64,000 bases of DNA, from IMG/VR virus record IMGVR_UViG_3300010167_000019, positions 16,202 through 80,201 of that record. One strand, given 5' to 3'. The DNA is from a virus. Its lineage: Duplodnaviria; Caudoviricetes. The notes under the pieces are model-generated. The model did not search any database. It was not told the origin of the DNA and saw nothing but the letters and a program-made list of their open reading frames with translations. Shown here in pieces: positions 1-64,000 of the stretch. A program made the position numbers and the translations under genes. Every line of letters begins with the position of its first letter. Positions within the stretch are counted from its first letter, which is position 1.

Positions 1-516
1 TTCTTTGATGCCTGTGCTACCTTCCTAGAAGATAGTGAAAATGACTTAGACACAGGAAGTATACCTCTAGAGAATGTTCCAAGCAATCAACCCAATTCTA
101 TGATGGGTGACGCTAAGCTGTTAGAAGAGATCAATGCTATTTACACGCCAATCTTAGTCTCCCAAGAGTTAGATCACGATATCCAAGGACGAATTCAAGA
201 AGCTTGTTCCAAAGAAAATGTCTTGGTGGAAAGCAACTTGGTTAAATTTGATGCCGATACCCGTAAGGCTCAATTGATCAGCTTATGTTCTCTGCTCATC
301 GCTCGTCAAGCTAACTCACCTGATTATCAAGCTTATAAACAAGCATCTAACGTTCGCAAGGCCATGAAGTTAAAGATTCAAAAGGATAACTATGCAGGAG
401 CAGTTGCTCTGGCTGATAAGTACCTACAGAACTTATCGGCGACTGGTACGAGTTCTGTAGTCAGAAGTGCAGCCACAGATCTACAAACTGTTAGGGTTGA
501 ACCGGGTACTATGTAA
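1..516 (+). CDS. 5'-truncated hypothetical protein, probably virion/head-associated
   Basis: Frame 1 is open from base 1 to TAA at 514-516, so the ORF extends past the track start at 100. It contains an LVES motif like neighbouring head-type proteins. Confidence 0.65.
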   Translation, partial: FFDACATFLEDSENDLDTGSIPLENVPSNQPNSMMGDAKLLEEINAIYTPILVSQELDHDIQGRIQEACSKENVLVESNLVKFDADTRKAQLISLCSLLIARQANSPDYQAYKQASNVRKAMKLKIQKDNYAGAVALADKYLQNLSATGTSSVVRSAATDLQTVRVEPGTM

Positions 517-587
517 AGATCACACTAACCTTACGTTAAGCTTGGGACCAATCAAAACTAATAAATGTAAAGGAGATATGAATAGTT

Positions 588-1709
588 ATGAGTAACGAAG
601 AAATGACCTTAGCGGAATATGTGGTAGAGTCAGAAAATTATTTTTATTCTAAAGAATACTTTGAGCTGGTTAGAGAATGCGGCGAATTAAATCTTATGGC
701 GATCTATGCTGAGGGCACTGATTATCTGGCTGAGAATGCCGACACACTGAGCAGCGAGGCAATGGACATGTTGCTGGTTGAAGCAGGCGACGAAGATAAG
801 AAGACCGAGGTTTTCAATGCTGGTGAAAACAAAGGCAAAGGACTTCTCAAAAGGATTGTCGGTATAATTAAAACAGCCTTCAATGCCGTAAAAGGTTTCT
901 TCAGAAGGATTTGGGAATGGCTTGTTGGTAAAGGCAGACTAGGCAGGGAAGAACTCTCGAAAAAACTCAAATCCGCTAAAGTTAAAATTGCCAAAGGTGG
1001 CAAAGACCTTAAAACAAAAGTTGCCAATGCCATAGAAAAAGGCAAAGCAGAGATAAAGGCTCTAGCTGCTAAAGGTAAGGATGGGATCATGGGCTTAACT
1101 CCAGCTGGGAAAAAGAAAAAGGTTCAAGATGCCCTAGTAAAAGAAGTACATGATTTTATCGATACCTGGGTAGATTCCAGCTCTGACGTCTATGAAGATA
1201 TGTTTGAGGTCAGTGCTCTCTTAGCCAATAAAGGTGAATTCAAGATCCCGAAACTTTATGCTGAGGGAGAAACTTGGGCTAGAGATCTGGCCGACGTTCT
1301 CGACATCTTGGGGAATGCTCCGGACAAATCTCTGAAGACCACCCTGCTGGTGAAGAAGCTACGGGCCCTTAAGACTTCAATTGAAGGCGGTAGAGTCAAT
1401 GAGGCTGGAGCAGCAACTATAGTAGTGAATTGGGATGTCTTCGAGATCGAAGGTCATATTACCGCCCTGGATGCTTCTCTCAAATCTTTTGAAAGAATTG
1501 GCGACCGCATCGAGACTATTCGAGGATCTATGGGTAGCAATACTGCCGTAGTCGGTGAACTCAATGCTGTTATCCAAGAACTAGCCATTGTGGCTCCCAT
1601 GTATAAGAAAGCCACAGCTGAAGCTATCAAAGCTCTGCAAGAATTTATTGCTAACCAAAACAAAGCCATTACAGTATTTGCTAAATACGCTGACGTTGCT
1701 GCTGCTTAA
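588..1709 (+). CDS. putative internal head protein
   Basis: 373-aa ORF with AAGGAG RBS. Acidic N-terminus with VVES/YAEG/LVEA motifs, then a Lys-rich helical region, the layout typical of jumbo-phage head proteins. Confidence 0.6.
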   Translation: MSNEEMTLAEYVVESENYFYSKEYFELVRECGELNLMAIYAEGTDYLAENADTLSSEAMDMLLVEAGDEDKKTEVFNAGENKGKGLLKRIVGIIKTAFNAVKGFFRRIWEWLVGKGRLGREELSKKLKSAKVKIAKGGKDLKTKVANAIEKGKAEIKALAAKGKDGIMGLTPAGKKKKVQDALVKEVHDFIDTWVDSSSDVYEDMFEVSALLANKGEFKIPKLYAEGETWARDLADVLDILGNAPDKSLKTTLLVKKLRALKTSIEGGRVNEAGAATIVVNWDVFEIEGHITALDASLKSFERIGDRIETIRGSMGSNTAVVGELNAVIQELAIVAPMYKKATAEAIKALQEFIANQNKAITVFAKYADVAAA

Positions 1710-1726
1710 CTGAACAAAAAACAAAT

Positions 1727-1757
1727 GAAGGTGAGTGGGTTGATCCCACTCACCTTC
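1727..1757. terminator. bidirectional intrinsic terminator
   Basis: gaaggtgagtggg-ttgat-cccactcaccttc, 13-bp stem between convergent genes. Confidence 0.8.
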
Positions 1758-2229
1758 GATATCTTGTCAATATCGTTACATCATCTTCAGGCATCTTACC
1801 GAACTTTTGAATCTTAAGCATCCGGATATAGGTTTCCGTGAGAATTGTGATGGTAGTGATCAGATCATGATTGGCCTTGGCTGGGTCATCAGCTATTACG
1901 GATATATGGGAATCTGAGTTTAAGCCTAGACGATAGCCTGGTAGATTCTCGTACAGATGCCAAAAGACAACAGCCATGGCCCCATCTGAAGATGTCGGTT
2001 GTTTATTCAATGCCGAGGTGAATATCATTTCTAGAACGGATAGGAGTTGTAAGGCTTCTAGATTCTTTTCCCTTGATTTCTCTTCAGCAATTCTTTTTAA
2101 GATAGTTTGGACCTTAGTGCAGATGAACTCTTCCTTCTCCTTTTCGATGTTGGTGTAATAATATTTTTCATCTAGGGTGTCATTCGTATTTTCTACTTCC
2201 TTAGGTTTAAAGTCTAATATTTCAGCCAT
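1750..2229 (-). CDS. hypothetical protein (early-type promoter)
   Basis: ORF with GGGAG RBS and ATG at 2229, preceded by TGATATATTCT. Confidence 0.75.
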   Translation of the reverse strand: MAEILDFKPKEVENTNDTLDEKYYYTNIEKEKEEFICTKVQTILKRIAEEKSREKNLEALQLLSVLEMIFTSALNKQPTSSDGAMAVVFWHLYENLPGYRLGLNSDSHISVIADDPAKANHDLITTITILTETYIRMLKIQKFGKMPEDDVTILTRYRR

Positions 2230-2260
2230 CACTTAACACTCCCTTACTTCCATCTTATCA

Positions 2261-2271
2261 AGAATATATCA
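2261..2271 (-). promoter_or_regulatory. phage early-type promoter motif T(G/T)ATATATT(A/C)T
   Basis: The motif recurs upstream of minus-strand genes at about 2261, 11652, 14431, 22731, 26120, 27432, 31726, 32413, 43269, 44065 and 50241. Confidence 0.65.
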
Positions 2272-2326
2272 TCATAATTATAAGGTTAGGCTCTTTAACC
2301 ATCTTTAAAGTGAAGGAGGGAGGAGC

Positions 2327-2743
2327 ATGATTTTAGGAGCGATGAATATCCCCAGGGTAGTGGAAAAGAGCAGGTGTAAGACCAGTGAAGATTACTTGTT
2401 GACCGATATCGGTGACTATAAGATTTGGTCTTCCGTCTGCACTCCCTACATTGAATTTGCCAAAGCTAAAGAAGTGGTTGACCAAATCGACAAAAGTATT
2501 TTTATCAATGACCAAGATACGAAGTTGAATTTTGCTAGTACGACTAAAGTACAGAATTATTTGACCACTCGTTTCATCGGTAGGGTTCCCTATACCTATT
2601 ATGGTCCTAAGACTAAGATGGGTGAAGAATTTATCCTCCTATGCTCAGATGGTGACCCATCCTATCCAGAACGCAAGTTTGGTACAACAGAAGCTTTCTC
2701 CTCCAATAGCAATGCTGCAGAATTAATTACCTATGCCAGATAA
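2327..2743 (+). CDS. hypothetical protein
   Basis: 138-aa ORF with GGAGG RBS. Confidence 0.75.
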   Translation: MILGAMNIPRVVEKSRCKTSEDYLLTDIGDYKIWSSVCTPYIEFAKAKEVVDQIDKSIFINDQDTKLNFASTTKVQNYLTTRFIGRVPYTYYGPKTKMGEEFILLCSDGDPSYPERKFGTTEAFSSNSNAAELITYAR

Positions 2744-2755
2744 GGGGTGGTAAAA

Positions 2756-3145
2756 ATGCCCGACGTGACTTATATCGATCGGTACATCAGTGATGGTAAG
2801 GCAGCCTTAATCAGCTTAAGTAAATTCTACGATACGATCTTAATCGTTGACAATAATAAACCGGAGCATATTTTCCGGATTCCCTTACAAGATACTTTTT
2901 TAAAGTACCGGGAACATTTAGCCAATGATATCAGCATGTATGAACTCCCTAATTCTTTTCTCTACAAGCCTAAGCTATTGAGCATCGAGTTATATGGGAC
3001 TACGGAAATGTGGTTGTCCATCTTAAGGTTAAACAATATGCGCAATGTAGCCGAATTCAATCGTCCCATCGTCAAGGTCTACACACCTGCTTCCATCCGA
3101 GATCTCATTCAACTATTCTTCAAACGAGAAGGGAAAATATCATAA
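2756..3145 (+). CDS. baseplate wedge subunit (T4 gp53-like)
   Basis: YKPKLLSIELYGTTEMWLSILRLNN resembles the gp53/LysM-like signature RPDxxSxxLYGxxxxWWxIxxxN. Confidence 0.65.
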   Translation: MPDVTYIDRYISDGKAALISLSKFYDTILIVDNNKPEHIFRIPLQDTFLKYREHLANDISMYELPNSFLYKPKLLSIELYGTTEMWLSILRLNNMRNVAEFNRPIVKVYTPASIRDLIQLFFKREGKIS

Positions 3146-3177
3146 AATAGTCAGCCGAATATTCGGCTGACTATTTT
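3144..3177. terminator. bidirectional terminator, perfect 34-bp palindrome
   Basis: aaaatagtcagccgaat|attcggctgactatttt between convergent genes. Confidence 0.85.
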
Positions 3178-3178
3178 C

Positions 3179-4267
3179 TTAAGCTGGATGTGAAATTAAA
3201 ATTTCTTTAAACGCTGGAGCAACATTCTCAAAGCTCTTGACGATGTTGGGATCAAATTGTGTACCTGCACCTTGGAAAATAATCTCGCGGGCTAGTTCAT
3301 GGGTCATCGGTTCCTTATGCGTCCGAGAAGAAGTCAAAGCATCGTAGACATCGACGATGGCTAAAATTCTTCCTTCTAAAGAAATGCTGGTATCAAATAA
3401 GCCATTGGGATAACCTGTGCCATCCCATCTCTCATGGTGAGTCCCCACAAATAGTTTAGCTTGTCTCGTCAGCTCACTGTCACCGACCATCTGGATCATC
3501 TGGTCTAAAATCTTCTCTCCTATGGCTACGTGATCTTCCACCATGGAACGTTCACCTTCATTGAAGATTGAGATCTTATTGAGCAGGGAACCGCTAATCC
3601 CCATTTTACCGATGTCATGCAGTTGGGAGATATCGATCGTTTCCGTATTCCATTTTTGTAATTGCGGCTTATAGGAATCATCTTTACGTAGTTCCTCCCA
3701 CATCGTTTCTAAGTAGAGTGGACAACTGAGAGAGGTGAACTTACCAACCAACAACATGCAGGAAGCGATGAAGCTTTGGATCACATCGTGGACAACAGTC
3801 TCTGTTCCTAACTTTACTGATTTAAGGTTGAAGTTAATCACATCGGAAATGGATAAGTTCATCTTGCTTAACTCAGCATTGCGACGACCGATATTGCCGT
3901 AAGCTCGTACTCTCTTCATCAACAATACAGGGGATACGGACTTGAAGAGAATGTCACAGTTGAAAGGTAAGATTTTCTTAGTCTCTTCTACGAATTTGAA
4001 ATCACTGCTCAGATAGATGACAGAAATATTTTTGAAGAGGGGATTGTTTTGTACTTTGCTGATAGCCTTGGTAGCAGTAGTCTCCATATCATCTAAGTCT
4101 AATAGAACGACGTCTGGGATAAGTGTTCTAATCATAGTGATCAAGCCACTGTACGTTGTAGCTTGGTAAACATTATGGTTTAAGAATAAATACTTATACA
4201 TTCCGATGATCTCTTGACTAGGGGTCAAGACAAAAATATTTAGAGCATTATCCCAGCCAGCACCCAT
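3179..4267 (-). CDS. receiver (REC) plus HD-GYP domain protein (RpfG-like cyclic-dinucleotide phosphodiesterase family)
   Basis: REC-like PDVVLLD...VIYLS...LFK, followed by LHDIGK, HHERWDGTGYP, AIVDVYDALTSSRTHK and GTQFDP. Confidence 0.9.
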   Translation of the reverse strand: MGAGWDNALNIFVLTPSQEIIGMYKYLFLNHNVYQATTYSGLITMIRTLIPDVVLLDLDDMETTATKAISKVQNNPLFKNISVIYLSSDFKFVEETKKILPFNCDILFKSVSPVLLMKRVRAYGNIGRRNAELSKMNLSISDVINFNLKSVKLGTETVVHDVIQSFIASCMLLVGKFTSLSCPLYLETMWEELRKDDSYKPQLQKWNTETIDISQLHDIGKMGISGSLLNKISIFNEGERSMVEDHVAIGEKILDQMIQMVGDSELTRQAKLFVGTHHERWDGTGYPNGLFDTSISLEGRILAIVDVYDALTSSRTHKEPMTHELAREIIFQGAGTQFDPNIVKSFENVAPAFKEILISHPA

Positions 4268-4305
4268 AGCTATCTCTCCTTCACAAATAATGTGGTCTCC
4301 CAGCG

Positions 4306-4335
4306 ATTATACTTTAGTTTTTCTCTACCTTACAA
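4306..4335 (-). promoter_or_regulatory. host sigma70/sigmaA-like promoter for the HD-GYP gene
   Basis: TTGTAA-18 nt-TATAAT on the minus strand, about 40 nt upstream of the ATG. Confidence 0.45.
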
Positions 4336-4356
4336 ATAAGAGGTGGTGATCGGAGA

Positions 4357-5688
4357 ATGAGCGGTCAACGGTTATATCAATCTAATCCTTCTGTGGCTAA
4401 TCCGGATGTTCGCTTGGAAGGAATCAGTTACGAAAGAAATCCCGGAGCAGAATATGGCGATCACATTCGATCGACAACAGCCATTGCTTGCTTAAGTGCT
4501 TCACATGTTTATGGCAATTGTTTAGCTACCTTTGAAAAATATTTTCTGGATTTATTTCCTAAGGATACTTTTAAAACCATCACGGCTACAACCACCTTGG
4601 CTAGTCGACAGCTAAGGCATCTACCCAGACAGCTGATGAAGCTAGAGATGCCTACCATGGTCTTAGCACCTCGGATCAGTTTTGGTCAAGAAGACAATCG
4701 CTTCTTGGCTCATACCATTATGAACTCAAGGTATACCAATACTTTTGCCAACTGGGGAGAAGGGTCTTTGATCCCTTTAGCTTTAGATAAAAAGAATAAG
4801 ATTGCTATTCACGGACACTACAATCGGAATGTCATGTACATCGATATGGTTTTAAGTTTTGAAACCTACATGCAACAGACCAATTGGATGTCCTTCTTGC
4901 ATAACATGATGCCCATCAACCATAACTTCTTCATCAAGGCTCCTTTGGAACTCTACCTACCCGAAGAATTTTGTATGCTCTTAAGTAAATTGGCCAAAGA
5001 AGAAATTCGTTCGGAAGAACAGAGTTCGGTACAGAGCTTCTTACGTTACATGAATTCCACTTGGTATTACCCAATTACCTATAAGCTCAAGGGTGGTTCC
5101 CAAACCGATGAATTCTTCATGTACTATGTCGCCGATATCGATACGGTTATTCAAGAGCCAACTCCTAATCCGGGAGTAAAGGATGGTCAAATTCGGAGAA
5201 ACTTTGACATTGCCTTTACCGTACGCTGTGATTTTAACAGCATCGGTTATTTCACAATCAACAGCCCGGGTATCAAAGATCCCATCAAGATCATGCATGC
5301 TAAAGATGCTAATACGATCATCCCAATGTATACTGACGTCATCGATTTGAATAATTTTACTCTACCCGTGGGATGGACTGTTCTAGGCTTTCCAGTTTTC
5401 AAGATAGGGATGGGTGAGCGTTCAGTCAAATTAACTCCCATCTTGAATAAGTCTATCTCTACAGTCTTGCGTTATCATCTAGAACACGGCATACCGATTG
5501 AACGCTTTCTGCAGATTCAATTTCGGGAGAATGGCAATATCTTAGAACATGAAGGCTACTACATCGATTGGCCGAATGAGGAATTGTACGTGATTCGTCC
5601 GGACTATCATCGAACGTATCGTTTATTAATTTCGGTATCCTATGATTACGTTAATAGTTTGATTAAAGAGTTATATAATCTTGCCTAG
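4357..5688 (+). CDS. putative virion structural protein
   Basis: 443-aa ORF in the late (plus-strand) orientation; no catalytic motif recognised. Confidence 0.5.
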   Translation: MSGQRLYQSNPSVANPDVRLEGISYERNPGAEYGDHIRSTTAIACLSASHVYGNCLATFEKYFLDLFPKDTFKTITATTTLASRQLRHLPRQLMKLEMPTMVLAPRISFGQEDNRFLAHTIMNSRYTNTFANWGEGSLIPLALDKKNKIAIHGHYNRNVMYIDMVLSFETYMQQTNWMSFLHNMMPINHNFFIKAPLELYLPEEFCMLLSKLAKEEIRSEEQSSVQSFLRYMNSTWYYPITYKLKGGSQTDEFFMYYVADIDTVIQEPTPNPGVKDGQIRRNFDIAFTVRCDFNSIGYFTINSPGIKDPIKIMHAKDANTIIPMYTDVIDLNNFTLPVGWTVLGFPVFKIGMGERSVKLTPILNKSISTVLRYHLEHGIPIERFLQIQFRENGNILEHEGYYIDWPNEELYVIRPDYHRTYRLLISVSYDYVNSLIKELYNLA

Positions 5689-5705
5689 TCTACTGATCTT
5701 AAGAC

Positions 5706-5717
5706 AACATGCCATTA
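5706..5717 (+). promoter_or_regulatory. AR9-like late promoter AACA-N6-TA
   Basis: AACA tgccat TA upstream of 5774; the same motif precedes the tail-fibre, capsid and sheath genes. Confidence 0.5.
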
Positions 5718-5773
5718 ATATGTGTATCGGAAAACCGTCTTATCAATAAAAGAGTAAAGGAGATAAAAATAAC

Positions 5774-6595
5774 ATGGAAGATATTTTTAGTTTGAGAATT
5801 GATGACTTGATCAAGGAGTCAAAGTCTAATGACCTGGATGATTTATTCACGCTAAGAGTTTTTGGTGAAGATACTTCTCTTCCGCCTTTAGGAAGTAAAA
5901 AGAATTACGATGCCATGAACATCACAATTCCTCAATCCAAGGAGATTGACGCCGACGTTTATAATCAAGCCTTAACAGATCTGCAGAAGAGTTTCAAAGA
6001 GACAGTTGAGCTGATGGATGGTGCCTTAGATAATCTCAAAGGGGTGACAATCCGCCCAAAGTCTCTGGATAGTGTCCAGGAAGATTACACGGAACTAGCT
6101 ATTCAAAAAGCCATGTATGAATCTGTTATAAATGGTCCCTACTTTGAAGCAGTTAAGGCTGACAATAAAGAAGAAATCAAAGAAATTGTTCAGTCCTTAA
6201 AAGCAACTGTGTTAGAAAAGGCGGCTAGAGAGGCTGGCGGCAAATTCATCAAGCCAATGTGGATCGCCCGTTTCCTTTTAAATAGTATGAGCCAGATCAT
6301 GCAGGTAGCCTGGAATAATCGTCTCTGGCAAATAGTCGGTATTGTTTACTGTGAACGCGGCAACATCGAAAAATTTATGGATGATCTGAATGGAAAGTTT
6401 GCCGATGAGCTTGGAAAATATAAATTGTTAAATACCACCCTGATCGATATAACTATTGCTGATTTCATCCATAAGAAATTAAACTATAAGAATGATCTCA
6501 ATGCGTATTTATTGGTCGTTGATAAGAAACTTCCGAGCGAAATTAAAAAGATCGCCTCAGCCAGTGTTAGCACAGATAAAAAAGAAAAAGAATAA
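5774..6595 (+). CDS. putative head-associated protein
   Basis: 273 aa with AAGGAG RBS; LIKES, MYES and YFEA motifs. Confidence 0.55.
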   Translation: MEDIFSLRIDDLIKESKSNDLDDLFTLRVFGEDTSLPPLGSKKNYDAMNITIPQSKEIDADVYNQALTDLQKSFKETVELMDGALDNLKGVTIRPKSLDSVQEDYTELAIQKAMYESVINGPYFEAVKADNKEEIKEIVQSLKATVLEKAAREAGGKFIKPMWIARFLLNSMSQIMQVAWNNRLWQIVGIVYCERGNIEKFMDDLNGKFADELGKYKLLNTTLIDITIADFIHKKLNYKNDLNAYLLVVDKKLPSEIKKIASASVSTDKKEKE

Positions 6596-6596
6596 T

Positions 6597-6641
6597 TAAT
6601 TATGAAGATGGGAGGATCTGATCCTCCCATCTTCATAATTA
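6597..6641. terminator. bidirectional terminator, 22-bp arms with 1-nt spacer
   Basis: taattatgaagatgggaggatc-t-gatcctcccatcttcataatta. Confidence 0.85.
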
Positions 6642-6646
6642 TCTTT

Positions 6647-7330
6647 TCAATCAGATGGCTTATCGTTGTTCAATAGGATCTTAGCAATCCGATCAGGGTT
6701 TAAAGATTTTAAAACTCCTTCTACATCAGCTTCATTTAATTTAGAATTTTCTTTCTTACCACGAAAACGATTCCAAATCAAGTCAGCTAAGTTCAGCGGC
6801 TCTTCTTCGGACTGAGTATCTAGGGGAGCAGTCATAGTCATGATGATCTCATGAGCCAGATCAGGATTCTCATTGAATAATTCCGATAAGAGCATTTCTT
6901 GCTCTACTTCAGTTTCTGACCTAATCTCATCATTAGATTCTTTAGGAAATAAGATGAGAGTGGGACGCTGATACCCTCCCTTGACTTTATTCTTAGTTGT
7001 ATCCCCCCTTTCTACTATTACAGTGTAGCCACTATTAGTGGAAAATGTATCCTGATCAGAATAGATATACGCATAGTCTAAAACACCAGGTCCTTTCTTT
7101 CCCCTGATGCTAGTTTCCAACTTTGTCTCTGAAGGATAATAGCTATCACTTTTCTTCTCTCCAGCAGTGGATTCTGTCTTGTAGAGTACATTCTTTCCAG
7201 TAGTACCCTCTGTCAGGTAGGATATATTTTTTCCAGTAGATTCTCTCCGATAGATGACACCCTTAGCACTGCTAAGTAGAGCTCGCCAATAGGTGGGGTG
7301 TAAATTCCCCCTGCGATCATAAAATTTCAT
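6647..7330 (-). CDS. hypothetical protein
   Basis: 227-aa ORF at the end of the minus-strand operon. Confidence 0.7.
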   Translation of the reverse strand: MKFYDRRGNLHPTYWRALLSSAKGVIYRRESTGKNISYLTEGTTGKNVLYKTESTAGEKKSDSYYPSETKLETSIRGKKGPGVLDYAYIYSDQDTFSTNSGYTVIVERGDTTKNKVKGGYQRPTLILFPKESNDEIRSETEVEQEMLLSELFNENPDLAHEIIMTMTAPLDTQSEEEPLNLADLIWNRFRGKKENSKLNEADVEGVLKSLNPDRIAKILLNNDKPSD

Positions 7331-7351
7331 CTTCAGCTTCCTTTCTTGCTT

Positions 7352-8221
7352 TTAAGATTCTCCGTACTCAAAGATGACCTTGCCATGCTCATAGATGGTT
7401 ATCCGATAATTCAAATTAACCATGCGCATGAAACGGCTAAAGAGTTGAGCCGAAAAAGGTTTAGGGGAGATCAAGGTGGTCATCATATTATTGATCGTGT
7501 AATCATCTGTTTCTTCAGACTTTAAATTATACTTACTTAAATTTTCCAACCGGAGGATCAACTTGACAATTTTCTTCAAGTGGTCATCTGCACTTTCAAT
7601 AATTTCTTCATAGCCTGTACAATCAAAAACATCTTCCGGATAATGGTAGGTCAATAGCTTAACTTCCTTACGGTAGATGCTAAGAGTATAATTAAGATGA
7701 AAGATTTGGCTGATCCAAATTTTCCATCTCTCCATACGCATAAAGGCAATCTTATTTAAAGCAGCGTAGTAATTGGTAATGATCGAAGTGTTCAAGCCGC
7801 TCATATCGACCAAGTCGACTAATGTGATGCTCTTATTTAAAATAAGACCCTTGACGATCTGGGTAAAGATATTGTCTTGAGGATTGATGGTAGGACGTAA
7901 AATATCATCGGCCAAAGACCGACGGTGGAGGTAGCGCACAGTGGCAGCTACCTCCGGATTGATCTTTTCTGATAATTCAGCTAGCTTGGTAGAAATGACT
8001 TCGGATAAATATCTCCGATTGGAATACTGGGAGATTAATTTCTCCTTCCCATTCCAAATGGGAAAGAAACCATTTTCGGGATGGGAGCGAGTGTGTATTT
8101 CCGAATAATAGTACAGACGATCATCTGCAGGATCATGGTAAATTTTACCCTCTACCCCTGTACCCCCCATCGGGCCCAAATATTCAAAATTCCATTTTTG
8201 TCCAACGACAATTTTATCCAT
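7352..8221 (-). CDS. putative DNA-binding protein with two internally duplicated HTH-like domains
   Basis: Two similar segments, IVKGLILNKSITLVDL...HLNYTLSIY and IVKLILRLENLSKYNL...NLNYRITIY. Confidence 0.4.
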   Translation of the reverse strand: MDKIVVGQKWNFEYLGPMGGTGVEGKIYHDPADDRLYYYSEIHTRSHPENGFFPIWNGKEKLISQYSNRRYLSEVISTKLAELSEKINPEVAATVRYLHRRSLADDILRPTINPQDNIFTQIVKGLILNKSITLVDLVDMSGLNTSIITNYYAALNKIAFMRMERWKIWISQIFHLNYTLSIYRKEVKLLTYHYPEDVFDCTGYEEIIESADDHLKKIVKLILRLENLSKYNLKSEETDDYTINNMMTTLISPKPFSAQLFSRFMRMVNLNYRITIYEHGKVIFEYGES

Positions 8222-8233
8222 TCTCTTGTCCTC

Positions 8234-8941
8234 TTACAGTAAATCCTCGATGTCTGCTGCCTTAGGCAGAATGTCAACGACTGGACCTTTACGGATGGTA
8301 CTAACTTGAGGTTGATTGACATTTGTTTCCCCCGTACGCAAATAAGTCAAGTACATCAGCCAGACAATTGTGTCTATATCTAGATTGGTCAAAGTGAAGG
8401 ATAGAGAATCAAGATCATTCAGAGTTAATAAGACGCTGGACTGTTCATTGTTAAATTTTAACTTGATTCCTTCAACTCGAGTATCATCAGGCTGAGTGAT
8501 TACTAAAGGTAACATTTCAAAGGTGGTGCTGCCGATCGTAAAGACTCTGCGATATTTATTGGCTAACTCTTCATTGACTTGTAACCTTTTATTGAAGTAG
8601 GAAAACATTTCCGGAATACGGATAGCTTCATGGATCCGTTGCAGTTCAGCGATGAAGATAGACAGCTGATAGCGAGTCAAGCCGATATTATCATCCCGAG
8701 AGAAGGGAGCCTTACGCCAAACACCATTTTCATCCAGATCACCTCTTCGGATGATATTGATATTGATAAAGGGAAATAGGTTGACTGAAGTATAGAAATC
8801 ACCATTTAATTCAGTAGTGGTTTCTCCAAAGGCAAAGGTTCGATTTTGTTGTATGGCATTATTGGTATCAGCGGTGAGTCTAATATCAACTGCTAATTTA
8901 CTCTGAATTGTTAAGACACGATATTTCACTTGACGTTTCAT
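8234..8941 (-). CDS. hypothetical protein
   Basis: 235-aa ORF with GGAGG RBS directly downstream of the RNAP gene. Confidence 0.7.
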   Translation of the reverse strand: MKRQVKYRVLTIQSKLAVDIRLTADTNNAIQQNRTFAFGETTTELNGDFYTSVNLFPFININIIRRGDLDENGVWRKAPFSRDDNIGLTRYQLSIFIAELQRIHEAIRIPEMFSYFNKRLQVNEELANKYRRVFTIGSTTFEMLPLVITQPDDTRVEGIKLKFNNEQSSVLLTLNDLDSLSFTLTNLDIDTIVWLMYLTYLRTGETNVNQPQVSTIRKGPVVDILPKAADIEDLL

Positions 8942-8951
8942 CCACTACCTC

Positions 8952-9287
8952 CTACTGTGGCGATGTAATTTCCGTTCTTTCTTCTACTAAATTCTTTTCA
9001 TTGAATTTACGATACTTTTCGCGGATATCATCTTCTACGACTACCTCCACATTGTTATGACTGACAGCATGGATTTGGATACTCTGGTCACCATATCTAG
9101 CCAAGGAGTCTAGGATTTCATTGTATTCCTTCTCTGTGCTACACTTAAAAATCATTTCTTCATAGTCGCCACCTAAGGGATGTTTATCCAAGTATTCTTT
9201 AATCTTAAAATGCATCTCATTCTCATATAATGTATCATCGAAATAAAATGATTCCAATGGATTCCAGGGTGACAATGATAAACTCTG
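8952..9287 (-). CDS. phage RNAP beta subunit N-terminal half, exon 5 (last)
   Basis: Starts QSLSLSPWNPL after the intron-terminal G at 9288 and joins SSDPG in frame. Confidence 0.8.
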   Translation of the reverse strand, partial: QSLSLSPWNPLESFYFDDTLYENEMHFKIKEYLDKHPLGGDYEEMIFKCSTEKEYNEILDSLARYGDQSIQIHAVSHNNVEVVVEDDIREKYRKFNEKNLVEERTEITSPQ

Positions 9288-9748
9288 CTCTATCTTCATG
9301 TGGCTTGCAACACCACACCGTACTATTCAAGTACTGCTCTAGGCTTTCCCTAGATGTTGAGACTATATCTTCTCTACTACACTGTTACCATGTACATAGA
9401 GCCTCTCGTTTCCAGTTGCCATAATATCCTTTAAAGATATTATCCCTGCAGTATGCATCAGGGTGTACTTCCACTTTACTACGCTGATAGGTCTTTCTCC
9501 ATATCGGTAGTGTTTGGAATAGTCGTTGAACCCGTGTCTAGCAATAGACACTTGGCTGCGGATTAAGTAATCTCTAACCTTTTTACTGTATTCCAGCAAT
9601 TACTCTGGACCCTCATGTGTATCACTACCATAAGTTAGTAGTTAGAGCTCTAAACAACTTCCCGCAATTATGAGAGGACCGGCCAACATATCTTCACTAC
9701 CATGGACATGTAATTACAAACTACAGTTTTAGATGATAGCGAACTACA
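9288..9748 (-). mobile_element. group I intron D (461 nt, no ORF)
   Basis: 5' exon ends in U (CCCGGU), intron ends in G. Core elements AAUUGCGGGAA, AAUCCGCAGC, UUCAACGACUA and AGAUAUAGUC. IGS UUG-G-CCGG pairs with both exons. Confidence 0.88.
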
Positions 9749-9859
9749 ACCGGGGTCACTAGAACTTGTTTCAGCGATATCGATAGTTGATAGCATGGAA
9801 GGATGTAATAATCTTTGTCTAACCGGAATTCTCTTTTCGTTACTGTTACCCAAACTATT
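9749..9859 (-). CDS. phage RNAP beta-N, exon 4
   Basis: NSLGNSNEKRIPVRQRLLHPSMLSTIDIAETSSSDPG, the conserved HPS..G.ID...SSSDPG beta motif. Confidence 0.85.
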
Positions 9860-10304
9860 CAAAAGTCTTCACATGTATTCGCTACATACATGCAGTTCTC
9901 TTACGAACTTCTCTAGGCTTTCCCTAGAGTTGAGACTATATCACCTAGAAATACTCTGTTACCAAGTAATTCTAGCCCTCCATTTCGATTTAAGGGATTC
10001 TCACCCACCGCAATCGCTTCGGCCCTACTCTACTCACTTCTTCACATAGAGTTTTCTTCTATGCTATGTTTTCGATAGTCGTTGAACATGCCATCTGCTT
10101 GAGACAACATGCTGCGGATTGACCATCTATCTTCAACCTTACTTACTGTACCTATGATGGTTAGTCATAGCCATCATACCATCACTGATATGATTTAGTA
10201 GTTGAAGCTTTAGGCATCCGTAGTTAGAATTAACTACAGATGGAACAATACGTTCCCGTTCCCGTCAATTAAGAGGGTTTAAAGCCCCAATTGTTTATTC
10301 TATT
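9860..10304 (-). mobile_element. group I intron C (445 nt, no ORF)
   Basis: AAUUGACGGG, AAUCCGCAGC, UUCAACGACUA and GAUAUAGUC elements; IGS AUUGGGGCUUU at 10291-10281; ends ...gaagacttttG. Confidence 0.85.
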
Positions 10305-10307
10305 AGG
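10305..10307 (-). CDS. phage RNAP beta-N, exon 3: 3-nt micro-exon CCT (Pro)
   Basis: Lies between the terminal G of intron B (10308) and the start of intron C. It restores KKG-P-NSLG and is complementary to both guide sequences. Confidence 0.8.
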
Positions 10308-10523
10308 CTGTGTCTTCACATGTATTCGCTACATACATGCAGTTCTCAGTACTAACTTGTACATGAACTTCTACATCTCTCGATGTAGTCGAGACTATAT
10401 CTTCCTCATACACTCTATGACCAAATGTATGAAGTCCCTTCGTTTCCCATTGCTCCATGTCCGTCCAAGACATTTGGCCTCCAATCGCTTGAGGGGTACT
10501 CTACTGACTACGTGATAGGGTAT

Positions 10524-11609
10524 TTACGCCGCTATCGGTAGTTGGTCGATAGTCGTTGAACGTTCCTTCTTTAATTGAAATTTTACCAAAGCGATATATT
10601 TTCTATTGACTCGATTATCTGGCAAATCGAGCAACGTTACTATTTCCCCAGGCTCACTCAACCCACTGTCCAATAGCTCAATCACCCTACCCCGTAAGTT
10701 ATCGGGCCTAGTCTTGCTCTCCGGTTCAGGAATCTCATAATCCCTGGAAATGGACATCCAAGACATACGCTGTTTGATAGAATGGGGTAATGATACAGGT
10801 ACGGATAGCAGTCTAGATATTTCTGCCAAGCCTTTACCTTCTTCCAGTAGCTTACAGACAGCATGGATTTGTTCATGGCTGTAGGTGGAAGAAGTTCGTA
10901 AGAATCCCTTTTCACGTGGCATTTCTCCAGCCGCAGGTATATCATACTGGGATGAGATATGTTTCCATTTACCAGCATACTTGATAGATCTAGCCAGACC
11001 GATTGACACACCAACCTTTTCAGCTGCTCGTTTACAGTTATGACCTCCTTCTAGCAATTTACAAATAGCATGAGCTTGCTCATCTGTGTAAACTGCATTG
11101 GGTCGATCAGTTCCGACTCTAGTAAAGGAGGCATTGTCATAGCAACCCATCTCCATAGCATGTTGTTTATTCTCAGCTGAAGTAGCCCATTCCAAGTTGC
11201 GATACCAGTTGTTAGTCTTGACTCCATCGATGTGGTTGATCTCAGGTTTATTTTCTGGATTAGGTATGAAGGCCTGTCCCACCAATCGATGTACTCTGAA
11301 TGTCCCATATTTTGTTTCTGTACGTAGACTAACTCTTTCATACCCTTGATCAGATAAACTCTTCTTTACTAGGCGACCAAGAGCATTGCTATACACTTCT
11401 CCTACATTGCTGATCATGTAATCCAGTTCCTTGCCTTCAAAGACGATAGGTTTCCATTCGGGGTTTGCAGTGTCCCAGATCCTATCATTGAGCATATCTT
11501 CCATCATACTTTCCATATTCTTACTCATAGTCTCATCCTTATTCTTAGCCATTAATTTCACTCCTTCATCTTTTTTGTTTTTACTTTTACTTTTACTTTT
11601 AGACATCAT
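10524..11609 (-). CDS. intron-encoded NUMOD4-HNH homing endonuclease with two C-terminal HTH-like repeats
   Basis: WKPIVFEG..YMISNVGEV (NUMOD4) and VHRLVGQAF..NPENKPEINHIDGVKTNNWYRNLEWAT (HNH). AAGGAGG RBS before the ATG at 11609. Confidence 0.92.
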   Translation of the reverse strand: MMSKSKSKSKNKKDEGVKLMAKNKDETMSKNMESMMEDMLNDRIWDTANPEWKPIVFEGKELDYMISNVGEVYSNALGRLVKKSLSDQGYERVSLRTETKYGTFRVHRLVGQAFIPNPENKPEINHIDGVKTNNWYRNLEWATSAENKQHAMEMGCYDNASFTRVGTDRPNAVYTDEQAHAICKLLEGGHNCKRAAEKVGVSIGLARSIKYAGKWKHISSQYDIPAAGEMPREKGFLRTSSTYSHEQIHAVCKLLEEGKGLAEISRLLSVPVSLPHSIKQRMSWMSISRDYEIPEPESKTRPDNLRGRVIELLDSGLSEPGEIVTLLDLPDNRVNRKYIALVKFQLKKERSTTIDQLPIAA

Positions 11610-11651
11610 TCTCACCTCCTTAAAGAAATATATTTTGCCAGATCTCACTTT

Positions 11652-11662
11652 ATAATATATCA
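11652..11662 (-). promoter_or_regulatory. early-type promoter inside intron B, upstream of the HNH gene
   Basis: TGATATATTAT about 45 nt upstream of the HNH start. Confidence 0.55.
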
Positions 11663-11860
11663 TCATAAAATATCATCAATTAAAGAAGACTCGCTGCGGA
11701 TTGTCCAATCTCTAACCTTACTTACCCTACCCATGTTAATTACTCATGGCCATTACACTGTCACCAGTGTAACTTGGTAGTTAGAGCTCTAAGGATGTTC
11801 CCGTCACCTTGTAGGAATTAGGCCCTGCTCAGTACAAAGTCATCCAACTTTATACACATT

Positions 11861-12081
11861 GCCTTTCTTCGTTGATTTCCACCGGATCGAGAAGTCCATA
11901 TCATTGTTAACATCGGCATATCTTAAGATACCTGAACCAAAGATTCTGGAGAGTAAAATGTCATTGGGGAATCGGAAAGCAGAAAGATAATCACGGATAG
12001 TAGCCTTATCACCTAGAGAGACTAAGCGATTGATCCTCTTGCTAACTTCAGCTGTCATCAGAGATCCTACATATTCATTAC
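11861..12081 (-). CDS. phage RNAP beta-N, exon 2
   Basis: (C)NEYVGSLMT...DMDFSIRWKSTKKG; phase matches exon 1. Confidence 0.82.
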
Positions 12082-12497
12082 CAAATACCTTCACATACAT
12101 TCGCAACATGCATGCAGTGCACCTAAGCACTTCTCTAGGTCTCCCTAGACGTTGAGACTATATCTTCATCCTACTACTGTGACCATAGTAGTGATGCCTC
12201 TCGTTTCCAGTTACCCCACCTTCAGTTCTTCCAGTGGCCTAGCATTAGCTTCTAGGTGTACTTCCTCTTTACCACTCTAAGGTTTTTCTCCCGTATCGCA
12301 GTGTTAGGAATAGTCGTTGAACGTGTAACTATTTTTCTCCAGATTTAATAGTTACTTCGCTGCGTTTGATGACCCTAGCTCCATAGCTTTTACTATCCCT
12401 GGATCGTTATATCCAGTGCTACACTATCTATCACTAGTAGCTGCAGTGTATGGAGAGTTACAGGGATTCCCCGCAATTATGAGAGAATGGGCAAACT
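12082..12497 (-). mobile_element. group I intron A (416 nt, no ORF)
   Basis: Exon ends CGG-U and the intron ends in G, so splicing restores KRLR-C-NEY. Elements AAUUGCGGGGAA, UUCAACGACUA and AGAUAUAGUC. Confidence 0.88.
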
Positions 12498-13542
12498 ACC
12501 GCAATCGCTTATGCACCATGGAAAGATTATCTTTGGCCCATAGGGTATGATAATTTTGTAAGATCCAGCGAAGCAGATAGTAAATGTTTTGCTTATCATA
12601 GTCATTGATTTTTAATTCAGCCCGAGTAACATCATCCAATAGGCGATTGAAGAAGATATGCTGATACTCACCTCGTCGTATGGTATTCTTCCCTCCGACG
12701 ATGATCATCCATTCGTCTCGGTTGTCGATATTGTGATAAGCAATTTTGTATTCTTCAAATAGCTTCAACAAGCAACCTGTGATTGAGCGTACGTATATAA
12801 ACTCTTCGAATGGTTCTGCTTGCACCGCTACGACGATATTCGACTTCTTATTGCACTCGAAATACAAGTAGCCTTCTTCTCTACTGTAATCATCTTTGGC
12901 TAAGATTTTAATGAAGCGATAGACTTCTAGAAAATTTAGCATCTTGGTAATTGTCAAATGGGAGTAGATCAATAGAACGTTGATGGCATTTTTAAAGATT
13001 TGAATTTTGTAGATGGGCACTGTATAAGATTGATGATTGACGTCTACTAATTCCTCCTTGAAGGTTTTGACAGAGATGGGCATCAAGGACTTAACAGTCA
13101 CTGCTCCAATGGAAGGGTAGGATAATTTATCTACCAGCTGGAAGAGAATATAGGCTGACTTACCTTTGATCTTGTAGTAGCCATGTTCATCTTGGATGGG
13201 TATGATGATGGGTTTCTTAATATAGTAGACTTTGTAATCACCGGATTTATCATAGGCAGAAATCTCCACATCTAGATAGAGTACACCACATCTAGTCTCA
13301 GCCATATTCTTGATGATCTTATTTTTGTTAGAATTTCTTCTGATGACGTGATCATTGACATTATAGTTTTCCTCATTAGGATCCCATTCGTAACCTAAGA
13401 TCTTGATATTGGGAATGATAGAAAATCCTAAGAAACTCATGTAGACAAACTCATGCAACTCTTTGTCAAACTCTCGGCGCATTAAAGGTAAATTTAAATT
13501 ATCGACAAATTGATTGGGAATGGAATTTAAATACTTGAGCAT
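12498..13542 (-). CDS. phage multisubunit RNA polymerase beta subunit N-terminal half (phiKZ gp123 / AR9 gp105-like non-virion RNAP), exon 1; spliced product 571 aa
   Basis: AGGAGG RBS and ATG at 13542. The five exons total 1716 nt and stay in frame. Motifs IKG...YILFQLVDK, KDNL...KRLRCNEY, KGPNSLG and HPS...SSDPG. Confidence 0.78.
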
Positions 13543-13555
13543 TATTAACCTCCTT

Positions 13556-13678
13556 CTACCAGTACCAGAGAGAGAAAACAATTACTCCTAAGACTAGGCC
13601 ACCTCCTAAAATTGATAAGATCAACCAACTGTGGTCAGACGGTGGTTTGAACCATTCATCGTCTTCAGAGAATTTCAC
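13556..13678 (-). CDS. 40-aa single-pass membrane peptide
   Basis: GGGAGG RBS, GTG start, MKFSEDDEWFKPPSDHSWLILSILGGGLVLGVIVFSLWYW; below the ORF-track cutoff. Confidence 0.6.
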   Translation of the reverse strand: MKFSEDDEWFKPPSDHSWLILSILGGGLVLGVIVFSLWYW

Positions 13679-13715
13679 GTGCTCACCTCCCTATTAGTTG
13701 AGTTGTCTTTGTTAG

Positions 13716-14396
13716 TTAGGGAAATAATAGCATGGGCAATTTGCCCATGCTATTATTTGTTTTCTCTTGGTTAAATTCTTGATCTAAGTGGATTCTGGAT
13801 TCAGTTGCTCCTACCTGAGTATTATACTTCGATCCTCTTACGATGGAATAGGGTGTCTTAGCATACTGGGATTTGATAAACCAAACTTGGACAATGCGCA
13901 TATCGGGATAGAGTACAACCGGATAGGCAGACAGATTGGTGATTTGTAGGCTGACTGTTCCTTGGAAGCCAGAATCACATAAGCCACCTGATTCGATATG
14001 GATAGAGAGTCGAGCAATAGAAGATCGGCCGGCAATAAAACCCATGATACCCTCAGGGATAAATAAATATTCTTCAGTGGTCATCAAGACAAAATCTCCA
14101 GGCTCAATAATATAACAATTCACCAAGTGTTGTGGTTTTTCTCCGGGTTCTCTTAAAATATTGCCTCCACTAAAGCGAGGCGGTTGACGAGGATCGATGA
14201 TGGCTCTACCCTCCTTTGTCTTGTGATTGGGTTGTGGGATACGATAGGATCCTCCTAAAGTTAAATCAACTGAATTGGGTTGCAGCTGATAAGGCTGAAT
14301 CGGTGTACGAACCAGCATACCTCGTTCGATATATTTTTGAATGGCTCGATCACTTAAGATTGGAGAAAATAAATCTTTAAAGAATCTTCCAAACAT
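13716..14396 (-). CDS. dcd: dCTP deaminase / dUTPase-family trimeric enzyme
   Basis: LSDRAI, QLQPNSVDLTLG, GRSSIARL, DSGFQG, LYPDMRIVQVWF and KYNTQ.GA..SR. The position of the usual catalytic Glu reads Gln. Confidence 0.8.
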   Translation of the reverse strand: MFGRFFKDLFSPILSDRAIQKYIERGMLVRTPIQPYQLQPNSVDLTLGGSYRIPQPNHKTKEGRAIIDPRQPPRFSGGNILREPGEKPQHLVNCYIIEPGDFVLMTTEEYLFIPEGIMGFIAGRSSIARLSIHIESGGLCDSGFQGTVSLQITNLSAYPVVLYPDMRIVQVWFIKSQYAKTPYSIVRGSKYNTQVGATESRIHLDQEFNQEKTNNSMGKLPMLLFP

Positions 14397-14430
14397 GAGT
14401 ATCCAACCTCCTTAACTTTTTAACTCCTGT

Positions 14431-14441
14431 AGAATATATCA
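14431..14441 (-). promoter_or_regulatory. early-type promoter for the dcd-RNAP operon
   Basis: TGATATATTCT upstream of dcd. Confidence 0.6.
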
Positions 14442-14471
14442 TTGAATGTTGGTGAAAACGTAGACACGGGC

Positions 14472-14483
14472 AACACCCGTATA
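14472..14483 (+). promoter_or_regulatory. AR9-like late promoter
   Basis: AACA cccgta TA upstream of the tail-fibre module. Confidence 0.5.
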
Positions 14484-14506
14484 AGTTTTGAGAGGGGGAG
14501 GATACA

Positions 14507-14989
14507 GTGGGAATCCCAAAGGCCAGTCTCTTATCTCATACTTCCAATGAAGTATTAGGGATGGAAAATTCTGCCGATAGCAGTACTCAGCGCAGCTATG
14601 TTTTAACAGTGGACCTACCAGAGAATGATAGTACGACTGATAGCATCCACAAATATAGTTTGCTCATAAACGACCAGCCGACTAACTTGAGCATTGACAT
14701 TCGAGTCTTAAGTGCCGATAATCTGTTAGAGATCACCGAGAGATTAAATTCTTTCAACGATGCCTTACACTGGAATACTTTAGACCAAGACTATGATATT
14801 TTATTTCTGGATGCTCAAGTAGTTGGGGAAAAGGAGATTCTGGGTAGAATCATTGAATTGGAAAATGCTTTGACTCCTGGCACTTATGATCAATTGATTC
14901 TCCCGGCTGATTATAAAAATGACTTTGGCCATCTGATGGCTCGGATCGATTTAATTGAAAAGTGTCTGACAATTGAGCGTTGGATTTAG
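14507..14989 (+). CDS. hypothetical protein (tail module)
   Basis: 160-aa ORF with GGAGG RBS and GTG start. Confidence 0.65.
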   Translation: MGIPKASLLSHTSNEVLGMENSADSSTQRSYVLTVDLPENDSTTDSIHKYSLLINDQPTNLSIDIRVLSADNLLEITERLNSFNDALHWNTLDQDYDILFLDAQVVGEKEILGRIIELENALTPGTYDQLILPADYKNDFGHLMARIDLIEKCLTIERWI

Positions 14990-15002
14990 AGGAGGTAGCA
15001 AA

Positions 15003-16187
15003 ATGGGTAGGCTGAAACTAGTGGAGGCAACTCTGGATAGACTGATGGGTGAATCTGTGGTTCCCGGTAGGTTGATTGTGACTTATGATGGGCGAATGTT
15101 CTACGAGAGCATCGATGGCCTTCGTTTAGAGATAACGGATATCCTTGAACTTCCTTCAGATGGCAGTAGGTTAGAATTATTGGCTCCCTTGGATCGATTC
15201 TATTGGATCCAAGAGACAGAAAAGTTATGGAAACATCATAAGGGCAAATGGAAATGTTTAAATCCGGATATGCCATTCTTCGACTCTGAAACAAATATGA
15301 TCAAGAATGAGTTCTTAACCTTTTACGATCAGGCGAGTAAAACTTTCTCCAATGACTACTTCAGCTTTTATAACAGCGAGACCAATACCTTCATCAACCA
15401 ATACTTCTCCTTCATCAATGAAGAGACCGGAGAAATTAAATTGGATGCTCTACCTTCAGGTGGAAGTGATGGCAGCTTACCTGGAGAACCCGGACAACCT
15501 GGTGCGCCCGGTATACCAGGAGCAGCTGGCGGTGTAGTTATCCTAGGTAAAGATGGTACAGTTGCTGAAGGTTATCTGCCCTTGGCTACTGTCATCCAAA
15601 AAGGCATAGCCACTCTAGGATCTACCGGAGGAGCTGCTCGTTTTGGAGAGAAGAAGGATGTTGGCTTAGATAAAGTCAGCAATGATGCTCAAGTCAAAGA
15701 AGCAGACTTGGGTGGTGCTTTAAACACCCTAGCGTCTACTATCAAAAAAATCATTCCAGCCATCAACGAATTGTTTGAGAAAAAGTTAAATATAGACTCC
15801 AAGGACTATGTTAAATCTCCTGGTAATCAGGGGGAAGAAAAAGTGATGATTGCACCTTTGGTGAAGGGAGATCCCCTTACCTTGATTGAGCTAAGTAGAT
15901 TTGCTCGAACTTATGGACCAGGCGCTATCGTTGGTTCAGATTCCACACCTAATGAAATTCTCATGGATACTCCAGGTCAGGCTGGTAAGGATTCTGCCTA
16001 TGCTCGAGCGGATCATGCTCATCCCATTAAAATCAGCTTTGAGGGTACACTTAATAATATCAAACCGGATGGTGCTAACGCCTCCTTAGGTAGCACGGAT
16101 AAAATTCCTAGATCCGATCATGTTCATAAACAAAAATACACTCTAACTCTAAGTGGTACCACTTTAACCATCACTACGAATAATTAG
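15003..16187 (+). CDS. putative tail fibre protein
   Basis: Short collagen-like run PGEPGQPGAPGIPG, KKDVGLDKVSN, and paired ARADHAHP / PRSDHVH motifs typical of phage fibres; AGGAGG RBS before 15003. Confidence 0.65.
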   Translation: MGRLKLVEATLDRLMGESVVPGRLIVTYDGRMFYESIDGLRLEITDILELPSDGSRLELLAPLDRFYWIQETEKLWKHHKGKWKCLNPDMPFFDSETNMIKNEFLTFYDQASKTFSNDYFSFYNSETNTFINQYFSFINEETGEIKLDALPSGGSDGSLPGEPGQPGAPGIPGAAGGVVILGKDGTVAEGYLPLATVIQKGIATLGSTGGAARFGEKKDVGLDKVSNDAQVKEADLGGALNTLASTIKKIIPAINELFEKKLNIDSKDYVKSPGNQGEEKVMIAPLVKGDPLTLIELSRFARTYGPGAIVGSDSTPNEILMDTPGQAGKDSAYARADHAHPIKISFEGTLNNIKPDGANASLGSTDKIPRSDHVHKQKYTLTLSGTTLTITTNN

Positions 16188-16207
16188 TAGCAGAGGTGAA
16201 AAATTCA

Positions 16208-16897
16208 ATGCCGATCATCATGGATGGCATACTCATTCCTGAAGAAAGCAATATGATCACAGCTAATGGAGTCAACATTCGCCGAGTGATTGTAGACGGT
16301 ACGGTCGTCTGGTTCTTTAATCGTAAACCGACAACCCCTGAGCTAACAACTACTATTCCTGAAAGTAATATTGTTGCACCTGGCACCCCAGTTCGGATCA
16401 CTGCTGCTTCCACCGATCCTGATGGCGACAAAATAACTTACCATTGGGAAAATATTCCTTCCTCTGGTTTACCGGTAGCTTACAATCAAGGACAGGCTAG
16501 TCAAAATAACTATTATTCCCTAGGCAAGCAACTGGTGAAAGTTATTGCCAGAGACGAATGGGGAGCTGAAGCAGGTGCAGCTATTGTCTTTGGTGTTTCG
16601 AGTGGCAACAACTTTGGTACTGCTCAAATGGGTGAATTCACAACGAGCATCTTAGAAGAAGGGGTGGCTAACTTCTCTATCATCTATGCTTACATGAATG
16701 CTCCTGGAGCCAGTGGTCATAATAGCAGCAATAAGGACGTAGGAACAATCTGGGGACGTAAGACCAGTGATAACGAATGGGAAGTTTGGGTTCAAGGTAC
16801 CACTAGCAACGGTATTACCTTGACGGCAACTGCTGAACCAGGAGTTTATTGGCAAGCGAAGTTTGTCTACCAAGTTGATCTTGGACACGGATCCTGA
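16208..16897 (+). CDS. tail-associated protein with an Ig/PKD-like module
   Basis: AASTDPDGDKITYHW...VKVIARDEWG is a PKD/Ig-like signature. Confidence 0.55.
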   Translation: MPIIMDGILIPEESNMITANGVNIRRVIVDGTVVWFFNRKPTTPELTTTIPESNIVAPGTPVRITAASTDPDGDKITYHWENIPSSGLPVAYNQGQASQNNYYSLGKQLVKVIARDEWGAEAGAAIVFGVSSGNNFGTAQMGEFTTSILEEGVANFSIIYAYMNAPGASGHNSSNKDVGTIWGRKTSDNEWEVWVQGTTSNGITLTATAEPGVYWQAKFVYQVDLGHGS

Positions 16898-16965
16898 CTA
16901 GCTAATTTTAGGTCCGGGATGACCTATGACGTTACCTTCCACTTTGACGGTTAAGGAGGTCAAAT

Positions 16966-17646
16966 ATGAAAATTATTTCTCTCGCTGAAGCTAATAGTTT
17001 TAAGGGAGGCTATCTACAGGAAAGATTGCTAGTCACACTGAAGGAAGCTTCTTTCAAGGAAATTTTAAAGTTAAGACTGAAGCCTATCAGCTTCCATGAA
17101 TATACTTACGCTGGTTATACTCGTTTGATCACAATCACCTACGATCTGGAAAAGGCTCTTTTTACAGTGGAACTTTCTAAAGATCCGGCCTTAGCCTTGA
17201 GTGAAGATTTATTTACCAGCGAAGGCTTAGACACTCGTCGTCAAATGAAAGCAGAAGAGTTAGCCAGTGAAGTCAATCGGATCATTGATGAGGGAGTCGA
17301 TGTTCTTACGACTAAAGGTCAAGAACGTTTCACTTTGACTATCAGTGATCGTCTTACCTTACAAGAGGCTGTCAATGAGCTAGTTATTAAATCCCGTACT
17401 CTCTTCAGAGCCAGTGGTCAACCCTTTCGTTTATTTAGCCGAGAAGAAGTTATGGCAGTCAATAAAGCAGCTCTTCGGCATATTAAATTTCATCAGATCT
17501 GTTTAAGTTTTTACCAAGACTACCTGTATAGACTGAATACAGAAGAAGAGCTGGCCCAAGTTAACTATGGGGGAAATCTTCCCGATGATCTTATATCAGC
17601 CCTGAGTGATACACTTGGACGGATGGAAGGAAAGTCCTTTGGTTAA
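16966..17646 (+). CDS. putative tail-fibre assembly protein (DUF4376-like C-terminus)
   Basis: Follows the fibre genes; C-terminal ...LNTEEELAQVNY pattern. Confidence 0.45.
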   Translation: MKIISLAEANSFKGGYLQERLLVTLKEASFKEILKLRLKPISFHEYTYAGYTRLITITYDLEKALFTVELSKDPALALSEDLFTSEGLDTRRQMKAEELASEVNRIIDEGVDVLTTKGQERFTLTISDRLTLQEAVNELVIKSRTLFRASGQPFRLFSREEVMAVNKAALRHIKFHQICLSFYQDYLYRLNTEEELAQVNYGGNLPDDLISALSDTLGRMEGKSFG

Positions 17647-17674
17647 TTAGACTTTGTGAAGGGGAGTAAATGAG

Positions 17675-19348
17675 ATGGCTGTTATCACCTCCAAGAATCC
17701 TAAGGTGGAAATTCTTTCCCATGATCAGCTAGCACCTAGTAAGAAAACTGCAATCCTGACTACCCCTGATCAGTATAGCTGTACTTGGGAAATTCCTAGC
17801 AATGAAACCATGGATCCTATTCTCTATACCTTTGAACTTTTAATCGATGAAAAGTCTACTGGCATGTTAGCCTACGTAACTGTTATGCCAGAAGGTATCA
17901 TCATTGAAAATTCGGATGTCGTTGATTTTTGGGTATCGCCTGATGTTATGAGCAGTAACGGAGGAGTAGCAACCTTCTACATCAACCTTCGTGTGGCTAT
18001 GCAACCAACCCTGAAGATTTTGACTGATCTCCCTATCGTGTTGCAAAATTCTGAACTCTACCTCTACGGCACTAAGGATGATCATATTTTACTTTCTGGC
18101 TCTGATCCCTTTGCTGGCTTGTGGCTTTACGATTGGGAATCTAACACTTTAGAATCCATTTTCAATTGGGGAAGTTATGATCGCTGTATTGAAACAAAAA
18201 AGAAGGAACTTTTCCTATTGAATAGCCAGAATAATAATACCCTCTACCTGAAGGCTGTACCAGATTGCCTTCCTCTTGGTCCAAGTGGCGATCTCTATTT
18301 TGAAAATTCTCTAGGTGATTTATTCTGCCTAGATAGCAACACTCAGACCCTCAAACATTGGAATGGTGCTAGCTTTGTTAATCTGGCAACTGACCTGACA
18401 GGCTACGCTAAGTTTAACTTCTCTGAGAGTAGAGGGTATCTTTTCTTAACTTGCTCTAAGGGATCAGAGACTAAAGTTTTCCATTGGCAAAATAATTCCT
18501 TCCAATCTAATTCTATCCTTTCTGCAGAGGATGATTCTGTCCACTGGTTTGAAACTACTGATGCTATCTGCTGTGCCGTAGGTCAACATATCTTAACCTG
18601 GGATGAAGAAGACAGCTGCTTCATCAAGCTAACTACAGTCCCCGGAGTAAAGTTTACCAAAGTGCATGTGACTAGAAGGAAAAGAATTTTCTTACTGGCT
18701 GACTCTTCAACCTCTAAGAAAATATACACTTGGCATAAAAATAGCCAAGAGATCGTAGAGGTATATTCTTCTCCAAGTTCCTTCAAGCATTTTTATGAAA
18801 CTCGCAGTGGAGAAGTATTTATAGGCTCAGAGGGAACAGGAGGGATTATTCGTCTAGTCGATCATTCTTTTGTTTCGGTGTATGAAAATGGTTCTGACTG
18901 GGAATGTTGGCATGACACTTACAATGACTTAGTATTTGTCTCCTCAGGCTATTCCACTACCTCTGGTGTCTACCGATGGAATGGTAATTCTACTCTCTCG
19001 CAAGTTTTTCCTTCCGGCTATGGGTGGAAATATTTAGACCAGAGGTCCAGTAAGATTCGTTTGGCTAATGATCGAGCTGAGGGTTGTTTAATCTGGGACA
19101 CCAGTCTGAATAAATTTATCCTAGACCCAGATGTCAATTCTGATTTTTCTGGACAGCCTATTATCTTTCATGCCTCTGGTAGTACAGTCAATGGGGAAAC
19201 AAAGATTTGGAATTACAAACGTCTCTTCACCAAGGTAGATGGAAATTACGATTTAAGTAAAGTGGTCCGAGCCAACTATCACTTTGCTATTCCGGAATTG
19301 GCTGATCATGTCACTAAACTAGTGATCGGTAAAATGGAATCTGATTAA
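17675..19348 (+). CDS. beta-propeller-like virion protein, paralog 1 of 3
   Basis: Repeated Trp/Tyr beta-blade motifs; N- and C-terminal modules shared with 33227 and 57626. Confidence 0.55.
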   Translation: MAVITSKNPKVEILSHDQLAPSKKTAILTTPDQYSCTWEIPSNETMDPILYTFELLIDEKSTGMLAYVTVMPEGIIIENSDVVDFWVSPDVMSSNGGVATFYINLRVAMQPTLKILTDLPIVLQNSELYLYGTKDDHILLSGSDPFAGLWLYDWESNTLESIFNWGSYDRCIETKKKELFLLNSQNNNTLYLKAVPDCLPLGPSGDLYFENSLGDLFCLDSNTQTLKHWNGASFVNLATDLTGYAKFNFSESRGYLFLTCSKGSETKVFHWQNNSFQSNSILSAEDDSVHWFETTDAICCAVGQHILTWDEEDSCFIKLTTVPGVKFTKVHVTRRKRIFLLADSSTSKKIYTWHKNSQEIVEVYSSPSSFKHFYETRSGEVFIGSEGTGGIIRLVDHSFVSVYENGSDWECWHDTYNDLVFVSSGYSTTSGVYRWNGNSTLSQVFPSGYGWKYLDQRSSKIRLANDRAEGCLIWDTSLNKFILDPDVNSDFSGQPIIFHASGSTVNGETKIWNYKRLFTKVDGNYDLSKVVRANYHFAIPELADHVTKLVIGKMESD

Positions 19349-19383
19349 AATAAGAGGTCCCAAATTGGGACCTCTTATTTTAA
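19345..19383. terminator. bidirectional terminator, 19-bp arms with 1-nt spacer
   Basis: ttaaaataagaggtcccaa-a-ttgggacctcttattttaa. Confidence 0.85.
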
Positions 19384-19385
19384 CT

Positions 19386-19925
19386 TTAATCAGGCAAGTA
19401 GGAAAGTAAATCATCTAGATCATTGGTAATTATTTCTTCCAGTGTCCATGGACATTCTGATGGTAATGCTGTCAGTATCTTTTTAAGATTAGGAGTCTTG
19501 ATCTTACTTTCTGTGGCATGCTCTCTGTAGGCATCGATACCATCTAAGTAGATATCAGGTAAAGCTTCTTTCAAATGATTGATCAGATTGGTTTGCTGAT
19601 CCTTTCGTCCCCAATTCAAATCATCTCTTAAACTTCTACGAAACTCCACTATTTCAATTGAGATGTGATTGTGGCTATCTTCATCCATCCCGTATTTCAA
19701 GATGAGCAGGTGTTCAACGATGAGTCGTAAATAGCTCTTAGAGGATTTGAGAACATTTCTACTTTCATTGAAGATCTCGGCACATAGTTCAACGAACTCT
19801 CCCTTGGTGATTGTATTCTCAGTGAAAGCAATTAGCAGTTGAGCAAATCTTTGTCCCTGATCAACTATCTCTTCTAGCCTCTGTATAGCAGCGTTCACAA
19901 TTTTTTCATCGGTCATCTTTTTCAC
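19386..19925 (-). CDS. DUF29-like protein, array copy 6
   Basis: LRLIVEHLLILKY...EFRRSL...LPSECPWTLEEI matches the DUF29 pattern. Confidence 0.7.
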   Translation of the reverse strand: MKKMTDEKIVNAAIQRLEEIVDQGQRFAQLLIAFTENTITKGEFVELCAEIFNESRNVLKSSKSYLRLIVEHLLILKYGMDEDSHNHISIEIVEFRRSLRDDLNWGRKDQQTNLINHLKEALPDIYLDGIDAYREHATESKIKTPNLKKILTALPSECPWTLEEIITNDLDDLLSYLPD

Positions 19926-19928
19926 CTC

Positions 19929-20450
19929 TTAGATTTCAGGTAGCTCAAGGATTAAGTCTGCTACTCTACTCTCGAGTAATTCCTCTAAAGTCCAAGGGCA
20001 TTCTTTTGGCAATGCTACTAATATCTTTTTGAGCTTAGGAGTTTTGATTCTACTTACTGTGGCACGTTCTCTATAAGCATCGATGCCGTATAAGTAGATA
20101 GCAGGGAGAGAATCTTTCAAATGATCGATCAGATTGGTCTCTTGATTCTTTCTCCCCCATAACAAATCGCACCTTAAGCTTCTGCGAAATTCAACTATCT
20201 CCCAGAGAAGGAAATTCCGACTCTCTTCCTCTACCCTATATTGTAGTAGGAGTAAATGTTCAATGATAAGTCGTAGATAACTCTGAGAGGTTTTATAAAT
20301 GTTAGATCTATCTAGATGATTGAAGATTTTCCTACATATTTCGATGAACTCATCCTTGCTGATCTTATTCTCTGTGAAGGCGATTACTATTTCCGAAAAT
20401 CTTTCTTCACTATCGATTATTTCGTCTAGTTTCATCTTCTCGTTGGCCAT
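19929..20450 (-). CDS. DUF29-like protein, array copy 5
   Basis: LRLIIEHLLLLQY...LPKECPWTLEEL. Confidence 0.7.
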   Translation of the reverse strand: MANEKMKLDEIIDSEERFSEIVIAFTENKISKDEFIEICRKIFNHLDRSNIYKTSQSYLRLIIEHLLLLQYRVEEESRNFLLWEIVEFRRSLRCDLLWGRKNQETNLIDHLKDSLPAIYLYGIDAYRERATVSRIKTPKLKKILVALPKECPWTLEELLESRVADLILELPEI

Positions 20451-20454
20451 CTTC

Positions 20455-21092
20455 TCACCTCATGTCAGATTGTAGGTAGTTTAAGAAGTAACACGTTGAT
20501 GCTCCCTTCCACTAATTCCTCTAAGGTCCAGGGACAATCTTTTGGTAAAGCTTTTAAAATTAATTTAAGATTAGGATTTGGGAATGGGTTGCTATCATCT
20601 TCTTCGTGATCCTTATATGTTTTGATTCCCCTCTTATAGATCAGAGGCATGATCTCTCTTAGGTTATTGATTATAACAGTTTCCCTGGTTTTAAGATCCC
20701 AATCCAAACAATCGCTCAAGTTCAACTGGAACGTTCTAATTTCCTGTCTAAGGTGGTTCCAAGCAGTTGTGTCCACTCCATATTTTAATATGAGTAGGTG
20801 TTCAATGATAAGTCGTATAAAACTTCGCGCTGACTTTTCGATGTTTTGATCCTCATGAAAGATGTCACTACACTGTTCAATGAACTCTTCATCCGTGAGT
20901 TCATTTTTTGTGTAGGCAATAAAAGTTTTAGCAAATCTTTGTCCGTCACTTACAATATTCTGTAACTCTTGCAGCAAGGCCCTTACCATTTTTTCTTCAG
21001 CCATCTTTCTTCACCTCATGTCAGATTGTAGGTAGTTTAAGAAGTAACACGTTGATGCTCCCTTCCACTAATTCCTCTAAGGTCCAGGGACA
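20455..21092. repeat. 82-bp perfect direct repeat (20455-20536 and 21011-21092)
   Basis: Identical 3' ends plus downstream RBS of DUF29 copies 4 and 3. Confidence 0.85.
20465..21004 (-). CDS. DUF29-like protein, array copy 4
   Basis: IRLIIEHLLILKY...LPKDCPWTLEEL. Confidence 0.7.
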   Translation of the reverse strand: MAEEKMVRALLQELQNIVSDGQRFAKTFIAYTKNELTDEEFIEQCSDIFHEDQNIEKSARSFIRLIIEHLLILKYGVDTTAWNHLRQEIRTFQLNLSDCLDWDLKTRETVIINNLREIMPLIYKRGIKTYKDHEEDDSNPFPNPNLKLILKALPKDCPWTLEELVEGSINVLLLKLPTI

Positions 21093-22011
21093 CTGTTCAG
21101 GTAAGGATCTTGTGATTGTTTTCAGGTTAGGATTCTCTTTATCGTGATCGCGGTAGGTTCTAATGCCCCTTAGATAGATCAGAGGCATAAGCTCTCTCAA
21201 TTTGTTGATGACAGTCGTCTCTTGGGTCTTGAGCCCCCAGTTTAAATCCTCATCTAAATTTTTCTGGAAGGCTTCGATTTCATTACTGATATGACGATGT
21301 GCAGTTATATCCACCCCGTACTTTAGTAAAAGCAGATGTGCAATGATAAGTCGTAAGAAGCTCCGGGATGATCTTTCAAGATTTCCGGCTTCATTGAAGA
21401 TCTCGGCACATAGTTCAATGAACTCTCCCTTAGTAATCGTATTCTCAGTGAAAGCAATTAACGTATGAGCAAATTTCTGACCATCATTCGCGATGTTCTG
21501 TAGTTCCTGTAAAATAGCTCTGGCCATGTCTTCCTCAATCATTCCTCTACTCCTTTCTAAAGTTCAGGTAACCTGAGAATTAAGTCTTCAGGTTCACCTT
21601 CTACTAGCTCATCTAAAGTCCAGGGACATTGTTCCGGTATAGACTCTAAGATCACCTTGAGATTAGGATTCTTTTTGTCGCTATTCGTATAGGTCCTAAT
21701 TCCAGCAGCATAGATCTGAGGCATCTCCTCTTCTAGATTATTGATTATCAATGTCTCCTGGGTCTCAAGATCCCAATCCAAATAGATGATCAGATCCATT
21801 TGATTTTTTATGAGCTCGTACTCAAAATCATCCCAGGGACTCACATCTATCTGGTACTTTAACAAAAACAGATGTTCGATGATCTGCCGTAGAAAATTCC
21901 GTGCTTCTTTCTGAATGTTTTTATCCGCGGGGAAAATGTCACTACACTGTTCAATGAACTCTTCATCCGTGAGTTCATTTTTTGTGTAGGCAATAAAAGT
22001 TTTAGCAAATC
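20862..22011. repeat. 76-bp perfect direct repeat (20862-20937 and 21936-22011)
   Basis: Identical N-terminal coding block of DUF29 copies 4 and 2. Confidence 0.85.
21021..21542 (-). CDS. DUF29-like protein, array copy 3
   Basis: LRLIIAHLLLLKY...LPEQCPWTLEEL. Confidence 0.7.
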   Translation of the reverse strand: MIEEDMARAILQELQNIANDGQKFAHTLIAFTENTITKGEFIELCAEIFNEAGNLERSSRSFLRLIIAHLLLLKYGVDITAHRHISNEIEAFQKNLDEDLNWGLKTQETTVINKLRELMPLIYLRGIRTYRDHDKENPNLKTITRSLPEQCPWTLEELVEGSINVLLLKLPTI

Positions 22012-22078
22012 GTTGTCCATCGTTTATGGTCTTCCGCAATTCTTCTATCAAGGGATTCACTGCTTTTTCGTCACTCAT
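21557..22078 (-). CDS. DUF29-like protein, array copy 2
   Basis: LRQIIEHLFLLKY...IPEQCPWTLDEL. Confidence 0.7.
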   Translation of the reverse strand: MSDEKAVNPLIEELRKTINDGQRFAKTFIAYTKNELTDEEFIEQCSDIFPADKNIQKEARNFLRQIIEHLFLLKYQIDVSPWDDFEYELIKNQMDLIIYLDWDLETQETLIINNLEEEMPQIYAAGIRTYTNSDKKNPNLKVILESIPEQCPWTLDELVEGEPEDLILRLPEL

Positions 22079-22093
22079 TCTTTTCCATCCTTT

Positions 22094-22615
22094 CTAAAGT
22101 TCAGGTAGTCTGAGAATTAAGTCTTCAGGTTCACCTTCTACTAGCTCATCTAAAGTCCAAGGACACTGTTCAGGCAAGGAGTTCATGATCTGCTTGAGGT
22201 TTGGATTCTTCCTATCATGTCGCTTGTACGTTCTAATCCCTTGTAAATAGATCAGGGGTAAAAGATCTATTAAGTCGTTGATAATTGTTGTCCGTCGAGG
22301 ACCATGCCACCAGGCTAAATTCTTAGCCAAACTTTTTTGATATCCTCTGATCTCATGAGTGAGATGTTTACGGGCGGTCGTATCTATTCCGTACTTTAAT
22401 AGAGGTAGATGTTCAATGATATTTTTTAAAAAACTCTTTGAGGATTTTTCGATACTCCCATCCTCTTGGAATATCTCTGTGCATAATTCACTGAATTCAT
22501 CCTTGGTAATTTTATTTTCGGTAAAGGCAATCAGTGTCTGAGCGAACCTTTGACTGTCATTCGCAACATTCTTCAGTTCCAGTAAAATAGCTCTGGCCAT
22601 GTCTGCACCAATCAT
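22094..22615 (-). CDS. DUF29-like protein, array copy 1
   Basis: LKNIIEHLPLLKY...LPEQCPWTLDEL. Confidence 0.7.
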   Translation of the reverse strand: MIGADMARAILLELKNVANDSQRFAQTLIAFTENKITKDEFSELCTEIFQEDGSIEKSSKSFLKNIIEHLPLLKYGIDTTARKHLTHEIRGYQKSLAKNLAWWHGPRRTTIINDLIDLLPLIYLQGIRTYKRHDRKNPNLKQIMNSLPEQCPWTLDELVEGEPEDLILRLPEL

Positions 22616-22686
22616 TCTTCATATCCTCCTATCACAAACTCGGTGTCATTGCCTACTCTCAACTGACTATCATTTGGATCATACAT
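22612..22686 (-). CDS. 24-aa leader peptide coupled to the DUF29 array
   Basis: AAGGAGG RBS, MYDPNDSQLRVGNDTEFVIGGYEE; its TGA overlaps the ATG of copy 1 (ATGA). Confidence 0.6.
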   Translation of the reverse strand: MYDPNDSQLRVGNDTEFVIGGYEE

Positions 22687-22730
22687 AATTTTGCCTCCTT
22701 TCTTCATGCTTATTTCTTTCCCTGTACTTT

Positions 22731-22740
22731 AGAATATATA
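22731..22740 (-). promoter_or_regulatory. early-type promoter for the DUF29 array
   Basis: TATATATTCT upstream of the leader peptide. Confidence 0.5.
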
Positions 22741-22764
22741 TTCATAGAATCAGCGAATACGTTA

Positions 22765-22800
22765 GATAAAGAGAGGGAGGAATTCCTCCCTCTCTTTATC
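22765..22800. terminator. terminator, perfect 36-bp palindrome
   Basis: gataaagagagggaggaa|ttcctccctctctttatc. Confidence 0.8.
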
Positions 22801-24301
22801 ATAACATTTGTACTCCGACAATATTTTCAATGTAGGTGTCAAAGGTGGAAGCTAATTTATCTGCTCCCTCAGTCACATTATTTTTCTTAAGTAAGTCATT
22901 ATATTTTTCAGCTGTCTTATAAACAGCCTTATCCGTTATGGCAAAGAAAATCACCTCATTGGCACTAGCAGCAAAGAGCAAAAACTTTTTAAAGTCATTG
23001 CGAGGATTAACCTTCTTAAGTTCAGATAAAGCAAAGAAGGTCAAATCATCTTCTAGGACACAGAGCAAAGGATTGGCTAGACGATAAAAGTAGCGCATCT
23101 CATCAGGGACAAAGGGATAGGTGAGATCAAAGGCATCTTGATCAAAGACACTGCCGAAAGTATTTTTAGGACGTAAACGTTTAGAGTACTCGATGAACTC
23201 AATGTAGAGCGCTTTACGTTTAACACCATTCTTCGGACTTTCATCCCGATCAGTTTGCTTCGGTCTACTTTCTCCCTCTAGGCTAGGAGGTTCTTCAATC
23301 TTTTCTACTTCGACAGGTTCTTCGACAACAGGTTCTGGATCTTCAGGAACTTCTTCTACTTCCGGTGGAATCTCTTCAGGAATTTCCTCTGGTGGGACTT
23401 CCTTCTCCTCTTCCTTTTGCCGAACTCGATTTAAGACAGCTGTAGTGACATCGACTGGTTTCTCCTTTTCCTCAATGTCAGCATCCTCATCTACACTTTC
23501 TTCCTCTTCTGGGATGTCAGGTGGAGGATCTTCCGTTGCTTCTGTAATAGCCTTGCCGTAAGGAACAGCAAACCATTCCCAGGTGTATTGCTCCTTCCCA
23601 GGTTTAGAGTAAAAGCGATGATCCTGTTCCTTGAATTGGTAAGTAAGATTCTTTCTAGATTTACACATAGCCTCACTGATGATGGTAGCCTTGATTCCTT
23701 TATATTTACCAGAACTGACTGTAATCTCAGATTCTGATCTACCGAACCTAACCCCTTCCAGAGAGTTGAGAATTTTTTGAAATTCTTCTGGGACTTCCGG
23801 TTGGTAAGATTCAGTAAGGTATGAGTTTATATCTTCGAAGTTGAAATCAATTCTTTCTGAAATAGACATGGTAGAGTCTTCATAGATTTGCAGTTCCTTG
23901 TAATGACGCTCCAGGTGTTCTTTCACATCACGGCTAAAGATACCCTGTTGCTTAGCTCTTTTGTAGGCAGCTACCACCCCAGGTTTAGATAAGACCAATT
24001 TATCTCCTCTGATCGTATGATGCGGGTACTTACATCCACTACGACTATAGGGTGTTACACCGTGAGGACTATTTTTGATCTTGTTGACAGGGGCTATCAA
24101 ATAAGTCTCCTTCAGAAAGTCTTGCCAACTTTTGTTGTTAGGATTATTGGCTGTCTCATAACCGTCATTGTTATCCGTATCATCAAAGTAATGACTGCCC
24201 AACAGCTTATCGTATAATTTAGCACCTGGGTCTTTCCATGTCCCTGACTTAATAGCTGCTTCCTCCGAATTGTCTATTTTTAAATTGATGAATCTACTCA
24301 C
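22799..24301 (-). CDS. putative head-associated protein with acidic Pro/Glu-rich linker
   Basis: 500 aa; YLTES, IISEA and AITEA motifs; PPEEIPEEIPPEVEE low-complexity segment. Confidence 0.55.
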   Translation of the reverse strand: MSRFINLKIDNSEEAAIKSGTWKDPGAKLYDKLLGSHYFDDTDNNDGYETANNPNNKSWQDFLKETYLIAPVNKIKNSPHGVTPYSRSGCKYPHHTIRGDKLVLSKPGVVAAYKRAKQQGIFSRDVKEHLERHYKELQIYEDSTMSISERIDFNFEDINSYLTESYQPEVPEEFQKILNSLEGVRFGRSESEITVSSGKYKGIKATIISEAMCKSRKNLTYQFKEQDHRFYSKPGKEQYTWEWFAVPYGKAITEATEDPPPDIPEEEESVDEDADIEEKEKPVDVTTAVLNRVRQKEEEKEVPPEEIPEEIPPEVEEVPEDPEPVVEEPVEVEKIEEPPSLEGESRPKQTDRDESPKNGVKRKALYIEFIEYSKRLRPKNTFGSVFDQDAFDLTYPFVPDEMRYFYRLANPLLCVLEDDLTFFALSELKKVNPRNDFKKFLLFAASANEVIFFAITDKAVYKTAEKYNDLLKKNNVTEGADKLASTFDTYIENIVGVQML

Positions 24302-24358
24302 TGTTCACTCCCCCTTTCTTTTAAGAAACAGTGAGTTGGTGGTAAAAAAAGGAGCCAA

Positions 24359-24673
24359 TTAGGCTCCTTGCAATTCATAGAGTATATTGGTTATTTTTAT
24401 GATGATAGTATGCCAATTGATAGTGTGAACCTCGCTAAATAGCCTTTGTCTAATCTCATCAGCTTCTTCACTTCTCATATTGAGTTTATATAAGTACGGA
24501 TTGCCCAAACTTTGTCTCAGCTGATAGAAGAAGCTCTCTAGATCGAAATCAAGTTGATACAACTCAATTTCCATTTCCTTGGCTAGGACCAGTTTCATAC
24601 CTGCATCGAAGAAATAATCGATCACACTATTGGCTTCCCTTAACAGCTGATCATCAACATGGCTCATGCTCAT
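24359..24673 (-). CDS. hypothetical protein
   Basis: ORF with GGAGG RBS in the early operon. Confidence 0.7.
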   Translation of the reverse strand: MSMSHVDDQLLREANSVIDYFFDAGMKLVLAKEMEIELYQLDFDLESFFYQLRQSLGNPYLYKLNMRSEEADEIRQRLFSEVHTINWHTIIIKITNILYELQGA

Positions 24674-24679
24674 ACCTCC

Positions 24680-25210
24680 TCAAGAATTTACAACATACAT
24701 GAATTCTTCCCAACCATTAAGGTTGAGGTTGATTCCGTTCCATCCAGAATATTCTTGTACACCACTGTCAGCTTCAGGAAATATCACTTTACCCTCCGGT
24801 GAGATAACCGAAATAACCTTGGCCACTCTATCCTCATTGTAGATTTTTATCTTCTCAGCCAAGGTCAATAAGGGATTTTCAAACTCGTATTCATCAGTTT
24901 CCTTTCCCTCTAAGATGTTACCATCGAATTGTAGGGATAGGTCTGAGAGGTGCAAGTATTGGCTAAATCTCCATGGCAAGCCATAGCCGTAATTGTTAGC
25001 AATTCCTTCTCGAGTACGCAACCATTCCACGTAGAAATATCCGTGATGTTCACTGACGGCAATGTAATACCCATGGATTTCAGGCCAGAGATAAGACCTT
25101 TCGTAGCCATACTCCAACATATCCCAGTAATAAATGATGCCCTTCGAAGCAATCGTCATGCACTGATACGCTGTGGATAGAGCCTCATCGTAATTTCTGA
25201 ATCTAATCAT
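24680..25210 (-). CDS. hypothetical protein
   Basis: ORF with AAGGAG RBS. Confidence 0.7.
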   Translation of the reverse strand: MIRFRNYDEALSTAYQCMTIASKGIIYYWDMLEYGYERSYLWPEIHGYYIAVSEHHGYFYVEWLRTREGIANNYGYGLPWRFSQYLHLSDLSLQFDGNILEGKETDEYEFENPLLTLAEKIKIYNEDRVAKVISVISPEGKVIFPEADSGVQEYSGWNGINLNLNGWEEFMYVVNS

Positions 25211-25224
25211 CTTCTCACTCCTTT

Positions 25225-25629
25225 CTAACCGTTGACAAATTCATCAATAACCATGCTGTCCGTACGGGCATGATAAAACTCTCGAAGGATTAATCCAGCC
25301 CTTCGATAAACCTCTTTACACTCGCCCGTAAAATCAACAAGCCTCTGGATGGAGTCACTTGGTGACAAATGGAAGGAATAAGTTCCTCTCACCTCTGGAC
25401 AGGCACGGGTTATCACCATGAGGTTATTCCAGCCTCTCCCAATATGTATGAGGAACCTGTCATGAGGATCATAAACACTAATACCTCTCGAGGCTGTCCA
25501 ATTACCTCGAACTTTTGGTCCGTAGGTACAAACTATCTTGCCACCCCAAAGCCTTTGTTCTTTGATGCTGAGACTCAGATCCATAATCTCTCCAAAGGAG
25601 ATACAATCTCTTTTCTCTCCAGTTTTCAT
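25225..25629 (-). CDS. hypothetical protein, paralog of 25643-26056
   Basis: Start reassigned to MKTGEK (GGAGG RBS); shares IS.GEIMDL..SI.EQ.LW.G. Confidence 0.7.
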   Translation of the reverse strand: MKTGEKRDCISFGEIMDLSLSIKEQRLWGGKIVCTYGPKVRGNWTASRGISVYDPHDRFLIHIGRGWNNLMVITRACPEVRGTYSFHLSPSDSIQRLVDFTGECKEVYRRAGLILREFYHARTDSMVIDEFVNG

Positions 25630-25642
25630 TCTTATCCCTCCT

Positions 25643-26056
25643 TCAACTACAGCTAGTGAGGACTTCATCATCATCACGGATTCCTGTCCGTTTCACCAGA
25701 TGGTAAAACTCTTGCATTACCAACACAGCCTGATGATAGGTTTTCCAATCCTCGAATTCCCATAACTTATAGATTGACTCATCCGAAGACAGATGGAAGG
25801 TTGTAGTTCCAATCAGATCAGTACAGGGATATGTGAGAGATAATAACTTTTCCTCTCCCCACACCTTTCTGATATGGAGAATATCATTCATATGGGGATC
25901 ATAAATCTTCAAGCCGTTATCCCAACCCTTGGCTCCAGGATATCTATGGTATATCGATCTAATCAGACTGCCACTCCAGAGTTTCTGCTCTCCAATGCTG
26001 CTAGTCAGGTCCATAATTTCTCCCAGGCTTATTTGAGTTCTTTCACTGCCTTTCAT
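25643..26056 (-). CDS. hypothetical protein, paralog of 25225-25629
   Basis: ISLGEIMDLTSSIGEQKLWSG...IYDPH....HI...W. Confidence 0.7.
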   Translation of the reverse strand: MKGSERTQISLGEIMDLTSSIGEQKLWSGSLIRSIYHRYPGAKGWDNGLKIYDPHMNDILHIRKVWGEEKLLSLTYPCTDLIGTTTFHLSSDESIYKLWEFEDWKTYHQAVLVMQEFYHLVKRTGIRDDDEVLTSCS

Positions 26057-26078
26057 CTTGTCTCCCCCTTGCTTTTAA

Positions 26079-26136
26079 AGTATAAAAGATGTTTCTTATT
26101 TCATCTTCTATCTACTATTAGAATATATCAGCATAA
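26079..26136 (-). promoter_or_regulatory. early promoter plus conserved 5' leader hairpin (copy 1)
   Basis: ATATATTCTAATAGTAGA then the UAGAAGAUG/CAUCUUUUA stem then TACT and RBS; similar elements at 32378 and 44026. Confidence 0.65.
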
Positions 26137-26151
26137 AGGATTAAAATACGA

Positions 26152-26187
26152 AAAAATAAAGGTGGTACTAGTACCACCTTTATTTTT
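26152..26187. terminator. terminator, perfect 36-bp palindrome
   Basis: aaaaataaaggtggtact|agtaccacctttattttt. Confidence 0.85.
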
Positions 26188-26191
26188 GCTT

Positions 26192-27070
26192 TTAACGAAT
26201 ATTGCGCAATCGGATAAAGTATTCCAAGAGATCGATCAGATCAGCAGCTCTATCCCAATGTAGATTTTCCAAAGCTTCATCTAGGTAGGAAGTATATTTT
26301 AGAATAGTATACCCTCCACCTGAAACAGTCATCTTGATCAGAGCCTTTCCTGTTGTCTGTTCCAACCATTCAAATGTTATCCTGCGATCACCGATGCTAA
26401 GATCGAAGTATCGATCGTCATTGCGAGATGACAGTATAGATCCAACGGCAAGTTCCACTGGTCTCTGGTCACAGTAAAGGACTTTGATCAAATCAGCAAA
26501 AGTTGTTTTAGTAGTGCGAAATTTCATATGTGAGCTATCAGGTGGTATTAGTGCCGCAATGGTATCTCTGTAATAAAGTTGGTGGAAATTGAAGTGTTCA
26601 ACCCTTTGGATTAGACTAAGGGTCTCTTCTTCAGTGTTGTTAACAGAGGTAGTGAGAGGGGGAAGAAGAGGTTCAGAAATTGGTTGGGCATAGACCATAA
26701 CTTTACCATCATTACGAGATGATAGATATGGTCTTACACCTTGTAATTCCAACCAAGTGAGTCGATTATCACCTCGAACCAAAAGGGTCATGAGAGAAGA
26801 GAATTCCTTTTCCTCTTCGTCGGTTTTATAAATAAATTTCCCACTATCAGCAGTGAGTACTTCCATAATCTTCTGGCCTTCGTTTATGGCAATATCAAGA
26901 TCAGATACAGGTTTAATTTCCTTCGAGTCCGTCTTAACCTTATCTAATTCTTCTTGGATTAATTTTTGTACCTCTCGAGTTATATATTCCACATTAAACC
27001 ATTGAGCCCTCACACCAATCGTACTAGACACTATTTGCTCTATCCTACGTTTTAATTCATTCCTTTCCAC
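26192..27070 (-). CDS. hypothetical protein
   Basis: 292-aa ORF with GAGGAG RBS. Confidence 0.7.
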   Translation of the reverse strand: MERNELKRRIEQIVSSTIGVRAQWFNVEYITREVQKLIQEELDKVKTDSKEIKPVSDLDIAINEGQKIMEVLTADSGKFIYKTDEEEKEFSSLMTLLVRGDNRLTWLELQGVRPYLSSRNDGKVMVYAQPISEPLLPPLTTSVNNTEEETLSLIQRVEHFNFHQLYYRDTIAALIPPDSSHMKFRTTKTTFADLIKVLYCDQRPVELAVGSILSSRNDDRYFDLSIGDRRITFEWLEQTTGKALIKMTVSGGGYTILKYTSYLDEALENLHWDRAADLIDLLEYFIRLRNIR

Positions 27071-27110
27071 TCAATCATCTCCTCACGGTGAATTTTTATC
27101 CCAAGTACTT

Positions 27111-27413
27111 TCAACCGGATCCAATGATATACCATTGGGCTCTGTAGGAGAGTCCACAAGACCAAGCTTTTCTTACTCCCAATTCAGTAGAGATAAGTGC
27201 TTCTTTATATAAGCTACAGGACCTTCCAGAGCATATAGGTGATCCACCCGTACCACTACTACTTCCAACAACCCGAGCCATCTGTTTAAGAGGACAGGTT
27301 ACATCCATAGTAACCATGCCTTCGATGAAGGTATCGATGATCTCATAAGGGAGAGTAGTTGTAGCATATTCTTCATTAGCCTTGACTCTGAAAATACCTA
27401 GTCCCTTTTCCAT
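27111..27413 (-). CDS. hypothetical Cys-containing protein
   Basis: 100 aa with four spaced Cys; AGGAAGG RBS; early-type motif at 27432. Confidence 0.65.
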   Translation of the reverse strand: MEKGLGIFRVKANEEYATTTLPYEIIDTFIEGMVTMDVTCPLKQMARVVGSSSGTGGSPICSGRSCSLYKEALISTELGVRKAWSCGLSYRAQWYIIGSG

Positions 27414-27446
27414 TTTAAAACTTCCTTCCTATTTAATATATCAATT

Positions 27447-27938
27447 TTAATGAGCGTATTTATTGACCTTGACTGTTTCAGCTACAGGAATACTATCTTC
27501 CGTTACAGGTGTGCAGGTAACTTTCCCAGCCGTATTCAGGACTGTGAACTCATAATTCTTATGACAGAATGTGAGTAGGTAGCTGGAAAAATCTCCGCCA
27601 TCTTGATATGGGACTTGATAGACATCGATCAGCAGAAGCATCTTCGCTTCACGGATATAATCGCTCATATACCGACGTTTTATTTGGTAGCCTAAATGAC
27701 CTTGGCGCAACGTTCTATTTGCATCAGAGGGAATCGTTTCCTTCTTCTCCCAGACCAAGAGGCAGATGGTAGTTAACTTCCCAGCCAGCATCTCCTCCAC
27801 TTCAGCCTGCAGATCCTTGGGATCAAAGTTGTCGATTAGCTCTGGCATTGCATAATCACTTAAGCCCCCTTTCAAATCTCCGGTAGAAATTTTACTGTAT
27901 AAGGCTCCAGCCAATCTTTTTAAAATAGAATCACTCAT
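27447..27938 (-). CDS. hypothetical protein
   Basis: 163-aa ORF with GGAGG RBS. Confidence 0.7.
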   Translation of the reverse strand: MSDSILKRLAGALYSKISTGDLKGGLSDYAMPELIDNFDPKDLQAEVEEMLAGKLTTICLLVWEKKETIPSDANRTLRQGHLGYQIKRRYMSDYIREAKMLLLIDVYQVPYQDGGDFSSYLLTFCHKNYEFTVLNTAGKVTCTPVTEDSIPVAETVKVNKYAH

Positions 27939-27939
27939 A

Positions 27940-28524
27940 TCATTTTCCTCCCTTACTTCTTAAGATTGTTTCCAAGATTGGACCACCGCGTTCTCTAACT
28001 AGCAGGGCAGAATAACTGGAAAGCAGATCATAGAAAATATCCCACTTGAATATGTACAGACAACGAACGACAGGTCTATGTCTAGTATCGTTACCAGTCT
28101 CAACCACCCAGCCGTTGTAAAGGATCAGGAAGCTGTAGACTGTACCCTTACGTCTTATACCGGATTTCTCACCTCGAGCAATGAAGCTACATTCCAATTT
28201 GTCCAAAGTCACCAAGGTGTCAGATTGCCATGGAACCCTACCTAGATATTGATGAGAGATCAATTTGAGATCTTCTATTTCGTCTTCCTCGACATCTGGG
28301 AATACCGATTCCAGCAATCCGCTGTCTCTATAAGTTTCCCTAATTTTGAAAAGAGTATTGTTAAAGGACCAGCTGACCAATTCTTCTGTTACGTCCTCCA
28401 GCTTAAAATCAGTAAATAATTCATGCACCGGAATTTCTAATACTAGGTCTTGGGGCAAACGGAATGGTGGTAGCTTTTTCTTAAGGGCTCGGAGAAATCT
28501 TCCTACATAATTATTAGCCAACAT
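27940..28524 (-). CDS. hypothetical protein
   Basis: 194-aa ORF with AGGAGG RBS. Confidence 0.7.
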   Translation of the reverse strand: MLANNYVGRFLRALKKKLPPFRLPQDLVLEIPVHELFTDFKLEDVTEELVSWSFNNTLFKIRETYRDSGLLESVFPDVEEDEIEDLKLISHQYLGRVPWQSDTLVTLDKLECSFIARGEKSGIRRKGTVYSFLILYNGWVVETGNDTRHRPVVRCLYIFKWDIFYDLLSSYSALLVRERGGPILETILRSKGGK

Positions 28525-28616
28525 TTAAACTCCTCCTAATTCATTCTGCCATGGTAGAGTATATAATCATAATCGGAGCAACGATTTGATAACGTTGGCA
28601 AGGGAGAGATGACTGA

Positions 28617-30848
28617 ATGCGCGTTATCAAGAATCGTAGTCGCCTGATCTTCTCAGAGTTTACAAGCACTGAACGGAAGATGATCGAACAGCTTGTATCC
28701 ACTATGAATAATATTTTCATCTTTCATGACCAAGATAAACAAAAAATGTACCTTCCCCCAGGGGTAGAAGATTCCATCAGAAAATTATTTCCCCGAGTAG
28801 CAATTGAAGATGAATCTTCTGAATATTGGCCTTTTAAAAAAGCAGCACCTGCAGCTGATGGTCATTTTGAGCCAAGAAGTCAAGTACAAATTGACTGCAT
28901 TGATTTTGCTTTAAAAAATGCCAAGGATATGTACCCATTGCTTGGATTTATTTTAGGTCCAGGAACTGGCAAAGCAATCCCAAATTCCACTGCAGTCCCA
29001 ACTCCAACCAGTAGAGGCTATACGAAAATGGGAGAGTTGCAGGTTGGAGATTTGGTATTTGGGTCCAATGGTCAACCCATTGAAGTATTGGCTGTGTATC
29101 CACAAGGAGAAAGAGATATCTATCAAATTACCTTTCAAGATGGGAGATCAAGTTTATGCGACCTTGAACACTTGTGGTCAGTCTTAAACTGTACTGGTCA
29201 AAAGGAAGTGTTGACCACAGCTCAGCTGATGCCAGAACCAACTGCTTACAAAATTCCTACTTTATCTGCCCCCTTACAATATAAATCTGGTGTAGTACCA
29301 ATGGATCCTTACATCTTAGGAGCGTGGTTGGGTGACCATGGCCCAACCATTGCCGAATCCTATTTATACAATGATCTGCATACCCGCTTGAAATTATTAC
29401 AGGGCTTGCTGACCAATCATGCTACGGTGGATGATAATTTTGTCATAACCTACACCCCCGCAATTCCGGAATTGTTGGAGCAAGTTAGAGACTTGATTTG
29501 GAGCATTGGTTACCAGGCAAAAATAAAAGAGAATAAAGTGATTGTAAATGTGCCGAATGAATTCAAGACTGAGCTCTTCACTAATCCTTTCAAGCAATCG
29601 AGAGCGAATGCCATTAAAGCTTTCTCTCACCCCAATGCCCAAGAGTTTAAGTACTTGGGGATTCAGGATATAAAATTTTCTCACCGAGAGGAAGCTACTT
29701 GTATTCGGGTGGATTCCTTAGATTCTCTCTATGTGATTGACCAGTGTATCTTGACCCATAATACCTTTGTTGCTTCCTACTGTGCAGTTAAGGTTGGAGC
29801 GAAAGCTTTATTTATTGCCCCCACTAGTAGTACCAGAAATCAGTGGACGGAAACATTGGTCAATATGTTAAAAGTTTCTCCTTCTGCTATCACAACCGCA
29901 ACAACAGCCAGAGAGTTCATAGCTGCTAAGACAGATTATGTGGTAACTTTACAAGCCACACTAGCCAATATCAATAACAACTACGACTTAGAAAGAATAT
30001 TGAAGGATAAGCAATTTGGCATTAAGATCATCGATGAGTGTCAGATGTTTTTCCAGAACATTATTAAAGTAGATGGCTCTGCTAACATTGCTCACAACTG
30101 GTATCTTACCGGTACTTTTGGCAGAAGCGCCGATGTGGAAAATAAAATCTACCATGAAATGTTTGGGAAGATTAAACTCTTCACAGTGCCTGATAGAAAA
30201 CCTACTCTATTCAATAGGAAGCCAGGTAACATCTACGGTGAGAAGCCTCATATGAACGTAGACATGTATTGGATGGATAGTGGCATAACTGAGGAGCAAG
30301 CAGAATCAATGCGTAGGGCTACACGTTATGGAATTAGTCTACCGCTATACACAGAGATGGTAATCCCATCAGATGGTACAGAAACCATATTCATCAAGAA
30401 AGTGCTAAAGATCATTAAAACAGCTGAGAGGAAAACTCCTTATGGCAGTACGTTGATTCTAGTTCCCACTATTAAATCTACCGAGGTTTTGGCTAGACAT
30501 GTTCGCAAGAGCTTTCCCGACAAAAAGGTAGGAACTTATCATTCGCACAATGATAAAAAAGAAAATGCTCGTGCTAAAGCAGAAGATGATATTCTCATCT
30601 CTACTGTAAAATCTGCAGGTACCGGCTTTGATCGGAAAGGCTTAGCCAAATTGATTGTCTTGGAGCAATTCAAAAGCTGGATCTTAACAACCCAGGTGGC
30701 TGGCAGGCTTAGACGAAGGGATGACGGGAGAGAAACATATATGTATGATATCGTGGATCGTAACATCAAACAACTTAGAGCATGGGGTTCTGTACGTGGG
30801 AAGTTGCTTAAAAAGCTCTCGAAAAAATTTACTTTAATAGAATACTGA
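28617..30848 (+). CDS. superfamily 2 (DEAD/DEAH-like, UvsW-type) helicase interrupted by an intein
   Basis: Walker A GPGTGK|T, IIDECQ, LTGTFGRS, STVKSAGTGFD and QVAGRLRR. Confidence 0.88.
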   Translation: MRVIKNRSRLIFSEFTSTERKMIEQLVSTMNNIFIFHDQDKQKMYLPPGVEDSIRKLFPRVAIEDESSEYWPFKKAAPAADGHFEPRSQVQIDCIDFALKNAKDMYPLLGFILGPGTGKAIPNSTAVPTPTSRGYTKMGELQVGDLVFGSNGQPIEVLAVYPQGERDIYQITFQDGRSSLCDLEHLWSVLNCTGQKEVLTTAQLMPEPTAYKIPTLSAPLQYKSGVVPMDPYILGAWLGDHGPTIAESYLYNDLHTRLKLLQGLLTNHATVDDNFVITYTPAIPELLEQVRDLIWSIGYQAKIKENKVIVNVPNEFKTELFTNPFKQSRANAIKAFSHPNAQEFKYLGIQDIKFSHREEATCIRVDSLDSLYVIDQCILTHNTFVASYCAVKVGAKALFIAPTSSTRNQWTETLVNMLKVSPSAITTATTAREFIAAKTDYVVTLQATLANINNNYDLERILKDKQFGIKIIDECQMFFQNIIKVDGSANIAHNWYLTGTFGRSADVENKIYHEMFGKIKLFTVPDRKPTLFNRKPGNIYGEKPHMNVDMYWMDSGITEEQAESMRRATRYGISLPLYTEMVIPSDGTETIFIKKVLKIIKTAERKTPYGSTLILVPTIKSTEVLARHVRKSFPDKKVGTYHSHNDKKENARAKAEDDILISTVKSAGTGFDRKGLAKLIVLEQFKSWILTTQVAGRLRRRDDGRETYMYDIVDRNIKQLRAWGSVRGKLLKKLSKKFTLIEY
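28974..29762 (+). mobile_element. intein (263 aa), Ala1 class-3 type, with a degenerate LAGLIDADG domain
   Basis: Begins AIPNST after GK and ends LTHN before Thr+1. W in block B (EHLWSV), C in block F (ATCIRV), T in block G. Block C PYILGAWLGDHG is present; block E is degenerate (LQGLLTNHA). Confidence 0.88.
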
Positions 30849-30851
30849 AGA

Positions 30852-30880
30852 ATGAGGGATGGTCACTGACCATCCCTCAT
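30852..30880. terminator. bidirectional terminator, 14-bp arms with 1-nt spacer
   Basis: atgagggatggtca-c-tgaccatccctcat. Confidence 0.8.
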
Positions 30881-30884
30881 CGAT

Positions 30885-31238
30885 TTAATTCCAAATAAAC
30901 CAAAATTCCTTAGGCGATAATTTTTTCCATCGGTTAATGGTTTCAAGAGTTATTGGTGCATCATCTTCGATCAGAGACGGATCATTTTGTTCTGCGATCC
31001 TATCCTCCTCAAGTCCTCTGATGAAATCTCTTTGTATACCCGACACCCTCTGCTCAACATGTTTTACAAGGTCATGATATCTCTTTTCTGTAAGATGGAA
31101 TTCGGATATAAGGTGTTTGTTCAAATCATCGGCACAATTTGATCTGAACACTGTATTGGCTCCGATGAAGGCTTCATAAGTTGTTAAACTTATTTCAGCC
31201 CCTCTGTTAGCCTTTTCAACGTATTGATCTCTGAGCAT
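30885..31238 (-). CDS. hypothetical protein
   Basis: ORF with GGAGG RBS. Confidence 0.7.
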   Translation of the reverse strand: MLRDQYVEKANRGAEISLTTYEAFIGANTVFRSNCADDLNKHLISEFHLTEKRYHDLVKHVEQRVSGIQRDFIRGLEEDRIAEQNDPSLIEDDAPITLETINRWKKLSPKEFWFIWN

Positions 31239-31459
31239 CTTTCAATCACCTCCACCACACCTACCATATAGTTGCCTTCCCTTGTAACGATCTCATCATT
31301 ACGGTATATGGTAACGATTTTAAAACTATCTTCAGATATAGCCACATTTCCAAGACCAACTGCTACATAGAGATATACTATGCCTTCTGGATGGTCCTGG
31401 AGTAACATGATTGCAGACCTATCCATATAATCCTGACCAAACTCCTTCCTTAGATTCAA
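31190..31459 (-). CDS. hypothetical protein (start uncertain)
   Basis: Fills the gap in the early operon and overlaps both neighbours. Confidence 0.55.
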   Translation of the reverse strand: MNLRKEFGQDYMDRSAIMLLQDHPEGIVYLYVAVGLGNVAISEDSFKIVTIYRNDEIVTREGNYMVGVVEVIERCSEINTLKRLTEGLK

Positions 31460-31706
31460 TGATATACCTGCCAGGCTGAATGTTCTTCATCCACTTTCGT
31501 TTTATGGGAACGATCTCACCAGTGGTTGGTTCGAACACGTAACCACCTTCCATAGGATGCTCGGGATGGTAAACTTTTTCATAGACCTCTTGAGTGAATC
31601 CTTTGTCTGGGGTATAACCTACCATCACTAATTGTTCATAAGTCATACTAAAAGCGTTTTTCAGACGGTGGTACTGATTGTCAAATACTTCTAGACTATA
31701 TATCAC
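31419..31706 (-). CDS. hypothetical protein
   Basis: AGGAGG RBS, GTG start, early-type motif at 31726. Confidence 0.7.
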   Translation of the reverse strand: MIYSLEVFDNQYHRLKNAFSMTYEQLVMVGYTPDKGFTQEVYEKVYHPEHPMEGGYVFEPTTGEIVPIKRKWMKNIQPGRYIIESKEGVWSGLYG

Positions 31707-31767
31707 AATACTTCCCTCCTACTCTATAATATATCATTTAATTATTACCAGTATTTTAAAAATTAAA

Positions 31768-31793
31768 AAAAGGGATCCAATTGGATCCCTTTT
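31768..31793. terminator. terminator, perfect 26-bp palindrome
   Basis: aaaagggatccaa|ttggatccctttt. Confidence 0.8.
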
Positions 31794-31816
31794 ACCTTTT
31801 ACTTACCCTTCCTGTC

Positions 31817-32356
31817 TTAATAACTCTTCTTAGCCAGCTCGACACACTCTTCTTCGGAAAGACCTGCAGCCTTTCCAGCCTCATACCTAGCTTTCTTAGC
31901 TATAGCATCGGCGTCAATTCTTCTGGTCAGGGAGTTATAGGTTTCCGTATAAATTTCCGCCAGACTCTTCTTGTAGTACGGGTAACCAGCATCAATAGTG
32001 TTATTCTCCTGTAACTCTTCCGTGATTGGCCTGACTGGCCTTTTCTCGAAATTCTCCCGAGCTTCTTTTTCAGCCTTCTCCTTGATAGACTCGATACGAA
32101 GTTCTCGTTCTGTCTTCTCATAATGCTTTTGGTAAATCTCTTCATCCGTAGGCTCTGAAGGCTTTGATGATAATTCACACAGTTCATCTTTCAATGTCTT
32201 TTCAACCATCTTCATGGAATACTCCATGTAGGGACCTAATACTCCAGCCCACTTATCTATTTGGAATATTTCCATCAGCCGATTCATTGTGTCTACGCAT
32301 TCCACGGTCTTTTCACACGCTTCCTTGAATTCCTTGTTAGTAATAGTTATTTCCAT
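31817..32356 (-). CDS. hypothetical charged helical protein
   Basis: 179-aa ORF downstream of the leader element. Confidence 0.7.
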   Translation of the reverse strand: MEITITNKEFKEACEKTVECVDTMNRLMEIFQIDKWAGVLGPYMEYSMKMVEKTLKDELCELSSKPSEPTDEEIYQKHYEKTERELRIESIKEKAEKEARENFEKRPVRPITEELQENNTIDAGYPYYKKSLAEIYTETYNSLTRRIDADAIAKKARYEAGKAAGLSEEECVELAKKSY

Positions 32357-32377
32357 ATTATCCCTTCTCTCTTTGTA

Positions 32378-32427
32378 GTATAAAAGATTTTTCTTATCTT
32401 TTATCTACTATTAGAATATATAAGTGA
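32378..32427 (-). promoter_or_regulatory. early promoter plus conserved 5' leader hairpin (copy 2)
   Basis: ATATATTCTAATAGTAGA then UAAAAGAU/AUCUUUUA then TACT. Confidence 0.65.
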
Positions 32428-32608
32428 ATAACGACAATGTACGGTCAGGATCTAGCTCTTTACAATAAGCCTTCAGATAGGAAAGATCACGATCATCGGC
32501 AACACGTCGATAACTGTCGGACCAACAGTTTGGACACCAAGTTCCTTTATAAATTATACTGGTTTCCGGTAGTAGAAAGATCCTACCACAATGATTACAC
32601 TTGAACAT
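32411..32608 (-). CDS. small zinc-ribbon protein
   Basis: MFKCNHCGRIF...CPNCWS (two CxxC). Confidence 0.7.
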   Translation of the reverse strand: MFKCNHCGRIFLLPETSIIYKGTWCPNCWSDSYRRVADDRDLSYLKAYCKELDPDRTLSLFTYIF

Positions 32609-32621
32609 TCCCTTTTCCCCC

Positions 32622-32843
32622 TTAACGTATATAGATAATAACACCCACTAGTACGAATACCAGGATACCTGTTGATATTATAAAATACCAAGGTACCTTA
32701 CTAGAGATACTGATGAAGCCTTCACATTTTTTAATACCACCCGCCCTACACATGTCTAAAGAATCTGGGAAACAACTTCCACACTCATGTTGCAACCATA
32801 AGTGTTGTATGCATTTTTTGCATAAGCATTTTTTATCACACAT
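32622..32843 (-). CDS. small Cys-rich protein with a C-terminal membrane anchor
   Basis: Nine Cys, then WYFIISTGILVFVLVGVIIYIR. Confidence 0.65.
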   Translation of the reverse strand: MCDKKCLCKKCIQHLWLQHECGSCFPDSLDMCRAGGIKKCEGFISISSKVPWYFIISTGILVFVLVGVIIYIR

Positions 32844-32889
32844 TTTATTTTTTCCTTCCTATTATATATATCACAAAGGAGGTTTATAA

Positions 32890-33198
32890 ATGGACATTGA
32901 TATTTTGAAAAGAGCCACAGCTAAACTAGATTCATTTCTTACGGATATTTCGGAACTCCTGCATGAGGATCAAGTCACCAGTGAAGAAAAGGAAGCCTTG
33001 ACTACCATCCTCGATGTAACGGGAAGTGTACTGCTCAAACTACTCAATGATGTCAAAAGTCTGGTGGGTGAAGAGATTGATTTTTTGCAAGATCTAGACC
33101 TCTACGATGATCAGATTTTTGATTCCCCATGGGATTTATCCGAGGAGATAGACCCTTTGAACAGTATGATTAATATCGGGAACGACGATGACCTGTAA
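32890..33198 (+). CDS. small acidic hypothetical protein
   Basis: AAGGAGG RBS; very Asp/Glu-rich. Confidence 0.7.
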   Translation: MDIDILKRATAKLDSFLTDISELLHEDQVTSEEKEALTTILDVTGSVLLKLLNDVKSLVGEEIDFLQDLDLYDDQIFDSPWDLSEEIDPLNSMINIGNDDDL

Positions 33199-33226
33199 GA
33201 CATAAAATTTGAAAGGAGATTAGCTT

Positions 33227-35044
33227 ATGGCTAAAGTTATTACCCTATATCCTAAAGTGACAGTTTGGTGTCCTGAGTTAAATGAGTTTTTTAAAACTAC
33301 TCCCGGTGCCATCGAAGGGCAATATATTCTGCAGGTAACATTGCCCCAGAATGATACTGATGACATCCAATTATATAATTTCGAAATATATGTGAAACGC
33401 GGTGTAGCACCAGCGGTTGGTACTGGAATCTATACGACTGTCACGGTTGGCTACCAAACCATCTACGAATACTACGAAGTCAATCATATTGTGGCTAATC
33501 CTGATACTCTACCATGGACTGGTGGTACGGTACTCATTACCATCAACTTCGATGATGCTGATCCGGAAATGCCCTATATGAAAGTCTTAGATCTAGTTAA
33601 CAGTGGTCTGACTCCTCCTCTGAAAACTTATGTTTCCCGTCAGGGTGATATTTTCATCTACGGAAGTAAGGCTACACCACCGGAGAATGTTATCCGTCGT
33701 TACGATTGGGAAGCTAACACTTTAGAAGTAGTTGGTTATCCGGGAATACCAGCCATGACTCCTCCGATCGAATCCTTCATGGAATTAGAAGCAGAGGAAG
33801 CACTTTGGGTTCTCCCAGCTTGGGCTTATTATGATCCTGATACCAAGAGCTTCCAATACTATGGTGGAGGTGCTGGAGAGAAGGCTGAACATCTTGGCAC
33901 AATTGGAACCTACAACTACATCCTGGGTCCTGCTGCTCTGTTTAATTACAATGCTAGCAGCAAGCTCTTTGAAAATTTGAATTTGGCTGCTCTGCCTAGT
34001 GCTGTCAGTCTTAAAGTGACTGAGTTGAAAAATAACAATCTTCTGCTGACTTATGAAGATGGCAGTGGTAACAAATACGCTTACGTCTTAGGACCAACTG
34101 GTCCAGCTCGTGTAGAACTTAACCTGCCAGTCAGCCTTAATAGCATCCTAGAAGGAGAAGCAGATATCCTCTTTGCTGCTGGCAGTGTTTACACCACTAA
34201 CTACTACTGTCTCAGTGGAACACTGATCGAATATTCTTTAGAGTATGAGGGTGGTCCACTTAATCAAGGTGACTCTCTGGAAAGTTGTTATATCTTCCCT
34301 AAGAATTGGAATCAGAATATAGAGTATATCGCTACTGGCAATGCTCAAACCTTATCCATCGGAATTGCTCCACGTAACTTTTATGAAGATCCGGACAATG
34401 ACAATTTATACTTCGTGGAAGGGGAAGAGAATAATGGGACTGTCTATCAAGTCAAAGGCGATAGTCTCAAAACTTTCTTAACTCAACAGGGGTGGGATCA
34501 AGTGTCTGGTGTTTATGGCTTAATTACCTCAGGGAACCTTAGACCACTAGCTCCTACTGTTCCAGGTTCAGGCACGGTAGGTAACGTAACTGATCCCAGA
34601 TTCTTCAAAGATAGTTCCCACTCTGTTTATTTTGTCACAGAGACCAATAACAAAACAGTCTTAGTCAGAACTATTTGGAGTACAATGTCACCAGAAGTCA
34701 ATCACACTCTCTTGGAAGTTTATGCTCCCGCTAAAGATTGGCACTTCAAACAAGAAGGCGGTAAAGTCAAAGCTTATTCCGATGCTATGCTAGGACAGTT
34801 TGAATACAATCCTAGTACTAAGGAATTCGAATTGGATCAATCGGTTGATCTAGATTACTGTGGCACACCCTTTGGTATCTACACAGCCTTCTTCGGTTCA
34901 GACTTCACTAAGATCTGGTTGAATGGTGAAGCCTTTATGGAATTAGATGAAGCCTATCTCGATGTCTCCTCTGGTACAGAAATTGGTATAGCTGTCAACA
35001 AGAATGATCCTAACAAAGTCCTGATCTTAGGACCTAATGAGTAA
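33227..35044 (+). CDS. beta-propeller-like virion protein, paralog 2 of 3
   Basis: N-terminus MAKVITLYPKVTVWC and C-terminal YCGTPFG...TKIW shared with 57626 and 17675. Confidence 0.6.
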   Translation: MAKVITLYPKVTVWCPELNEFFKTTPGAIEGQYILQVTLPQNDTDDIQLYNFEIYVKRGVAPAVGTGIYTTVTVGYQTIYEYYEVNHIVANPDTLPWTGGTVLITINFDDADPEMPYMKVLDLVNSGLTPPLKTYVSRQGDIFIYGSKATPPENVIRRYDWEANTLEVVGYPGIPAMTPPIESFMELEAEEALWVLPAWAYYDPDTKSFQYYGGGAGEKAEHLGTIGTYNYILGPAALFNYNASSKLFENLNLAALPSAVSLKVTELKNNNLLLTYEDGSGNKYAYVLGPTGPARVELNLPVSLNSILEGEADILFAAGSVYTTNYYCLSGTLIEYSLEYEGGPLNQGDSLESCYIFPKNWNQNIEYIATGNAQTLSIGIAPRNFYEDPDNDNLYFVEGEENNGTVYQVKGDSLKTFLTQQGWDQVSGVYGLITSGNLRPLAPTVPGSGTVGNVTDPRFFKDSSHSVYFVTETNNKTVLVRTIWSTMSPEVNHTLLEVYAPAKDWHFKQEGGKVKAYSDAMLGQFEYNPSTKEFELDQSVDLDYCGTPFGIYTAFFGSDFTKIWLNGEAFMELDEAYLDVSSGTEIGIAVNKNDPNKVLILGPNE

Positions 35045-35050
35045 AGAAAG

Positions 35051-35083
35051 AAATAGACTGGAGCTTTTAGCTCCAGTCTATTT
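35051..35083. terminator. bidirectional terminator
   Basis: aaatagactggagct-ttt-agctccagtctattt. Confidence 0.8.
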
Positions 35084-35090
35084 TCTTCAT

Positions 35091-35401
35091 CTATAACTCA
35101 TCGTCCTCGATTGGAACTAATTCATTGCGAGGAACTGCATTTTCTCTTTCCCGTCCAATGATATCATTGATATCCGTGGATAAAGATTGAATACTTAAAA
35201 TCTTATCCAAGTGCTTGTCATCCAATAAACGAAAACCATTCTCTTTAGCAAAGGGATGAGCCAGATAGGTAAACTGAGAGAGTTCACTAGCCATGGAATC
35301 AACCCTTCTTCGTTTGACAACATTCATGACCATGTAACGATTCTCACCCTTCATTTCCATATTAATTATACAGCACCAATCTGCTGTCTCCATTAATTCC
35401 C
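35091..35401 (-). CDS. dnaB: DnaB-like replicative helicase, exon 2
   Basis: Splicing gives VGDA-W-ELMETADWCCII...KRR. Confidence 0.8.
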
Positions 35402-35849
35402 CTGGTATTCATTCTCATGTATGCGCTAAGTACATGACGTTCACTTCTGAACTGCTCCGCCTCTCAGCAGACGACATACTATTTCAAGTATGAAGGAGTA
35501 TTTCTACTCGTTTAGATCATATCTTTATTCTGACTACTCTGACCATAGTCAAAATAATTCCCGTTTCCCGTTACCCTGTGTCCTTCCAAGACTAACAGCC
35601 CTCTATCGCTTAGGGGGTACTCTACTGTCCACGCTGTAGGATTTTTAATTCCTATCTGCAGATGGTCGATGATCGTTGAACCCATGTCTACTGCTAGACA
35701 CTTGGTTGCGGATTGACCCTACCCTATACTTTATTACTTTACCCTAGTTGATTAAACTAGGCCACTAGAATATTGCTATTCTAGCTTAGTAGTATAGGTC
35801 TAACAGGCTATTCCCGCAGTTAGAGAATTTTTAGATGCCCAGGAAGTTA
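35402..35849 (-). mobile_element. group I intron in dnaB (448 nt, no ORF)
   Basis: Exon ends GAUGCCU; IGS UUCCU-G-GGCAUC pairs with both exons; AACUGCGGGAA and AAUCCGCAACC; P7 GAUCA/UGAUC; terminal G at 35402. Confidence 0.9.
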
Positions 35850-37290
35850 AGGCATCGCCTACACCGTCTCGTCCGACTAATTTAGTAACATCGCTCTTAC
35901 CTTGTCGAATCGCACTATCGACGATTGTGGCTGAGGCTCGATTCATTTGGTGAGCTGTGATCACCGGAATATCTAAAACAACAGCCATGGCCTTTAGCTC
36001 ATTGACTATCCGATTCAGTTCCATCTTAACGCTATCCAAGGCTACGACGTTTGGACGAATCCGTTTGATGTAGTCGAAGGATAAGGCTATCACCTCTAAG
36101 TTTTCATCCCGCAAGTCTTGGATGATAGTGAAGAGATCATCGGTATTAATTTCTCGGTAACTGAAATACTTGATGACAATTTCGATATTGGGAACTAAGG
36201 CTTTGATTGGAGCCAAGATGTCTAAGGTTAACTTCTTACCTTCACTGCTGGCATTGGTTTCCCCAGTCTTGACATAAGCATTGCCTTGATCATCATTGAT
36301 GATTTTATTTAAACCTAGCTCATTGCCTAGACGATAGATTGCTTCTTCAGGTGTGTAATCAGCTATAGAATCATCAAAGGAAATGTTCCAAATTCTTTCT
36401 ATTGTCTCAGTGAAGGAATTTTCCATAGTAATATAGAGAGCACAAGGTTTCATACCCGGCGTCTTACATTTATAACCCGGATTGTACTTCCGAATGTCTA
36501 AGACACTTTTCAAAAGCATCATACTCTTACCACTGGAGGGAAGTCCAATGTAGATATATAATTTCCCAGGCATGTAACCTGGAGACAATAGGCTATTTAA
36601 TCTTCTTATGCCGGTGACCAAACAGGCATTAGTTCCGGTTAAGGATTCAATCGTCTGAGTTAAAGCCTCCTTGACCGATTCGCTGTCATTAGTATTGAAG
36701 GTCACTTTATTGGTGACGAAGTTGGTACTGTGTTTGATGTCGATCAAGGAATGAGCAATGTCAAATAAACGACCGGCCAATTCTTTAAAAGCTCCCGGAT
36801 GATCAAACGTGATATCTTCCAGAAGAGATTGGTATTCATGCTTGACTGAAGAGAGATAACCGTATTGTAGTGCCTCACCCACCATTTCAAAAATCATCTT
36901 GGCTTCTGCTTCTGAGATGATATGATCATCCTTGATGCAGGCATTGATGATCTCCTCTTTGACATTGTCGAAGTCCGGTTGACGTTTAGCTCCTTCTACG
37001 ATCAAGTCGGTTGTTACGATGCCGTCTAGCCATTGTTTGCTAAACCAAGCGATACACCAAATGTAGGCTAAGAGTTCCGGATTCTTCTTGTATAAGCTTT
37101 CATCGATGTTCGTAAAGAGACGATTGATATTCTTGACGGATTTGAAGGTACGGAAACCACTGTGCTGCATCGTCAAGATCTTTAAGACCAAATTTAAGAT
37201 AGAGCGTTTAAAGAAGACTTGGATTTTACGTACCTGAAGATCTTCGAGTTTGGTAAGTGCATTCTGCTTATCCTTAACACTTTTTGCCAT
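35850..37290 (-). CDS. dnaB: DnaB-like replicative helicase, exon 1 (spliced product 583 aa)
   Basis: Walker A GLPSSGKS, YITMEN, FDYIKRI and ITAHQMNR. Confidence 0.88.
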
Positions 37291-37358
37291 ACTAACGGAT
37301 TCTTCCTTTCACCATCATATAATTCGGAGCCATACCCGTGGGAAGTGTGTTTTAAAAT

Positions 37359-39530
37359 TTGATATTAGAAATGGGGTTGAGAATTTTGACGAATATTAAG
37401 TCGCTCTATGAAGCTGTCAAAATGGGCTATGGGGTAGAAAGAGTGAATCGACTGACGGCCTACACAGAGGCGGTCAATAAGATTCTTACAGAAGATCCAG
37501 TTTCTTATGTAGCGAATTTAGAATATATCATTTCAAATAATATCGGCTTAGAAACACTTCCTAAGTTCATGGAGAGCTATCCTCTACCTTTAACGGCAAT
37601 TCATCGCTTGCAAGAGTTGAGTGAAGCCTTGATTGAAAAATCAGAGTCCAGGCAGATTCCCAGCAAGCCTTACAAGGAACTGTATGAGATGGCTACTGAT
37701 TATCTGAATCGGCATGAACGGATCTTTGGAATGTACGAAAGTTATTCTGCTGAACTACCAGACTGTTTAGCTGTCTATTACGATAGTCTACCATTGACAG
37801 AAGATGCTACGGACGGCCTACTCAATAAATATGGCATAGGCATTCTAGCGGATCGTTTGCTTCTGGCTAAAGATGTCAACTATGTCTTAGAAGTTGCCAG
37901 CCAGCATCGTACTTGCCAAGATCCGATTAAAAGAGAATGGCTCTTGGAATGCTATCGAGAATTTAACTTAAATCCCCCGATGAATTTAGTAGAAGGGTCT
38001 TTAGAATATGGCTTTAAGAATCTACAAGAGCGTCGAGAGAATCTATACCGGGAATCGGTCTTGATGCAAGCTGATCTGACCTTGGAATATACGACTGCCG
38101 AAATTGAGCTGATCGAAGATTACATCCACTTCAACGAGCATGCTGTTCTGGTCTTACAAACGAAAGAGGCTATCGGGGAAAAAAATAATTTAGCCTTAAA
38201 TGGATATCGGGAATTAGAGCATATTCTACCGGAAGGTGAAAGTACAGCTGATCTAGTCGACCTACTGCCACAGCAACAGATGTTGGAAGAATCTCGTCAC
38301 AGTAAGTTTGGTAATATTCCCGGCTACTTGTCTAAACACCATGCGTTAGGTTATGGAGAAGACGATGACACCGATGAGGATAAGAAACCCGAGCATTACA
38401 AACGTCCAGAGAAAGTTGAACCAGCCGATGAAGAAGATAGCCCAGCTGTTAAAACAACAGATGAGCCTTCTCCTTCGGCTACGACAACTTCTACCACACC
38501 TACTGCTACAGCACAACCCTCATCCAATTATTATTACAATTACTATACGACCTACAAAGGCTCTTTCAATAAAAGTAGCGATGCTTCTACTAATGTCAAT
38601 AGCAAAAATAAGAATGCACAAATTCATGCTCGAGAGTCTGCACCTTGGGAACTAAGGCTCCCTTTTGAAAATAGGGAGCTGTACACTGAGAGTTATACTA
38701 AACATAGTGGACCAGCTTATTATAAGACTTGCGATCATTGTGGTGCCAATTTAGATGTGGGAGAAAAATGCGATTGTCAAAATTTAAATGAGTCCTACAA
38801 GAATATCAATCGCTTCAATCCGGTCCCCAAGAACAAAACCGAGATCAACAAGTTCCAACCGGTACCAGTGGAAAAAAATAAAATTGGTCAACATGACTGG
38901 TTACCGGAAGATGACGACGACTATGAAGAATCTTTTGACTTAGATCAGATTCTTTTGGAGAAGGTAGCCCCAGAACCAGAAAAACCAACCTCTGATTCTA
39001 CGACAGAAAACATCACTCACACCTTGCAAGACTTGGATCGAGCCATGGCTAGCAAATCCGCTGGTGCTAAGAAGAAGGCCAATGAAGTAGTCAACTTAGG
39101 CAAGGTGGCTGTCAAACCTTTCAAGCGTACCAGCGGGTGGATCAATAGTCTATTGTCTCGCTTTGCCGATGCCAATGAAAACAATATCAAAGCAAAGATG
39201 GCTGATCCCAAGTCACGCAATCAGCTGATCAGCACCTTGAAGAAAACCATTCTAGCAGGCTCTTTGTATAAAGCAGGCTTACTCTTAAATCCCATCTTCT
39301 TATTCTTGGCTGTCACGTTGAAGATCAAAGGCAATCGGGATAAAGTCAAGATCCGTAACCAGCTGATCGGAGAATTAAAGCAAGAGTTGGAAATCTTAGA
39401 TGAGAAGATCAACGATGCTCGGAGCAGTGGTGACCGAGGCGCCAAGTATAAGTTGATGCGTTTCCGCAATAAGCTACAAGAGAAGCTAGTCCGGGTTGGC
39501 GGTGATAAAGCCACAGCCAAGGTTCTATAG
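37359..39530 (+). CDS. putative head polyprotein with an embedded CxxC...CxC zinc ribbon
   Basis: Many hydrophobic-X-E-(S/A/G) motifs; YYKTCDHCGANLDVGEKCDC at 38718-38780; next to the capsid gene. Confidence 0.6.
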   Translation: MILEMGLRILTNIKSLYEAVKMGYGVERVNRLTAYTEAVNKILTEDPVSYVANLEYIISNNIGLETLPKFMESYPLPLTAIHRLQELSEALIEKSESRQIPSKPYKELYEMATDYLNRHERIFGMYESYSAELPDCLAVYYDSLPLTEDATDGLLNKYGIGILADRLLLAKDVNYVLEVASQHRTCQDPIKREWLLECYREFNLNPPMNLVEGSLEYGFKNLQERRENLYRESVLMQADLTLEYTTAEIELIEDYIHFNEHAVLVLQTKEAIGEKNNLALNGYRELEHILPEGESTADLVDLLPQQQMLEESRHSKFGNIPGYLSKHHALGYGEDDDTDEDKKPEHYKRPEKVEPADEEDSPAVKTTDEPSPSATTTSTTPTATAQPSSNYYYNYYTTYKGSFNKSSDASTNVNSKNKNAQIHARESAPWELRLPFENRELYTESYTKHSGPAYYKTCDHCGANLDVGEKCDCQNLNESYKNINRFNPVPKNKTEINKFQPVPVEKNKIGQHDWLPEDDDDYEESFDLDQILLEKVAPEPEKPTSDSTTENITHTLQDLDRAMASKSAGAKKKANEVVNLGKVAVKPFKRTSGWINSLLSRFADANENNIKAKMADPKSRNQLISTLKKTILAGSLYKAGLLLNPIFLFLAVTLKIKGNRDKVKIRNQLIGELKQELEILDEKINDARSSGDRGAKYKLMRFRNKLQEKLVRVGGDKATAKVL

Positions 39531-39544
39531 TGTGGGGGTGCAAC

Positions 39545-40063
39545 ATGAGCAGCAGTAGGTCCTTCTTTGAACAGGTGATGTTTAATAAATTCTACGAAGC
39601 CGATGACGATCCTCCAGCCGAAGAAATTCCAGCTGAACCACCCGATGTCGATATGCCAGCTGAGGGAGAAGATCCGGGTGCAGAAATGGACATGGGCATG
39701 GACATGGGTGGTACAGAAAATGAAGAAGGGGAAGAAGAGTTAGAAATCAGCGATAAGATCAGTCTAGCCATGAATGCTAATCTCTATCAAAGGTATCTGA
39801 CTCTACTCAATACAGTCAACCAAGAAATTAGCAGCATCAAAAACGTCAATGATATAATCTACACGGTGGCCCCACGTTCACTAGAGACACTGCAACCCCT
39901 GAATAAGCTGGCCGAGAATCTCAATCTTTATTTAGCGCATAATTTCTTGGACAACAACTACAGCAAGAATTTATTATTCTACAATAAGTGCTTAAACCTG
40001 TTAAAGTTATTAACCCAAGTCTTCAGTCAAGAGTTAAAGAAGGGAAATACCGAGGAGCAGTAA
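39545..40063 (+). CDS. putative prohead core/scaffold protein
   Basis: Acidic Pro-rich N-terminus after KFYEA; immediately upstream of the major capsid gene. Confidence 0.5.
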   Translation: MSSSRSFFEQVMFNKFYEADDDPPAEEIPAEPPDVDMPAEGEDPGAEMDMGMDMGGTENEEGEEELEISDKISLAMNANLYQRYLTLLNTVNQEISSIKNVNDIIYTVAPRSLETLQPLNKLAENLNLYLAHNFLDNNYSKNLLFYNKCLNLLKLLTQVFSQELKKGNTEEQ

Positions 40064-40073
40064 CATCTATTTA
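40062..40073 (+). promoter_or_regulatory. AR9-like late promoter for the major capsid gene
   Basis: AACA tctatt TA. Confidence 0.5.
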
Positions 40074-40135
40074 AAATTCACCGGGTAATTTATCGTGTAG
40101 AATTGAAAAACTAAGAGTAAAGGAGATATGTGATT

Positions 40136-42079
40136 ATGGCCTATGGTAATACTACTCTCGGAGCCATGAACTGGTTCGGAGAATCAGCTGGAACGGTAAC
40201 TCCAAATTTAGCAGCAAGTAGAAGCTCTTTTGATGTATACTCTGATGGAAAATCTTTTGCCGAACGCTTCGATGAATTATTCCACCATTACAAGACCAAC
40301 GCTGGCTTGGATATCAAAAAGGACTTGGCGGCAATGGTAGCAGATCGCAGCTTCATGGAGCAATACAAAACAGATTTGCTCAGCCCAATCTTTGATGGAT
40401 TCCGGGCTATGTCTCCCAATGATCCACACATTGAATCGCACGTAGAAAACATCGATCGTCTCTGGGATGCGAAGGTCAGACAGTATTCGGAGTCTGCTTC
40501 CACCACAGCCTTTTTACCCATTGCCACTTTGGAATTCCCAGTCTTAACAAAACAATTCTGGGCTTCCATTACGAAAGATATCATCGAAGTAGAAACGGTG
40601 AAAACACCAAACATAGTCAAGCATGTCAAGACAACTTATTTGGTCGACAACCAAACTGGAGACATGTACGAATATCCAAAATGCATCTTCGAAGGCACTT
40701 GGGAAAAGATTTGGGATGCTGCCAAAGGTTATAAATTTGATGATACTCATCCGCTGGATATTACAGGCGACAAAGGCTACAAGCTTAACATGATCAACTT
40801 CGGCATAGCTGGCCCAGGGGGAGAAGGTTTAGCGCTAGATGGACCATCCGCAGGAGCAGACGGAAAGCTCAATCTAACGGAAAACCAAAAACTTTCCTTC
40901 AACATTAAAATCATGGCTATCGACTATGATGATGGTAAGGGCGGTGAATTTACAAGACTTCCGTTAAGGGGCAATGGTAGAGGCACAGGCGCTAATGGTA
41001 TCATTCCGGAACTCTCTACGGGCGGTACTTTAGTAGGCGGAGACATTAACTTCAAGGCTAAAAATGCCAGTGATGAATTGGTTACAGTGGAAGACTACAT
41101 TTCTGGGAGAGTGAATTTCCAAAATGGTACGATGACAGTCACTTCCGGCAATGGTTTTACCAAGGCTGTCTATGTTTCTGGCTACCTCTCCAATGAAAAC
41201 AACATCAACAACGTATCAGTCAGAGAAGTAAGAACGTTGCAAAAATTCATGATCGAAGATGGACCACGCTGGAACATGCCCTTTACTATTGAAGAAATTG
41301 AAGACGCTGCTGCTCTACTCGACATGAATTATTACAACAGAATGGTGGACGAAATTGTCAAGACCCAAGAGATGATTGAATCACAAACCGTGCTCAAATT
41401 CTACAGAGACGAATTTGAAAAATACATCGATGCTGATTTCAACATTTACAACTTGGAGTCAATCGTCCAACGTACTTCTTGTAATCTGGCTACTCCGATG
41501 GGTTATGCTGGAAACCCCTTCGAATACATTTCCGATGCCATACAATTCGCCATTAAAGGAGCAATCCATAAGCTGACAGATGCTGCTAAATTAGACAAGC
41601 TATCTTTCATCATCATTGGTAATCCTATGGCGACTCAACTGATTTCCAAATGGACTTCTTGGAAGATGGAACAAGGTACCAGCATCGGTGGTATTCAAGT
41701 CAACAACTCTTATGGTTTTGCTACAGATATGGGAGCTAACGTCAGAGTGGTTGCATCCAATCAAATTCCTGCCTACACAGAAAAAGGCGTAACAGTTACC
41801 GATGGCAAGATAGACTTCGGCGATACAGGGGACAGAGAGCTCTACATTCGCATTGTTGGTTATCCAACCGATCCTGAGCATATCTCTTTCCGTCACTTGA
41901 AATATACATCCCATCTGTTAGCTACACCAGCTCAAGCAGCCTACATGAACACGAATCAAGGACCTGGGGGTGCGTACACAGTTGTGACAGCTACCAGTCG
42001 CTACAAGGACATCGTCATACAAGGTTTGCAACTTATGATTATTTTCGAGAATTCCAAGAGGGTATATGGACCCAGATAA
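40136..42079 (+). CDS. major capsid protein
   Basis: About 647 aa. Propeptide-like N-terminus ending QYSES, then LEFPVL.KQF...KDIIEVE, EDGPRWN.PFTIEEIED and GNP...QLI; strong terminator after. Confidence 0.75.
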   Translation: MAYGNTTLGAMNWFGESAGTVTPNLAASRSSFDVYSDGKSFAERFDELFHHYKTNAGLDIKKDLAAMVADRSFMEQYKTDLLSPIFDGFRAMSPNDPHIESHVENIDRLWDAKVRQYSESASTTAFLPIATLEFPVLTKQFWASITKDIIEVETVKTPNIVKHVKTTYLVDNQTGDMYEYPKCIFEGTWEKIWDAAKGYKFDDTHPLDITGDKGYKLNMINFGIAGPGGEGLALDGPSAGADGKLNLTENQKLSFNIKIMAIDYDDGKGGEFTRLPLRGNGRGTGANGIIPELSTGGTLVGGDINFKAKNASDELVTVEDYISGRVNFQNGTMTVTSGNGFTKAVYVSGYLSNENNINNVSVREVRTLQKFMIEDGPRWNMPFTIEEIEDAAALLDMNYYNRMVDEIVKTQEMIESQTVLKFYRDEFEKYIDADFNIYNLESIVQRTSCNLATPMGYAGNPFEYISDAIQFAIKGAIHKLTDAAKLDKLSFIIIGNPMATQLISKWTSWKMEQGTSIGGIQVNNSYGFATDMGANVRVVASNQIPAYTEKGVTVTDGKIDFGDTGDRELYIRIVGYPTDPEHISFRHLKYTSHLLATPAQAAYMNTNQGPGGAYTVVTATSRYKDIVIQGLQLMIIFENSKRVYGPR

Positions 42080-42090
42080 TACAAAAAGAA

Positions 42091-42127
42091 AGAGGAGGAA
42101 TAGGCCTTGAAGGCCTATTCCTCCTCT
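42091..42127. terminator. bidirectional terminator, 18-bp arms with 1-nt spacer
   Basis: agaggaggaataggcctt-g-aaggcctattcctcctct. Confidence 0.85.
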
Positions 42128-42198
42128 CTTGGTATAACTTACATGAGAATTACATATTCAGATTCAATCTGAACAGACCACGGGAACTTTTGTTTTAT

Positions 42199-42642
42199 CT
42201 AAGGCTGCATCGGACATGTTCCATCATCCTTCACGCCCAGATTCAAGAACCCAGCCACATCCTCTAGAGTATCGAAGGTTTTAGCACCTTTCCTTTCTGC
42301 CAGCTGGCGTATAGACTTTAAGATCCGTAAGTGTTCTTCGCCAAAGGCCCACCAGTTGTACTCGTAGATTACACAGAATATAGTCTTATCGGGAAATTTA
42401 TCGCTGCTATCTATTAATTCGGCTATGGTATACATTCTACCGGCTGATCCAGCCACCGACCCAGCAGCTACCACGTATAGCAAATAATCACAGAGGTGAT
42501 ATTGTCTCTCTATTTCCTCTTCGGAAATTGGTGGGTGATAGTCTTCAACCACCGGGTTAAAATAGTCGATCTTCAACATAGGAATCAGATCATCTCGCCA
42601 ACTGTTGTCACTGAACCTGCCACCTAAAAAGACTTTCTTCAA
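42199..42642 (-). CDS. nucleoside 2-deoxyribosyltransferase-like protein (Nuc_deoxyri_tr2 type)
   Basis: KKVFLGG...WRDDLIP...YFNPVVED...CDYLLYV...YTIAEL. Confidence 0.75.
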   Translation of the reverse strand: MKKVFLGGRFSDNSWRDDLIPMLKIDYFNPVVEDYHPPISEEEIERQYHLCDYLLYVVAAGSVAGSAGRMYTIAELIDSSDKFPDKTIFCVIYEYNWWAFGEEHLRILKSIRQLAERKGAKTFDTLEDVAGFLNLGVKDDGTCPMQP

Positions 42643-43235
42643 TCTTCGTCATCCTTTCGTTCGATGTAGTCCAGCATCTTTTCGTACACGTAGCTTCTGA
42701 CTCTGATATCTTCATCGGCAGTTTCTCTTTCCTTTTCCCACTCACTCAACAGCACCCAATTCGTATACCTCTTGGGAAGACCATATCTCAATTCCTCCCA
42801 ATACGTTTCTTCCAACTGGACTATTAACTTTTGCAAGACGTTGCGATAAGTGCCTGGCACCCTCTCCACATAGTTTTCAACCATACGATCGTTCGGATCC
42901 AGATAGTTTTTACGGCCTTCATAGTATTTCTTTTTCAATTTGTGGATCTCACTGTTTTCCAAACGTCTGTAGACTTCTTGCATGATGCAACGGAAAAGTT
43001 GCTCTTCCCTCAGCTGACTGCGACGATAGTGCCTTCCAGGTCGTCTATCATTGTTAACATCGGCGGCATCCATTAAGTCTCGGATGATGGGCATTTCCGT
43101 AGCATCAAAAGTATCGATCGCTTCATCCATTGTAACTTTTAGAGCATAATGTTCAGCGGGGGAAATTGGTCTCTGGCTAAAATTGTTGCAGTACTCAGTT
43201 TCAATTCTCTCGATTAAGCTTCTTTCTTCTTCCAT
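42639..43235 (-). CDS. hypothetical protein
   Basis: 198-aa ORF coupled to the next gene. Confidence 0.7.
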   Translation of the reverse strand: MEEERSLIERIETEYCNNFSQRPISPAEHYALKVTMDEAIDTFDATEMPIIRDLMDAADVNNDRRPGRHYRRSQLREEQLFRCIMQEVYRRLENSEIHKLKKKYYEGRKNYLDPNDRMVENYVERVPGTYRNVLQKLIVQLEETYWEELRYGLPKRYTNWVLLSEWEKERETADEDIRVRSYVYEKMLDYIERKDDED

Positions 43236-43295
43236 TTTTAAACATCCTTTCTTGTGTGCTATATCGGGATAATATATAATTAAAATAGGTGGGTG

Positions 43296-43673
43296 TTAAA
43301 CCAACAGAGTGTAATCCTTGGCCATCTCTTCCAGAATGGCTTTTTGTTCCGAAGAGAAAGTGATCTGTAAAGGTAAGCCTCTATGTCGATCCACTTCGAT
43401 CAAATTTAAGCTGCCTAAGATAATCATCCAAGATACCCAGGTGACTCTTTGCAGACGATTGACCAAGTCTAAACCAAATCTAGTATGGATCAACTTGTAG
43501 TATTCGATTACATCGATCCGACGGAAATAATCTTCTGTCACTTCTGAATCCTTGAGCGTATTGAGAATATTTAACATTAGCTCGGCTACAACACGTGGTC
43601 CAATGTGCATTGTTTTGCCCATCTTCAAAACTTCCTCCCGCAAGTCTACTTTGATCATCATCTCTGTATTCAT
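43296..43673 (-). CDS. hypothetical protein
   Basis: Start reassigned to MNTEMM (GGAGG RBS). Confidence 0.65.
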   Translation of the reverse strand: MNTEMMIKVDLREEVLKMGKTMHIGPRVVAELMLNILNTLKDSEVTEDYFRRIDVIEYYKLIHTRFGLDLVNRLQRVTWVSWMIILGSLNLIEVDRHRGLPLQITFSSEQKAILEEMAKDYTLLV

Positions 43674-43689
43674 TCCTTTCCCTCCCTCT

Positions 43690-44007
43690 CTAACCATGGT
43701 ACCAGCTTCTTAAGACAGCCATAGTCATGATGAATTTCTCCATGTCCAGACCATACTTTTCTGTTAGCTGATATCCCCAGAGACCACCAGTCACCAGATT
43801 GGCTCTTTGCCAAAGTTGATCCTTAACCGTAATCGAATAATCACAATACTTTCTGAATTCACACATGCTGGCCCAAGTACAGTCATCTCGATCTAAGGTA
43901 TCACCCGATAATAACTTTTCCCCTAATTCAATGAAGTATTCAAAGACAATTTCCGTGGGGTCTTTTAATAGCTCAACCATTTCCTCTTCTGTTACATAAG
44001 CATCCAA
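43690..44007 (-). CDS. hypothetical protein
   Basis: AGGAGG RBS, TTG start, downstream of the leader element. Confidence 0.65.
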   Translation of the reverse strand: MDAYVTEEEMVELLKDPTEIVFEYFIELGEKLLSGDTLDRDDCTWASMCEFRKYCDYSITVKDQLWQRANLVTGGLWGYQLTEKYGLDMEKFIMTMAVLRSWYHG

Positions 44008-44025
44008 TTTTCTTCCTCCTTTAAA

Positions 44026-44080
44026 AGTATAAAAGATTCCCTTCTTAATCTTTTATCCATATTGAGAATATATAAGCATA
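44026..44080 (-). promoter_or_regulatory. early promoter plus conserved 5' leader hairpin (copy 3)
   Basis: ATATATTCTCAATATGGA then UAAAAGAUU/AAUCUUUUA then TACT and AGGAGG. Confidence 0.65.
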
Positions 44081-44211
44081 AGCTAAGGGTAATGCTACAA
44101 CTTTGTAAAGTTCAAAGGGAAGGATGTGATCATCAAAAATCCTTGGTTTAAATTTATTTGAAGAAAACACCAAAGATGCTGCAATACACGGAAGAGAGGT
44201 GTTTTCTGACA

Positions 44212-44808
44212 ATGAATTTGATTAAGGGACGTCCTTTCACTTTTGTCATTGGGGTTTTATTTACCATCGTCTTAATCTTCTACAATATATTCATCATCAA
44301 TCTTTCTTCCTATCTGCTGGAAGAGAAAGTTAAAGATCGACGGATGTTGCTGGATCTACTATGTGACTTGGCTGAGAGTGGTGGCGAACGTTCGGTTTTA
44401 GTTGAGGCCATCGCTGAAATTGATGGGATGGGAGGACGTGGGACTTATTGTGCTATCTTTGATGCTGATCTAAATATTATGTCGGATCGGAGTCAACTTT
44501 TCGTTCCTTTCAATCCCTTGGATAAACAAGACTTCTCTCGAGAAGTGAAAATTAATCATACGCATGGGGAAATGGATATTTGGTACGATGAAGGCAATGC
44601 TCCAGCTCATACTCTGCACATGTACTTCCGTTGGATTGATGTAGACTCTGAATTAGCAGTTGCCATAATTGGGGTTTCAAAATTTTCCATTGAAACAGAT
44701 ATTGATTACGGTCTAAGAGTGGGAGCTTGGTTAATTTCTGGAGCTTTTACGATCACTGGTTTCTCCTCCCTGATCGTAGGCTGGAAAAGGAGGAGAGCTA
44801 ATGTCTGA
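44212..44808 (+). CDS. two-TM membrane protein with an extracytoplasmic Cache/PAS-like loop
   Basis: Hydrophobic helices at both ends around a roughly 130-aa alpha/beta segment; no cytoplasmic output domain. Confidence 0.55.
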   Translation: MNLIKGRPFTFVIGVLFTIVLIFYNIFIINLSSYLLEEKVKDRRMLLDLLCDLAESGGERSVLVEAIAEIDGMGGRGTYCAIFDADLNIMSDRSQLFVPFNPLDKQDFSREVKINHTHGEMDIWYDEGNAPAHTLHMYFRWIDVDSELAVAIIGVSKFSIETDIDYGLRVGAWLISGAFTITGFSSLIVGWKRRRANV

Positions 44809-45208
44809 AGCCATTGCCATTGTTATGATTTCTACCATGGGAGGTACTTTGTTGACTGTGATCGGCAGTATCGTTCAACAGGGTATGTCTGTACGGGAAG
44901 CTCGTTACAATGCAGAGAAATTATTGAACAACAACAATGTGGGTCGAATTGAAAGTCGGGATTCCTTTGATAGTCTAAAAGATATTTTGAACGATCAACA
45001 GGATATCTTGAAGAATCAACAGAATATCAATCGCCTTATCTTACGCGATCGCTTACGTTGTTTGTTAAAACAGTATCAGGATGTGGACAGCGTTGCTTAT
45101 GCCGATAAAGAAGATATCGATGCCATGTACGAAATTTATTGCGGCTGGGGTTTTAATGGAACCATCAAAGCTATGTACGAAAATTTCTTAACGAAGAAGA
45201 TTATTTAA
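44801..45208 (+). CDS. holin-like / lysis-module protein
   Basis: N-terminal TM plus coiled coil; LRDRL...Y...AMY..Y...G.NG...MYE pattern seen in Firmicutes phage lysis modules. Confidence 0.5.
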   Translation: MSEAIAIVMISTMGGTLLTVIGSIVQQGMSVREARYNAEKLLNNNNVGRIESRDSFDSLKDILNDQQDILKNQQNINRLILRDRLRCLLKQYQDVDSVAYADKEDIDAMYEIYCGWGFNGTIKAMYENFLTKKII

Positions 45209-45212
45209 CAGA

Positions 45213-45243
45213 AGATCATCTGGGTCTAAGACCCAGATGATCT
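45213..45243. terminator. terminator, 15-bp arms with 1-nt spacer
   Basis: agatcatctgggtct-a-agacccagatgatct. Confidence 0.75.
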
Positions 45244-45292
45244 GACTACTTTATAAAGCTGACAACACACAACGATTTAGGAGGTCAACTCG

Positions 45293-47566
45293 ATGAAAGA
45301 ATCCACCGAAGTACTTTCCGAAGGTTTTGCCGACGTGATGAAAAAAGTCGGACAGAGCATTCAGACTGCCGTGAGTAAAGTTAAACGATATTTTTTCTTG
45401 AAGAAAAGTTTACGCAATTTACAAATGATGGACCTGCCTCAATACCGCAACATCAAAGGTGGTCGACTGACCAGCCTGCTCACATCAGAAAAAACTAAAG
45501 GTCTGACTGAATCCTCTTTAACATCTCAGGAATGGTTTACAGAAAAAGTAGCGCCGAAGGATGTCCAAAAGGCATGTAAAAAATTTTCTAAAAAACATAA
45601 TGTCTCAATTCACATTAGCAATCAGAGCACTGCCATCGGACAATATCTATTACAGGCTGAAACACCTGCAGCACTTATGGTCATCGATAAATCGAAGCTG
45701 GAGGATTTCTACCAAGGCAAAGCCGAAGCCTTTCCCACAGAAATGCTACGAGAAAATTATGAGAAAGTAATTATCGTTGATCCAACCTTTTTGGCCCAAT
45801 TCCCTCATCTGAATATTGAGGGACTATACTATATTCTAGAGCATGAATATGGCCACTACCTAACCTATGAAGAGATTACTATGGAAGACTGGGCACAGTG
45901 TATGGTTAAAACGGCCATGCTCAACGATATTGCCGGACTTTGCATTAAAACAGGCATGAATGATCAAGAAATAAATCGTATGGTAGCCGAGATAAATGCG
46001 TGTCGTTGGGAAATAAAACCGGAAAAAATGGCCAATGACAAGATGGGTTTAAAGATACCCGATTTATTCAAAGCTATATTTGGATATGATCTTCCAGTCG
46101 GTTGGGAGAAGTCTGCCTTCTGGAAATTATGTACTGTAGATCTACCATCTGATTATGTTGAATATTGCATGGGATTGGCAGGTTTAAATTTTGATACTAT
46201 GCCACCGGAACAAGCTGTGGCAATAGTAAATAAGGATTGGAAGATCTACCAACAGTTTCTACCTCCCAAATTTAAGAAAATGCTAGCCCCTATTATAGAA
46301 GAGAAAATAGCCTCGTATCGATCTGCCATCGGCGATACAAAAAAACCTGCTACAGAAAGTACAATCACTGAAGCTTATGATCCTACTGAGCAAAGTGGTC
46401 TAGGTCCGGAAAGAGCCTTAACTACCTTAGGCACCTTAGCTCAGTCTATCATCACCAATAAGGATTCCAAAAAATCTATCAACCAGTATACCTTAAATAC
46501 CATAGCTAATCTGATCAATAACAATGGGCTGCTCCATAAGTGGGCTCCTACTTTCAAGTCTATCCAACTCACCTTAACCTCTTCACCTAAACTCGACTTT
46601 GAATTTGTTCCTCCAGCTAAGACATCGGCTGCTGCTAATGCCTTCATCGAACGCTTTGTCAATGGACATGAACATATGAGCGATTATTTAAAACATTCAC
46701 CGGAAGTCCATCTTAAAATATCCAAGGCTTGGTTTAAGAAACTCAGTGAACGGAAACAGCTAGTTGCTACTTTAGAAGCAGCAGTGCGGTACTACGATAA
46801 GGGAATCGATAAAGCTTCTCAAGAAATTATGAAGGAAGTCATCAAGTCTGGCGAAGTGATGAAACGTTTGATCTCAGAGTCGGAATTGAAACAAACGATC
46901 TTCTATCTGATGAAGCTAGTCTTGATCTTTGATGAGATCGATCCTCAGGCTGTTAAATTTTATCCAGATGACGAAGTGATCAAGACTGTCAACACTTTCA
47001 TTCGTACTGTCTTGCATTCCGGTAAAGCTAACCAAGAGGAACGGATCACTTTGCTCAACGATATGAGAAAGGCTGTGGATGCAGTTTACCAAGTTTCCAC
47101 TTACAGTGAGCTGACCCAAAACTTCCGCTCTCTACCAGTCGCCATTCATCATTTCTCCGAAGGGTATTACGATGAGCAGATCAATCAAATTCGTAGCAAG
47201 ATCATTCGAGAAAATACAGAGGATGTTTTCTTAGAGAAGGTCTTTGGGAAAAAAGTTAAGAGATTGAAAAAGATACCTCCTGATCTGGTATCTTATATTC
47301 TGATAGAAGGAAGATCGATAAGAGATGACAATGATCGTCTCTTGATCATCTCTTATCTTTTTGCCAAGGTGGAAATCATCGAATGGTATATTGAGTTGAT
47401 CGATGTGCAGAGTCCGAACTACATCGTTCCGCATACCCGAGATCACTTGGTTCGAATCAAGAATCAACTGATGGAAGCTCACAAAGAAATCATGGCTATC
47501 AAGCTACGTAGACCTTCAGATCCGATCATACAAATTGGTGGTCTTCCCCCGGGCTATGAAGGATAA
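45293..47566 (+). CDS. putative head protein containing an HExxH zinc-metallopeptidase-like domain
   Basis: YILEHEYGH (45842-45856) and downstream EKMAND; VLSEG, GLTES, PATES and TITEA motifs. Confidence 0.6.
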   Translation: MKESTEVLSEGFADVMKKVGQSIQTAVSKVKRYFFLKKSLRNLQMMDLPQYRNIKGGRLTSLLTSEKTKGLTESSLTSQEWFTEKVAPKDVQKACKKFSKKHNVSIHISNQSTAIGQYLLQAETPAALMVIDKSKLEDFYQGKAEAFPTEMLRENYEKVIIVDPTFLAQFPHLNIEGLYYILEHEYGHYLTYEEITMEDWAQCMVKTAMLNDIAGLCIKTGMNDQEINRMVAEINACRWEIKPEKMANDKMGLKIPDLFKAIFGYDLPVGWEKSAFWKLCTVDLPSDYVEYCMGLAGLNFDTMPPEQAVAIVNKDWKIYQQFLPPKFKKMLAPIIEEKIASYRSAIGDTKKPATESTITEAYDPTEQSGLGPERALTTLGTLAQSIITNKDSKKSINQYTLNTIANLINNNGLLHKWAPTFKSIQLTLTSSPKLDFEFVPPAKTSAAANAFIERFVNGHEHMSDYLKHSPEVHLKISKAWFKKLSERKQLVATLEAAVRYYDKGIDKASQEIMKEVIKSGEVMKRLISESELKQTIFYLMKLVLIFDEIDPQAVKFYPDDEVIKTVNTFIRTVLHSGKANQEERITLLNDMRKAVDAVYQVSTYSELTQNFRSLPVAIHHFSEGYYDEQINQIRSKIIRENTEDVFLEKVFGKKVKRLKKIPPDLVSYILIEGRSIRDDNDRLLIISYLFAKVEIIEWYIELIDVQSPNYIVPHTRDHLVRIKNQLMEAHKEIMAIKLRRPSDPIIQIGGLPPGYEG

Positions 47567-47573
47567 AAAATAT

Positions 47574-47613
47574 AAAAATAAAGGGAGGGTTTTAAAACCC
47601 TCCCTTTATTTTT
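47574..47613. terminator. bidirectional terminator, perfect 40-bp palindrome
   Basis: aaaaataaagggagggtttt|aaaaccctccctttattttt. Confidence 0.85.
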
Positions 47614-47714
47614 TCTCTCAACCTATCGATCGGATAGGCACTCATTTAATCAACCGAGAATATTCTCGTATTTTAACCCTACCTGAGAATATCCTCACTG
47701 TTCTTTCATTATTC

Positions 47715-47843
47715 TCAATCTTCCGTAATATTCACACCGCATAATTCAGTTATACCTATTAGGACAGCGACACTAACCCCAAGAGCTATGCCGACACAGG
47801 CCCCAACCTTACATCCTTCCCAAGCTTCTTCTAACAGGTTCAT
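47715..47843 (-). CDS. 42-aa membrane peptide, paralog of 47878-48093
   Basis: AGGAGG RBS; MNLLEEAWEGCKVGACVGIALGVSVAVLIGITELCGVNITED; not in the ORF track. Confidence 0.65.
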   Translation of the reverse strand: MNLLEEAWEGCKVGACVGIALGVSVAVLIGITELCGVNITED

Positions 47844-47877
47844 CCAGATTCCTCCTCTCCTTATAAACTGTATTCAA

Positions 47878-48093
47878 TTATTCCTCAACTACGAGGCCAA
47901 TGATCTTGGAAGCAACTACTACTGCCACCCCCAAGCCAACGCCAACTGCAACGCCAAACTTGGTGTATTCCCAAGCTGTTTCTACAAAGCTTGGTGGTTC
48001 CTTTTTGACGACTTCCGCTGGACAACATCGATTGATATCATTGAGTAGTTCTTGAAATGCCTTTGTCTCTGTAAATGTCTTTGTCTCTGTCAT
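47878..48093 (-). CDS. small membrane protein (GxxxG helix)
   Basis: AWEYTKFGVAVGVGLGVAVVV; AGGAGG RBS. Confidence 0.7.
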   Translation of the reverse strand: MTETKTFTETKAFQELLNDINRCCPAEVVKKEPPSFVETAWEYTKFGVAVGVGLGVAVVVASKIIGLVVEE

Positions 48094-48095
48094 TG

Positions 48096-48335
48096 TTACC
48101 CCTCCTTTCTAATAATTCCTAATTCGTACAACTTGGAACACTTGGTGTTTACGTCTTTTAAGAGCTGCTGTTCTTGCTCGTACATACAACGCATCCTAGC
48201 GTTATGTTCGCGCAACAGTTGCTCACCTGCTAGTCGACGTTTCTCAACTTCCTGTACCTTATTATTAAATTTTTTAGTGAGTAGCGTAACGATTGCTATG
48301 AAGATACTCACACCCCTTTCAACTGCGATAACCAT
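48096..48335 (-). CDS. small membrane-anchored coiled-coil protein
   Basis: Hydrophobic N-terminus followed by a charged helix. Confidence 0.6.
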   Translation of the reverse strand: MVIAVERGVSIFIAIVTLLTKKFNNKVQEVEKRRLAGEQLLREHNARMRCMYEQEQQLLKDVNTKCSKLYELGIIRKEG

Positions 48336-48528
48336 TTTGCTTACAATTGTTTGGGAACATAGAAAATGATTCCTTGCTTTCCTCCAAGGCCATTAACTTT
48401 TCAAAGAAGTGATTGTCCACGTGATCCACCCTTACCTCCCGAGTTATCTCTTCGATCAAATCGAGATTGTTGGTATAGTCATCGTCTATCAACCAATCAC
48501 GACTGCAATACGATTTGTTAGGCATCAT
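48319..48528 (-). CDS. hypothetical protein
   Basis: Coupled to the upstream gene by ATGA. Confidence 0.6.
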   Translation of the reverse strand: MMPNKSYCSRDWLIDDDYTNNLDLIEEITREVRVDHVDNHFFEKLMALEESKESFSMFPNNCKQNGYRS

Positions 48529-48872
48529 TCCAATCCCTCCATTTCTGTAACATGAAATCGACGATGTGTAACATGGATTTTCTGAGCATCCTCTTCAGTG
48601 ATGATAACACTCCAGATGAGCTTATCCATATCACTTGGCGCCAGATAGTTGACTAGCTCCCGGAAGTTCGTAAACACCATGCTTTGTTCCGCAGCATGAC
48701 TAAACCTTCTTTGAATTTCCTCCTTGTGAAGTGCCATACCCTGTTTCACCAATTCCCTTTTCTCGAGAGACATTTTTCCTATTGCCCTATTACCTGCTGC
48801 TGTGTACTTACCTACATCCACGCTCATGCATCTCTCGATAGCCTCTTTTATCACCTTTAAGCTTGTCATCAT
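48525..48872 (-). CDS. hypothetical protein
   Basis: AGGAGG RBS. Confidence 0.7.
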   Translation of the reverse strand: MMTSLKVIKEAIERCMSVDVGKYTAAGNRAIGKMSLEKRELVKQGMALHKEEIQRRFSHAAEQSMVFTNFRELVNYLAPSDMDKLIWSVIITEEDAQKIHVTHRRFHVTEMEGLE

Positions 48873-49027
48873 AACTCCTCCTTTTTATGTAAGCTATATT
48901 CAATTCTTCCTTTTATCTACAATAAGAGTATACAAGCATATGTGCTCGAAATACGATTTTTCTCAATCACTAATAATCGCATCACTGTGGACGTCTATAT
49001 AAAAACTATTCAGAGGAGGAAATTAGA

Positions 49028-49207
49028 ATGCGTAAGGTAGTTATTCGGAACAAAGATACAAAAGAGGTCACCGATAGGTATGACAATGTAATTGAGATGA
49101 CAGAGAGTTCTATCAAATACCAGGCTGGTAAGGGTACTATGTTTATCAATCTTCCCCCTGAATCAGAGGCAGTAGATGAATCCGAAGTTGATCCAAACTT
49201 AAATTAA
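49028..49207 (+). CDS. 59-aa hypothetical protein
   Basis: GAGGAGG RBS; MRKVVIRNKDTKEV...DPNLN; just below the track cutoff and followed by a terminator. Confidence 0.7.
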   Translation: MRKVVIRNKDTKEVTDRYDNVIEMTESSIKYQAGKGTMFINLPPESEAVDESEVDPNLN

Positions 49208-49244
49208 AAAATAGAGTCTGGGTATTTACCCAGACTCTATTTTT
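49207..49244. terminator. bidirectional terminator, 18-bp arms with 2-nt spacer
   Basis: aaaaatagagtctgggta-tt-tacccagactctattttt. Confidence 0.85.
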
Positions 49245-50217
49245 ATTCATATTTTAAATCCTTCATCAACACTTCTAAAATAGAAGACTGTTGATCATCA
49301 CTGATGGGAGAACCAGAGGCTTTCAGATGTCCACCACCGCCAACTGTAGCAGCTAAGGTTCCAAGGTCAATTCCCTCTTTAATCGTCCGATAAGAAATTG
49401 TCTTCCTAGCTAAGTTGATATTGACCATGATATCGAATTGCGGATGTCTTCGAAGGAATTGATAAGAGCCATCGGAGAATGGAAAACCAACTCCGGTAAA
49501 GATAACAGCTGCTTCATAACCAAAGATCTTTTGCGAGATAACTTTATTCGGAGTCATCAGATCGATGTTCTCCTGTTGACTTTCTAAACGAGCATCGATG
49601 AAGTATTGGTGTTCAGGGAGAATTAAAGGTTGATTGGAACTTCCTTCTGTTAAGAAACGATCTAAGTATAGACGGACAAATCTTTCATACCCTAGGATGA
49701 AGAATAAGTTGACTAAGTACTTGGAGATCAAATTATTTGTCTGCACCCATTCCCAAACATCCCAAGCTCTAACTGTATCGACAAACTTAACGATGATCTC
49801 TGAAGATAGAGCATCTCTACCGACGAAGCCACATTCACTGACTAAGTGTTGGTAGAGTAAAGAAGTTCCGGATTCCTTACCACTTAGATCAACTTTACCT
49901 CTGTTCCTTAATAATTCCATACACCATTCGGAAGTTAAGTGGTGATCATACAAATGAATGTTTAAATTACGAGCAACCATTTCTTCCAAGACTAGCCAAG
50001 AGGGACTGATGTCAGCGAAATAAAACTTTATCTCACTGCCATATTTAATTTCCGGATCATCGATCACTTCCATCACTACATCGTCGATTTCATTATTCCC
50101 TAAAGAGAAAACTCTATACTGAGTTCCTAAGGCTAGGCAGTACAGCTGGAAGATAATATCACACCCTGCACCATCTAAATCTACGTGGGTAAATAAAATA
50201 TGCAAATTCATAATCAT
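49243..50217 (-). CDS. DHH/DHHA1 family phosphoesterase (NrnA-like)
   Basis: FTHVDLDGAG, FADIS, YDHH, ESGTSL, ISYRT and GGGGHLKASG. Confidence 0.9.
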   Translation of the reverse strand: MIMNLHILFTHVDLDGAGCDIIFQLYCLALGTQYRVFSLGNNEIDDVVMEVIDDPEIKYGSEIKFYFADISPSWLVLEEMVARNLNIHLYDHHLTSEWCMELLRNRGKVDLSGKESGTSLLYQHLVSECGFVGRDALSSEIIVKFVDTVRAWDVWEWVQTNNLISKYLVNLFFILGYERFVRLYLDRFLTEGSSNQPLILPEHQYFIDARLESQQENIDLMTPNKVISQKIFGYEAAVIFTGVGFPFSDGSYQFLRRHPQFDIMVNINLARKTISYRTIKEGIDLGTLAATVGGGGHLKASGSPISDDQQSSILEVLMKDLKYE

Positions 50218-50240
50218 TCCTCCATCAGAGTTATACTTAG

Positions 50241-50251
50241 AGAATATATAA
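50241..50251 (-). promoter_or_regulatory. early-type promoter for the DHH gene
   Basis: TTATATATTCT. Confidence 0.55.
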
Positions 50252-50318
50252 CTACAGTTCGAACCTGTAGATATTAAAAATATCCCATCATCATACTTGG
50301 GGTTAGGAGGTGATGCCC

Positions 50319-51158
50319 ATGTCCGACATAAAGATGATTCGAGATATCCATACCGGAGAGCCTAAGTACTATGACTTTGCTCCACAAAATAAATCATTTC
50401 TCTTAACTGCTCTGGAATTAAAAGAGTTGGGAATTAAAAATTACTATTTCTGCCTAGAGGTTAAAAATCCCAAATCGGGAGTCACAGAAATTAATCCCTG
50501 GAATCCCAATATCACAGCTCGAGAGATTGAAGTGCTGATGCTGGAACTTCGAGCCAATCTTTGGTTCTGGAGTCGTACGGTCACATTGCTCAGAACAACC
50601 AAAGGGATAGTACCCTTAGAGTTAAACCGAGGCTTAGCAGCTAGCTACTGGTGTTTTTTAAAACACTTGGATTCTTTACTCTGTCAGCCTCGTCAGACTT
50701 ACAAAACTACTGGCTTGATCGGTGGACCTATCCAGTGGTCTTTTCAATTAGCTTCCAATAACGGCCGGATAAAATTCTTTGGCAAGGATAATACTAATAC
50801 AAAAAATAATATCGGCCACCTAGCTGATGATATTGATCTCTTGCCGGAATGGCTACAGTTTAAAAAATATCAGGATCCTCATATGGTGGGCAAAGTTAAA
50901 AAAGCTGGAAGGGCAACTGAAACTATCACCAATGGTTTATTCGGCAATAAGGCTACTATCACTTCTAAAGCCAATAGTGATAGTACAGCTTTACAAATTG
51001 CTCGGGGTGAATCAGCAGAGACCATGTACTTCGACGAAGTAGAATTCACCCTGTACTTTGGCAAGATTCTAGCCAACTCTGCTCCGGCCTTTAAGACAAC
51101 ATCCGATAATGCGAAGTCCGTTGGAAATCCCACATGTAGGCTTTTGAGTAGCACTCCT
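50319..51158 (+). CDS. terL: terminase large subunit, exon 1 (spliced product about 724 aa)
   Basis: NKSFL.TA..LK..GIKN, PRQTYKT (Walker A), RGES...YFDEVEF (Walker B) and SSTP. Confidence 0.85.
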
Positions 51159-51565
51159 ACGGCAGATGTGATAAAAGTGGGAGGCTATACAGCAATGTAT
51201 GGTACCAATCCATTGTTAATTGCCGGAACCCACTTAGAGCCCAAGTAACCGCAGCTAGCAGTGATGTATAGTGTAGCAGATGGTATAATGACCATCGGAT
51301 GGTAAAATCACTTGGGATTGGGGAATCAAAGGCAGCCAAGCATCTCTTAGAGATGAAGGTTCAACGACTATGCTGAAACAGCCTGCAATGGCAATAGCAG
51401 TAGGGCCACAAGCTAATGGTGGTGGGTGAAACTCCCTTAAATCGAAACGCATGCCCCACTTATTACATGTATAATGTGGGTGAAGATATAGTCTGGACAT
51501 CCAAGGAAAACTTGGAGCAGCTTGAATAAAGCGGGATCAGTGTTGCGAACTGATCTGAACATTCG
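51159..51565 (+). mobile_element. group I intron in terL (407 nt, no ORF)
   Basis: Exon ends ACUCCU, terminal G at 51565, restoring STP-GDLDT. Elements AAUUGCCGGAAC, GGCAGCCAAG, UUCAACGACUA and AAGAUAUAGUC. Confidence 0.9.
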
Positions 51566-52900
51566 GGAGACCTAGATACAGTCGAGGGTCGGGATGCAAT
51601 GCCTATTATTAGGTCTATGATCCCATGGTCCGAGAGATTGTACGATATGAGCGATAAACAGATTGAAGAATATATCCAAGCCTGTGCAGGTGAGTATCAT
51701 GCCAATGAAGCTAATCGCAAAGACAATCGAGAAGTAATAAAGATCTTCTACATGGAATATCATTATTGGCAATTGAGAAAATCACACCAGTGGGTAGAAG
51801 AGCAATACGAATTGGGTGGCGATCGCTTAACAATTCAACGGGAAATCTTATTGCAGCGTATGAGAGGTTCTTCTGAATCTCCCATCGACCAAGGTGACTT
51901 AGAATACTTGATTCAGCATACTCAACAGCCAATCAACGATATCCTCTTAAACAATAAATGGAAGATGGAAATTTATGCTCACGGCGTAACTACTAGTAAG
52001 AATATGATTCAACCGGGAGTCTTCAATTACTTCAATCCGAAAATCCCGTATCTGGTTGGAGTAGATCCAGCGGGTGGTGGAGGTGGCGACAATATCTCCA
52101 TAACAGTGATCAATCCTTACAATTTGCAGATTGCCGCTGAATTTAAATCACCCTACATTTCTGGCACCGAGTTGTTAAGAGCTCTGATCGATCTGGTGAA
52201 TAATTATATTCCTAAGGCAGTGGTGATCATTGAGAAAAACTCCATGGGCATTTATTTAATTCATAACGCTGTGGAATCTTCCATCAGAGATAATCTCTAC
52301 TGGGGTAAAAAGGCTAAGGAATTGGAAACCATGACGATCGAAGGTCCAGATGCTGAACTGAAGAAACTTTCTCAACAGTATAGAAAGTACGGCGTTTACA
52401 CTAGTCCCGCAGTACGCCATGCTATGTTTGAATTGCTCTTCAAGCATATCCATGAGTGCAAACAAATTCTCAACTCAAAGAACTTGGTCGATGATCTCTG
52501 TAGGCTGATTCGTAACACTTCGGGTAAGATCGTAGCTGGTAAAGGGGAACATGATGACTCAGTCATGAGTTACAACATTGCTATTTATATCTACTACACT
52601 GGCGACAATTTAGAATTCTTTGGCATCGATAAGGGAGCCCATCCTATCTTAGGTTTGCTAGAACCTAATCTAGATGAAATTTTAGCCAGTAAGGATCCAC
52701 TAACTGGTTTCTTCACTACAGAGGATGTTACCTATGAAACTATCATGCGTGATTCCATCATCGAAACAGAGCAGTACAGTAAATACATCACAGAAGTCAA
52801 TCCTCGGGTAGAAGATCCTTACTATAAACGTGGGCAGGAGGATAGCAGTGAGAATGTCGATATTCCTATCTTCTTTTTCAATCAAATCAACAATTGGTGA
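51566..52900 (+). CDS. terL: terminase large subunit, exon 2
   Basis: GDLDTVEGR..., QREILLQR, RNase H-like VGVDPAGG, IIEKNSMG and HDDSVMS. Confidence 0.85.
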   Translation, partial: GDLDTVEGRDAMPIIRSMIPWSERLYDMSDKQIEEYIQACAGEYHANEANRKDNREVIKIFYMEYHYWQLRKSHQWVEEQYELGGDRLTIQREILLQRMRGSSESPIDQGDLEYLIQHTQQPINDILLNNKWKMEIYAHGVTTSKNMIQPGVFNYFNPKIPYLVGVDPAGGGGGDNISITVINPYNLQIAAEFKSPYISGTELLRALIDLVNNYIPKAVVIIEKNSMGIYLIHNAVESSIRDNLYWGKKAKELETMTIEGPDAELKKLSQQYRKYGVYTSPAVRHAMFELLFKHIHECKQILNSKNLVDDLCRLIRNTSGKIVAGKGEHDDSVMSYNIAIYIYYTGDNLEFFGIDKGAHPILGLLEPNLDEILASKDPLTGFFTTEDVTYETIMRDSIIETEQYSKYITEVNPRVEDPYYKRGQEDSSENVDIPIFFFNQINNW

Positions 52901-52917
52901 AAGGAGGTAATTTAAGC

Positions 52918-53637
52918 ATGTCCTTATTATATGCCAAGGATAATAAGTTATATGCCAATACCTATTTGGAGATTTATGTACCCTGGGATTACTTTGACAA
53001 TCGTCCTGTCTTTGCGGTAGATCAGGGTGTGAGCATCGAGACTTTTGGTTTACTTTTTATCCGAGGGACCAGTGGTGGAAAGGAAGGGAAGATTCAACTG
53101 TTCAGTGTCCCCTCGATGATCACCTTAAACATTTATGATTCTGCTCCAGAGGATATTGTACTCCAAGGTCGACAAGTCAAAGTTATTACCTGTCGCTACA
53201 TGAAAGATGCTTGTGTCATGAATCAACACATCTTACAAGGTAGGGAACAGGCAGAATGGTTTCTTCATCTGGTGTTAGCAGGTAAGCTGCCTAGAGTGTT
53301 GACCTATCCTAAGTTGATCGATGTGTGGTGGCACAATTTGGAAATTGCCAATGTCAACTTTAAAGTTCCTTCTATTATCTATGAGCTTATCTTAGCTACC
53401 ATCTATCGTCATCCCAACAATGCCAAACAACGCTTTGGTCAGTGGTATGGACGCCAAGAAAAACCTGATGGCCATGGGTATAAGACCGGCAAAGTCGAAG
53501 ATATCGTGGCTGACTTATCTACTTTCTCCGGTATCATTTTCCAAGATATGAATAAGATGATTACTAGTGGAATTAACAACACTCTAGAGGGAATAGAAGA
53601 GCCAATCTCTCCGCTAGAAAGGATTATCTCGTACTGA
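52918..53637 (+). CDS. hypothetical protein between terL and the tail sheath gene
   Basis: AAGGAGG RBS before MSLLYAKD. Confidence 0.7.
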   Translation: MSLLYAKDNKLYANTYLEIYVPWDYFDNRPVFAVDQGVSIETFGLLFIRGTSGGKEGKIQLFSVPSMITLNIYDSAPEDIVLQGRQVKVITCRYMKDACVMNQHILQGREQAEWFLHLVLAGKLPRVLTYPKLIDVWWHNLEIANVNFKVPSIIYELILATIYRHPNNAKQRFGQWYGRQEKPDGHGYKTGKVEDIVADLSTFSGIIFQDMNKMITSGINNTLEGIEEPISPLERIISY

Positions 53638-53645
53638 GCCCATCC

Positions 53646-53657
53646 AACAATCCAATA
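53646..53657 (+). promoter_or_regulatory. AR9-like late promoter for sheath/tube
   Basis: AACA atccaa TA. Confidence 0.5.
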
Positions 53658-53723
53658 ACTGGTAACTGCTCGAGGATCTTTGGTATGAGATAATTTTAAT
53701 CTTAAGAAAAGGAGAGGATTTCA

Positions 53724-56501
53724 TTGCCACGTAGTATTCAAATTCTTCCACCATACGCTCATCCACACGTTTATTCTGTAATCAACGACAATAGTTTTTA
53801 TACTGAAGATACGGCCCCTATGGGATCACCTGATGAGAAACCTTACACTACCCTCGTTCTAACTGGAGCAGATAAAGGCATCGACAACAAGCTAGTGAAA
53901 CTTAATGACTTTGCTACAAAGTTAGAAGTATTTGGTAGGTCTAACTACACCAAGTACGGTCAAGCTTCTCTACAAGCCGATGTCTTATTACAAAATGGCC
54001 AAACTAGTGTTTGGTTCATGAGAGTTCTACCCAAAGACGCCCGTTATGCTAATCTAGTCGTGGTAGCTCACTATCGCAAACCCAAGTGTGTTCTACCCGA
54101 TTATGATCCTCTAGTTACTCCTCCTGATCCTAATGATTGTGAAATTTTAGCTATTGGCGGAACTGCTACAGCACCTACTTACGAACCCACTGGTTTAAAG
54201 AGACTGGAAGTCAAATACTCGATCGTCAACGTTACGGCTAAATTAAACGGAGCTGGTCATCCTACTGATGATAGCGTGATCGAAGAGTACATCAATGGAC
54301 GTGGTGGTCTAGGAGATTATGTCATGCCACGTGGACCACTCTACACAGAAGATCAAGCTAGGGTCTACAATCGAACACCAGCTGATTTAGAAGGTTTCTA
54401 TTCCGTGCCTATTTTCTATTCTCGCGTTACAGGTAGAGGAAAGTATGGCAACCGGTATGCCTTACGTTTATTAAGAGATACGGAATTTGAATTCGACAAT
54501 GACATCAAGAGCTATGGCTTTAATTTGATTGAAAGGGATTTTGTCACCAAGTCCAAACATTATTTTGTTGGCACGATGGTTGCTTCTGGTCGGTATGATC
54601 GTTCGATGTTGGTGGATGATGTCTTAGGCGCTTATCCTTTAGGCTCTGTGCCTATCTTCATCAAAACTTACGAATCAGCCATAGCAGAAATCTTAGACGC
54701 CTATCGGGATATCACAGCCTACAATACCAAGATCATCGCTGAAAAGTATGCTAAGGATCAAGAGAAGTTGGACGATCTGAAATATGCTATGGGTCTCGTT
54801 GTAGATTTGGAAGAAAAGGATTACAGCAAGATGGATCTCTTTGATCCGATCTTTGGTTATCGTCTAAACGATCGGGAAAAACTGATCCCTTACTTTGCTA
54901 ACTTTACCCCTAAGACTAGCATCCCACTGCCCAAAGCAGACTACACAGTTCTCAATAAACTACCAGTCGAATTTGAAAATGGGGATCCACTCTGGGATAC
55001 TTTTGTCGATGCTTCCGATGAAGCCATGCTTTTGACTGTAGGCGATCGCATCTTAGTTAAGAATTTCTTGAGTCTAGGCAGTGACACACCTTTGGAGGGC
55101 GATGGTTCCAACCGCATGCATAAACTCTTCACAGTCAAAGATATCGAGATAACTTGGGATGAGATTGCTAGTCCAGCAGTGATTGAATCTTTTAAAGTTA
55201 CCTATGATGAAGGTCTACTCATTGGCTGGGATGACTATGCCTATACTGGAGTCAACTTAGGCAGTGAAGTTGGTTTCTCTTATGCCGGAGGTTTCGATGG
55301 TGAATTCGAAGAGATCATAGCCTACAAGAGAAGTGGTGGAGAAATCACTGGAGAGCAAGTGGAAAGACCTCCTAATGCTGCCGAGATGAAATTACTTTTG
55401 TCCAGGGAATATGTTTCAGCCTTAAGAGGAGAAAAGGATAAATACATTCTTTCCCCAGCTCGCATCAACTTGGATTTCATCATCGATGCCAACTACAATC
55501 TCTGTGCTGACATCGAAGTTAACATTCCGGGTGTGCCATTGGGGTATCGGGAATTATTTGCCAACTCTCAAGTTATCACTAACGAAGAGTATCGACAGCT
55601 AGTTGTCTTGGATTCCATGTACCAATTTGGTACTGGCAACCTAGCCGATGCTTTGAATGTCAAGAAGGCCTTATGGGCTCTCAATAACTATCGGAACAAA
55701 AATGGTATCGTCAACTCCAAAGAAGAAGGTGCTGGGTGTGCTCTGAAGTTGGATTGTGGACTGATTGGTATTGGCCGCAGTTTGGAAATTCGCAATGAGG
55801 GTGGAAACTTCAAGGCTCCGGATATTGGCAATGACTTAAGAGATCTGCTGCAAGTCATGAATCAATTTGACGGTAGAAACTGTTCGATTGACTTTGGCCA
55901 TTATGAGATCATCGATCCTGTCTCTCGGAGAAAGGTTCCGGTTACGGCGACTTTCTTCTTGGCTGAAGAATTGATCCCGCACATGGTCCGCTTTGGTCCC
56001 AATAAACCCTTTGTCAACATCTATGCTCAGATCAGCAACATGGTCAGAAATTCCTTTAAGCCAGAATTAGACTTGATTGACTGGGATGTCAAGGAACTCT
56101 TGTACAATAGCCGGATCAACTATTACCTTACCTTTGAAGAAGGACGGGTTGTGCAGAGAGCAGTACAGAATACTTGTCAGAAAGATGCCTCTGCTTTACT
56201 GGAAGAGAATAATGTCAACATTCTCAATCTCTTGCTCAAAGGTTTGGAAAAAGCTTGTCGTTCCTATCTCTACGAGTGGAGCGATCCGGTAGTTCGAAAA
56301 GGTTATACCGATACGCAAATGGAAATTTACAAACCTTGGATTGGCAATTGGGTAGAAGGTCTTTCCATCTACTTTGATGCTAACGCTTATGAAGAAGAAC
56401 GTATGCTAATGCATTGTTACGCTGAAGTGAAATTCCGGAATATCACCAAACGTATTGTCCTTGAAATCGATATCAATAAACCCACAGGAGGTGCTGCATA
56501 A
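53724..56501 (+). CDS. contractile tail sheath protein
   Basis: 925 aa; HPHVYSVINDNS, F.EVFG..NYTKYGQ, MRVLPKDA.YAN, GRGKYGN, FIIDANY and a C-terminal sheath domain. Confidence 0.82.
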   Translation: MPRSIQILPPYAHPHVYSVINDNSFYTEDTAPMGSPDEKPYTTLVLTGADKGIDNKLVKLNDFATKLEVFGRSNYTKYGQASLQADVLLQNGQTSVWFMRVLPKDARYANLVVVAHYRKPKCVLPDYDPLVTPPDPNDCEILAIGGTATAPTYEPTGLKRLEVKYSIVNVTAKLNGAGHPTDDSVIEEYINGRGGLGDYVMPRGPLYTEDQARVYNRTPADLEGFYSVPIFYSRVTGRGKYGNRYALRLLRDTEFEFDNDIKSYGFNLIERDFVTKSKHYFVGTMVASGRYDRSMLVDDVLGAYPLGSVPIFIKTYESAIAEILDAYRDITAYNTKIIAEKYAKDQEKLDDLKYAMGLVVDLEEKDYSKMDLFDPIFGYRLNDREKLIPYFANFTPKTSIPLPKADYTVLNKLPVEFENGDPLWDTFVDASDEAMLLTVGDRILVKNFLSLGSDTPLEGDGSNRMHKLFTVKDIEITWDEIASPAVIESFKVTYDEGLLIGWDDYAYTGVNLGSEVGFSYAGGFDGEFEEIIAYKRSGGEITGEQVERPPNAAEMKLLLSREYVSALRGEKDKYILSPARINLDFIIDANYNLCADIEVNIPGVPLGYRELFANSQVITNEEYRQLVVLDSMYQFGTGNLADALNVKKALWALNNYRNKNGIVNSKEEGAGCALKLDCGLIGIGRSLEIRNEGGNFKAPDIGNDLRDLLQVMNQFDGRNCSIDFGHYEIIDPVSRRKVPVTATFFLAEELIPHMVRFGPNKPFVNIYAQISNMVRNSFKPELDLIDWDVKELLYNSRINYYLTFEEGRVVQRAVQNTCQKDASALLEENNVNILNLLLKGLEKACRSYLYEWSDPVVRKGYTDTQMEIYKPWIGNWVEGLSIYFDANAYEEERMLMHCYAEVKFRNITKRIVLEIDINKPTGGAA

Positions 56502-57574
56502 TGATTCCAGGAGTTGTGACTGCTCAGACTGGTGGGCAACAATTCGATGCTCCTAATTTTACCAAGTATAGTTTGTTTGTCGGAGGCTTAAACGCAACCC
56601 ATAATTCCTTGCTCAATTACAGTCCACTGATGAATGGCTTCGGTCGTCTTTTTATGGTTAGACCTCCTAAGGCGATTGCTCATATGTTTGCCGGTGGTGC
56701 TGCCAATCTCTATTCTAAGGATAGTCTCTTCGTTCAATTTAAACATCTCTTGGAGTATATGAATAGATCTGTGCAAGGTTTTACGGATAAGACCTTAGAT
56801 GCTGCTACACCAATGCAAGGAGGTTTTGCTGGTCGTCAAGTCAATATTCCTACAGTAACCAAAGATGGCACAACCACTATCACTATTGGCGTGTATGAGT
56901 TGATTGGCTCACCCGTCTACACGGTGATCGACGGTTGGATGAATGCTATTGGCGATGAGAATAGCGGCTTGGCTACTTACGGCGGCTGGATCTCCGGTGG
57001 AAAAGATGCAGCGGGTCAAGAAACCAGATTGTACAGACGTGGAACAGAATCAGCCAATGAAGCTTTTGCTTTCAATGAAGCTAACCACACCGCTGAATTC
57101 ATCTATGTTTTGCACGATCGTTCAGGAGCTCAAGTAGAGAGAGCCATGCTCTTGGCGCAATGCTACCCATCGGCTATTGCTCAAGGGGAAGTTCTCAATA
57201 TGACCACTGGTCAACATGACTTGGTCACTTACGACTTGACCTTCCAATGTGTGCCTTATCGTTCTCCGATCATCAATTCTATTGCCAATGATCTTTTAAA
57301 ACAATATCGCATCGTAGCCAATAGCTTGAATCTCAATCCGGAATTGGGCAATGCCGTGTACGCAGATGGCAACGTCAATCTCTTCCGCAAGAGTCTTGGT
57401 GAAATTCCCTTTGATTCTGCTACTGGTACCTTGGTTGGCAATATACCAGCCTACGATCAAACTAATATTGCTAAGACTACAGTTGTCACGCCAAAGGATA
57501 TCAACGATGGTAAGTTGGCTGGACAACCGGGACGTACAATTGGCAATGCCAATGGTTGGGAAGGTTTTGCGTAA
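56501..57574 (+). CDS. tail tube protein
   Basis: Coupled directly after the sheath gene; YSPLMNGFGRLFMVRPP, YELIGSPV and AEFIYVL. Confidence 0.7.
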   Translation: MIPGVVTAQTGGQQFDAPNFTKYSLFVGGLNATHNSLLNYSPLMNGFGRLFMVRPPKAIAHMFAGGAANLYSKDSLFVQFKHLLEYMNRSVQGFTDKTLDAATPMQGGFAGRQVNIPTVTKDGTTTITIGVYELIGSPVYTVIDGWMNAIGDENSGLATYGGWISGGKDAAGQETRLYRRGTESANEAFAFNEANHTAEFIYVLHDRSGAQVERAMLLAQCYPSAIAQGEVLNMTTGQHDLVTYDLTFQCVPYRSPIINSIANDLLKQYRIVANSLNLNPELGNAVYADGNVNLFRKSLGEIPFDSATGTLVGNIPAYDQTNIAKTTVVTPKDINDGKLAGQPGRTIGNANGWEGFA

Positions 57575-57586
57575 AAGTAAAATTAA

Positions 57587-57622
57587 AATAGAGAGGATTC
57601 CCAAATGGGAATCCTCTCTATT
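57587..57622. terminator. bidirectional terminator, 17-bp arms with 2-nt spacer
   Basis: aatagagaggattccca-aa-tgggaatcctctctatt. Confidence 0.85.
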
Positions 57623-57625
57623 GCT

Positions 57626-59035
57626 TTATCTTTCTTTAACAATCAGAGCTTTAGTAGGAGCAGCTACTTTGTCGATCAGCATACCAACTGGACCTTTACC
57701 ATTAGCTATTGTGTAGAGATTAGCTGAGTCAATCATGATCTGTTTATTGGCCCAAACTTTTGTTCCACTGCCACTAGCAAAATAGGTCACCGGTCCTAAT
57801 GGTGTACCACAATAGTTGGCTGGAATCTCTTCATTCAATTCCAAGGTGTAGGTTCCGGCTTCTCCACTGATGACATATTCTCCATTCAAGCCATCGCTAG
57901 CGACATAAACTGCTTCAGCATCTTCCGTGAAGAATTTCCAATTACCGGCTGGGAGATTATCGATCCAAGTTATGCCAACTTCACCGATGAAACCAACCTT
58001 ATCGGCTACTGTGACAAATAAAGCACCCTCTCGAGTAGACTCATAGAAAGCCACTGCTGTCAAGTTATCAGAACCCAAAACTAGATCGGAGCCACCATTG
58101 CCCAGTTCCACTTTGAAAATACCTTGGGCATTGCTAACATAGAGGTTGTCTTGGGAATCTTTGAAGTAGGAAAGGATAGCATTGTTCATTATTTCCACTG
58201 GAGCATTATCCGAGAGAATGAAAGCTTTTTGACCTACTGCCCATAGGATAACTTTGCCATTGTCCAATTCTTCGAAGATCAATTTGTCGCCTACCGCAAG
58301 TTGGATATCCGTGAAGTTATAGTTTCCGTAGAGGGCGGCAGTAGCAAAATCAATTCCGATGAATTTTTCATCGCTACTTTCAAAGACCACTTTACAAGTG
58401 CCAGGCAGAGAACCCAAAGTGGTGTTACTGAAAGAAGTAGTCGCAGGATTAAACTCCAGAAGACCAGAAGCAATGCCATGGATCACATTGGTAGAGATGA
58501 TTGTTCCATTGAGCAATTCAAACCAACCGTGAGCATTGACATCGTTTTCCACTTTGCCATTGACTGGCAACTTGTTGAATTTGAAACCATCGTATTTGTA
58601 AATTCCTTCAGCATCGCCTGAGAAGAAAATCTCACCGGTAGAAGAAACGAAGCTTTGATAAGTGGCACCGAAGTAAGGCAGACTACGAATAGCCGTGGAA
58701 GGAATCTTAACCACGACATGATTATCGAAGTCAATGCAGAAAGTAACTTCGCCACCTTTGTAGGAAAGCAGTTCTCTGTCCGGATGAATACCAACCACTT
58801 CATGGTATTCGTAGACAGTTTGATAGCCTACCGTGACATAGGTAATTAGACCAGTAGGTTCAGCATTAGCATAAGCTTCGAAGGAATAAACTTTCTCGCT
58901 ATCTCCCTCATTAGGAGGTAGAATTAAACTAACTATATATTGTCCGTCGGTAAGGCCAGGTGTGGTTTGGAATAACTGATCCAGCTCCTCACACCATACA
59001 GTTACTGCAGGATATAGGGTAACGACTTTCGGCAT
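57626..59035 (-). CDS. beta-propeller-like virion protein, paralog 3 of 3
   Basis: MPKVVTLYPAVTVWC...YCGTPLG...TKVW. Confidence 0.6.
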   Translation of the reverse strand: MPKVVTLYPAVTVWCEELDQLFQTTPGLTDGQYIVSLILPPNEGDSEKVYSFEAYANAEPTGLITYVTVGYQTVYEYHEVVGIHPDRELLSYKGGEVTFCIDFDNHVVVKIPSTAIRSLPYFGATYQSFVSSTGEIFFSGDAEGIYKYDGFKFNKLPVNGKVENDVNAHGWFELLNGTIISTNVIHGIASGLLEFNPATTSFSNTTLGSLPGTCKVVFESSDEKFIGIDFATAALYGNYNFTDIQLAVGDKLIFEELDNGKVILWAVGQKAFILSDNAPVEIMNNAILSYFKDSQDNLYVSNAQGIFKVELGNGGSDLVLGSDNLTAVAFYESTREGALFVTVADKVGFIGEVGITWIDNLPAGNWKFFTEDAEAVYVASDGLNGEYVISGEAGTYTLELNEEIPANYCGTPLGPVTYFASGSGTKVWANKQIMIDSANLYTIANGKGPVGMLIDKVAAPTKALIVKER

Positions 59036-59063
59036 AACGTATTTCTCCCTTCAATTTTTGATT

Positions 59064-60407
59064 TTAAGGTTCGATCGGATCATTATCATCGGGTTCTTCG
59101 AATTCCTCATCCGAGTCAGACTCATCAGGGAGTTCACCTGGTTCGTTGTCATTACCTTCTTCTGGATCAGGGAGTAAATCATTGTCTCCTTCCGGGTCTT
59201 CCGGTAAATCAGGTTCTTCAGGATTTTCTTCAGGTTGTTGCCAATCCAATTCTCCATCCAAGGCAGCTTTCAACTTCCTAATCTGGTAATCTCTTCTCCG
59301 ATTGTCTCGTTCCATCTTGCTGAGTAAGCCTAAGATGGAATTCAATTTACCATCTACATCATGATCAGGTCTAGGTCTAATTGATCCGACTGGCACACCT
59401 AAAAGATGAGCAATCTTCTGAGTGTTGTTGACAACTGTCAAATCATTCTTCCAGACGGAAACTTTAAATAAAATCTTATAGCTGGTATTGACGACAAAGA
59501 CTTTATTTAAAGGAAAGCTCCCAGCTGGAATATTGAAGGTCGAAGGTATCGTTTTATCAATCTTGGCAGGAGTGTTAATTTCATCTAAGTGTAGTACCAG
59601 AGATCGTCCCTGATCTTCAAAGTGATAGAATTTGTTGAAGGACCACCAGTTGGGTGGTAGGGTGAAATAATCAGACTGCGCTTTAGGATGTCCGAAACTA
59701 AATTGCGGCTGATGATACTCATGGTACTGTGTATCATACCTGCCTGCTGGTCTATCTGGTATAAAGATTTCCCTTTCTTCTTTAGAAGGTTTCCGACGAT
59801 CATCATAGAGATTGCGCACTGGTCGTTTTAAACAAACATAGAATAGACGAATCCGAGTCAAGCGAATGAGCATGCGGTCACTGCCATGGACTCGATTGGT
59901 GACTGTGCGTACGGCACTGTCATTGAAGTTGACTAAGACCGCATTGTCCGACATATGTCGGGAATCAAAGTCGATGTAATGAGGTTTGTCCTCCGTTCTG
60001 GAACGACCGATGTCGATGTAGTGCGCTTTATTCTCCGTGTAGATTTGAGTGGTAGCAGCTTTTAAGAATTGTCCCGTGCGTTCACTTTCTATTCGGTAAT
60101 CGATCGCAATGACTAGACCCGGCTTAACCACATCCAAATAGCCTCTCAGCTGTGGAGCATTCTGCACCAACAGATCCAAGAATCGATTGTAAGAGGATCG
60201 ATTACCTATAGATTTCTCTCCAACGTTATCGATCACAATATCCACTACACTGCTGTGCGTACCATTTTCAATGATCAGCTGATTGCGAATCAGAGATCGA
60301 TCGACTGATTGCATATTCGTCTTATCTACGTATTCACCCGAGATATAGGGCCAGCCATTTAAATTAAGAAAAGCGTAACTTTTCATGGGGTTAGCTGAAT
60401 ACCGCAC
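59064..60407 (-). CDS. putative virion protein with an acidic C-terminal tail
   Basis: 447 aa; AACA-N6-TA motif upstream; PEEPDLPEDPE tail. Confidence 0.5.
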   Translation of the reverse strand: MRYSANPMKSYAFLNLNGWPYISGEYVDKTNMQSVDRSLIRNQLIIENGTHSSVVDIVIDNVGEKSIGNRSSYNRFLDLLVQNAPQLRGYLDVVKPGLVIAIDYRIESERTGQFLKAATTQIYTENKAHYIDIGRSRTEDKPHYIDFDSRHMSDNAVLVNFNDSAVRTVTNRVHGSDRMLIRLTRIRLFYVCLKRPVRNLYDDRRKPSKEEREIFIPDRPAGRYDTQYHEYHQPQFSFGHPKAQSDYFTLPPNWWSFNKFYHFEDQGRSLVLHLDEINTPAKIDKTIPSTFNIPAGSFPLNKVFVVNTSYKILFKVSVWKNDLTVVNNTQKIAHLLGVPVGSIRPRPDHDVDGKLNSILGLLSKMERDNRRRDYQIRKLKAALDGELDWQQPEENPEEPDLPEDPEGDNDLLPDPEEGNDNEPGELPDESDSDEEFEEPDDNDPIEP

Positions 60408-60439
60408 ATATTTATCTCCTTTCCTGTGAGTTAATACTT

Positions 60440-60451
60440 TAATCGATTGTT
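60440..60451 (-). promoter_or_regulatory. AR9-like late promoter
   Basis: AACA atcgat TA on the minus strand. Confidence 0.5.
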
Positions 60452-60453
60452 GC

Positions 60454-61668
60454 CTAGCTATACTGGAGAACTTCCCGTATGATATAGATTATCACGGGTG
60501 TGAGGAAGAAATTATCCGAGTCGGAAAGGCCATCTGCTAAGGCATTGCCTATGGTCAAAGGAACTTGGTTGACAGAGTCTAATTGACCGTGAATGTATTG
60601 CTTGATCAAGTTTTCATAGACGTTGTTGCCTAGTCGAGCAGGCTCTTCCCTTAAGAAAAGCAACTGTTCATGGTTGAAAAGATTGAAATCACTGGTCTGA
60701 TCAATTTCCTTGGCTAATTGTAAGACAGGGAAGATGATATTTACATCAAATTCACTCCAGCGGTAAAAAGAAGAATCGCGATAATGGAAAGCCTCTTTTA
60801 ATAGGAAGGGAAATTTATTCAAGCGACTTAAGGGAGCATGATCTTCCAACCAACGATAGACAGACTGCTGATAGTAGATAGCTAGCCTAGCCTCATTTAA
60901 TTTTCGATGGATCATCAGAACGACCGGACTATATTCTACATTCATCAGAGAATGCTTGGCAATGAACTCATTGGCACAGAGGTCAAACCATCTGCCTTGT
61001 CTCTTACTGGGAAAGAGAAAGCAATTATGTCGAGAATTGTAAAACATAGCCTTGTAGTCTTCGATCATGTTATGAGTGATCGACATAATTTGAGTTCTCC
61101 GGATAGCATCATCAATTTGGATGATGGGATTAGTATCTGTGCCGATAGCATCCAATTCACACCTATAGGTATTGACAACTTGCTTTTCTAACTTTTCCAT
61201 TCTTTCCTTGGAGGTAGAATTTAAACGATAACGAATTCGGTAGTAGCCTTCTTGTTTCATAGAATCATAGATCACTTCGATCACTTGGAAGATGCTGGTC
61301 ATACGCAGATGATGGACAATAAAAAAATCATTCGGATGGGGGACAATTGTAGAAGGGAAGATATGGCACTCACTCTCAATGTTAACATCTTCCACTTGGG
61401 ATTCATCAGTATTCAAGGGTGCAGCCTGTTGAATTCCTCCTAAGGGCAGGTTGATAATCTTATTGAATCTCAGAGGAGACATCTTGCCAAATAATTGATC
61501 GATATCTTGTAAACCACGATCGACTGTTACATCGTTCTCATGCAGATGGTAATAGGTAGTCAAGACCATATTCCCTTCAGTGTACTTACTAGCCTTGGAA
61601 GCAAGACGTTGCTCAAATTGAAAAATATTATTGGTCAGAAATGATTCTTCGTTGAAGATCAGGGCCAT
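60454..61668 (-). CDS. putative virion structural protein
   Basis: TTYYH...D.T.D.G...SPLRFNKI...P.PNDFF pattern reminiscent of phiKZ-like structural proteins. Confidence 0.55.
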   Translation of the reverse strand: MALIFNEESFLTNNIFQFEQRLASKASKYTEGNMVLTTYYHLHENDVTVDRGLQDIDQLFGKMSPLRFNKIINLPLGGIQQAAPLNTDESQVEDVNIESECHIFPSTIVPHPNDFFIVHHLRMTSIFQVIEVIYDSMKQEGYYRIRYRLNSTSKERMEKLEKQVVNTYRCELDAIGTDTNPIIQIDDAIRRTQIMSITHNMIEDYKAMFYNSRHNCFLFPSKRQGRWFDLCANEFIAKHSLMNVEYSPVVLMIHRKLNEARLAIYYQQSVYRWLEDHAPLSRLNKFPFLLKEAFHYRDSSFYRWSEFDVNIIFPVLQLAKEIDQTSDFNLFNHEQLLFLREEPARLGNNVYENLIKQYIHGQLDSVNQVPLTIGNALADGLSDSDNFFLTPVIIYIIREVLQYS

Positions 61669-61725
61669 GCTTATCCCTCCCACTTTTGTTAATCTGAAGT
61701 TTCGACAGGTCAGTTACTTTAAAAT

Positions 61726-61765
61726 GGAAGAAAGGGTTATCCCACGTGGGATAACCCTTTCTTCC
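61726..61765. terminator. terminator, perfect 40-bp palindrome
   Basis: ggaagaaagggttatcccac|gtgggataaccctttcttcc. Confidence 0.8.
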
Positions 61766-61768
61766 TTC

Positions 61769-62848
61769 TTAAGGTAGAATGGTAAAGCGAGAAACAAATT
61801 GCTCTCCTTGGGGAATAAAAAAGTGATCTTGGAAAGCTTGGATATTGTCTAAGACGGCTGTACTCTCCTCCTCATTGCTCAATCGGCGAATATAACGATC
61901 CATGGTCAAAGTAAAAGCGATTAATTGTTGCCGGTAGGTTTGATCGTTGAGATCGCTGTAGACCAACCCCGAGAGAAAATACAACAACAGCATGTTGTTT
62001 TGCGCATGGTACTTTTCTTCCAGAAAACGTTTTTCGAAGGAAGAGATTTCCAAAATAAATTTTTCTGGAATACGCAATCTCTCCATGTAAATTCTTCCAC
62101 GTTCCAAGAGATAGTTGATCCGACCTTGATCGGTGAAAGCTTTGGTCAAGTGTCTAAGGGTCTTAGGAGTGACATCCCGTAAGAATCCTAAATGTTTATT
62201 GTAGTAAAACTTATCCAAGGAAAGTTGTGCCTTAGCTCTTTTTTCTAAGTCCAGCTCACTAGCAGCTCTTTCCTTTAAAGCAGTTAAGGCAGCCTCTTCT
62301 TGTTCAGCCATGCTGGTTTGCAATTCCTTCTCCAGAGTTTCAAAATCAGCATACGCTTTGGACAAGTTGTAGTAGGAGCTAACCACAGCCCGTACGTTGT
62401 CAATCGTCACGCTTAAATCAACGCCTTGAATCAAGCTGTTCTCGCCGAAGAAAGCAGAAATTTCTTCCAAGGTCAATTTATTCAATCCATTCAAATCATC
62501 GTATTCATCTACGGCAACTTCTTCCGGACTATCGGCAGGCAGCTCTTCGGCACTTATCTCTTCTGCCTTAACAGTTTCTACAGGAGGATCACGATGTAGA
62601 TTATTATACTCGATCACTGCTGGTATCTGTTCTGGGCTAATACCAAATTCTTGGCTGATGCTATCCCAACTCATCTGAAGGATACCAACTAATTCTTTGG
62701 TGTTGCGCATCATCTTAGCCACATCGGAGAAGGTGACTTGCTTGCTACTTTGTTTTTCGGCCTGATCAATTACTCGTTGTGCTTTGCTATACTTTGGTCT
62801 CTCTACTAATCCCTTTTCTCTACTACGACGTTGACTGCGATTGGCCAA
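61769..62848 (-). CDS. hypothetical helical protein
   Basis: 359-aa ORF. Confidence 0.7.
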   Translation of the reverse strand: MANRSQRRSREKGLVERPKYSKAQRVIDQAEKQSSKQVTFSDVAKMMRNTKELVGILQMSWDSISQEFGISPEQIPAVIEYNNLHRDPPVETVKAEEISAEELPADSPEEVAVDEYDDLNGLNKLTLEEISAFFGENSLIQGVDLSVTIDNVRAVVSSYYNLSKAYADFETLEKELQTSMAEQEEAALTALKERAASELDLEKRAKAQLSLDKFYYNKHLGFLRDVTPKTLRHLTKAFTDQGRINYLLERGRIYMERLRIPEKFILEISSFEKRFLEEKYHAQNNMLLLYFLSGLVYSDLNDQTYRQQLIAFTLTMDRYIRRLSNEEESTAVLDNIQAFQDHFFIPQGEQFVSRFTILP

Positions 62849-62860
62849 AACCCTTCCCCC

Positions 62861-63310
62861 TTAAATGAATAAGTCGCTGTCGTCGATGGCTTTCTCCAAA
62901 ATATTCTTGACCATCATCACAGCGTTCTGGACCAGATACCAGTGTAAATATTCTTCCGTTAAAGCATAAGAGGAGAGATCGATCTTCTCTTCCACCAAAG
63001 CCTTTTTAACTTCATTAGCAATGGCCTTAGCTAAATCACTCATCTTGATGCGAGTTGTCTTATCCAGTTGAATTTGATCTTGGTATTCTCGGAATTTGAT
63101 TACAGTGATCTCAGCTGTTAACTTCTTGAGAAAGTTCAATAGTTCAGTTACTCTTTCTAAGGATTTACCCTCCTTCTCGAATTCAATCTCCAATAGCTCA
63201 ATCTTCATATTGATCTTCCGATTGTAGGCACTGGCAATGATCGATAAGGGTATCATGAGGATTAAACACCAGATCATCCAGAGGATAATTATCATAATCA
63301 CTTTATCCAT
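62861..63310 (-). CDS. membrane-anchored coiled-coil protein
   Basis: Hydrophobic N-terminal helix; AGGAG RBS. Confidence 0.65.
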   Translation of the reverse strand: MDKVIMIIILWMIWCLILMIPLSIIASAYNRKINMKIELLEIEFEKEGKSLERVTELLNFLKKLTAEITVIKFREYQDQIQLDKTTRIKMSDLAKAIANEVKKALVEEKIDLSSYALTEEYLHWYLVQNAVMMVKNILEKAIDDSDLFI

Positions 63311-63320
63311 CGATATCTCC

Positions 63321-63773
63321 TTAAGTCAAGACTTGCAAATTGTTTTTAAATAACTTCACGATTGTATCGGTCAACCTTTTCTGTTTAAAAGGTAAATTTT
63401 CCATCATCCATTCCCAGACTTCATTGAAATCATACATATCGCCAGGATTATCTTTGATATAATACTTATAGAGTTTCGCTAGCTTCTTAACATGCCACAT
63501 CTCATTAGGAGTAGCAAAGATCATATGCTTGCCAAAGGTGTAGCCTACGATGTTCTCATCATCTTCCTTTTCACCGAAGTAATCGTCACCTCCCACGACA
63601 GTCTCCATACGAATGCCTAAAGACTTTAAATAGACTTGTAAGACTTGAGCCGAACGAGAGGTAAAATTATCAGGTATGCTGTATTCACCATCCTCAGATA
63701 AGATAGCTTCATATAAGAATTTTCGACCATCGATCGATGATCTGTACAAGGCAGTGATCAAGGCAAAATCATC
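63321..63773 (-). CDS. phage RNAP beta subunit C-terminal half, last exon (partial gene)
   Basis: DDFA..TALYRSSIDGR...SRSAQVLQVYLKSLG resembles the beta C-terminus; preceded by an intron 3' end. Confidence 0.65.
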   Translation of the reverse strand, partial: DDFALITALYRSSIDGRKFLYEAILSEDGEYSIPDNFTSRSAQVLQVYLKSLGIRMETVVGGDDYFGEKEDDENIVGYTFGKHMIFATPNEMWHVKKLAKLYKYYIKDNPGDMYDFNEVWEWMMENLPFKQKRLTDTIVKLFKNNLQVLT

Positions 63774-64000
63774 CGTTATCTTCACATAGTGTCGCAACCA
63801 CTATGCCGTACTCTCGGTACTGCTATAGCCTTTCGCTATAGTCGAGACTATATCTTCACCCATTGTGAAATGGGGCATGATGCTTCCCATTACTCCTGTC
63901 CCTTCCAAGGTTTCAGGCCTCCCTTAGCTTGAGGGGTACTCTACTGACTACATTGGTAAGGTTTTTTACATCATTACCGTAGGTGGTCGATAGTCGTTGA
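63774..64000 (-). mobile_element. group I intron, 3' part (continues past the window end)
   Basis: UCAACGACUA at the window edge, AAGAUAUAGUC, P9 hairpin UAUAGC-GAAA-GGCUAUA; ends ...augugaagauaacG like the other introns. Confidence 0.82.

Follow-up and report, generated by a model that had tools for sequence, protein, structure and literature searches.

Two neighbouring group I introns flank a predicted one-codon exon in a jumbo-phage RNA polymerase gene

The window analyzed here, 64,000 nucleotides long, belongs to an IMG/VR viral contig of 80 kb (∼30% complete by estimate) from a termite-gut metagenome; the Rfam group I model has six matches on this contig overall. Four related group I introns (A to D) interrupt a single gene at positions 13542-8952 of the minus strand (Table 1). 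By homology, this gene is an AR9 gp105-like gene for the N-terminal half of the β subunit of a jumbo phage non-virion RNA polymerase: exon 1 resembles the β subunits of Bacillus phages AR9 and PBS1 and of Listeria phage LPJP1 (25–28% identity, tblastn), and a profile of 34 closer homologues matches AR9 gp105 (PDB 7S00 chain c) with an E value of 3.1e-51 over profile positions 10–483. The five joined exons (13542-12498, 12081-11861, 10307-10305, 9859-9746 and 9284-8952) give a 571-aa open reading frame without stops, the product of which is 69% identical over its full length to the uninterrupted homologue P0003 and aligns to its residues 1–570. All exons are intact and conserved. More than 250 metagenome homologues of the gene were found, with identities of 60–76%; a query of viral contigs with the exon-1 protein alone returned no relatives, while an alignment-based search did recover them. 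The boundaries that the first-pass annotation had assigned around the middle of the gene (exon 2 ending at 11861, intron B at 11860-10308, the triplet CCT at 10307-10305, intron C at 10304-9860) are all correct on the minus strand.

Table 1. Exons, introns and intron-borne features of the interrupted polymerase gene, with the evidence for each.
Feature	Position	Strand	Evidence
Exon 1	12498..13542	-	ends CGA TTG CGG T; 74% identity to P0003 residues 1-349
Intron A, predicted group I, no ORF	12082..12497	-	RF00028, 50.3 bits; junction KRLR-C-NEY as in homologues
Exon 2	11861..12081	-	ends AAG AAA GGC; aligned to P0003 residues 351-423
Intron B, predicted group I, 1553 nt	10308..11860	-	RF00028 on 3′ half; orthologous B-site introns in L003, L017, L027 and others
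Intron B guide AGG-G-CCU	11820..11826	-	sequence; P10 covariation with Pro codon in relatives
Homing-endonuclease gene in intron B, 361 aa plus stop	10524..11609	-	Pfam HNH_3, NUMOD4
Micro-exon CCT	10305..10307	-	codon of invariant Pro (P424 of P0003; P of SGPQS in AR9 gp105)
Intron C, predicted group I, 445 nt, no ORF	9860..10304	-	RF00028, full model length
Intron C guide AUU-G-GGGCUUU	10281..10291	-	sequence; duplex energies; covariation with GGU/GGC in relatives
Exon 3	9746..9859	-	AAT AGT TTG GGT ... GGT TGT; aligned to P0003 residues 425-461
Intron D, predicted group I, no ORF	9285..9745	-	RF00028, 41.4 bits, E 3.6e-8
Exon 4, through TAG stop	8952..9284	-	aligned to P0003 residues 462-570

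In a 6-kb search, the core of intron C matches the full length of RF00028 (9911-10314, 32.3 bits, E 1.9e-5) and intron B matches the model in its 3′ half (10371-10637, 32.2 bits, E 2.1e-5), both scores (∼32 bits) falling under the Rfam gathering score of 50 bits. The match in intron B, which covers J6/7-P7, P3′, P8, J8/7, P7′ and P9, is confined to the 3′ half because the 361-aa open reading frame sits after the 5′ strand of P6. An Rfam scan restricted to the 5′ half of intron B gave no match; this half (P3, J3/4, P4, P5, GUAA, AAUCCGCAGC and P6) aligns block by block with introns D, C and L003_B, and the core blocks of intron C align with introns A and D (50.3 and 41.4 bits). A megablast search for near-identical phage records gave only a 53-nt match, to the core of Staphylococcus phage K-like lysK introns. 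One 36-nt 3′ element is identical between introns B and C; pairwise identities among the introns are uniform, at about 60–80%, and do not by themselves separate a kinship of B with C from orthology by site.

The elements expected at the ends of group I introns are present in both. Intron B ends in GACACAG and intron C in ACTTTTG, each with a terminal G (ωG), and each intron has a guide sequence for P1 and P10 that covaries with the exons in relatives; likewise, the exon before intron A ends in U and the last base of that intron is G. The 5′ exon of intron C ends in U (CCU, a U-G wobble), but that of intron B ends in C (GGC, a C-G pair), and the P1 of intron B has only 4 exon-side pairs. A U-G pair at the cleavage site is near-universal among group I introns, and in work on the Tetrahymena intron a C-G pair instead lowers activity and fidelity. 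The C-G pair of the window recurs at the intact B-site loci of the relatives L003, L015, L017, L019, L027 and L164, with GGU (U-G) at the same site in L005, L009, L012 and L013; the C or U before the B site is a polymorphism at the third position of the Gly codon. Unlike a nested or composite twintron, the two modules are adjacent rather than one inside the other, each has a P1, a P10 and an ωG to itself, and the CCT between them is needed for the invariant proline. Together, these observations support the prediction that B and C are two separate, complete, self-splicing group I introns.

What lies between them is a single codon. Uninterrupted homologues of the gene read ...TKKGPNSLG...RIPIRQR.LHPSML, and the junction KKG-P-NSLG that had been predicted from the window is in frame, with a joined reading frame free of stops and the same KKGPNSLG as in these homologues. 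This stretch probably corresponds to the GPGGL segment of bacterial β subunits. In an alignment of 34 homologues G423-P424 was invariant; the aligned position reads SGPQS in AR9 gp105 (PDB 7S00 chain c) and KGPQS in LPJP1. The sole possible source of this proline in the window is CCT at 10307-10305. Enumeration of other splice boundaries that preserve Gly-Pro gave only introns that would have to end in A or C, and one large intron from 11860 to 9860 would remove the invariant proline; neither alternative was accepted. It is thus well supported that CCU is retained in the mRNA, where it would encode the invariant proline.

The guide sequences proposed in the first-pass annotation were found at 11826-11820 (AGG-G-CCU, intron B) and 10291-10281 (AUU-G-GGGCUUU, intron C). 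The guide of intron B consists of a partner for the Pro codon, then G, then a partner for the end of exon 2, and it requires exon 2 and CCU only, as had been claimed: AGGC/GCCU would form P1 and CCU/AGG would form P10. Within P10, the third position of the Pro codon and its guide partner covary among B-site introns, with CCU/AGG in the window, CCA/UGG in L003, L017 and L027, and CCG/CGG in L009; in the remaining B-site introns P10 is not clear. The eight bases 3′ of the 3′ splice site of intron B (CCUAAUAG) are identical with or without intron C, because intron C and exon 3 share the start AAUAG.

In intron C, G-GGGCUUU pairs with AAGGCCCU, and AUU pairs with AAU either of the intron start (P1) or of the start of exon 3 (P10, AAU/AUU). 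The predicted P1 comprises CCU, extendable to AAGGCCCU, against GGGGCUUU, and once intron B is removed it has the 8 pairs that had been counted, 6 of them Watson-Crick and 2 wobble. The claim that only 3 pairs exist before removal of intron B is true in the same register, but a slide of one G gives 5 pairs (AGCCU/GGGCU). Among C-site introns the guide has the form G-GG-N-CC(UU), pairing with (AA)GG-N-CCU, and the base at N changes together with the last position of the Gly codon: GGC-CCU/GGGGCU in the window vs GGU-CCU/GGGACC in L010, L158, L163 and L184. This covariation implies that the P1 of intron C spans the insertion site of intron B.

To compare occupancy of the two sites, we fetched the DNA of ∼45 relatives and mapped their exons. 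The B site, after the Gly codon, is the only one occupied in L003, L005, L009, L013/14, L015, L017, L019, L027, L164/166 and L172; the C site, after the Pro codon, is the only one occupied in L004, L010, L158, L163, L184 and L185. Each intron type therefore also occurs alone, in otherwise intact genes. One further relative (L011) has its intron one base past the B site, between GGGC and CC, and in another (L165) the intron follows a Thr codon nine bases upstream, on a contig that stops within the intron, which makes a fourth site at that position possible. Both sites are occupied in the window and in L012, a 289-kb contig with 63% protein identity, where intron B (7581-8045), CCT (8046-8048) and intron C (8049-8468) are followed by AAT TCA CTC GGA and the tandem gives two distinct core matches to Rfam. 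Because L012 repeats the layout, the one-codon exon appears to be real and recurrent. A search with a degenerate DNA pattern for more tandem junctions returned chance matches, none of which, among those listed, had intron cores on both sides.

In what order would the two introns leave the transcript? Our reading rests on nearest-neighbour energies of short helices together with transcription order. With intron B spliced out, the P1 of intron C in the window has 11 continuous pairs and a predicted energy of −15.6 kcal/mol; in the unspliced RNA, with the register shifted by one G, the predicted value is −7.5 kcal/mol. Removal of intron B would thus roughly double the predicted stability of this helix. 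In addition, the core of intron B is transcribed ∼450 nt ahead of that of intron C. CCU is needed both in the P10 of intron B and in the P1 of intron C, so the two introns would have to act sequentially on any one RNA molecule. On these grounds B followed by C is, on balance, the favoured order in the window, and is likely a passive outcome of the layout rather than a gate.

The first-pass annotation went further, proposing that intron B goes first and that its excision gates intron C. In the strict form of this proposal, intron C has no working P1 until intron B is excised, and splicing of B licenses the polymerase subunit. Several features are consistent with it: the P1 of intron C gains five pairs and ∼8 kcal/mol when exon 2 abuts CCU, the P10 of intron B and the P1 of intron C compete for the same CCU, and the extended pairing at the C site is a family trait that covaries with the exon and is therefore probably used. 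However, the shifted register leaves 5 exon-side pairs in the unspliced RNA (the −7.5 kcal/mol above), and the predicted P1 energies of C-only introns are −15.0 kcal/mol in L010 and −8.3 kcal/mol in L004; the latter is comparable to unspliced intron C of the window, so removal of B may not be needed. The L012 tandem reverses the relation, with −10.5 kcal/mol predicted for unspliced RNA vs −5.5 kcal/mol once intron B has left and intron C has CCU/GGG only. The advantage of the unspliced form in L012 rests on two extra pairs and could be due to chance, yet this second natural tandem argues against ordered splicing as a general rule. The Anabaena intron, moreover, functions with a 3-nt guide (PMC12355055), and most relatives are singly occupied, which speaks against a selected regulatory role; no sign of a regulatory device was seen at the B/C tandem. 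Thus the stronger P1 after removal of B and the earlier transcription of B stand, but an obligatory order or gate is not established, and we regard strict gating as unlikely. We are similarly doubtful of a relay of two ribozymes in which CCU is the shared substrate, the helix of intron C is completed by excision of intron B, and the order is obligatory. If it were true, how much of an essential polymerase subunit is made would hinge on the activity of an upstream, endonuclease-bearing intron, and the phage would contain a natural relay of two ribozymes.

The open reading frame of intron B bears on how the tandem may have arisen. It has the features of an HNH (I-HmuI-like) homing endonuclease, with Pfam matches over the cut-offs to HNH_3 (34.5 bits, 1.5e-8) and NUMOD4 (31.9 bits, 1.6e-7), and it lies between the strands of P6 with AAGGAGG ahead of it. 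Its predicted product is 47% and 41% identical to those of the orthologous B-site frames in L003 and L027, and 38% identical to that of the C-site intron in L004, which is a paralogue. This kinship between B-site and C-site endonucleases suggests that related homing systems target one conserved stretch, at offsets 0 and +3. B-only and C-only alleles share just CCTAATAG (8 nt) at the join, so ordinary recombination cannot build the tandem. The suggestion that intron C is the older resident and intron B inserted later is plausible, given an intact endonuclease gene in B and none in C, but sequence alone cannot decide it.

We consider it highly probable that the locus holds two independent, complete group I introns at neighbouring homing sites in KKG-P-NSLG, with CCU retained. 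The B site would lie after the Gly codon and the C site after the Pro codon of this conserved motif. Intron B would use the exon 2 pairing (AGGC/GCCU) for its first step and the micro-exon pairing (CCU/AGG) for exon ligation; intron C would pair with CCU for its first step, and also with exon 2 after the departure of B, which probably goes first in the window. The arrangement most likely results from related HNH homing endonucleases and their introns crowding one conserved target.

A competing view of the product is that B, CCT and C leave together, either as a composite ('zombie') unit or by exon skipping, to give KKG-NSLG without the proline. The reading frame would be preserved without CCT, the 36-nt element common to B and C would suit a single unit, tandem modules spliced as one have been reported in fungal mitochondria (PMC10136302, PMC12308204), and skipping is documented for the tandem group I introns of Twort orf142 and Coxiella 23S rRNA (PMC10136302). 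Against this, the proline is invariant in the 34 homologues and present in AR9 gp105, the guide of intron B matches CCU and not AAU of exon 3, and each intron has complete splice-site elements of its own that covary in relatives. We therefore judge joint removal very improbable as the main route, while exon skipping may occur as a minor by-product. Still less credible, to the point of being nearly dismissed, is a decaying gene or an assembly artefact, in which one intron is dead or B-only and C-only strains have been mis-joined. In its favour are the metagenomic origin of the contig, the repetitive nature of the introns and the atypical C at the 5′ splice site of intron B; but the 8 nt common to the two alleles are too short for a k-mer mis-join, the same C at −1 recurs in the intact B-site loci named above, the exons show no decay, and L012 has the same layout on a different contig. 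The B/C junction is also spanned, with 0 differences, by a Logan contig piece (10119-10341) that was assembled independently, though it may derive from the same sample. Among the DNA contig pieces, which are fragmentary and broken at intron repeats, an intron-less or single-intron allele of the window phage was absent, and a search of sequencing runs listed no RNA run containing this sequence. The numerous contig 'joints' that turned up, in which two short flanks are separated by additional letters, appear to come from related introns at other places in the metagenome and were left out of account.

It is instructive to compare the two introns flanking CCU with tandem introns described elsewhere. 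According to PMC10136302, which summarises Landthaler and Shub 1999 for Twort, Twort orf142 has tandem group I introns around a 23-nt exon and Coxiella 23S rRNA has them around a 34-nt exon, both with some skipping. The likeness to Twort orf142 I2/I3 is close: a phage protein gene with several related IA2-like group I introns, similar in sequence within the one gene, and a short retained exon between two of them. The 23-nt exon of Twort, however, gives the upstream P10 and the downstream P1 separate bases, whereas the window exon has only 3 nt, which the two helices must share, and the P1 of intron C spans the B insertion site; splicing and skipping in Twort were demonstrated by experiment, whereas splicing in the window is a prediction. 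Placozoan cox1 (PMC5436844) shares with the window a micro-exon shorter than the guide helix, flanked by two complete group I introns, that restores a conserved residue, and the authors explained it by insertion of a second intron beside a resident one. That case is organellar, with a 1-nt exon, group IB introns and RNA-seq proof that includes both intermediates, whereas the window has introns of phage type, with an HNH endonuclease encoded in one of them, and relatives in which either site is occupied singly. The first-pass annotation knew of no precedent: this holds for phages in the literature searched, where we found no exon as short as 3 nt between group I introns and the closest was that of Twort at 23 nt, but not beyond phages, given the 1-nt exons of placozoan mitochondria.

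Earlier work has described gut phage genes dense in introns, as well as introns in the polymerase genes of jumbo phages (PMC12880540, PMC11620839). As in the phiKZ/PhiPA3-type cases (PMC11620839), a mobile group I intron encoding an HNH endonuclease lies in a conserved region of the multisubunit RNA polymerase gene of a jumbo phage; those are single introns in Chimalliviridae, while the AR9-like β N-half gene of the window has four, including the pair separated by 3 nt. Fungal mitochondrial side-by-side twintrons (Ophiostoma cox3-640, Hypomyces cox3; PMC8393795, PMC12308204) are likewise head-to-tail group I modules, but splicing there is reported, or presumed, to remove both modules as a single unit and to keep no exon between them, whereas the codon in the window has to stay.

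The locus is an extreme case of the known crowding of mobile introns, and not a proven splicing switch. Gene callers fragment this polymerase gene, and the proline codon would be lost in annotation. At a spacing of 3 nt the splice-site helices of two ribozymes overlap, and the locus can thus serve as a compact natural test case for how neighbouring group I introns share a recognition sequence, as well as for the minimum length of P1 and for the tolerance of C-G at the cleavage site. More broadly, the relatives reveal a hot spot of insertion: three sites are well defined, all of them within four bases of a conserved motif of the polymerase.

The final base of exon 2 of the RNA polymerase beta-subunit gene (window position 11861), at the 5' splice site of intron B, is C rather than U. 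The same base ends the 5' exon at B-site introns in related loci from metagenome contigs (L003:7269, L015:8237, L017:8232, L019:8824, L027 and L164:6624), and in every such intron, in the window and in relatives, it belongs to a GGC glycine codon, so that the pair at the cleavage site is C-G where a U-G wobble is canonical. The U-G position is usually treated as invariant, and it is kept in the GGU alleles of L005, L009, L012 and L013. C versus U at the B-site cleavage position is a natural polymorphism.

For the very small B-site intron of L009, which is the same contig as L179, only one choice of boundary recovers KGPNSLG, and it gives A instead of G as the last intron base (...TTTGCCTA/CCG). 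Further insertion sites, one in L011 and an apparent one in L165, adjoin the B and C sites (see table).

Introns B and C carry an identical 36-nt 3' element, GAGAACTGCATGTATGTAGCGAATACATGTGAAGAC (window 10347-10312 and 9900-9865, minus strand), and most introns of this family in relatives end with similar hairpin-plus-GTGAAGA tails. Intron C and exon 3 both start with AATAG (10304-10300 and 9859-9855), leaving the exact C boundary ambiguous from sequence alone, and intron D and exon 4 both start with AGTT (9745-9742 and 9284-9281). These common starts fit an arrangement in which one guide segment would serve both the P1 extension and P10.

Group I introns, insertion sites and the neighboring gene
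Feature	Location	Strand	Remarks
Group I intron match, another gene	window 35494-35899	-	54.4 bits
Group I intron match, another gene	window about 51177-51517	+	38.3 bits
ORF directly upstream of polymerase gene	window 13716-14411	-	placed like a gene of relatives (see below)
B-site intron	L009:8369-8604		236 nt, very small; Rfam 63 bits
Extra insertion site, one base past B site (GGGC/CC)	L011:7288-7289		
Apparent insertion site after Thr codon, nine bases upstream	L165 about 3530		contig ends within intron

The whole 80-kb record contains six group I intron matches. At the position equivalent to the upstream ORF, L003, L005 and L028-L030 encode a gene with dCTP deaminase/dUTPase Pfam matches. 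Uracil DNA is used by AR9/PBS1-type phages, and the clade of the window phage may therefore share it.
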